Positions 1 through 20,228 of a DNA stretch of 20,228 nt are shown one piece after another. Within the stretch, counting starts at the first letter, position 1. Each line of letters opens with the position of its first letter. Made by a program: the position numbers and the translations under genes. The stretch is taken from contig JBBRRY010000046.1 in the NCBI GenBank assembly GCA_038245905.1, forward strand, positions 1-20,228, in the 5' to 3' direction. Below the pieces are notes generated by a model. That model had not been told where the DNA came from and did not search any database. It saw only the letters and a program-made list of their open reading frames with translations. Origin of the DNA: Thermoanaerobaculia bacterium (GTDB lineage: Bacteria > Acidobacteriota > Thermoanaerobaculia > UBA5066).

Positions 1-401
1 GAGGAGAGGGCGTCCATCGCCTGGGCCCGCGTCGTGCGCGGGACGAGCTCCATCGCGAACGCCGTGACGCCGGCCTCGAGAAAGGGCCGGAGGCCCTCGG
101 GCTCGTCGAGCGGCCGGAGGAACCCGACGACGGCGGCGCCTCTCCTCAGCCGGGCGATGTCGGTCGGGTCCGGCCGATTCACGCAGGCGAGGAGATCGGC
201 CTCGGCGAGCAGGCCCGCGCGGTCGACCTTCACGGTGGCGCCGGTGGCGGCGAAGTCCGCATCGTCGAACCCGGCCGCAAGGCCGGCGCCGGATTCGACC
301 TCGACGGAGAGTCCGGAGGCGACGAGCCTTTTGACGGTATCGGGGGCCAGGGCGACGCGCCGCTCGTCGGGACGCATCTCCTTCGGGATGGAAACCTTCA
401 T
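1..401 (-). CDS. pntA: NAD(P) transhydrogenase subunit alpha, N-terminal part (continues beyond the window edge)
   Basis: Not in the ORF track. Manual translation from ATG at 401: MKVSIPKEMRPDERRVALAPDTVKRL...VEVESGAGLAAGFDDADF...FAMELVPRTTRAQAMDALS. The PKE..ERRVA, VESGAG and PR.TRAQ.MDALS motifs are typical of PntA domain I. Confidence 0.92.
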   Translation of the reverse strand, partial: MKVSIPKEMRPDERRVALAPDTVKRLVASGLSVEVESGAGLAAGFDDADFAATGATVKVDRAGLLAEADLLACVNRPDPTDIARLRRGAAVVGFLRPLDEPEGLRPFLEAGVTAFAMELVPRTTRAQAMDALS

Positions 402-411
402 ACGGGCGGGG

Positions 412-417
412 ATGATA
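412..417 (-). promoter_or_regulatory. Putative -10 box (TATCAT) for leaderless or near-leaderless pntA transcription
   Basis: TATCAT lies 10 nt upstream of the ATG and there is no Shine-Dalgarno in between. Confidence 0.45.
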
Positions 418-464
418 CAGACTCGCCGGATTCACCTCGCCTGACCGTGGAGCGTGAAAGCGGG

Positions 465-508
465 AAAAAGCAAAAGGAGCCCGAGGGGCGCCGGTTCCCC
501 CGAGCTCC
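465..508 (-). terminator. Rho-independent terminator
   Basis: Minus strand GGAGCTCGGGGG-aaccggcg-CCCCTCGGGCTCC hairpin (with G-U pairs) followed by TTTTGCTTTTT. Confidence 0.85.
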
Positions 509-669
509 GGTGAACCCCGGTGAGGGGTCGGCCGGCGGCGGAGCGGCTTTGCGCGTGCTATGCGCTGGTCCTGCGCTGCCCTTCCGAATCCCGGACTGCT
601 GGGGCGGTTTAGTGACCTTGCCTGTGAGCCTTCCGACCGGCCCCGCCGTGAATTCCGGCGCGCGGGGCT
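465..669 (-). ncRNA. Candidate structured ncRNA: long rod with internal bubbles, 6S-RNA-like architecture, identity unconfirmed
   Basis: Bounded by a sigma70-like promoter and a terminator. Nested pairings on the minus strand: 658-645 with 507-523 (imperfect), GGGGCCGGUCGG (644-633) with CCGGCCGACCCC (535-524), then GGCU/AGCC, GGUC/GACC, GCCC/GGGC and UCCG/CGGA, separated by A/C-rich bubbles. Confidence 0.55.
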
Positions 670-675
670 AACTAA

Positions 676-704
676 TCAATAGGGCGCGAAAGGCTTCCCG
701 TCAA
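676..704 (-). promoter_or_regulatory. Sigma70-type promoter driving the candidate ncRNA
   Basis: TTGACG (704-699), 17-nt spacer, TATTGA (681-676; imperfect -10), inside an AT-rich patch in GC-rich DNA. Confidence 0.6.
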
Positions 705-734
705 GGGGAGTTTCGTGCGGCCACGCGCCCCGCT

Positions 735-1565
735 CTAGAAGTAGGCTTGGGCCGTGAAGCCGACTCCCCCCGTTGAGATCATGGGTGCGATGCGGAAACC
801 ATACGTCGGCGGCGGCGCCTCCCCCTGCGTGTCCTCCCGCTGGTGGCGCCTGACGATCGTGCGCCCGATGAGGGTGCCGATGAGGCCTCCCGCGATCACG
901 TCCGAGGCCCAGTGCGCCCGGTCGTGCACCCGGGCGTATCCGACGCAGCTCGCGAGCGTGTAAGAGAGGGCGGGCACGACCCAGCCGTCGGCCCGCGCCG
1001 ACAGAACCGACGCCACCGCGAACGCCTCGGTGGCATGGCCGGAAGGCAACGAGGAATTGCCGGAGAAAGGCCTGAATTCACCCAAGCCGGCTTCGTCTCC
1101 GGGGCGGACCCGGCCGACGGCGTATTTCAGGACCGGTGTCGTGATGCCGGCCGCGAGAATCTCGGCCTCGACCGCGTCGCGGCCGGTGTCGAGGAGCCGC
1201 TTGTCGTGCGTCACGAGACCGCCCCCGAGCGCCACAACCGAGACTCCGACGGCCGCCCAGCTGCCGAGCGGCGTCAAGATGCGCGCAGAGTCGTCGGTCT
1301 TCTTCGAACGGTGGTCCTGAACCCACGCGTCGATGCTCTCGTCGCGCGTGCCGACCCAGACGAGAGCCCCCGAGATCACGGCCGTCTCGGCCCAGTCCCG
1401 GCCGTCGAAGCGGGAGGGAGCGGTGGCAATGGCCCCGCCGTCGCGCAGGTACCTCTTCAGCTCGGCGACGAGATCGGAATCCGTCTTCTGGGCGAACCCC
1501 GGGCCTGCAGCCAGAAGTACAGCCGCCGCGAGAGGTGCGAACCGAAGCCTGCCGGAGAGAGTCAC
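735..1565 (-). CDS. PAP2-family phosphatase with N-terminal signal peptide
   Basis: Motifs KYAVGRVRP (KxxxxxxRP), PSGH and ARVHDRAHWASDV. Start moved to GTG at 1565, which overlaps the upstream stop as GTGA; signal-like LAAAVLLAAGPGFAQ follows. Confidence 0.88.
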   Translation of the reverse strand: MTLSGRLRFAPLAAAVLLAAGPGFAQKTDSDLVAELKRYLRDGGAIATAPSRFDGRDWAETAVISGALVWVGTRDESIDAWVQDHRSKKTDDSARILTPLGSWAAVGVSVVALGGGLVTHDKRLLDTGRDAVEAEILAAGITTPVLKYAVGRVRPGDEAGLGEFRPFSGNSSLPSGHATEAFAVASVLSARADGWVVPALSYTLASCVGYARVHDRAHWASDVIAGGLIGTLIGRTIVRRHQREDTQGEAPPPTYGFRIAPMISTGGVGFTAQAYF

Positions 1566-2596
1566 TTCCCGGCGGGCGCGGCCACGAGCAGCTCGAAGCT
1601 TCCCGCCACCATCTTGCGGCGCGGTCTCGGATTCTCCGCCGTGGCCGGCGGAGCCGGTTCGAAGCGGGCCGTGGGAAGAAAGATCGCATGGGTCTTTGGG
1701 TCGAGGGCCATCGTGCGCGCACCCTCTTTCGTCACGAGGTTCTGGACGACGCGATACGTGTTGGCAGAGTCCTCGTGGATGATCGTAAGCGTTCCGTCGC
1801 CGTTCGAGCTGAAGACGAGGTTCGTGTCTGGGTCGAAGGCCACGGCGTCCGTCCCCTTGCCGATCGCGAGCTTCGCAACGAAGCGTCCGTCCGTCGCGCT
1901 GAGGACCACGAGCGTCTGATTCCCACATCCCGCGAAGAGTCGGCGGGTCTTCACGTCGATCGCGAGACCGGTCGGCGAGTCGCAACCCGCGAGCGCCCAG
2001 TGCGCTTCGACCTCGAGAGTCTTCGGGTTCAACACGACAATCTCGTTCTTGTCTTCGATGTTGACGTAAACGTGCCCGGCGAGATCCGTGACGGCGAATT
2101 CCGGCTTCCCCGCGACGGCCACCGTGCCCGCGACGACGCCTGTCGCACCCTCCACGGCGGTGACGTTCGCGGTCCGGCCGTTGAACGCAAACACGCGGTG
2201 AGAATAGGCATCATAGAGAATCGCGTCCGGGTTCTCGCCCGTCACCTTGACCGTCCCGACGGTCGCGAGCGTCTTCGGGTCGAAGATCGTGATCGTGTTC
2301 GCCCGGCCGTTGCTCGTGAACCCGCGGCCGAGGTCCGGCGCGAGGGCGATGCCGTGCACGCCCTCCGTGTTCAGGATCTCGCCTTCCGCCGCGCCCGAAT
2401 CGGCGTTCAGCACCGCGACTCGGGTGCTCCGCGAGACGTACAGCCGCCGCGCGGCGGCATCCACGTTCAGGTAGTCCCAGCCGCCCTCACCGCCCGCCGG
2501 GAGCGTGCGGGCGATCCGGTAGGAAGGGTCGGCAGCGAAGATCGCGGGCGCCAGGAGCTGGGACGCGGCGAGAAGGGCAGCAAGGAGAAGTTTCAT
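1562..2596 (-). CDS. Secreted YncE/YVTN-family beta-propeller protein
   Basis: Signal peptide MKLLLAALLAASQLLAPAIFA, then GEGGWDYL and repeated blades (GVHGIAL, NPDAILYD, PTGLAID, GTDAVAFD, GARTMALD). Confidence 0.85.
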   Translation of the reverse strand: MKLLLAALLAASQLLAPAIFAADPSYRIARTLPAGGEGGWDYLNVDAAARRLYVSRSTRVAVLNADSGAAEGEILNTEGVHGIALAPDLGRGFTSNGRANTITIFDPKTLATVGTVKVTGENPDAILYDAYSHRVFAFNGRTANVTAVEGATGVVAGTVAVAGKPEFAVTDLAGHVYVNIEDKNEIVVLNPKTLEVEAHWALAGCDSPTGLAIDVKTRRLFAGCGNQTLVVLSATDGRFVAKLAIGKGTDAVAFDPDTNLVFSSNGDGTLTIIHEDSANTYRVVQNLVTKEGARTMALDPKTHAIFLPTARFEPAPPATAENPRPRRKMVAGSFELLVAAPAGK

Positions 2597-2620
2597 GATG
2601 CCCGAGAGCTTGTCACGAAC

Positions 2621-3091
2621 TCAGGACCCCGGCGGAATCGCTCTTCGGACGGCTTCGAGGCGCACCGCGAAAGCCAGGACGATCCAGGTGAGGACGGCGG
2701 CGAGGGCCGGAAGCCAAAGCGGGCCGATGCTCGCGGCGACACCGACCGCGGCCGTCACCCAGATCGTCGCGGCGGTGGTCAGTCCATGCACCTCGCCCCG
2801 GTCCGCGAGCTTCAGGATCGTGCCCGCGCCGAGAAAGCCGATGCCCGTGATGATCCCCTGGACGACCCGGCTCGTGTCGGCGACGTCGAATCCAGCCTCT
2901 CGGCCCGCGACGACGAAGAAGGCGGCGCCGAGCGCGACGAGGATATGCGTGCGGAAGCCCGCGGCGCTATGGACCCTTTCTCGCTGCGCGCCGATGAGCC
3001 CCCCGAGGACGGCGGCGGCGAGCAGCCGCCCGCCCGTGGCGAAGAGATGCGCCGCGTCCGGGAGGGCGAGAGGGCCGGTGTCCAGAGGCAT
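2621..3091 (-). CDS. MgtC/SapB-family membrane protein (short form, no C-terminal soluble domain)
   Basis: Motifs IGAQRE..SAAGFRTH, GIGFLGAGTI and VHGLTTAATIW. Start set at ATG 3091, just after the upstream stop at 3096. Confidence 0.9.
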   Translation of the reverse strand: MPLDTGPLALPDAAHLFATGGRLLAAAVLGGLIGAQRERVHSAAGFRTHILVALGAAFFVVAGREAGFDVADTSRVVQGIITGIGFLGAGTILKLADRGEVHGLTTAATIWVTAAVGVAASIGPLWLPALAAVLTWIVLAFAVRLEAVRRAIPPGS

Positions 3092-3095
3092 GCCG

Positions 3096-4856
3096 TCAGC
3101 CCGTGATCTTGCGCGCAAAGGCGCGCCCCACGAAGCGAAACTTGTCGCCGAGAGGGAAGCGCTTGAGCACCGTGCTCACGACCCCTTGCGTGAAGCGTGT
3201 GCGCTTGCCGTAGTCGACCCTCACATCCACGACGACGGGCCGCCCGGTGCCTGCAATGCGCAGCGCCTCGGCGATGCCGCCCCCGATCCCCGCATCGTCC
3301 CGGATGGACACGAAGGCCGCGCCGGTCGCGAGCGCGATACCTTCGAGCTTGATCTCCCCGAGGACGGTGCACGTCTTGCGGTTGTAGGGGATCTCCTGGC
3401 CTTGCGAGATCTGGGACAGCTCGCCGTCGTGGAAGACGAAGAAGGCGACGCCAACCTGATGCGACGTCGCCGTGAGGATCTCGAGACCCGTCATCAGGAA
3501 CGCGCCGTCGCCCACGATCGCGACGACCTGCCGTTCCGGCCGGGCCAGCTTCGCTCCAATGGCGGCGGGAACCGCGTAGCCCATGCAGTTGAAGTCCGTC
3601 GGGCTCACGAACCCGCGCGGCGTCGTGACGGGGAAGAGCTCGGCGGCGAGGAACGTGTGGTTGCCGTCGTCGACGACGGTGACGGCGTCGTCTTCGAGGA
3701 GCTTCCGGAGTGTGGCAAAGAAGCGGGCCGGGTTGACAAGGTCGTTGCTTCGGGCGAGCCATTCGCCCTGATAGGCCTTCTTGTCGGCGGCGATTCGCGT
3801 TTCCTGCCGCCGTCTCCGTTCCGGGTGCTCGATGCCCCGCTCGACGAGCCGGGCGAGGAGCTTCGGCACGACGGCGCGGGCGTCTCCCGCGATGCCGACC
3901 TTCGCGGGATAGTTCGCGCTGAGAACGGCGGGATCGATGTCCACATGCACGAGATTCGCGGGCACGACGCAGCCGTAGCTGCCTGTCGGAATCTCGGCGA
4001 AGCGCGTCCCGATGGCCAGAAGGGCGTCGCAGTTCCGAAATGCGTTCTCGGCTGCCGGCACGGAGGCCCGCGAGAAGCCCATGCCGGTATGCAGGGGATG
4101 CGTGGCCGGAAAAGCCGAGAGACCCTGGAGCGTGGTCGAGACAGGCGCTCCGAGCCGCTCGGCGATGCGCGCCACGTCGTCCGAGACGTCGACCGCCCCC
4201 CATCCCGCAAAGATGCCGGGGGAGTCGGCCGCCGCGAGGAGGTCGACAGCCGTGTCGAGGAGACTGGCCGAGGAAGTCTCGGGCGCCGCCGGAGCCTCGA
4301 ATACCGGGACGTCTTCGACCATTTCCTGGAAAAGCTGAAGGTTCACGGGAATCTCCACGAAAGCCGGGCCGGGCACGCCCGACATGGCGGTCCGGTAGGC
4401 CGCGAAGATCGCGGGGACGATCTCGGAGTGCGTCTTCGGGTGCCACGATCCCTTCGTCAGGCCCTTCAGCAGCGCATGCTGGTCGAGCTCGTGAAGTTGG
4501 TACCGGAACGGGACGTCCGTTCGCGTCCCTCCGGAGATCACGAGCATCGGGATCCCGTCGAGGAAGGCCTCGCCGATTCCGCTCATCGCGTGCGTCAGTC
4601 CGGCGGCGGGCACGATCAGAAGCGTTCCGATGGCGCCCGCGTTCGTGCGGCTGATCCCGTCCGCCGCGAAGGCCGCCCCCGCCTCATGCGTGACGAGGAC
4701 AGGCTGGATCGTCTCGGACTTGTTGAGCTCGTCGTAAATCTCGGTGTTATGGACGCCTGGAATCCCGAACGTGTGCGTGATGGGGAGCTGCTCCAGCGCG
4801 TGGCGTACGAGCCAGGCCCCCGACTTTTTCGCGCCGATCGTCAGGTGTTTCGTCAT
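3096..4856 (-). CDS. Thiamine-pyrophosphate-dependent enzyme (acetolactate synthase large-subunit-like fold)
   Basis: FGIPGVHN, THEAGAAFAADG (catalytic Glu), MGYAVPAAIGAKLA and GDGAF TPP motif. ATG 4856 overlaps the upstream stop as ATGA. Confidence 0.88.
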   Translation of the reverse strand: MTKHLTIGAKKSGAWLVRHALEQLPITHTFGIPGVHNTEIYDELNKSETIQPVLVTHEAGAAFAADGISRTNAGAIGTLLIVPAAGLTHAMSGIGEAFLDGIPMLVISGGTRTDVPFRYQLHELDQHALLKGLTKGSWHPKTHSEIVPAIFAAYRTAMSGVPGPAFVEIPVNLQLFQEMVEDVPVFEAPAAPETSSASLLDTAVDLLAAADSPGIFAGWGAVDVSDDVARIAERLGAPVSTTLQGLSAFPATHPLHTGMGFSRASVPAAENAFRNCDALLAIGTRFAEIPTGSYGCVVPANLVHVDIDPAVLSANYPAKVGIAGDARAVVPKLLARLVERGIEHPERRRRQETRIAADKKAYQGEWLARSNDLVNPARFFATLRKLLEDDAVTVVDDGNHTFLAAELFPVTTPRGFVSPTDFNCMGYAVPAAIGAKLARPERQVVAIVGDGAFLMTGLEILTATSHQVGVAFFVFHDGELSQISQGQEIPYNRKTCTVLGEIKLEGIALATGAAFVSIRDDAGIGGGIAEALRIAGTGRPVVVDVRVDYGKRTRFTQGVVSTVLKRFPLGDKFRFVGRAFARKITG

Positions 4857-6481
4857 GGAGAGATCCCCGCGATCGTACGCGCCGCGACGCGTCCCGTCAG
4901 GACGCAGCTTCCGAGAAACGTCCCCTCCAGAGCACCCATGCCGTGGATGCCTCCGCCTCCGAATCCTGCCGCCTCGCCAATCGCGTAGAGGCCGTCGATT
5001 GCCTCGCCCGCGACGTCGAGGACGCGACAACCGAGATCGGTTTGAATGCCGCCGAGACTCTTGCGCGAGAGGATGAATTCCCGGATCGCGATGAGGGGCA
5101 TGGCGCGGGAGTCGAGAATCTTTTGAAACTTGCAGAGGCGTAGCCGATCTCCGCGATACTGACGGAACATTCCGATGCGCCGGAGCTGGCCGTCGGTGAA
5201 GTGGGCCGGGCCCCGGTCGATCTCGCCGTCGTAGTCGCGGATGACGCCTCGGATCGTCGTCAGGTCGGTCTCGAGGCCGTCAAGATTGCGCTCGTTCATC
5301 CGGTCGACGAGCTCCGGCAGGGAGCGGGCCGTGACGATGTCGTCCGGGCACTCTTTGGTCAGGCGATCGACCAGCTTCTGGTCTCCGAACAGCAGCTGCC
5401 GCGCCATCAGGAGCTTCTTCTTGTGCCGGAACGCCGTCATGTAGTCGCACCCCGAGACCGCAAGCTCCTTTTTCGCGATCGCGTTGTTCATCACCTGCCA
5501 CGAGTACTGGCCGGGCTGCCGGAGGATGTTCTCCACGAGGAAGCGCGTGTCGGTCGAGCCGACGAGGGGCACGGGGCCGATGCGCTCCCCCTTCGCGTTC
5601 AGCCAGAGCGCCGAGCGGGGCGGGACGAGCGAGAGGCCGTCGTACGGCCTGCGCTTCGCGGGGTGATGAATGCCAGCCGCGTAGTGCCACTGCTTGTCGA
5701 GGTGCGTGAGGTTGCCTCCGGCGCGCGCCACGGCGTCGTGCATCGTCCCGTCTCCGAAAGCGTGCGCTCCGTTCAGGAGCACCTTCGGAGGAGCGCCCCA
5801 CGGCCCGAACCAGTTCGCGCGCACCTTAGAAAGGTCGCCTCCGCAGATGCCTCCCGTCGCAATCACGACTCGATCGCCGCGCGCGACGAACCGGCCGCCG
5901 CTCCCAAGGTCAGTGCCGACAAGACCGGTCACGCGCCCGTTCGCGACCTCGAGGTCGTCGACGGCGTGCCGGAAGCGGATCGTGAGGTGAGCCGCGCGCG
6001 GATGAGCCGCGAGCGCGCTCACGACGCGTTCGATGATGGCGTGGCCCGTTCCCCAGGCGATGTGCCACCGGGGTACGGTGTTACCGGGCACGAACATGCC
6101 GCGTTCGGGCCAATTCACCACGGGCAGGAACTTTACCCCGACGCCGTCGAGATAGGCGTGGATCAGATCGAGCGAACGATCGCAGTAGAGCTGCGCCCAT
6201 CGGCACGGCCAGGAATCGCCTTCGCCGAACCGCGCATACGAAAGCCAGTCCCGGAGGGCGAGCTCGGGCGAGTCGGCAATCCCTGTCCTTCTTTGCTGCG
6301 GCGTGCCGATGAGATGCACGCCTCCGAACGATTCCTTCGCGAGGCCGCCGAGCTTCTTGGGCACGTCCTTGTCGAGGAGGAGAACCGTTTTCCCATGCTC
6401 GAGCAGCTCGTGCGCAGCCACGAGCCCCGCGAGCCCCGCGCCCGCGATGACGACGTCCGCCTGAAGCACCTGTTCGGTCAT
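4853..6481 (-). CDS. FAD-binding dehydrogenase (succinate dehydrogenase/KstD flavoprotein superfamily, COG3573-like)
   Basis: DVVIAGAGLAGL Rossmann motif, GGLAKESFGG, RKSLGGIQTD and GLYAIGEAAGFGGGGIHG..ALEGTFLG. Start ATG 6481. Confidence 0.88.
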   Translation of the reverse strand: MTEQVLQADVVIAGAGLAGLVAAHELLEHGKTVLLLDKDVPKKLGGLAKESFGGVHLIGTPQQRRTGIADSPELALRDWLSYARFGEGDSWPCRWAQLYCDRSLDLIHAYLDGVGVKFLPVVNWPERGMFVPGNTVPRWHIAWGTGHAIIERVVSALAAHPRAAHLTIRFRHAVDDLEVANGRVTGLVGTDLGSGGRFVARGDRVVIATGGICGGDLSKVRANWFGPWGAPPKVLLNGAHAFGDGTMHDAVARAGGNLTHLDKQWHYAAGIHHPAKRRPYDGLSLVPPRSALWLNAKGERIGPVPLVGSTDTRFLVENILRQPGQYSWQVMNNAIAKKELAVSGCDYMTAFRHKKKLLMARQLLFGDQKLVDRLTKECPDDIVTARSLPELVDRMNERNLDGLETDLTTIRGVIRDYDGEIDRGPAHFTDGQLRRIGMFRQYRGDRLRLCKFQKILDSRAMPLIAIREFILSRKSLGGIQTDLGCRVLDVAGEAIDGLYAIGEAAGFGGGGIHGMGALEGTFLGSCVLTGRVAARTIAGISP

Positions 6482-6516
6482 TGGTACGCCCGCTGTGCCG
6501 GGCCCTAAGCAGCGGC

Positions 6517-6566
6517 ATTCTAGCTGCCGGTCTGCGCGTGTCACGGATCCGGGACGCCGCTAAGAT
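6517..6566. promoter_or_regulatory. Divergent promoter pair
   Basis: Minus strand TAGAAT (6522-6517) ahead of the FAD gene. Plus strand TAAGAT (6561-6566) lies 7 nt before ATG 6574 (leaderless geometry). Confidence 0.6.
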
Positions 6567-6573
6567 GGCGCGC

Positions 6574-7365
6574 ATGGCGGTGACGACCAAGGGAACGGAA
6601 AAGGGCGTCCCGGATGCGCTCGCGCGGTTCGGCTTCTTCGCGCGCGGGCTCGTCTACGTTCTGGTGGGAGGGATCGCGGCGCGGGTGGCGCTCCTGCAGC
6701 GCGGCCGCGCCAACGGCCCTGCGGACGCGCTCGCCCGGACGCTGACGGGCTTGAGCGGGCGGCTCGCCCTCGCGGTGGTGGCGGCGGGCCTCTTCGCTTT
6801 CGTGCTCTTTCGCGCCGCGCAGTGTGTGCGCACGCGCAGGCGCTTCGCGCAGATCGGATACGTCGCGAGCGCGTTCGGAAATCTCTTCCTTGCGATCGCC
6901 GCCGTACGCATCCTCTTCCATCTCCACGCGGGTGGAGACGCCGCAGGGCTGCGCGAGCTGGGGTCCCGCCTCGTTGCGACGGCATGGGGACGCGGCGCCC
7001 TCGAGCTCGGAGGCGCGATCGCCGTCATCGCGGGCGGCGTCGAGATCGCGCGCGCGATCCTCGGCAGGCTCCCCGCGGACTTCACCGCGGCAATCATGGT
7101 TAAGGAGAGGAGGAGGTGGACGTCCCTGCTCGCCCGGGGCGGCGTGTTCGCGCACGGCGTTGTCCTCGCGGTTGTGGGCCTCTCCATCAGCCGCGAGGGG
7201 CTCGAGGCGAACCCCCGGGTGCTCATCGGCACGGAGGCGGCGCTCCGCACGATCAAGAGAGCCGACGCTGGCCCGGTTCTCTTCGCGCTCGTGGCCGCGG
7301 GCCTCCTCGCTTACGGTCTTTCGCTCCTCGTCCTGGCGGCGCATCGTCGACGCCGTTCGACGTGA
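6574..7365 (+). CDS. DUF1206-family multi-pass membrane protein
   Basis: Repeated units ARFGFFARGLVYVLVG and ARGGVFAHGVVLAVVG, C-terminal LVAAGLLAYG, about six hydrophobic helices. Confidence 0.8.
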   Translation: MAVTTKGTEKGVPDALARFGFFARGLVYVLVGGIAARVALLQRGRANGPADALARTLTGLSGRLALAVVAAGLFAFVLFRAAQCVRTRRRFAQIGYVASAFGNLFLAIAAVRILFHLHAGGDAAGLRELGSRLVATAWGRGALELGGAIAVIAGGVEIARAILGRLPADFTAAIMVKERRRWTSLLARGGVFAHGVVLAVVGLSISREGLEANPRVLIGTEAALRTIKRADAGPVLFALVAAGLLAYGLSLLVLAAHRRRRST

Positions 7366-7369
7366 CGCG

Positions 7370-8569
7370 TCAGATGACGCCGTTCTCCTTCAGGTTCGCG
7401 AGGTCGGTTCCGGAATATCCGAGCCGGTCGAGGATTTCGGCCGTGTGCTCGCCGAGCCGCGGCGGCGGGGTCTCGATCGCCGCCGGTGTCGAACCGAAGA
7501 GCGCGGGGAGGTTGAAGAGAGGAAGCGGCCCGATGCCCGGCGCGTCGACCGTCTTCAGCGTCCCGCGGTGGACGACCTGCGGCTGGTGGAGCGCCTCGTC
7601 GAGTCCGAGGATCTCGCCCGACGGGACGCCCGTGGCGTTCAAGAGCTCCACCCACTGCTTCGTCGTCTTCCCCACGAGCTTCGCCTCGAGGAGGGGCGTC
7701 AACGCCTTGCGGTTCTTCTTCCTCGAGTCGCGCTCCTGGAACCGCGGGTCGACCTTCAGCCCGGGAACGCCGAGGGCGTCGCAGACGGCCTCCCATTGCT
7801 CCTGCTTGTTCGCCGCGATGTTGACGTAGCCGTCCCGGGTCTTGAAGACGCCGCTCGGTGCGGCCGTGAAGTTGTCGTTCCCCATCAGGACGGGCTGCTG
7901 GCCGCCGATGAGGAGGTTCGCGGCGACCCAGCCCATCAGCGGCATGATCGCGTCGAGGAGCGCGACGTCGACCATCTGCCCCTCGCCGGTCCGCTCGCGG
8001 TGAAAGAGGGCCGTCATGATCGCGAACGCCCCCGTCAATCCGCCGACCGTGTCGCAGAGAGGGAAGCCGCAGCGGAGCGGGTTGAGCCGCTCGTCGCCGT
8101 TGAGGGCCATCGTCCCCGAGAGCCCCTGGATGATCTGGTCGTAGGCCGGCTTGTCGGCGTCGGGCCCGTCCTGGCCGAAGCCCGAGATCGCGCAGTAGAC
8201 GAGGCGCGGATTCACGGCCTTCATCGCGTCCCAACCGAAGCCGAGCCGCTTCATCACGCCGGGGCGGAAGTTCTCGACGACGACGTCGGTGTGGGCGACG
8301 AGCTTCCGGAAAATCTCCTGAGCCTCTGTTTTCTTGAGGTTCAGCGTGATCGACTTCTTGTTCGCGTTCTGAGCGAGGAAGCTCGTCCCCATCAGCTCCC
8401 TGTTCAGCTTCGGGACGTTGCCCAGCTTTCGTGCGAGGTCGCCATCGAGCGGGTTCTCGACCTTGATCACCTCGGCGCCGAGGAGCGAGAGGTGGAGCGT
8501 CGCGAACGGGCCGGAGAGCACGTTCGTCAGGTCGAGGACGCGGATCCCTTCGAGGGCTTTCTTCGTCAC
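7370..8569 (-). CDS. Family III CoA-transferase (CaiB/BaiF)
   Basis: LEGIRVLDLT.VLSGPF, LGAEVIKVE, NANKKSITLNLK, DVVVENFRPG, AISGFGQDGP and PPRLGEHT. GTG 8569 overlaps the upstream stop as GTGA. Confidence 0.93.
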   Translation of the reverse strand: MTKKALEGIRVLDLTNVLSGPFATLHLSLLGAEVIKVENPLDGDLARKLGNVPKLNRELMGTSFLAQNANKKSITLNLKKTEAQEIFRKLVAHTDVVVENFRPGVMKRLGFGWDAMKAVNPRLVYCAISGFGQDGPDADKPAYDQIIQGLSGTMALNGDERLNPLRCGFPLCDTVGGLTGAFAIMTALFHRERTGEGQMVDVALLDAIMPLMGWVAANLLIGGQQPVLMGNDNFTAAPSGVFKTRDGYVNIAANKQEQWEAVCDALGVPGLKVDPRFQERDSRKKNRKALTPLLEAKLVGKTTKQWVELLNATGVPSGEILGLDEALHQPQVVHRGTLKTVDAPGIGPLPLFNLPALFGSTPAAIETPPPRLGEHTAEILDRLGYSGTDLANLKENGVI

Positions 8570-9498
8570 GCGGGCACGTCCACGATCTTCCGCGACGCCG
8601 GGGCCGGCCCGATTCGGTAGACCCGTCCGGGCATCTCGCGCCCGAAGAAGGCCGAGACCGACCGTGCGACCTCGATCAGCGCGCCCAGATCGAGGTCGGT
8701 CCGGAGACCCGACCTCTGCCAGCCGTGGACGAGGTCCTCCGTCGCGACGTTCCCCGCGGCCACCTTCGTGAACGGACAGCCGCCGAGCCCGGCGAACGAC
8801 GACTCGAACGAGACGGCGCCGGAGCGCATCGCCGCCCACACATTTACCATCCCGAGTCCGAACGTGTCGTGGAAGTGGCAGGCGGGCTCGGCGCCGGGGT
8901 CCAGCTCGACGATGGCTCCGAACAGCCTCTCGACCTGCTCCGGATAGGCATGCCCCGCCGTGTCGGCGAGCGAGACTCGCATGAGGCCCGCGCCGAGGTA
9001 CTCCTTGACGATCGCAAGGACGCGCTCTTCGGGCACCGGCCCCTCGAAGCCGCATCCAAACGCGGACTGGACCGAGACCTGAACCGCCCGGCCCGCCTCG
9101 ACCGCCTTCTTCGCGGTCGCGAGGATGCGTCGCGTCGCATCCTCGGTCCCCATTCCGGAGTTTTTCCGGCTGTGGGTGTCGCTCGCCGATACGCCCATGC
9201 AGACGAGAGAGACGCCGCACGCGAGCGCGCGGTCGAGGCCCTTCTCGTTCAGGACGAGTCCGGAGAGGATGCCAAGCCCGGCGTCGGGCCTTTGCGAGAG
9301 CCTTCGGAACAGCTCGTCCGTGTCGGCCATCTGCGGGACCTTTTCCGGATGGACGAAGGAGCCAACCTGTACGACGTCGATGCCCGAGGCGAGGAGATTC
9401 CCGATCCACGCGAGCTTCGTCGCGGTCGGCACGATCTGCTTCTCGACCTGGAGGCCGTCGCGCGGCCCGACTTCGTGGAGGACGAGCTTCCTCATCAC
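8566..9498 (-). CDS. Hydroxymethylglutaryl-CoA lyase family (DRE-TIM metallolyase)
   Basis: EVGPRDGLQ, HFHDTFG (HxH metal site) and GLGGCPF...GNVATEDL. RBS GAGGAG upstream; start is GTG 9498 or ATG 9495. Confidence 0.92.
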   Translation of the reverse strand: MMRKLVLHEVGPRDGLQVEKQIVPTATKLAWIGNLLASGIDVVQVGSFVHPEKVPQMADTDELFRRLSQRPDAGLGILSGLVLNEKGLDRALACGVSLVCMGVSASDTHSRKNSGMGTEDATRRILATAKKAVEAGRAVQVSVQSAFGCGFEGPVPEERVLAIVKEYLGAGLMRVSLADTAGHAYPEQVERLFGAIVELDPGAEPACHFHDTFGLGMVNVWAAMRSGAVSFESSFAGLGGCPFTKVAAGNVATEDLVHGWQRSGLRTDLDLGALIEVARSVSAFFGREMPGRVYRIGPAPASRKIVDVPA

Positions 9499-9512
9499 CG
9501 ATGCTCCTCGCC

Positions 9513-11360
9513 CTACCGCCTGTTTCCCACCACGGTGCGGAGCACGCGCATCCGCGCGTCCAGCTCTTCCGGTGTCATGTTCGCGTACTTGGCGGGGAGG
9601 AAGCGCCGGTTGCTCGCCTCGAAGACGGCCAGGAGCTCCATGTACTCCAGCAGCTCGGAATCGCGGCTAGGGAAATAGTCCTCTGCCGCCTTCACGAAGT
9701 GCCCTGCGTCGACCTCCGCGTCTCCGCCGGAATCGCGCGCGGCGTCGTCGTTCGCCAGGAGGACGACGGCCTCGACGTCGGCGTTGCTGTAGCCCACGAG
9801 CTTTCGCGAGAACTTCTCGCGAAGAGCGGTGAAGTCCACGTTCGTCTTGACTTTGTTCTTCCGCACCTGGGCCCGGACGACGTTCTCGACCTCCTCGGGC
9901 GTCTGCGAGTAAAGAAACGGGATCTTCCGGTCCAGACGGCCAGCGCGCTTGAGGTCGATGTCGAGCTTGTCGGGGCGGTTCGTCATGACGAGAAAGAGGA
10001 TGCGGCCGCGATTGCTCGTGTCCGACATGAACTCCTTGATGCGCGCGATGACCCGGGAGCTGGTGCCGCCGTCGCCCTCGCCGTCGGTGTTCCCGAACGC
10101 GCGGTCGCCCTCGTCGATGATAACGACGACCTGCCCAATGGCCTTGATGACGTTGAGGATCTTCTCGAGATTTCCTTCCGTCGCGCCCACCCACTTGCTC
10201 CGAAAGTTCTTGAGCTTGATCGTGGTGAGGCCGCATTCCTTCGCGAAGGCCTCGGCCACGAACGTCTTGCCCGTGCCCATCGGGCCGGTGAAGAGAATGC
10301 CCATGGGTACGCGGCTCGTGCGCCCGTCGCGGATGTTCTCGGCGATGAGGATGAGGTCCTTCTTGACCTCGTCCATGCCGCCCACGACCTCGAATCCGTG
10401 GTCGGGCGAGAGGAACTCCACGAGACCGAAGCACTCGCGCTCCAGGATGTCGCGCTTCCGCTTCGCGATGAGGGCGTCGGCCTCCTTCTTCGCGCGATCG
10501 GCCGCGTTCCCTCCCGCCGCTACGATTTCGCCCGCGGCCGGAGCCAGGAGCTTCTTGATCTCCTCGCGCGACTGCCCGGCCGTGAGCGTCGCGAGCTTGT
10601 GCGCGCGCTCCTCGGCGTCGGGCCCGCCGCCCAGGATCTGAGCGATGAAGGCCTCACGATCGGCGCGCTCCTCTTCGGAAGGGGGCGGCGGGGCGAGGAT
10701 CGTCGCGATCTGCACGGCCTTGAGGCCAGCCGTGATCTCGGCGTAACGCTCCACGTCCTTGACGCCGAGGCGCGGGTCCGCGAGGCGAACCGCGTCGCGC
10801 CTCGTGTCGCGGTCGGGCATGGGGATCTCGACCACGGCCACCTTCGGGTTCGATACGAGCTTCGGCGCAAGGTCGGTGAGGTTCTCGGCCACCAGGATGA
10901 CGACGTTGTCGGACTTCTCGAGCTCGGGCAGGAAGGACCACCGGTGGAGCGTGACGATCGCGGCGCGGTCGGCGTCGGCCTGGAACGCGGGGTCGCCGGT
11001 GGGAACGAGCGCTTCGGCGTATTCCAGGACGACGGCTACCTTGTCCGCCGAGATGAGGAGCTTCTCGAGAGCGGGCAGGGCCTTTTCCTTCTGGGTGACG
11101 AAGAGGACGTCGTCCAGGACTTCGGAGCCCTTGCCGCGCTTCGGGCAGCGGACGCCCGTCGCCACGTTGTAGACGACGACGGTGTCCTTCGTCTCCCTGA
11201 GGAGGACGCCGGTCAGGAAGTCCGAGAGGCCGAGGAGCTTTCCGTCGCAAACGACGACGTCGAAGACGTTGCCATGCACGATGAAGATCGAAGCCTCGTT
11301 GCGAAGGTATCGGCGGCGCAGGTCCTCGGCCCAGCCGGGCAGGGGCTTCGGGTCGGGCAT
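9513..11360 (-). CDS. Classic-clade AAA+ ATPase with a degenerate N-terminal AAA-like domain and an intact C-terminal AAA domain
   Basis: Walker A GPMGTGKT, pore loop SKWVG, Walker B IIDEGD, sensor-1/[19 protein letters not shown]. The N-terminal half has FIVHGNVFD and VVLEYAEAL as decayed Walker-like strands. Confidence 0.92.
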
Positions 11361-11364
11361 GGGG

Positions 11365-12291
11365 TCACATCTCCCGTTCCATGGAGCCGAGGATGCGCTC
11401 CGTGTCGTGTGCCGTCTGGCGGATGGCTTCGACGCCGTCGAGGAGCTCGTCGAGCTGGCCGGAGAGCTCCTGCGGCGACTGCATGGTGACGATCTGGTCC
11501 GCGATGAGCTGGAAGGAATTCTCGATGAGGTCGAGCTGGCCGCGCGCCACGGTGAGGTACCGGTGAATCTCCTTCATCTTGTCGATCCGCTTCGTGACGA
11601 TGTCGAGGTTCTTCTTCGCGATCTGGGTCTGCTGCGGGTCGGTGTTCGAGCTCTTCACGATGGAGTCGTACTTCCGGCGGTCTCTGTCGAGGGCGCCGTC
11701 GTCGACCGACCCGAGATAGCTCTCGTACCGGGCGCACGTGACGGCCATCTCGACGAAGGCGTCCACGAGGCGGTCGGTCTTCACGAGCTCGTTTCGGAGG
11801 AGGTCTCCCGTGAAGGAGGGGTTCTGGGCCGCGAGGCGCCTGATCTCCTCCTGCCGCGCCACGAGCGCGTCGACGCGGCCTCCGTCGTCATCGCCAACGG
11901 TCTTCAGCCGTTCGGCGCGCTCCTGCGCCTGAAGAGCCTTCTTCAGCTTGTCGAAGCGCGGATCCCAGAGAAGATGCTTGAGCCGCTCGTTCTCGGGCCC
12001 GTGGAGGAGCCAGAGCCCCTCGAAGCCCAGCGCGACGACGGCGAGCACGGGATTCAACGTGAGGCCGGCCGCCGCGAGCGCTCCGAAAAACACGGAGAGG
12101 TTGTAGGGGTTCTTGAACGCCATCTGGAGATAGGGGCGCTTCTCGAACAGCGCACTCGTCGCGAGATTCCGTGCGGCGTCCGAGACGCCGCTCCGCACGT
12201 CGTTCGCCGTGGACGCAGCCGCCGTGGGCGCCGCGGCGGCTGCCTGGCGCGCCGCGGGCAGGGGCGTCTTCGGTTTCTCGAGGGTGCCCAT
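11365..12291 (-). CDS. Membrane-anchored alpha-helical/coiled-coil protein of unknown function
   Basis: Hydrophobic hairpin SVFFGALAAAGLTLNPVLAVVALGFEGLWLL followed by ~200 aa of charged helical sequence. Stop lies 4 nt from the AAA start. Confidence 0.85.
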   Translation of the reverse strand: MGTLEKPKTPLPAARQAAAAAPTAAASTANDVRSGVSDAARNLATSALFEKRPYLQMAFKNPYNLSVFFGALAAAGLTLNPVLAVVALGFEGLWLLHGPENERLKHLLWDPRFDKLKKALQAQERAERLKTVGDDDGGRVDALVARQEEIRRLAAQNPSFTGDLLRNELVKTDRLVDAFVEMAVTCARYESYLGSVDDGALDRDRRKYDSIVKSSNTDPQQTQIAKKNLDIVTKRIDKMKEIHRYLTVARGQLDLIENSFQLIADQIVTMQSPQELSGQLDELLDGVEAIRQTAHDTERILGSMEREM

Positions 12292-12322
12292 CAGCGCGGA
12301 TTATGAGCCGGGCGGCCCTTCC

Positions 12323-13240
12323 TCATCCCGAGTACAGGAGATCGAGCAGCTTCTTCTCGACGGCCCGGAACTCGGATGCCGACTTCAGCTCGATGTTGCG
12401 GACCGGGAAGTAAGGCACGTCGACACGGTGGAGCACGCGGGCCGGACGGGACGAAAGCACGTAAACGCTGTCGGCCAGGTAGACGGCCTCCGAAACGTCG
12501 TGCGTGACGAAAAGAATGGTCGGATCCTCGCTCCGCGACACGTCGAGGAGGAGGCCCTGCATTCCCCAGCGGGTCTGCGGGTCGAGCGCCCCGAACGGCT
12601 CGTCCATCAGGATGACCCGCGGCGCGTTGATCAGGGTGCGCGCGATGGCCACCCGTTGCTTCATGCCGCCCGAGAGGTCCTTGGGGTAGCGGTCGGCGAA
12701 ATCGGCGAGGCCCACGGACTCGATGTACTTCTTGGAGCGCTCGTGCCGCTCGGCGGCCGGGACGCCCTGGAGGTTCAAGCCGTACTCCACGTTCTCGCGC
12801 ACGGTGAGCCAGCCGAACGACGTGTAGGCCTGGAAGACCATCCCGCGTTCCTTGCTTACGCCGTCGACGGGCTTTCCGTCCAGGAGGATCTCGCCCTTCG
12901 TCGGCGCGAGGAGGCCGGCCACGGCCTTCAGGATCGTCGACTTTCCGCAACCGGACGGACCCAGGAAGACGACGACCTCGCCGGTGCCGGGCTTATCCTC
13001 GACGTCGAACGAGACGTCGCGAACAGCCTCGGTGCCGAGTCCCTTCCGATTCAGATACGTGATCGAGAGATTCTTCACGCGGAGCTTGACGGTCTCGGCC
13101 GTCGGCTCGTGCTTGTAGGAACCCTTGCGCTTCGCTCCGTCCGGGCCGAGGTCGACCGCGAAGGTGCCGGGCTCGCCCGTCTGCGGCGCTGCCTTCGGCG
13201 CCGTGTCCTTGTCGCGGACGGCGTCCTTCTCGCCGTTCAC
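12323..13240 (-). CDS. ABC transporter ATP-binding protein (TauB/SsuB/NrtD type)
   Basis: GPSGCGKS, LSGGMKQR, ILMDEPFGALD and VTHD. GTG 13240 overlaps the permease stop as GTGA. Confidence 0.93.
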   Translation of the reverse strand: MNGEKDAVRDKDTAPKAAPQTGEPGTFAVDLGPDGAKRKGSYKHEPTAETVKLRVKNLSITYLNRKGLGTEAVRDVSFDVEDKPGTGEVVVFLGPSGCGKSTILKAVAGLLAPTKGEILLDGKPVDGVSKERGMVFQAYTSFGWLTVRENVEYGLNLQGVPAAERHERSKKYIESVGLADFADRYPKDLSGGMKQRVAIARTLINAPRVILMDEPFGALDPQTRWGMQGLLLDVSRSEDPTILFVTHDVSEAVYLADSVYVLSSRPARVLHRVDVPYFPVRNIELKSASEFRAVEKKLLDLLYSG

Positions 13241-14034
13241 GACTGGGCCTCTCTCCAGCGGAAGAGGATGGCCGAGACGGTCCGGATGATGAAGTCGGTG
13301 AAAAGGCCGATGCCGCCGATGACGAGGAGGCCCGCGAACGACCACGACGCCTTCTGATGCGTGCGCGCGAGCTCGACCATGTACCCGAGCCCGTGCTCGG
13401 GATTCACGGCCTCGGCCAGGATGACGTACGTCCACGAGATCGCGTTCATCACGCGAAACGAGTCGAAGATCTCCGGAAGCGCTGCGGGCAGGAGAACCGT
13501 TCGGAGGACCTGGCCGCGGGAAGCGCCCAGCGTGAGCGCCGTCTGGACCAGCTCCTCGGGCACCGCGCGGATCGCCGTCACGACGACGGGCAGGAGGTAG
13601 ACGAAGACGCCGAGGAAGAGGAACGCGATCTTCTGCTTCTCGTAGATGCCGAACCACAGGATCAGGAGCGGGATGAACGCCGAGATGGGCATGTAGCGGA
13701 GAGGCGCCATGATCGGCTCGAACAGCCGGTTCACGGGCTCGAATGCGCCCATCAGGATGCCGAGCGGGAGGGCGATGGCCGAGGCGAGAAGGAACGCGGT
13801 CGCGATGCGGCGCGTGGACACGAGGATCGCGCTCGTCAGGTCGTACTGGAGGAAGAGCTGGAGCGTTCCGCGGATGACCTCGGTCGGCGAGGGCAGGAAG
13901 TCGGCCGGGGCGAACCCTCCGTAGCTGATGACGCACCACGCGCCCAGGACCGCCGCCGGCGCGACGAATCCGAGAGCCACGGCCATCGCCCGGGGCAGCG
14001 GGGCCCGCAGTGCGAAAAGATCGCTGCGCTTCAC
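13237..14034 (-). CDS. ABC transporter permease (TauC/SsuC type)
   Basis: FLPSPTEV, PLRYMPISAFIPLLILWFGI, EAA loop ELVQTALTLGAS, SWTYVILAE and GLGY. GTG 14034 overlaps the upstream stop. Confidence 0.92.
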   Translation of the reverse strand: MKRSDLFALRAPLPRAMAVALGFVAPAAVLGAWCVISYGGFAPADFLPSPTEVIRGTLQLFLQYDLTSAILVSTRRIATAFLLASAIALPLGILMGAFEPVNRLFEPIMAPLRYMPISAFIPLLILWFGIYEKQKIAFLFLGVFVYLLPVVVTAIRAVPEELVQTALTLGASRGQVLRTVLLPAALPEIFDSFRVMNAISWTYVILAEAVNPEHGLGYMVELARTHQKASWSFAGLLVIGGIGLFTDFIIRTVSAILFRWREAQS

Positions 14035-15680
14035 TCGGTCGCGAGGACGACCTTGATGTCGGTGCGGCGGTTGAGCTGCCTTCCCGTCTCGGTCGTGTTC
14101 GGGGCCACCGGATTCGTCGAGCCCTTGCCGATCGTCTGGAACCGGGCGGGAAGGATGTTGGGGAAATTCTTGAGCACGTATGTCTTCACGGCCAGCGCCC
14201 GCCGCTCGGAAAGCGTCATGTTCGCGCTGGAGCCGCCGGTGGCGTCCGTGTTGCCTTCGACGCGGAGGTAGGTGTTTCCGAAGGAAGTCATCGTCTCGCC
14301 GAGCGCATCGAGAACGAAGTACGAGCCCGCCATGATGACGTCGGACCCCGGCGTGAAGTGGATCTGGATCTGCTTGTTGATGATGGCGCGGTCGTTGGCC
14401 GAAGGGGCCTTCGACGCGATCCGGGGCTCCTCGACCTTCTGCTCCTGGTAATTCGCCGCGAGAGCAGAGAGGAAGCGCGTGTCGACCCAGTCCTTCGCGT
14501 CGACGGCCTTCGTGACGAGGCCCTTCTTGCGCCAGATCACGAACGCGGTGTCGAAGAGCGTCTCGTAGTGCGCCTTGCCGCCCGAGATCCCGTAGAACTG
14601 CGCGTTGTCGGCGTAGGGCGTGAGCTTGAGGCCCGCGAGCATTCCGGAGACGGTGTCGGTGTCCAGCTTCAGGGCCTTCGCGACGAGGGCGTAGGCCGCG
14701 TTCGGGTCGGCCTTGATCATGTCGATCCCGTCGAACCAGCCATGGATGAAGTCGCGGACGGTGTCGGGCGCCCGGTCGATGAGGTCCTGCCGCGCGCACA
14801 GCGTGTCGGCGATGATGTTCGTGGCCGCGGTCGTGGAGACGAGGACGTGCGCCTCGCTCTCGCGCGCGGTGACGGCCGCCGAGAGGTCCGGCTCCCAGGT
14901 GACGGCCGCGTCCACCTGCTTGGCCTTGAACATCGCGGCGGCGGCGGGCGCGTCCTGCGTGAAGATGATGTTCTTCTCCACCGCGGCGCGCTCGTCGGGC
15001 GTGAGGCCCGACTGCGACAACAGGAAAAGCAGCAGGAAATGCGAGGGCGTGAACTGCGTACAGGAGATCTTGTGGCCCTTGAGGTCTTCGACGGACTTGA
15101 TCGTCGAGAGCGACACGATGCCATCTCCGCCGCGGGACCAGTCCTGCATGATTACCGACTTGGCCTTCGCGTTCTGCTCGGCCAGGATCGAGGCCTCGCG
15201 CGCCCAGTTGTCGACGGTATTCCACATGATGTCGACGTCGCCTTTGCGAAACGCCGCGAGCTTGGCCGCCGGGTCTTCCAGGAGCACGAACTTCACGTTC
15301 AGGTTGTAGCGCTGCTTGTAGCGGCCCGAGGCCGCCGACTCCATGCCGCCGTTCGCCACGATGCCGGGCGCGTGGCCCGCCCACGTGTTGATAGCGACGA
15401 CCAGAGGCCGGTTGAGCTTGCCGCCGGCGGTGAGCGCCACACCGGAAACGCCGGCCGCGCCCTTCCCGCGCTCGGGGTCGGGCGGTGCGTTCTTGAGCGC
15501 GTCGAAGTCGGTGCCCGAGGCCGCGCCCGAGCCTTGGGCCGCGGCCGTGGTGCCAGGCGCGGGCTTGTCGGCGCCGGCCCATTTCTTGATGTCGATGCTC
15601 TTGTAGTGCCACAGCGCGTAGCCGATGACACCGAGGATGACGACGGTGATGAAGAACTTCGCGAACGCAGTGAGTTTCAT
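14031..15680 (-). CDS. Membrane-anchored NMT1/THI5-like solute-binding protein fused to a C-terminal OmpA-like peptidoglycan-binding domain
   Basis: N-terminal TM helix with no lipobox Cys, Ala/Gly/Pro linker, class II SBP motifs (DWSRGGDGIV, IKSVEDLKGHKI, VDAAVTWEP), and OmpA_C motifs (VEGNTDATG..N..LSERRA; G.G..NPVAPN.T..GRQLNRR). RBS GAGGAG. Confidence 0.9.
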   Translation of the reverse strand: MKLTAFAKFFITVVILGVIGYALWHYKSIDIKKWAGADKPAPGTTAAAQGSGAASGTDFDALKNAPPDPERGKGAAGVSGVALTAGGKLNRPLVVAINTWAGHAPGIVANGGMESAASGRYKQRYNLNVKFVLLEDPAAKLAAFRKGDVDIMWNTVDNWAREASILAEQNAKAKSVIMQDWSRGGDGIVSLSTIKSVEDLKGHKISCTQFTPSHFLLLFLLSQSGLTPDERAAVEKNIIFTQDAPAAAAMFKAKQVDAAVTWEPDLSAAVTARESEAHVLVSTTAATNIIADTLCARQDLIDRAPDTVRDFIHGWFDGIDMIKADPNAAYALVAKALKLDTDTVSGMLAGLKLTPYADNAQFYGISGGKAHYETLFDTAFVIWRKKGLVTKAVDAKDWVDTRFLSALAANYQEQKVEEPRIASKAPSANDRAIINKQIQIHFTPGSDVIMAGSYFVLDALGETMTSFGNTYLRVEGNTDATGGSSANMTLSERRALAVKTYVLKNFPNILPARFQTIGKGSTNPVAPNTTETGRQLNRRTDIKVVLATE

Positions 15681-15698
15681 TTTTGGGGATCTCCTCGG

Positions 15699-16406
15699 CT
15701 ACATCGTCTTCTGCGCGGCCTGCTGGGCGGCGCGTTTGGCCTTCATCTCGGCGAGCTGCTGTTTGGCCTGGACGTCTCCCGCCTGACTCTTCAAGGCGGC
15801 GAGACGCGTGTCGAGCGAAGATTCGGACAGCTCCTTGCCCAGGTTCGCGGCCGCGATCGTGTTCTTGATGTGCTCGCGCACGTTATCGAGCGCCTTGACC
15901 TCCGCGTCGACCGAGAGCCCGTCGAGCTGCTCCTGGATCTTGAGGCGCGCCTGTGCGCTCTGCATGCGGGCCAGCATCACGTCGCGCTCGCCCTTCAGCT
16001 TCTTGATCTCACCCTGCACGGAGATGAGAGACGTCTTGGCGCTGTCGGCGTCCTTGCTCGCGGTGTCCATGTCGGTCCGGAGCTCGGACACCTCGGTCCC
16101 AAGCTCGTTCTTCCGCTGGATGAGAACGACGGCGAGGTCGTCCTGGTTCGTCTCGACGGCGACGTTCAGCTCGGCCTCGGTCTGGGTGAGCTCCTTGCTG
16201 GCCTTCTTCAGCCGTTCGTCGATGTCTTCGCGGCGCCGGATGATGGCCGCCGTTGCCTGCTTGAGCTTGCTGTACTTTTCGATCATCGAGTTGATCGCGT
16301 TCTCGTAGGCGATCTCGGGGTGCTCCTTCTCGACGTCGGAGATCCAGATGGACAGGAACCCGCGCCAGAGATTGGCCAGCCTCGTGAAGATCCCGATGTC
16401 CGCCAT
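15699..16406 (-). CDS. PspA/IM30 (Vipp1) family protein, ESCRT-III superfamily
   Basis: N-terminal amphipathic helix [19 protein letters not shown] then E.PE, long coiled-coil hairpin, C-terminal LDTRLAALK, 235 aa. RBS GGAGG. Confidence 0.88.
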
Positions 16407-16439
16407 GTGTCCTCCCTCGTCCCTCGTCGAAATCCGGCG

Positions 16440-17081
16440 TCAGCGGGCGGGCGGGGCGGGCTCGACGAGCTTCGGCGACGCGCGCACGACGCGCGCCACC
16501 GTCTCCTGCCCGAAGAACTCCAGCACGTGCTGGATCTCGAGCTTCCTGTCGTTGCACGCCTTGACGACCGCTTGCTGTTCCGCCACGCGGTCTTCCATGA
16601 CCGCGTTGATGCGCTTGATCTCGTTCTCGAAGTCCCCGATGCGCTTCTGCGACTCTTCGAGGACCTTCTGGGTGTCGCCGGATCCAGCGCGAATGTAGCT
16701 CTCGAGCGCCTGGATCTCCTGGACGGCCCCCTCGATGATCTTGTCGATCGGAACGCCGAAGGCCTTGAGCGATGCCTCGACGATCTGCTTCTTAACGGCC
16801 GGCGGTGCGTCGGCGGGAAGCGCGGAGAGAAGGTCCGCCGCCTTGACGACGCGCTGCTGCTCCTCGGAGTCCATGCCCGCCGCCTCGTAAACGGCCCCGA
16901 AATCCACTTTCCCGCCCGGGGCGGCGGGGATGTCCTTCACGAAAGCGACGGGAGGCGGCTCGCTGGCGGCGGCCGCGATGGCGGCCGCGTCGTCGGACGG
17001 GGCGGCCGTGCCCGGCGCGGACTCGTCCGTGACGACGAACCACCCCAGGACGGTCGATCCCCAGTTCTTCTTGTCGGTCAT
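16440..17081 (-). CDS. Alpha-helical protein of unknown function, first gene of the PspA operon
   Basis: Short N-terminal WGSTVLGWFV segment, Pro/Ala linker, helical domain and C-terminal coiled coil. GC-rich third positions; 33 nt from pspA. Confidence 0.82.
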   Translation of the reverse strand: MTDKKNWGSTVLGWFVVTDESAPGTAAPSDDAAAIAAAASEPPPVAFVKDIPAAPGGKVDFGAVYEAAGMDSEEQQRVVKAADLLSALPADAPPAVKKQIVEASLKAFGVPIDKIIEGAVQEIQALESYIRAGSGDTQKVLEESQKRIGDFENEIKRINAVMEDRVAEQQAVVKACNDRKLEIQHVLEFFGQETVARVVRASPKLVEPAPPAR

Positions 17082-17099
17082 GGTTTGGCTCGGCCGGGG

Positions 17100-17160
17100 A
17101 TCTTATCAAGTGCGGCAGAAGAGGGCGTTCGGGAACGGCCGTGTCTCGCGGCGGTAGAAT
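17100..17160. promoter_or_regulatory. Divergent promoters: extended -10 for the PspA operon and a -10 for the plus-strand gene
   Basis: Minus strand TGaTAAGAT (17108-17100). Plus strand TAGAAT (17155-17160) followed by GGAGG and ATG 17178. Confidence 0.6.
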
Positions 17161-17177
17161 CGTCACGGAGGTTCGCC

Positions 17178-17603
17178 ATGCTCGCGTACCTGCTTCTCGC
17201 CCAGCTGGCCTCGGCAGCAGTGGCGACGCCGGCGGCGACGCCCGCGCCAGCCCTCGGCGCGGCTGCGACGGCCGTATCGGGGAGGCCGAAGACGCTTGCC
17301 GACCTCGCGCGGGAGCGCAAGCTCGGTTTAAAAGGCACCTCCGGCGGGACCCTGTCGGTGGCGGGAGCATCGGGGATGCCGGTCATCACGTCCGCAACGG
17401 ATGTCCGCGGGGGAAGCCCGGCTCTTCCAGAGGGGTATCTGCGCGTTCAAAAAGCGGAGACCGACGTTGCGGCCGCGCGTCGCGCCCTCGACGAGCAGGC
17501 CGTGAGGAAGGGCATGACGTCCGAGGATGCCGCCGCCGCCCGCCGGAAGCTCGACGATGCGCGCCGTGAGCTGAACAGGGAGCGCGAGGCGGCTTCCCGC
17601 TAG
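17178..17603 (+). CDS. Hypothetical exported protein with C-terminal coiled coil
   Basis: This is the real 3' part of the 14010..17603 ORF: RBS GGAGG, signal-like MLAYLLLAQLASA, TLADLARERK motif and charged helical tail. Confidence 0.75.
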   Translation: MLAYLLLAQLASAAVATPAATPAPALGAAATAVSGRPKTLADLARERKLGLKGTSGGTLSVAGASGMPVITSATDVRGGSPALPEGYLRVQKAETDVAAARRALDEQAVRKGMTSEDAAAARRKLDDARRELNREREAASR

Positions 17604-17604
17604 A

Positions 17605-17892
17605 TCACGCGCCTTCGACGAGGATCATCTCGGAACGCGCCGCTCTGAGCCGCAGCTCTTTTGGCCCGGCGTACTCGGGCGACGTCCACCACGCACGAGC
17701 GCGTTCTGCGTCCGGGAACTCAAGGATCACGAGGCGTGGCGGCCGCCACGTGCCCTCGAGCGTCTCGATCGCCCCGCCGCGGACGAGGAAGCGGCCCCCG
17801 TAGGCCGTGATCGAGGGCAGGACGGCCCCGCGATAGCGCTCGTAGCCTTCGGGATCGTGAACATCGACCTGGACGAGGATGTAGGCGGGCAT
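17605..17892 (-). CDS. DUF1330-family protein
   Basis: MPAYILVQVDVHD, YGGRFLVRGG..ETLEG.W, VILEFPD.E.ARAWW.SPEY. Confidence 0.9.
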   Translation of the reverse strand: MPAYILVQVDVHDPEGYERYRGAVLPSITAYGGRFLVRGGAIETLEGTWRPPRLVILEFPDAERARAWWTSPEYAGPKELRLRAARSEMILVEGA

Positions 17893-17918
17893 GAGGGCCT
17901 CCGGTGGCGAAAGACCCG

Positions 17919-18134
17919 TCAGCGCTTCAGCGCGAACGCGCCCTTGAAGATCACGAGGAGCCACGGCGCGCCGTGCATCGCAAAGTCGAGCCAGTCGATC
18001 GGCCGAACGAGCGTCCCGTTAAAGAGCATCTGGAGCTTCTCGACGACGTGCGGCGGGCGGAACGGCGCGAGGCCCAGCGTCAGCGCGGCGAGGATCGCGA
18101 GCGGCCAGGGGACCTGTTCGAGGAAGTGGCGCAT
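17919..18134 (-). CDS. Small conserved membrane protein (LGLAPF..PH..EKL family)
   Basis: Two hydrophobic segments with LGLAPFRPPHVVEKL.ML..G.L.RP.DW.D..MHG.P. ATG 18134 lies 8 nt after TAATCT. Confidence 0.75.
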   Translation of the reverse strand: MRHFLEQVPWPLAILAALTLGLAPFRPPHVVEKLQMLFNGTLVRPIDWLDFAMHGAPWLLVIFKGAFALKR

Positions 18135-18197
18135 GGGCCGGAAGATTAGCGCAGCGCGTGTTCCGCGGCGCACGCCGGCATCTTAGGCGCGGCGAAC

Positions 18198-18563
18198 TCA
18201 GATCCGGTCGAGCTTCTCCCGCGTGAGCGGGCCTCCTGCATCGCCCGTGTTGAGCGTGCTCGCGGGCTCGAAGAGAAGGATGTGGGCTTCCTTTTCGGCC
18301 ACGGGGCGGTGCTCGACGCCGCGCGGCACCACGAAGAACTCGCCGGCCTCCAGGCGGATCGTCCGGTCGCGCAGCTCCATGTCGAAGGCCCCCTCGATGA
18401 CGAGAAACATCTCGTCCTCCGCTTCGTGCTTGTGCCACGGGAAGAGCCCCTGGAACTTCACGAGCTTCACGTGCTGCCCGTTGAGCTCGGCGACGATTTT
18501 CGGGTCCCAATGCGTGGAGAAAAGCGCGAGCTTTTCCCGGAGGTTGACCTTCTCGAGCGTCAT
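18198..18563 (-). CDS. Cupin-domain protein
   Basis: W.PKIVAELN, FPWHKHEAEDEMFLV and GEFFVVPRGVEHRP. ATG overlaps the upstream stop as ATGA. Confidence 0.92.
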   Translation of the reverse strand: MTLEKVNLREKLALFSTHWDPKIVAELNGQHVKLVKFQGLFPWHKHEAEDEMFLVIEGAFDMELRDRTIRLEAGEFFVVPRGVEHRPVAEKEAHILLFEPASTLNTGDAGGPLTREKLDRI

Positions 18564-18868
18564 CTTGCACCCTTCCCCGCCGGGCGGACCTCGACGGAGA
18601 CCGTGTCTCCGGGGGCGAGGCCCGCGTCGCGGAGAAGGTCGTCGCCGAGGAGGAGCCACCACGTCTTCGATCGGCCGACGACGGCGCTCTCGAAGGCGTG
18701 CGTGCCGAGTCGCGCCGTCACGCGATGCCCTCGGCGACCGGGCCGCAGGGCGATGGGGGAGATGCCCCAGCGCTCCTTCGGGTCGAACGGGACCTCGATC
18801 GCGCAGCCCTTGTGGCCCTCGTGGATGATCCCGGAAAAGCGCGCGGCGAGGCCGCGACTCGCGCTCAC
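18560..18868 (-). CDS. DUF1905-family protein
   Basis: IEVPFDPKERWG, RVTARLG..FES and AGLAPGDTVSVEV. GTG lies 6 nt after TAAGCT. Confidence 0.75.
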   Translation of the reverse strand: MSASRGLAARFSGIIHEGHKGCAIEVPFDPKERWGISPIALRPGRRGHRVTARLGTHAFESAVVGRSKTWWLLLGDDLLRDAGLAPGDTVSVEVRPAGKGAR

Positions 18869-18910
18869 GGCTGGAGCTTATCCCGAGTCCGGTTCCGCTC
18901 CCGCGGGGCG

Positions 18911-19090
18911 TCAGCCCCGGATGTAGTGGTCGATGGCGTCGGCCGCCTTGTCGGCCGTTTTCACCTTGCGTGCCGATATCTCCTGCGGTCTCGTCCCGCC
19001 CGAGACATGCCCGAGGTCCTCGTCCGTCAGCTCGGTCTCCGGTCTTTCAGGGGCCTTTTCGTCTTTCTTCCCTTTGTGTTCGACGGTCAT
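18911..19090 (-). CDS. 59-aa peptide with a double-glycine-type leader (candidate RiPP/bacteriocin-like precursor)
   Basis: RBS GGAGG and ATG 19090. Leader ends ELTDEDLGHVSGG (ELxxxxLxxVxGG); 27-aa core TRPQEISARKVKTADKAADAIDHYIRG. Confidence 0.78.
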   Translation of the reverse strand: MTVEHKGKKDEKAPERPETELTDEDLGHVSGGTRPQEISARKVKTADKAADAIDHYIRG

Positions 19091-19109
19091 GTTGAGCCTC
19101 CATCTCAAC

Positions 19110-19150
19110 ATACTATTCCCCGAACCGCGGCGGGCCAAGCGAGATCTCGC
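19110..19150 (-). promoter_or_regulatory. Sigma70-like promoter of the peptide gene with an adjacent palindrome
   Basis: TTGGCC (19138-19133), 17-nt spacer, TAGTAT (19115-19110). Perfect palindrome GCGAGATCTCGC at 19139-19150. Confidence 0.55.
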
Positions 19151-19176
19151 GCGCCGGGGGGAAGGGGGCAGAGGCC

Positions 19177-20103
19177 ATGACCGATTTCCAGGAAGCCACG
19201 CTCCCACCCCTCTACGCGCCGTGGCTCCGCGAGATCGCGGGCGGTCCGATCCCGCGCGAGACCGTCGCGACCTGCGAGCACTGCGTCATGCTCCCGCAGG
19301 CGGGTTCGGCCCCGGATCCCTCGTTCTTTCTGCCTGGGATCAAGTGCTGCACGTTCGAGCCGTCGATTCCGAACTTCCTCGCGGGGCGCATCCTGGCAGA
19401 CGTCGACCCGTCGACGGCGCGGGGGCGCGCCGCCCTCGAGGCTCGAATCGCCAGCCGTGTCGGTGTCGCGCCGCGGGGCGTTCAGTCGAGTGCGGTCGCG
19501 CGTCTCCTTTACGAGCGAACTCCGAATGCGTTCGGGCACGCGCCCGCGCTGCGTTGTCCGTACCTCGTCGACGACGGCGCGTGCGGAGTCTGGCGGCACC
19601 GGCCCGGCGTCTGCGCGACCTGGTTCTGCAAGCACGTTCGGGGCGAGACGGCCTTCCGCTTCTGGAAGCTCTCCGACAGGCTCCTGCGCGCGGTGGAATC
19701 AGACCTCGTCGTATGGTGCGCCGCCGAGATCGCCCCCGGTTCCGACGAACTCTCCGCTCCGGAACTCGGCCACCTCGCGGTCTCCGACCTCGGCGGACCC
19801 GTGGATCCCGTCCGATACCGCGAGGCGTGGGGCGCGTGGGAAGGAAGGGAAAGAGAGCTTTACATCGCGGCCGCGGAGCTCGCCGACGGATTGAGATGGG
19901 AGGGCGTGCTCGCGATCAGCGGGCCGACCGTCCGTGTCCTTGCCGGCCTCGTCCGCGAAGCCGCCGAGCGACTGATGTCGGAGTCCCTTCCGAAGAAGCT
20001 TCGTCTCGGGTCGGTGGAGTTGGTCCAGGGGCCCGGTGGAGAGATGCGGGTGTTGTCCTACAGCCCCTACGATCCTCTGGCGGTACCCCTAGCAGGCTGT
20101 TGA
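19177..20103 (+). CDS. YkgJ/CxxCxxCC-like cysteine-cluster (Fe-S or Zn) protein, probably C-terminally truncated
   Basis: Cys pattern CEHC...KCC...CPY...CGVWRHRPGVC....C. The stop codon falls inside a putative IS terminus. Confidence 0.75.
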   Translation: MTDFQEATLPPLYAPWLREIAGGPIPRETVATCEHCVMLPQAGSAPDPSFFLPGIKCCTFEPSIPNFLAGRILADVDPSTARGRAALEARIASRVGVAPRGVQSSAVARLLYERTPNAFGHAPALRCPYLVDDGACGVWRHRPGVCATWFCKHVRGETAFRFWKLSDRLLRAVESDLVVWCAAEIAPGSDELSAPELGHLAVSDLGGPVDPVRYREAWGAWEGRERELYIAAAELADGLRWEGVLAISGPTVRVLAGLVREAAERLMSESLPKKLRLGSVELVQGPGGEMRVLSYSPYDPLAVPLAGC

Positions 20104-20228
20104 AGAAGGGCCTGTTTTCTGGAGACGAAGGCGAGAGAAGAGATTCTTAGAGGGAAGAGATTGCCGAGGGCGGCGGTTTCGACTCCTACTTTTCGTCTTG
20201 ATCCGCCGCTTTCGGGCGAATCCGGGGC
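20093..20228. mobile_element. Putative terminus of an IS5/IS1182-like insertion sequence (partial)
   Basis: CTAG (20089-20092) is immediately followed by CAGGCTGTTGAAGAAGG, which resembles CAGGCTGyTGAAAAA-type IS termini. Composition shifts abruptly to non-coding, purine-rich sequence. No transposase is visible in the window. Confidence 0.6.

Follow-up and report, generated by a model that had tools for sequence, protein, structure and literature searches.

The locus analyzed here raises the question of whether a bacterial PspA protein might be served by an ATPase of its own that takes apart or remodels PspA polymers. The window, a stretch of 20,228 nucleotides from the genome of an acidobacterial Thermoanaerobaculia bacterium (GCA_038245905.1, JBBRRY010000046.1), contains seven co-oriented genes on the minus strand (17081..9513), one of which encodes the only PspA_IM30 match in the genome and another a AAA ATPase. 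The reading that we favor, with a probability of about one half, is that these genes make up a self-contained envelope module built around this sole PspA, in which the ATPase would engage the PspA tail and recycle or remodel the polymer.

The cluster starts with g1 (17081..16440, 213 aa, ORF and start called, no family), which is followed by the PspA/IM30 gene (16406..15699, 235 aa; PF04012 PspA_IM30, 8.5e-20), a gene for a binding protein with an SsuA/NMT1-like domain fused to an OmpA domain, denoted SBP-OmpA (15680..14031, 549 aa), a permease gene (14034..13237, 265 aa, GTG start; BPD_transp_1, 2.9e-20), an ABC ATPase gene (13240..12323, 305 aa, GTG start; ABC_tran, 6.7e-34), g6 (12291..11365, 308 aa, membrane hairpin and coiled coil, no family) and the gene for a classic AAA ATPase (11360..9513, 615 aa; PF00004, 1.3e-26). 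The intergenic distances, in this order, are 33, 18, -4 (GTGA), -4 (GTGA), 31 and 4 nt; the preliminary description had reported just such a compact series, with gaps of at most 33 nt or GTGA overlaps, and the ORFs were recovered at exactly the same positions, with identities drawn from Pfam and NCBIfam. Because an HMGL-like gene starts on the same strand 14 nt past the AAA stop codon, the transcript in this bacterium may extend past the seven genes; an HMGL-like gene adjoins the AAA gene in none of the 80 related loci described below. Upstream of the cluster, a 96-nt divergent intergenic region separates g1 from a plus-strand gene (17178..17603) and contains the extended -10-like motif TGATAAGAT (17100..17108, minus strand), read by eye 18 nt upstream of the g1 ATG. 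A consensus promoter scan of positions 8400..18000 reported 0 sigma-70-type sites, TGATAAGAT thus not being among them, so that of the extended -10 promoter proposed earlier only the motif match stands, and this is a putative promoter at most.

The related-locus set consists of 80 Acidobacteriota loci, 54 of which extend for 6.5 kb or more upstream of the AAA gene and are eligible for the count of gene order. All seven genes are found in the same order in 43 of these 54 loci, and the variant loci retain PspA-AAA, g6-AAA or g1-PspA-g6-AAA combinations. There is no conserved flanking gene, with no flanking family present in more than 11 of the 80 loci. Judged from these gene orders, the seven-gene arrangement is far beyond chance, and the cluster is real and old. 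The gene-neighborhood search that had been suggested as a check, once run, showed the genes to be co-conserved across Acidobacteriota loci, and the notion of a self-contained module is borne out by the full order, the variable flanks and the recurrence of the same genes in divergent lineages. Patchiness produced by horizontal spread could also point to a mobile island of the stress or anti-phage kind, in which the ATPase and PspA would be defense effectors: orthologs with approximately 70-79% identity span several Acidobacteriota classes yet occur in only 8 of 301 sampled genomes, they are found in one of the three other sampled genomes of the same genus, and the flanks vary between loci. Such an origin is hardly credible, given that the flanks of related loci have no recurrent integrase or other mobility gene and that PADLOC gives generic matches only (an IetA-type AAA, 4.5e-11, and the OmpA part of ZorB, 2.3e-09), with none for g1, PspA, the permease or g6.

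Residues 5-225 of PspA align with positions 1-218 of the 220-position PF04012 profile (71.7 bits, cut-off 33.9) and, on this match, the protein belongs, as a bacterial representative, to the ESCRT-III superfamily (PspA/IM30). An amphipathic N-terminal helix (residues 6-23, 16338..16391; hydrophobic moment of the 18-mer, 0.49) is conserved in the alignment, as is the C-terminal tail, which ends with QKTM (15702..15713). The active classic AAA domain of the ATPase spans approximately residues 318-560 (9681..10409), with the PF00004 match covering residues 355-482, and contains a Walker A motif GPMGTGKT (10263..10286), a KWVG pore loop (10185..10196) and a Walker B motif ending with DE (10110..10127). 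Among 33 AAA sequences with identity down to 34%, Walker A, Walker B and the sensor region are invariant or nearly so, and the KWVG pore loop and arginine fingers hardly vary; the hallmarks of a threading ATPase that had been ascribed to this protein are thus conserved at the level of motifs.

The closest relatives of the active domain among solved structures are the D2 domains of Cdc48/p97 (3e-42), and the NCBIfam models rank in the order Cdc48 (87 bits), PAN (74.5), FtsH (70.5) and CdvC (57.2 bits against a cut-off of 650). The N-terminal half (residues 1 to about 235, 10656..11360) probably forms an AAA-like domain that has degenerated and lacks a P-loop, and a helical linker comes after it. 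In hhalign, it matches D2 with E 7.9e-5 and a probability of 61% over 180 columns in motif register, a result for which shallow alignments gave nothing, compared to 0.2% for the reversed control, 0.7% against PspA and 0.2% against g6. Pfam searches with this half at E up to 10 produced chance-level matches only and no recognizable substrate-binding domain, and no family of Cdc48-type N-terminal substrate/adaptor domains was found, the protein beginning directly with the predicted degenerate domain. The Vps4 likeness put forward in the preliminary description holds for the classic motor with a pore loop encoded beside an ESCRT-III-superfamily gene but not for the accessory domains, with no MIT domain among Pfam matches at E up to 0.01, no Pfam match to Vps4_C, and the best score going to Cdc48/p97 D2. 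Thus, the ATPase would work like Vps4 but, by its predicted domain makeup, is not Vps4.

The N-terminus of g6 is variable; next comes a hydrophobic hairpin of 32 residues, with N-P at its center (residues 65-96, 12004..12099), and after it a coiled-coil region, and the C-terminal block (residues 249-297, 11401..11547) is highly conserved. Of the 80 related loci, 63 carry g6, and a profile search recovered it from 13 of 18 divergent loci that had not been used for training; in 12 of these 13 it directly precedes the AAA gene, and in L097 about 3 kb separate the two. No Pfam or NCBIfam family corresponds to g6. Several candidate relationships found no support, namely Snf7 (PF03357, no match at g6 or g6-like genes in five genomes at E up to 10), PspA itself (hhalign probability 0.1-24%, reversed control 1.3%) and Rv2743c/PspM, for which there was an Atlas feature lead of 0.85 but nothing at g6 with the PF25587 HMM at E up to 10. 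Profile comparisons tied neither g6 nor g1 to any PspA partner family. In the g1 protein, an N-terminal W/F-rich motif (residues 5-17, 17031..17069) and a helical C-terminal domain (approximately residues 57-208) are conserved, and the low-complexity linker between them varies; the protein has no Pfam or NCBIfam match above cut-off, and among the 120 listed of its 2806 homologs none is named beyond 'hypothetical'. It is present in 47 of the 80 related loci and, by g1 profile, in 3 of 22 divergent loci. Both helical proteins had been counted as parts of the module; g6 keeps its place in the core, whereas g1, on this distribution, is accessory and outside the core.

Profile counts in a sample of 301 Acidobacteriota genomes identified the AAA N-domain family in 45 genomes and PspA in 88, with PspA present in 39 of the 45 AAA-bearing genomes vs. 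49 of the 256 others. According to our own tally, PspA is encoded within 10 kb of the AAA gene on the same contig in 28 of the 45 genomes. Against the main reading stand 17 AAA-bearing genomes in which PspA is missing from the 10-kb range, five of them at contig ends, and six in which no PspA was found at all. PspA-g6-AAA triads are found in five of the eight divergent loci of the first set, at 32-36% identity for the AAA protein and 22-26% for g6, and all three core genes also occur, at unlinked positions, in four genomes from a single family. Comparison of these genomes shows PspA, g6 and the apparent two-domain AAA ATPase to be an old, co-inherited core, which is joined by a NitT/TauT-type ABC importer in many lineages and by g1 in fewer.

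The PspA tail adds a new point. The motif K-[TSED]-[LMI]-(GP or C-terminus) is present within the last 30 residues in 67 of 71 AAA-linked PspAs, a count that overstates independence since about 50 of the 67 belong to one closely related clade, and in 4 of 8 unlinked PspAs from genomes with the AAA. Of 32 PspAs from genomes that lack the AAA, 0 have it, and these 32 include six that are closely related to the PspAs of the triads (L136, L137, L139, L141-L143). The motif was defined after inspection of the linked set, S being allowed only after the unlinked set had been viewed, and four PspAs in AAA-bearing genomes lack it, which counts against the main reading. Its presence tracks that of the AAA ATPase and, together with the proximity of the two genes in 28 of 45 genomes, suggests a PspA-AAA partnership. 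An ATPase of this type might instead be a membrane-protein extractor or quality-control unfoldase in the style of FtsH, Msp1 or Cdc48, tethered by g6 and clearing damaged membrane proteins, possibly the transporter among them, with PspA co-regulated but no substrate, its part being simply to seal the membrane under that stress. The precedence of Cdc48/p97 D2, PAN and FtsH over CdvC among the relatives of the active domain fits this scenario, as do the genomes with the AAA but no PspA and the g6-AAA pairs that lack a nearby PspA (L002, L021, L042). We consider it unlikely in view of the enrichment of PspA in AAA-bearing genomes, the behavior of the tail motif and the existence of PspA-AAA pairs without g6 or the transporter (L011, L015, L024, L105).

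The binding protein consists of an N-terminal anchor (residues 1-25, a hydrophobic segment), a linker, an SsuA/NMT1-like domain (approximately 120-404) and an OmpA-like domain (442-538), with Pfam matches to OmpA (PF00691, 3.6e-15, 56.5 bits, cut-off 27.2), NMT1 (5.1e-10) and Phosphonate-bd (7.3e-08) and a match to SsuA_fam (2.1e-26) that lies under the model cut-off. The OmpA domain contains an N-x-x-L-S-x-x-R-A-x-x-V stretch, NMTLSERRALAVKTYV, which we take to be a conserved feature of the OmpA-like peptidoglycan-binding domain, and one end of the protein is predicted to be anchored in the inner membrane and the other to bind peptidoglycan through the OmpA domain. The permease is of the TauC/SsuC-like (NitT/TauT) type (TauC and SaoP models under cut-off) and the ABC ATPase is TauB-like (taurine ABC ATPase model, 1.1e-63, under cut-off), with the GTG starts of the two genes overlapping the stop codons of the SBP and permease genes, respectively. 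The NitT/TauT-type importer set is complete, the genes for its binding protein, its BPD-type permease and its ABC ATPase lying side by side, and all specific NCBIfam equivalogs (taurine, sulfonate, SaoAP, urea) are below their cut-offs. That an unrelated nutrient importer came to lie inside a PspA operon by chance would account for the triad and four-gene versions without a transporter and for L021 and L053, which carry a different, inverted ABC system in its place. However, in the second divergent set, 11 of 14 loci (L092-L101 and L103) have SBP-OmpA, permease and ABC ATPase, at 25-52% identity, alongside PspA and the AAA gene, whose products are themselves at 21-33% identity there. The SBP-OmpA fusion is retained in 10 of these 11 loci, and the association survives two rotations of gene order (L101 and L103), which makes a chance insertion very improbable.

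Under the reading of a PspA-centered module, PspA would polymerize on the cytoplasmic face of the inner membrane via its amphipathic N-terminal helix, and g6, encoded 4 nt upstream of the ATPase, would tether the latter to the membrane. In the ATPase hexamer, the degenerate N-terminal ring might be a scaffold or docking ring, and the active C-terminal ring would thread the substrate via the KWVG loops, gripping PspA by the tail motif at the end of a variable linker. Unfolding or extraction of PspA subunits would then lead to recycling or remodeling of the polymer, as is the case with Vps4 and ESCRT-III. The transporter would most likely couple PspA remodeling to the uptake or sensing of a periplasmic solute, and g1 could be an accessory adaptor or regulator. 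We infer ATP-driven PspA turnover, and the gene linkage is equally compatible with action of the ATPase on another component of the module. The genetic evidence is also identical for an assembly chaperone or holdase, comparable to PspF-PspA or Hsp70-Vipp1, in which the ATPase and g6 would keep PspA soluble or load it on the membrane, with no disassembly after use. The degenerate N-terminal ring could serve as a binding platform, and one passage in the literature assigns PspA disassembly to 'chaperones or PspF' (PMC11746142). This possibility, which differs from the main reading in timing rather than chemistry, appears decidedly unlikely, as a pore loop, a Walker B motif and arginine fingers that are all intact argue for processive threading over passive holding.

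A neighborhood of this kind has been noticed previously. The main text of Ravi et al. 2024 (mSystems, PMC11237479) describes PspA, a two-AAA-domain ATPase, an ABC ATPase, a permease and PBPB-OmpA in one operon, in one sentence with example accessions, proposes ATP-dependent remodeling for it, and mentions 'Snf7 homologs with a TM segment'. The present cluster fits this neighborhood by gene content, the two-AAA part depending on the hhalign match of the N-terminal half (61%). The main-text passages on this neighborhood make no mention of g1, of g6 as a regular third member, of a tail motif, of rotated gene orders or of how the module is distributed among Acidobacteriota, some of which might be covered by Text S2.2 and Table S3 of that article. 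Accordingly, the novelty of the module was overstated in the preliminary description, both the neighborhood and the remodeling idea being already present in that text (PMC11237479); the neighborhood is not new as a kind, having been seen in a genome survey. In archaea, the text of Makarova et al. 2024 (PMC10936438) includes a locus with an MIT-less Vps4-like ATPase beside a PspA-like protein and another ESCRT locus that contains an ABC substrate-binding protein (ProX); these two archaeal loci, Halo_adaptin and Meth_adaptin, include winged-helix and adaptin-like partners, which this cluster lacks.

The module has in common with PspFABC, LiaIH and ClgR-PspAMN that its PspA/IM30 effector carries an amphipathic helix at the N-terminus and that a gene for a small membrane partner lies close by. 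PspB (PF06667) and PspC (PF04024) have 0 matches in the whole 96%-complete assembly, in searches in which the E. coli control matched both families and the B. subtilis control PspC only, and no sigma-54 activator domain of the PspF type is present among the window proteins scanned against Pfam, in agreement with the earlier claim that pspB, pspC and pspF are missing. Unlike PspF of the canonical systems, which is described as an NtrC-type enhancer-binding protein in the text of PMC11237479, the module ATPase is a classic AAA protein without a DNA-binding domain. It appears to resemble the type II ATPases Cdc48/p97/VAT, the best sequence relatives of the active domain, in its tandem of two AAA-like domains and differs from them in that the first domain has lost the P-loop and the catalytic glutamate position, no Cdc48-type N-domain was detected, and the protein has 615 aa compared to roughly 800 aa.

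As in ESCRT-III/Vps4 of eukaryotes and CdvB/CdvC of archaea, a gene for a presumably polymer-forming ESCRT-III-superfamily protein lies beside one for a AAA ATPase of the classic clade whose pore loop reads K-aromatic-hydrophobic-G. MIM motifs at the C-terminal end of ESCRT-III subunits recruit Vps4, and PspA likewise has a short conserved motif where its flexible C-terminus ends. In contrast to Vps4 and CdvC, the module ATPase lacks MIT and Vps4_C, has what is probably an extra degenerate AAA-like N-terminal domain, and matches the CdvC model less well than those of Cdc48, PAN and FtsH; unlike in both of these systems, a membrane-hairpin partner and an ABC importer belong to the module. Tentatively, and with less confidence than the main reading warrants, we suggest that the cluster might encode a bacterial machine of the ESCRT-III/Vps4 type with an origin separate from that of archaeal Vps4, in which a hairpin-held, Cdc48-like ATPase with a dead first ring would recognize a K-T-[LM]-G-P tail of PspA as the equivalent of MIM, subunits would be stripped from PspA polymers at the expense of ATP, and this would be coupled to the transporter as a bridge from the inner membrane to the cell wall. 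If true, this would contradict current reviews that deny bacteria a Vps4-like disassembly ATPase.

Seven genes make up the module, all on the minus strand, and their open reading frames match exactly those proposed in the preliminary description: g1 (17081..16440, 213 aa), the gene for PspA (16406..15699, 235 aa), the binding protein SBP-OmpA (15680..14031, 549 aa), the permease (14034..13237, 265 aa), the ABC ATPase (13240..12323, 305 aa), g6 (12291..11365, 308 aa) and the AAA ATPase (11360..9513, 615 aa). The spacings from g1 to the AAA gene are 33, 18, -4, -4, 31 and 4 nt, in this order, and both overlaps are GTGA. Spurious long ORFs are common in this stretch because the G+C content of the window is 65-70%. 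Pfam places the product of gene 2 in the PspA_IM30 family (8.5e-20), finds OmpA and NMT1/Phosphonate-bd matches in gene 3, BPD_transp_1 in gene 4, ABC_tran in gene 5 and AAA (PF00004, 1.3e-26, residues 355-482) in gene 7, and gives no family for the g1 and g6 proteins. PADLOC returns generic domain matches only, and a defence-system identity is unlikely. The assembly (3.8 Mb, 113 contigs, 96% complete) encodes a single PspA_IM30 protein, that of the module, and neither PspB nor PspC, so that the module is the only recognisable Psp system of this organism.

As to the extended -10 promoter that was proposed for the module, the motif TGATAAGAT is visible by eye 18 nt before the ATG of g1, but a sigma-70 consensus scan of positions 8400..18000 yields 0 sites, and the sequence upstream of g1 is thus a motif match only. 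A 96-nt region separates g1 from a divergent plus-strand gene (17178..17603) that shares this promoter region and has GGAGG 7 nt before its ATG. Its 141-aa product, which has no Pfam family, appears by eye to have a signal-peptide-like N-terminus and a helical, charged C-terminus. On the other side, an HMGL-like lyase gene (minus strand, 9498..8566) starts 14 nt past the AAA stop codon. Behind it come a family III CoA-transferase gene (minus strand, about 8605..7370) and, farther away, an FAD_binding_2 gene and a TPP-enzyme gene. The site scan of positions 8400..18000 detects no terminator-like site between the AAA, HMGL-like and CoA-transferase genes, and the latter two, together with those beyond, may be co-transcribed with the module in the present genome.

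A scan for relatives of the ATPase with one genome per species identified 335 sequences, of which the best 80 loci were kept. All of these are labelled Acidobacteriota (Pyrinomonadaceae, Thermoanaerobaculia, Vicinamibacterales, Holophagales and Blastocatellaceae), except for a 2.7-kb contig labelled Anaerolineaceae. Among the loci of this set in which the sequence extends 6.5 kb or more upstream of the ATPase gene, tblastn with the proteins of the window recovers all seven genes in the same order in 43 of 54. The remaining 11 contain subsets or a disrupted arrangement, namely g1-PspA-g6-AAA (L013, L064), PspA-AAA (L011, L015, L024), g1-PspA-AAA (L073), g6-AAA with PspA not nearby (L021, L042), ABC ATPase-g6-AAA without PspA (L033), AAA alone (L038) and a module with a foreign inverted transporter in the middle (L053). 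The g6-AAA pair with PspA not nearby is also found on a contig shorter than 6.5 kb, outside these 54 loci (L002). In L021 and L053, a different ABC system (24-40% identity) lies on the other strand between PspA and g6, where the usual transporter sits.

The flanks vary in these loci. Neither the HMGL-like gene nor the upstream DUF1330 gene is found beside the ATPase gene in any of the best 80 loci, and no ORF family in the flanks is shared by more than 11 of them. The HMGL-like gene was therefore rejected as an eighth member, given that it adjoins the AAA gene in 0 of the 80, and the CoA-transferase gene as a ninth, given that no downstream family is present in more than 7 of the 80 (a count made for downstream families in general). 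Because no flanking family is commoner than this, the boundaries of the self-contained module were drawn correctly, and the module occupies varying contexts. The neighbourhood search suggested at the outset thus finds the seven genes co-conserved.

The gene set can be followed well beyond the close relatives, and its linkage is far older than this clade. Among 301 sampled Acidobacteriota genomes, close orthologues of the ATPase are present in 8, including the present one, and in one of the three other sampled genomes of the same genus, whereas the wider family, detected with a profile of the N-terminal half of the ATPase, is represented in 45. PspA_IM30 is found in 88 of the 301 genomes, that is, in 39 of the 45 with the ATPase family versus 49 of the 256 others, and in 28 of the 45 a PspA gene is located on the same contig within 10 kb of the ATPase gene; given that related genomes are not independent, these tallies are descriptions rather than tests. 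Five of the 22 divergent loci that were fetched contain PspA-g6-AAA triads (ATPase 32-36%, g6 22-26% identity). In two triads, an additional ORF of 334-338 aa, the N-terminus of which by eye suggests a secreted product, lies between g6 and the ATPase gene (L084 5929..6933 and L086 4391..5407). The binding protein, permease and ABC ATPase accompany PspA and AAA in 11 of the 14 loci of the second batch (21-52% identity), and the match to the binding protein extends into the OmpA domain in 10 of the 11 transporter-bearing divergent loci. The g6 profile detects a g6-like ORF in 17 of the 22 divergent loci, including 13 of the 18 from which the profile was not built; in 12 of these 13 it is directly upstream of the ATPase gene, and in the other (L097) about 3 kb away. 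By its own profile, g1 is present in 3 of the 22 loci (L101, L103, L104).

Gene order differs in some of these loci. One locus (L101, G280:C6) keeps all seven genes in the order permease-ABC-g6-AAA-g1-PspA-SBP, a rotation of the canonical order, and another (L103, G270:C6) has six genes in the rotated order AAA-g1-PspA-SBP-permease-ABC. In four genomes of one Acidobacteriota family (G281, G160, G101, G089), a PspA with the tail motif described below, g6 and AAA all occur, but at distant positions or on separate contigs, so that a real partnership would not depend on co-transcription. That the gene set has outlasted sequence divergence, rotation and dispersal is the best argument for a joint function of its parts. 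PspA, g6 and the ATPase form the core, with the transporter as a frequent addition and g1 as a rarer one.

The preliminary description attributed threading features to the ATPase, and these are present. Conservation is complete or almost complete, over 22 close sequences and over a set of 33 that reaches down to 34% identity, for the P-loop (GPMGTGKT), the D-E of Walker B, the pore loop K-W-V-G, the sensor region T-N-R-P and the arginines in the second region of homology. Among solved structures, the D2 domains of Cdc48/p97 and VAT are closest to it (3e-42); the best 60 chains include none from Vps4, and Pfam detects neither MIT nor Vps4_C domains. The best NCBIfam models are CDC48, PAN, FtsH and CdvC, all far below their cut-offs. 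The N-terminal half has no Pfam family and no significant solved chain in a PDB search, yet by eye it follows the order of AAA motifs without a P-loop, with HGNVYD in the place of the latter, VVLEYAE at the Walker B position and ILVAENL at sensor 1. Comparison of this half with the active domain gives no match for shallow alignments; an initial match to D2 was discarded as an artefact of one row (L051) that reached into the D2 region. With 43 diverse sequences, the two halves align over 180 columns in the register seen by eye (E 7.9e-5, probability 61%), compared with 0.2% for the reversed profile, 0.7% for a PspA profile and 0.2% for a g6 profile. The N-terminal half is therefore probably a degenerate AAA-like domain. 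In a library of 1.84 billion proteins, its family accounts for 1242 representative clusters (E <=0.001), many of them 556-630 aa long. Two AAA proteins, one from the same genus (G246:C10:6650..8302) and one from a Pyrinomonadaceae MAG (L051), lack about 45-60 residues of the linker between the halves; the reading frame is unbroken (572 aa in G246), so that the missing stretch is dispensable.

For the two family-less proteins, there are 2242 homologues of g6 and 2806 of g1, none of which bears a name beyond 'hypothetical' among the 120 listed for each. The g6 protein has a variable N-terminus, a conserved Y-x3-A-x3-P-x-N lead-in and a 32-residue hydrophobic stretch with a central N-P, interpreted as a membrane hairpin whose two ends are cytoplasmic, followed by about 200 residues of predicted helix that end in a highly conserved block (QLDLIENSFQLIADQIVTMQSP...). 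In the g1 protein, a W/F-rich motif at the N-terminus and a helical domain, both conserved, are separated by a variable linker. Against PspA profiles, shallow alignments of both give probabilities of 0.1-0.9%, and diverse alignments 6-24% for g6 and 14% for g1 (reversed control 1.3%), values that are no evidence of homology to PspA. HMMs for Snf7 (searched against g6 genes) and Rv2743c (against g6) give no match. Sub-threshold Pfam matches to zf-CRD (24 of 44) and Mod_r, the Vps37 ESCRT-I core (17 of 44, best E 0.0011), among g1 alignment members, and to YflT (7 of 42) among those of g6, were rejected as family assignments; the two in g1 are probably coiled-coil noise, as is the one in g6. In an Atlas feature search, the nearest neighbours of g6 are unnamed acidobacterial clusters, Rv2743c being a weak lead (0.85), and those of g1 are unnamed clusters that are commonest in Myxococcota and Acidobacteriota. 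Going by gene order alone, g6 might be a membrane adaptor of the ATPase and g1 an accessory adaptor.

The transporter is nearest to the taurine, sulfonate and SaoAP systems in NCBIfam, yet falls under every specific cut-off. Its binding protein has a hydrophobic N-terminal anchor (residues 1-25) in addition to the peptidoglycan-binding OmpA domain, and thus is attached by one end to the inner membrane and has a peptidoglycan-binding domain at the other, in agreement with the tethered binding protein proposed initially.

The C-terminus of PspA bears a motif whose occurrence tracks the ATPase. In the close clade this end is an almost invariant QKTM, and in divergent AAA-linked PspAs a variable Pro/Ala/Glu-rich linker leads to EKTLGP, QKELGP, QKEMGP, PKDMGP and similar ends. 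Scored over the last 30 residues as [KR][TSED][LMI] with G[PS] or the C-terminus directly after it, the motif is present in 67 of the 71 PspA ORFs from the 100 AAA-linked loci examined (three of the four misses, NAMGP, KTIGA and RTIGK, are near-matches), in 4 of 8 PspAs from genomes with the ATPase elsewhere and in 0 of 32 from genomes without the ATPase family, for a pattern that was defined post hoc on the linked set, to which S was added after the second set had been seen, and with about 50 of the motif-positive PspAs coming from one clade. The 32 motif-free proteins include six close relatives of the triad PspAs, the tails of which simply lack the motif. A separate PspA subfamily (L029-, L045- and L278-type: L130, L131, L133, L140) ends in K-[IE]-R/K-I-S-S (ERISSSET, QKISSAFD) instead of KT[LM]GP and is found whether or not the genome has the AAA family. 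ESCRT-III proteins bear Vps4-recruiting motifs at the matching position, and with the above caveats the tail has the appearance expected of an ATPase docking motif.

Comparison of the sequences establishes the parts list, the conserved catalytic and pore residues, the co-inheritance of the genes and the correlation of the motif with the ATPase. In the mechanism that we propose, PspA would polymerise on the membrane, and the ATPase, tethered there by g6, would grip the PspA tail and thread subunits out of the polymer, with the doubly tethered binding protein and the importer tying the module to a periplasmic solute. We estimate the probability that the ATPase acts directly on PspA at about one in two. 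The main rival explanation is that the ATPase works on other membrane proteins, with PspA protecting the membrane.

On the disassembly of bacterial ESCRT-III-type polymers, PspA and Vipp1, a 2025 review states that a Vps4-like ATPase 'appears absent in bacteria' (PMC7619361), a 2024 structural paper leaves PspA disassembly to 'chaperones or PspF' (PMC11746142), and PspA is still presented as having no Vps4-like partner in bacteria in passages of reviews and surveys (PMC7619361, PMC10936438). The suspicion that similar neighbourhoods had been noted in comparative surveys is borne out by Ravi et al. 2024 (PMC11237479), where the same neighbourhood is described and ATP-dependent remodelling proposed; the relevant passages of Popp et al. 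2022 do not mention it. Judging from the description by Ravi et al., the kind is already known and the window contains a well-preserved member. In the literature searched, no bacterial classic AAA ATPase linked to PspA has been studied experimentally, consistent with the earlier statement that no functional characterisation was known. The module is a compact, highly conserved gene set for testing PspA polymer disassembly directly, with a single PspA, a single ATPase whose catalytic residues are clear, a 4-5-residue candidate docking motif and a candidate membrane adaptor. Should the ATPase not act on PspA, the module would still suggest a link of membrane repair with solute transport and a binding protein tethered to the cell wall; should it do so, the recycling of ESCRT-III-type polymers by ATP would have at least two origins.

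Follow-up and report, generated by a model that had tools for sequence, protein, structure and literature searches.

An open question about bacterial PspA and Vipp1 is how their polymers are placed on the membrane and how they are dismantled. In archaea and eukaryotes the ATPase employed is Vps4, whereas a counterpart like it “appears absent in bacteria” according to a 2025 review (PMC7619361). The operon described here lies in a stretch of 20,228 nucleotides (the window) from a genome of the Thermoanaerobaculia (Acidobacteriota). It is a direct candidate for the missing PspA machinery because it couples PspA to an unfoldase-type AAA+ ATPase and to a helical protein with a predicted membrane hairpin (hereafter the hairpin protein). 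The latter is the component most likely to give such machinery spatial control. The question that the locus raises is whether it adds a second subunit of ESCRT-III type or is an adaptor in its own right, and the answer decides the model: a co-polymer in the first case, a receptor in the second.

The operon class is already known, having been catalogued in silico in 2024 by Ravi et al. (mSystems 9:e00847-23). The gene order found in the window by Pfam and NCBIfam assignments is that of the relevant part of their Table S3, namely X(s), PspA, SBP+OmpA, permease, ABC ATPase, a helical protein with two hydrophobic segments, and inactive-AAA+AAA. In the neighbourhood of OGG56892.1 given there, the hairpin protein corresponds in position and gene order to the component labelled ‘SIG+TM+Snf7’, which likewise has a helical domain preceded by two hydrophobic segments, the likeness being one of layout and order. 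Where the article and its supplement deal with this component, which is called “TM + divergent Snf7”, the basis for the Snf7 assignment is not given and no experiment is described. A PspA/ABC/AAA+ operon is not mentioned in those passages of Popp et al. 2022 (PMC9239133) that matched our queries, and our full-text literature search found no experimental study of the protein or the operon. What is new here are the negative tests for ESCRT-III membership and a lead towards PspM, and the present instance adds little beyond these. The tests lean towards a receptor or adaptor, against the sole published annotation.

The operon and the gene of the hairpin protein

The open reading frame of the hairpin protein (308 aa, ATG start) is a real gene and not a chance ORF, because it is matched at E ≤ 0.001 by 2242 database proteins (8000 candidates scored) and also by 491 cluster representatives (50% identity). 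Its GC content is 0.91 at third and 0.41 at second codon positions, with similar values in the neighbouring genes. The gene belongs to a conserved family that is still unnamed: none of the best 120 matching proteins carries a precomputed Pfam domain, and where the source gives a name for these 120, it is ‘hypothetical protein’. Scans of the protein itself gave chance-level matches with Pfam (Spectrin_Anc-1 at 0.14) and NCBIfam (RepC at 0.022), and none with PADLOC or PHROGs. A distant member of the family was found in a Planctomycetota MAG. The genome of the window has a single copy of the hairpin protein and a single PspA, both encoded in the operon under study (Table 1).

Table 1. Coordinates of the operon genes and of the parts of the hairpin protein within the window.
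Feature	Position	Strand	Basis or remark
X, 213 aa, conserved partner, matches no known family	16440..17081	-	homologues in other fetched loci
PspA/IM30, sole PspA found in the genome	15699..16406	-	PF04012 at 8.5e-20; model matches Vipp1/PspA structures
NMT1/SsuA-like solute-binding domain fused to OmpA peptidoglycan-binding domain	14031..15680	-	Pfam/NCBIfam
ABC permease, BPD_transp_1	13237..14034	-	GTG start at 14034, 4-nt overlap with the stop of the binding-protein gene
ABC transporter ATPase	12323..13240	-	likely GTG start at 13240, 4-nt overlap with the permease stop
Hairpin protein, 308 aa	11365..12291	-	ORF, homologue matches, AlphaFold2 model, codon-position GC
Ala/Pro-rich N-terminal tail, residues 1-45	12157..12291	-	pLDDT 46-61, low alignment occupancy
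Hydrophobic helical hairpin, residues 62-97	12001..12108	-	hydropathy, AlphaFold2, conservation
Antiparallel helical bundle, probably cytoplasmic, residues 102-307	11371..11988	-	pLDDT mostly above 90, heptad periodicity
Most conserved stretch of the family, contains the acidic motif, residues 246-292	11416..11556	-	alignment conservation
Acidic motif LSGQLDELLDGVEAI, residues 276-290	11422..11466	-	sequence
Two-domain AAA+ ATPase, 615 aa	9513..11360	-	active domain Cdc48/p97 D2-like

The operon comprises seven genes, all on the same strand, in the order X, PspA, SBP-OmpA, permease, ABC ATPase, hairpin protein and tandem AAA+. Between the stop codon of the ABC ATPase and the start of the hairpin protein there are 31 nt. 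At the other end of the gene, the preliminary description had noted a distance of 4 nt from its stop to the start of the AAA+ gene, and this is confirmed: the TGA is followed by ‘cccc’ and then by the ATG of the ATPase, with a GGGAG within the last codons of the hairpin protein. A search with a sigma-54 promoter pattern gave 4 matches where 3.7 are expected, none of them upstream of the operon; a sigma-70 promoter scan gave 0 sites and a terminator scan 2 (6.1 expected).

The partner ATPase does not resemble Vps4 most closely, as the closest solved structures to its active domain are the D2 domains of Cdc48/p97/VAT (3e-42). Its sequence contains GPMGTGKT, IIDEGD and KWVG, which we take to be the Walker A motif, the Walker B motif and the pore loop of an AAA+ protein. 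The N-terminal part of about 300 aa matched zero Pfam families.

A few members of the family occur in longer proteins. One of 908 aa (P0274) joins an ABC_tran domain to a sequence 61% identical to the hairpin protein, another of 723 aa (P0275) joins the C-terminal part of the family to an AAA domain, and a third form has 551 aa. Each of the three is a single-sequence cluster, and probably all represent neighbouring genes that have been merged; P0274 and P0275 are either neighbours joined by frameshifts or rare fusions. In seven longer cluster representatives of the family no informative extra domain was found.

Downstream of the operon, a HMGL-like gene begins 14 nt past the stop codon of the AAA+, and the next gene encodes a family III CoA-transferase (7370-9498, minus strand). 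A HMGL-like gene also occurs near the module in one of the fetched loci (L034), which may be coincidence.

Anatomy of the hairpin protein and comparison with ESCRT-III

The preliminary description had read a TM hairpin followed by long heptad helices from the sequence, and this architecture is borne out by hydropathy, by periodicity and by an AlphaFold2 model (mean pLDDT 86.3, pTM 0.74) built on a 61-sequence family alignment, while the topology of the hairpin is deduced. The N-terminal tail varies in length, with 0–80 aa (median 11) preceding Y54 across the family. It leads into the hydrophobic region, where Kyte-Doolittle windows above 1.2 span residues 64 to 100. In the model, the hairpin consists of two 17-residue helices (62–78 and 81–97) with an N-P turn between them. 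The 41-residue span from 60 to 100 is constant in length in 55 of the 61 family members, and conservation among the 61 reaches 90% or more at N64, E91 and W94. Lys and Arg abound on either side of the hairpin and the turn has no loop, as read from the sequence, so that the N-terminus and the helical domain are probably both cytoplasmic. Since the arms have only 17 residues, it is uncertain whether the hairpin crosses the membrane completely; it could alternatively be re-entrant.

The remainder of the protein folds, in the model, into a bundle with helices at 102–129, 134–156, 163–195, 198–214, 219–269 and 273–307 (28, 23, 33+17, 51 and 35 residues). The three long C-terminal helices have a hydrophobic period of 3.45–3.55 residues, and fractions of 0.031, 0.008 and 0.000 of 1000 shuffles reached the power observed in them. 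The best structural matches of the bundle are generic 3–4-helix bundles, and the known systems closest to it include the domains of the BAR, F-BAR and I-BAR types, along with further long bundles of three or four helices. An acidic amphipathic C-terminus had also been described, and of this claim the acidic motif stands, with a net charge of -5 over residues 271–300. It is not at the extreme end, as 18 residues follow, nor is it a free tail: the model packs it into the last helix of the bundle with pLDDT above 90.

Several features of this architecture invite comparison with the ESCRT-III superfamily (Snf7/CHMP, PspA, Vipp1). The protein has an all-helical domain of some 200 residues that includes a long helical hairpin, is predicted to be membrane-associated, and has an AAA+ ATPase as its genomic partner. 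It differs in that a membrane hairpin takes the place of the amphipathic alpha0, in the order of its helices, and in that the HMM and profile searches described below gave no match to the superfamily. The pairing differs as well from that of ESCRT-III with Vps4, as the partner is Cdc48-like and without a Pfam match to an MIT domain, and the acidic motif is packed, unlike an MIM-like tail.

The hairpin protein has no match to Snf7 or PspA_IM30 at E ≤ 0.5, and neither is among the matches listed (25 of 106 families) for the 61 members at E ≤ 1. A six-frame scan of 5 carrier genomes with PF03357 at E ≤ 10 gave nothing at the loci of the hairpin protein; this is a weak test because the model crossed the cut-off in 0 of 14 control genomes. 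Aligned by hhalign with a profile of 14 operon PspAs, the 61-member family profile reached a probability of 3.15%, and a profile search of the PDB sequences retrieved neither an ESCRT-III entry nor anything else of relevance at E ≤ 10. Foldseek, which had been suggested as a check for ESCRT-III likeness, returned 0 matches at E ≤ 0.001 with the model of the hairpin protein. With the lower-confidence model of the operon PspA it returned 13 matches at this threshold, all of them Vipp1 or PspA.

The two models also differ in helix order. Helices of the operon PspA at 5–28, 30–85, 89–162, 171–195 and 198–234 follow the pattern alpha0, alpha1, alpha2/3, alpha4 and alpha5, with lengths of 24, 56, 74, 25 and 37 residues, versus 23, 52, 51 and 35 in the hairpin protein. 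In the latter, a 52/51-residue hairpin (163–214 and 219–269) is preceded by a helix of 23 residues and followed by a single one of 35. The searches by fold do not decide the matter on their own.

The published annotation would make the hairpin protein a true, highly diverged Snf7-like subunit, in which the membrane hairpin would replace the amphipathic alpha0 as anchor, and which would nucleate PspA polymers or co-polymerise with PspA, the AAA+ ATPase disassembling the polymer. Its heptad-rich, all-helical domain of about 200 residues and its linkage to PspA and an AAA+ would suit such a role, and the 52/51-residue hairpin leaves room for a very remote relationship. Against this stand the searches by sequence, profile, PDB comparison and Foldseek, none of which listed a Snf7 or PspA match, the different helix order, and the fact that the pertinent text of Ravi et al. 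2024 offers no basis for the Snf7 call. The published Snf7 label is thus not supported by the tests applied here, and the divergent ESCRT-III subunit considered in the preliminary description, which agrees with that label, finds no support on the same grounds (Pfam, hhalign, helix order). We regard homology to ESCRT-III as quite improbable and do not file the protein there.

Linkage to PspA, AAA+ and ABC genes

The family is tightly linked, both genomically and phyletically, to the PspA, AAA+ and ABC genes. In a set of 80 loci of close relatives, nearly all from Acidobacteriota MAGs and found with 16 closer sequences, the gene directly downstream of the hairpin protein is the AAA+ in 73 of the 75 loci with room for it, and the one directly upstream is that of the ABC ATPase in 65 of 75.

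A more diverse set, made up of 20 fetched loci and the window (n=21), shows how the module varies. PspA is in the operon in 14 loci and ABC genes in 13; the AAA+ is present in 12, never without PspA. The full gene set occurs in the window and eight other loci. There are loci with PspA and the hairpin protein only (L035, L038), with PspA, hairpin protein and AAA+ (L034, L036, L042), and with ABC genes, hairpin protein and an X-like protein (L037, L041, L044). From its presence in the PspA-only, PspA+AAA+, ABC+X and full settings, the hairpin protein emerges as the common element of the module. ABC genes accompany it without PspA or AAA+ in 4 of the 21 loci (L037, L041, L044, L050), and in 3 of the 21 none of the three partner gene sets (PspA, AAA+, ABC) is found beside it.

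Three profiles, those of the hairpin protein, of PF04012 and of the AAA+ N-domain, were run against one and the same sample of 201 genomes from the phylum, and matched in 40, 61 and 40 genomes, respectively. PspA was found in 38 of the 40 genomes with the hairpin protein versus 23 of the 161 without it, and the AAA+ N-domain family in 30 of 40 versus 10 of 161. As related genomes are not independent, these counts overstate the support, and they indicate linkage rather than its strength. PspA lies within 5 kb of a copy of the hairpin protein in 31 of the 40 genomes and was not found within this distance in the other 9. The separation is under 1 kb in 15 of the 40 and 3.5–3.8 kb in 16, the latter being the spacing seen in fetched loci with ABC genes in between. 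The AAA+ is within 2 kb in 20 of the 40. The link to the ATPase is not universal, because 10 of the 40 genomes, all from one family, have no match to the AAA+ N-domain.

Within the genus of the window the operon seems to be accessory, since both other genomes of the genus (G095 and G154, each about 99% complete) lack all three of the genes searched for, i.e. the hairpin protein, PspA and the AAA+ N-domain.

Several individual genomes deviate from the common arrangement. The hairpin protein and the AAA+ are on separate contigs in G010, G029, G045, G057 and G108; PspA, where found, is on a separate contig as well, and G010 has no PspA match. The AAA+ gene beside the hairpin protein in G040 (C83:61766-62617) has an in-frame TAA and may be a pseudogene. 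In G083 (C4:79052-85161) both partners lie on the strand opposite to the hairpin protein, the PspA match at a distance of 295 nt from it and the AAA+ N-domain match 3.6 kb away. A mirror-tree comparison of pairwise identities for the hairpin protein, PspA and AAA+ over 9 loci (r = 0.92–0.96) was rejected as evidence, because shared phylogeny alone yields the same result.

Possible roles of the hairpin protein

We give an even chance to a scheme in which the hairpin protein is a platform in the membrane to which PspA docks and which holds the ATPase at its side; the contacts, the order of events and the topology of the hairpin are those which we infer. It would be an inner-membrane protein facing the cytoplasm, with the short hairpin holding the bundle of about 200 residues at the inner face of the membrane. 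There it may mark a site, possibly beside the wall-tethered ABC importer, at which PspA docks or begins to assemble. On the last two helices, a conserved acidic face might bind PspA, the AAA+ or both, and the Cdc48-like ATPase, thus kept next to PspA, could remodel or remove PspA assemblies at the expense of ATP. As the importer is co-encoded, either this site or the trigger may be tied to the transporter. An adaptor that recruits the ATPase to the membrane had been proposed in the preliminary description; this fits the linkage (PspA no more than 5 kb away in 31 of 40 genomes, the AAA+ no more than 2 kb away in 20 of the 40 and directly downstream in 73 of 75 close loci), with the contact itself a presumed one. 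A complex prediction for PspA and residues 100–308 (score 0.00, mark 0.32) carries no weight either way, as its controls were not folded.

PspB and PspC in E. coli and LiaI in B. subtilis are small membrane receptors that position or control PspA and LiaH. The proposed role as a PspA-positioning membrane partner would be similar, and the hairpin protein may thus resemble PspB/C, LiaI or PspM in function, with an additional role as adaptor of the ATPase. It differs from PspB/PspC and LiaI in its much larger cytoplasmic domain and in its linkage to an unfoldase-type ATPase, and it matches neither the PspB nor the PspC model at E ≤ 0.5.

A transporter-linked role fits as well, since 4 of the 21 diverse loci have ABC genes only and 3 have none of the partner sets. 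The hairpin protein could be an accessory or regulatory membrane subunit of a NitT/TauT-type ABC importer with a wall-tethered binding protein, with PspA and AAA+ as additions in certain lineages. Its gene directly follows that of the ABC ATPase, with a gap of 31 nt in the window, and does so too in 65 of 75 close loci. Of the 21 diverse loci, 13 have ABC genes in the operon, and in L037, L041, L044 and L050 these occur with the hairpin protein but without PspA or AAA+. One database protein, of 908 aa, unites ABC_tran with a 61%-identical relative. That fused form, however, is a single-sequence cluster and may reflect neighbours merged by a frameshift. Moreover, five loci (L034, L035, L036, L038, L042) have PspA directly beside the hairpin protein and no ABC genes, and 15 of 40 genomes have PspA at less than 1 kb. 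We consider a subunit of the importer unlikely. Another possibility is a stress sensor and transducer of the PspB/C type, whose hairpin would sense the state of the membrane while the bundle holds PspA or the AAA+ inactive until stress occurs. A short hairpin with conserved polar residues (N64, E91) near the interface would suit the sensing of lipid packing, and the single copy of the protein shares its operon with the only PspA of the genome. Neither a PspF-like nor a two-component regulator gene was seen in the operon, though, and a PspB or PspC match is lacking. While nothing in our data separates a sensor from a platform, we think a sensor very unlikely.

PspM is a two-TM membrane partner of mycobacterial PspA, and comparison of the hairpin protein with it (Rv2743c, PF25587) provides a further lead. 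PspM has two membrane helices, a length of about 260–300 aa, and a gene adjoining pspA. The hairpin protein shares the trait of a two-TM protein beside pspA, in that it has the hairpin and that PspA is less than 1 kb away in 15 of 40 genomes. In the feature space of a language model, the nearest Pfam-bearing cluster to the whole protein is Rv2743c (0.85, with 178 of 256 features), and residues 100–308 alone lead to the same cluster (0.83, 163 features in common). The HMMs do not confirm a relation, which is therefore a lead only: the PF25587 model does not match the protein at E ≤ 0.5, and scans with it of 5 genomes (E ≤ 10) and of 201 genomes (E ≤ 0.001) gave nothing at the loci of the hairpin protein. 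The passage of Ravi et al. 2024 on this protein reports no PspM homologues outside Actinobacteria.

A bolder proposal would be that the family is a widespread non-actinobacterial counterpart of PspM/Rv2743c, either a distant homologue or a convergent twin, which would act as membrane receptor of PspA and as a hub that hands PspA assemblies over to the Cdc48-like unfoldase. We rate this as rather improbable. If true, it would mean that many bacteria run an ATP-driven cycle of PspA assembly and disassembly through a membrane-embedded adaptor which is not an ESCRT-III protein.

A minor observation concerns X, in which a short hydrophobic motif at the N-terminus is accompanied by a Pro/Ala-rich linker and by a conserved helical domain at the C-terminus. 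Homologues of X are found upstream of PspA in L032, L033 and L034, and directly 3' of the hairpin protein in L037, L041 and L044, which are loci without PspA and AAA+.
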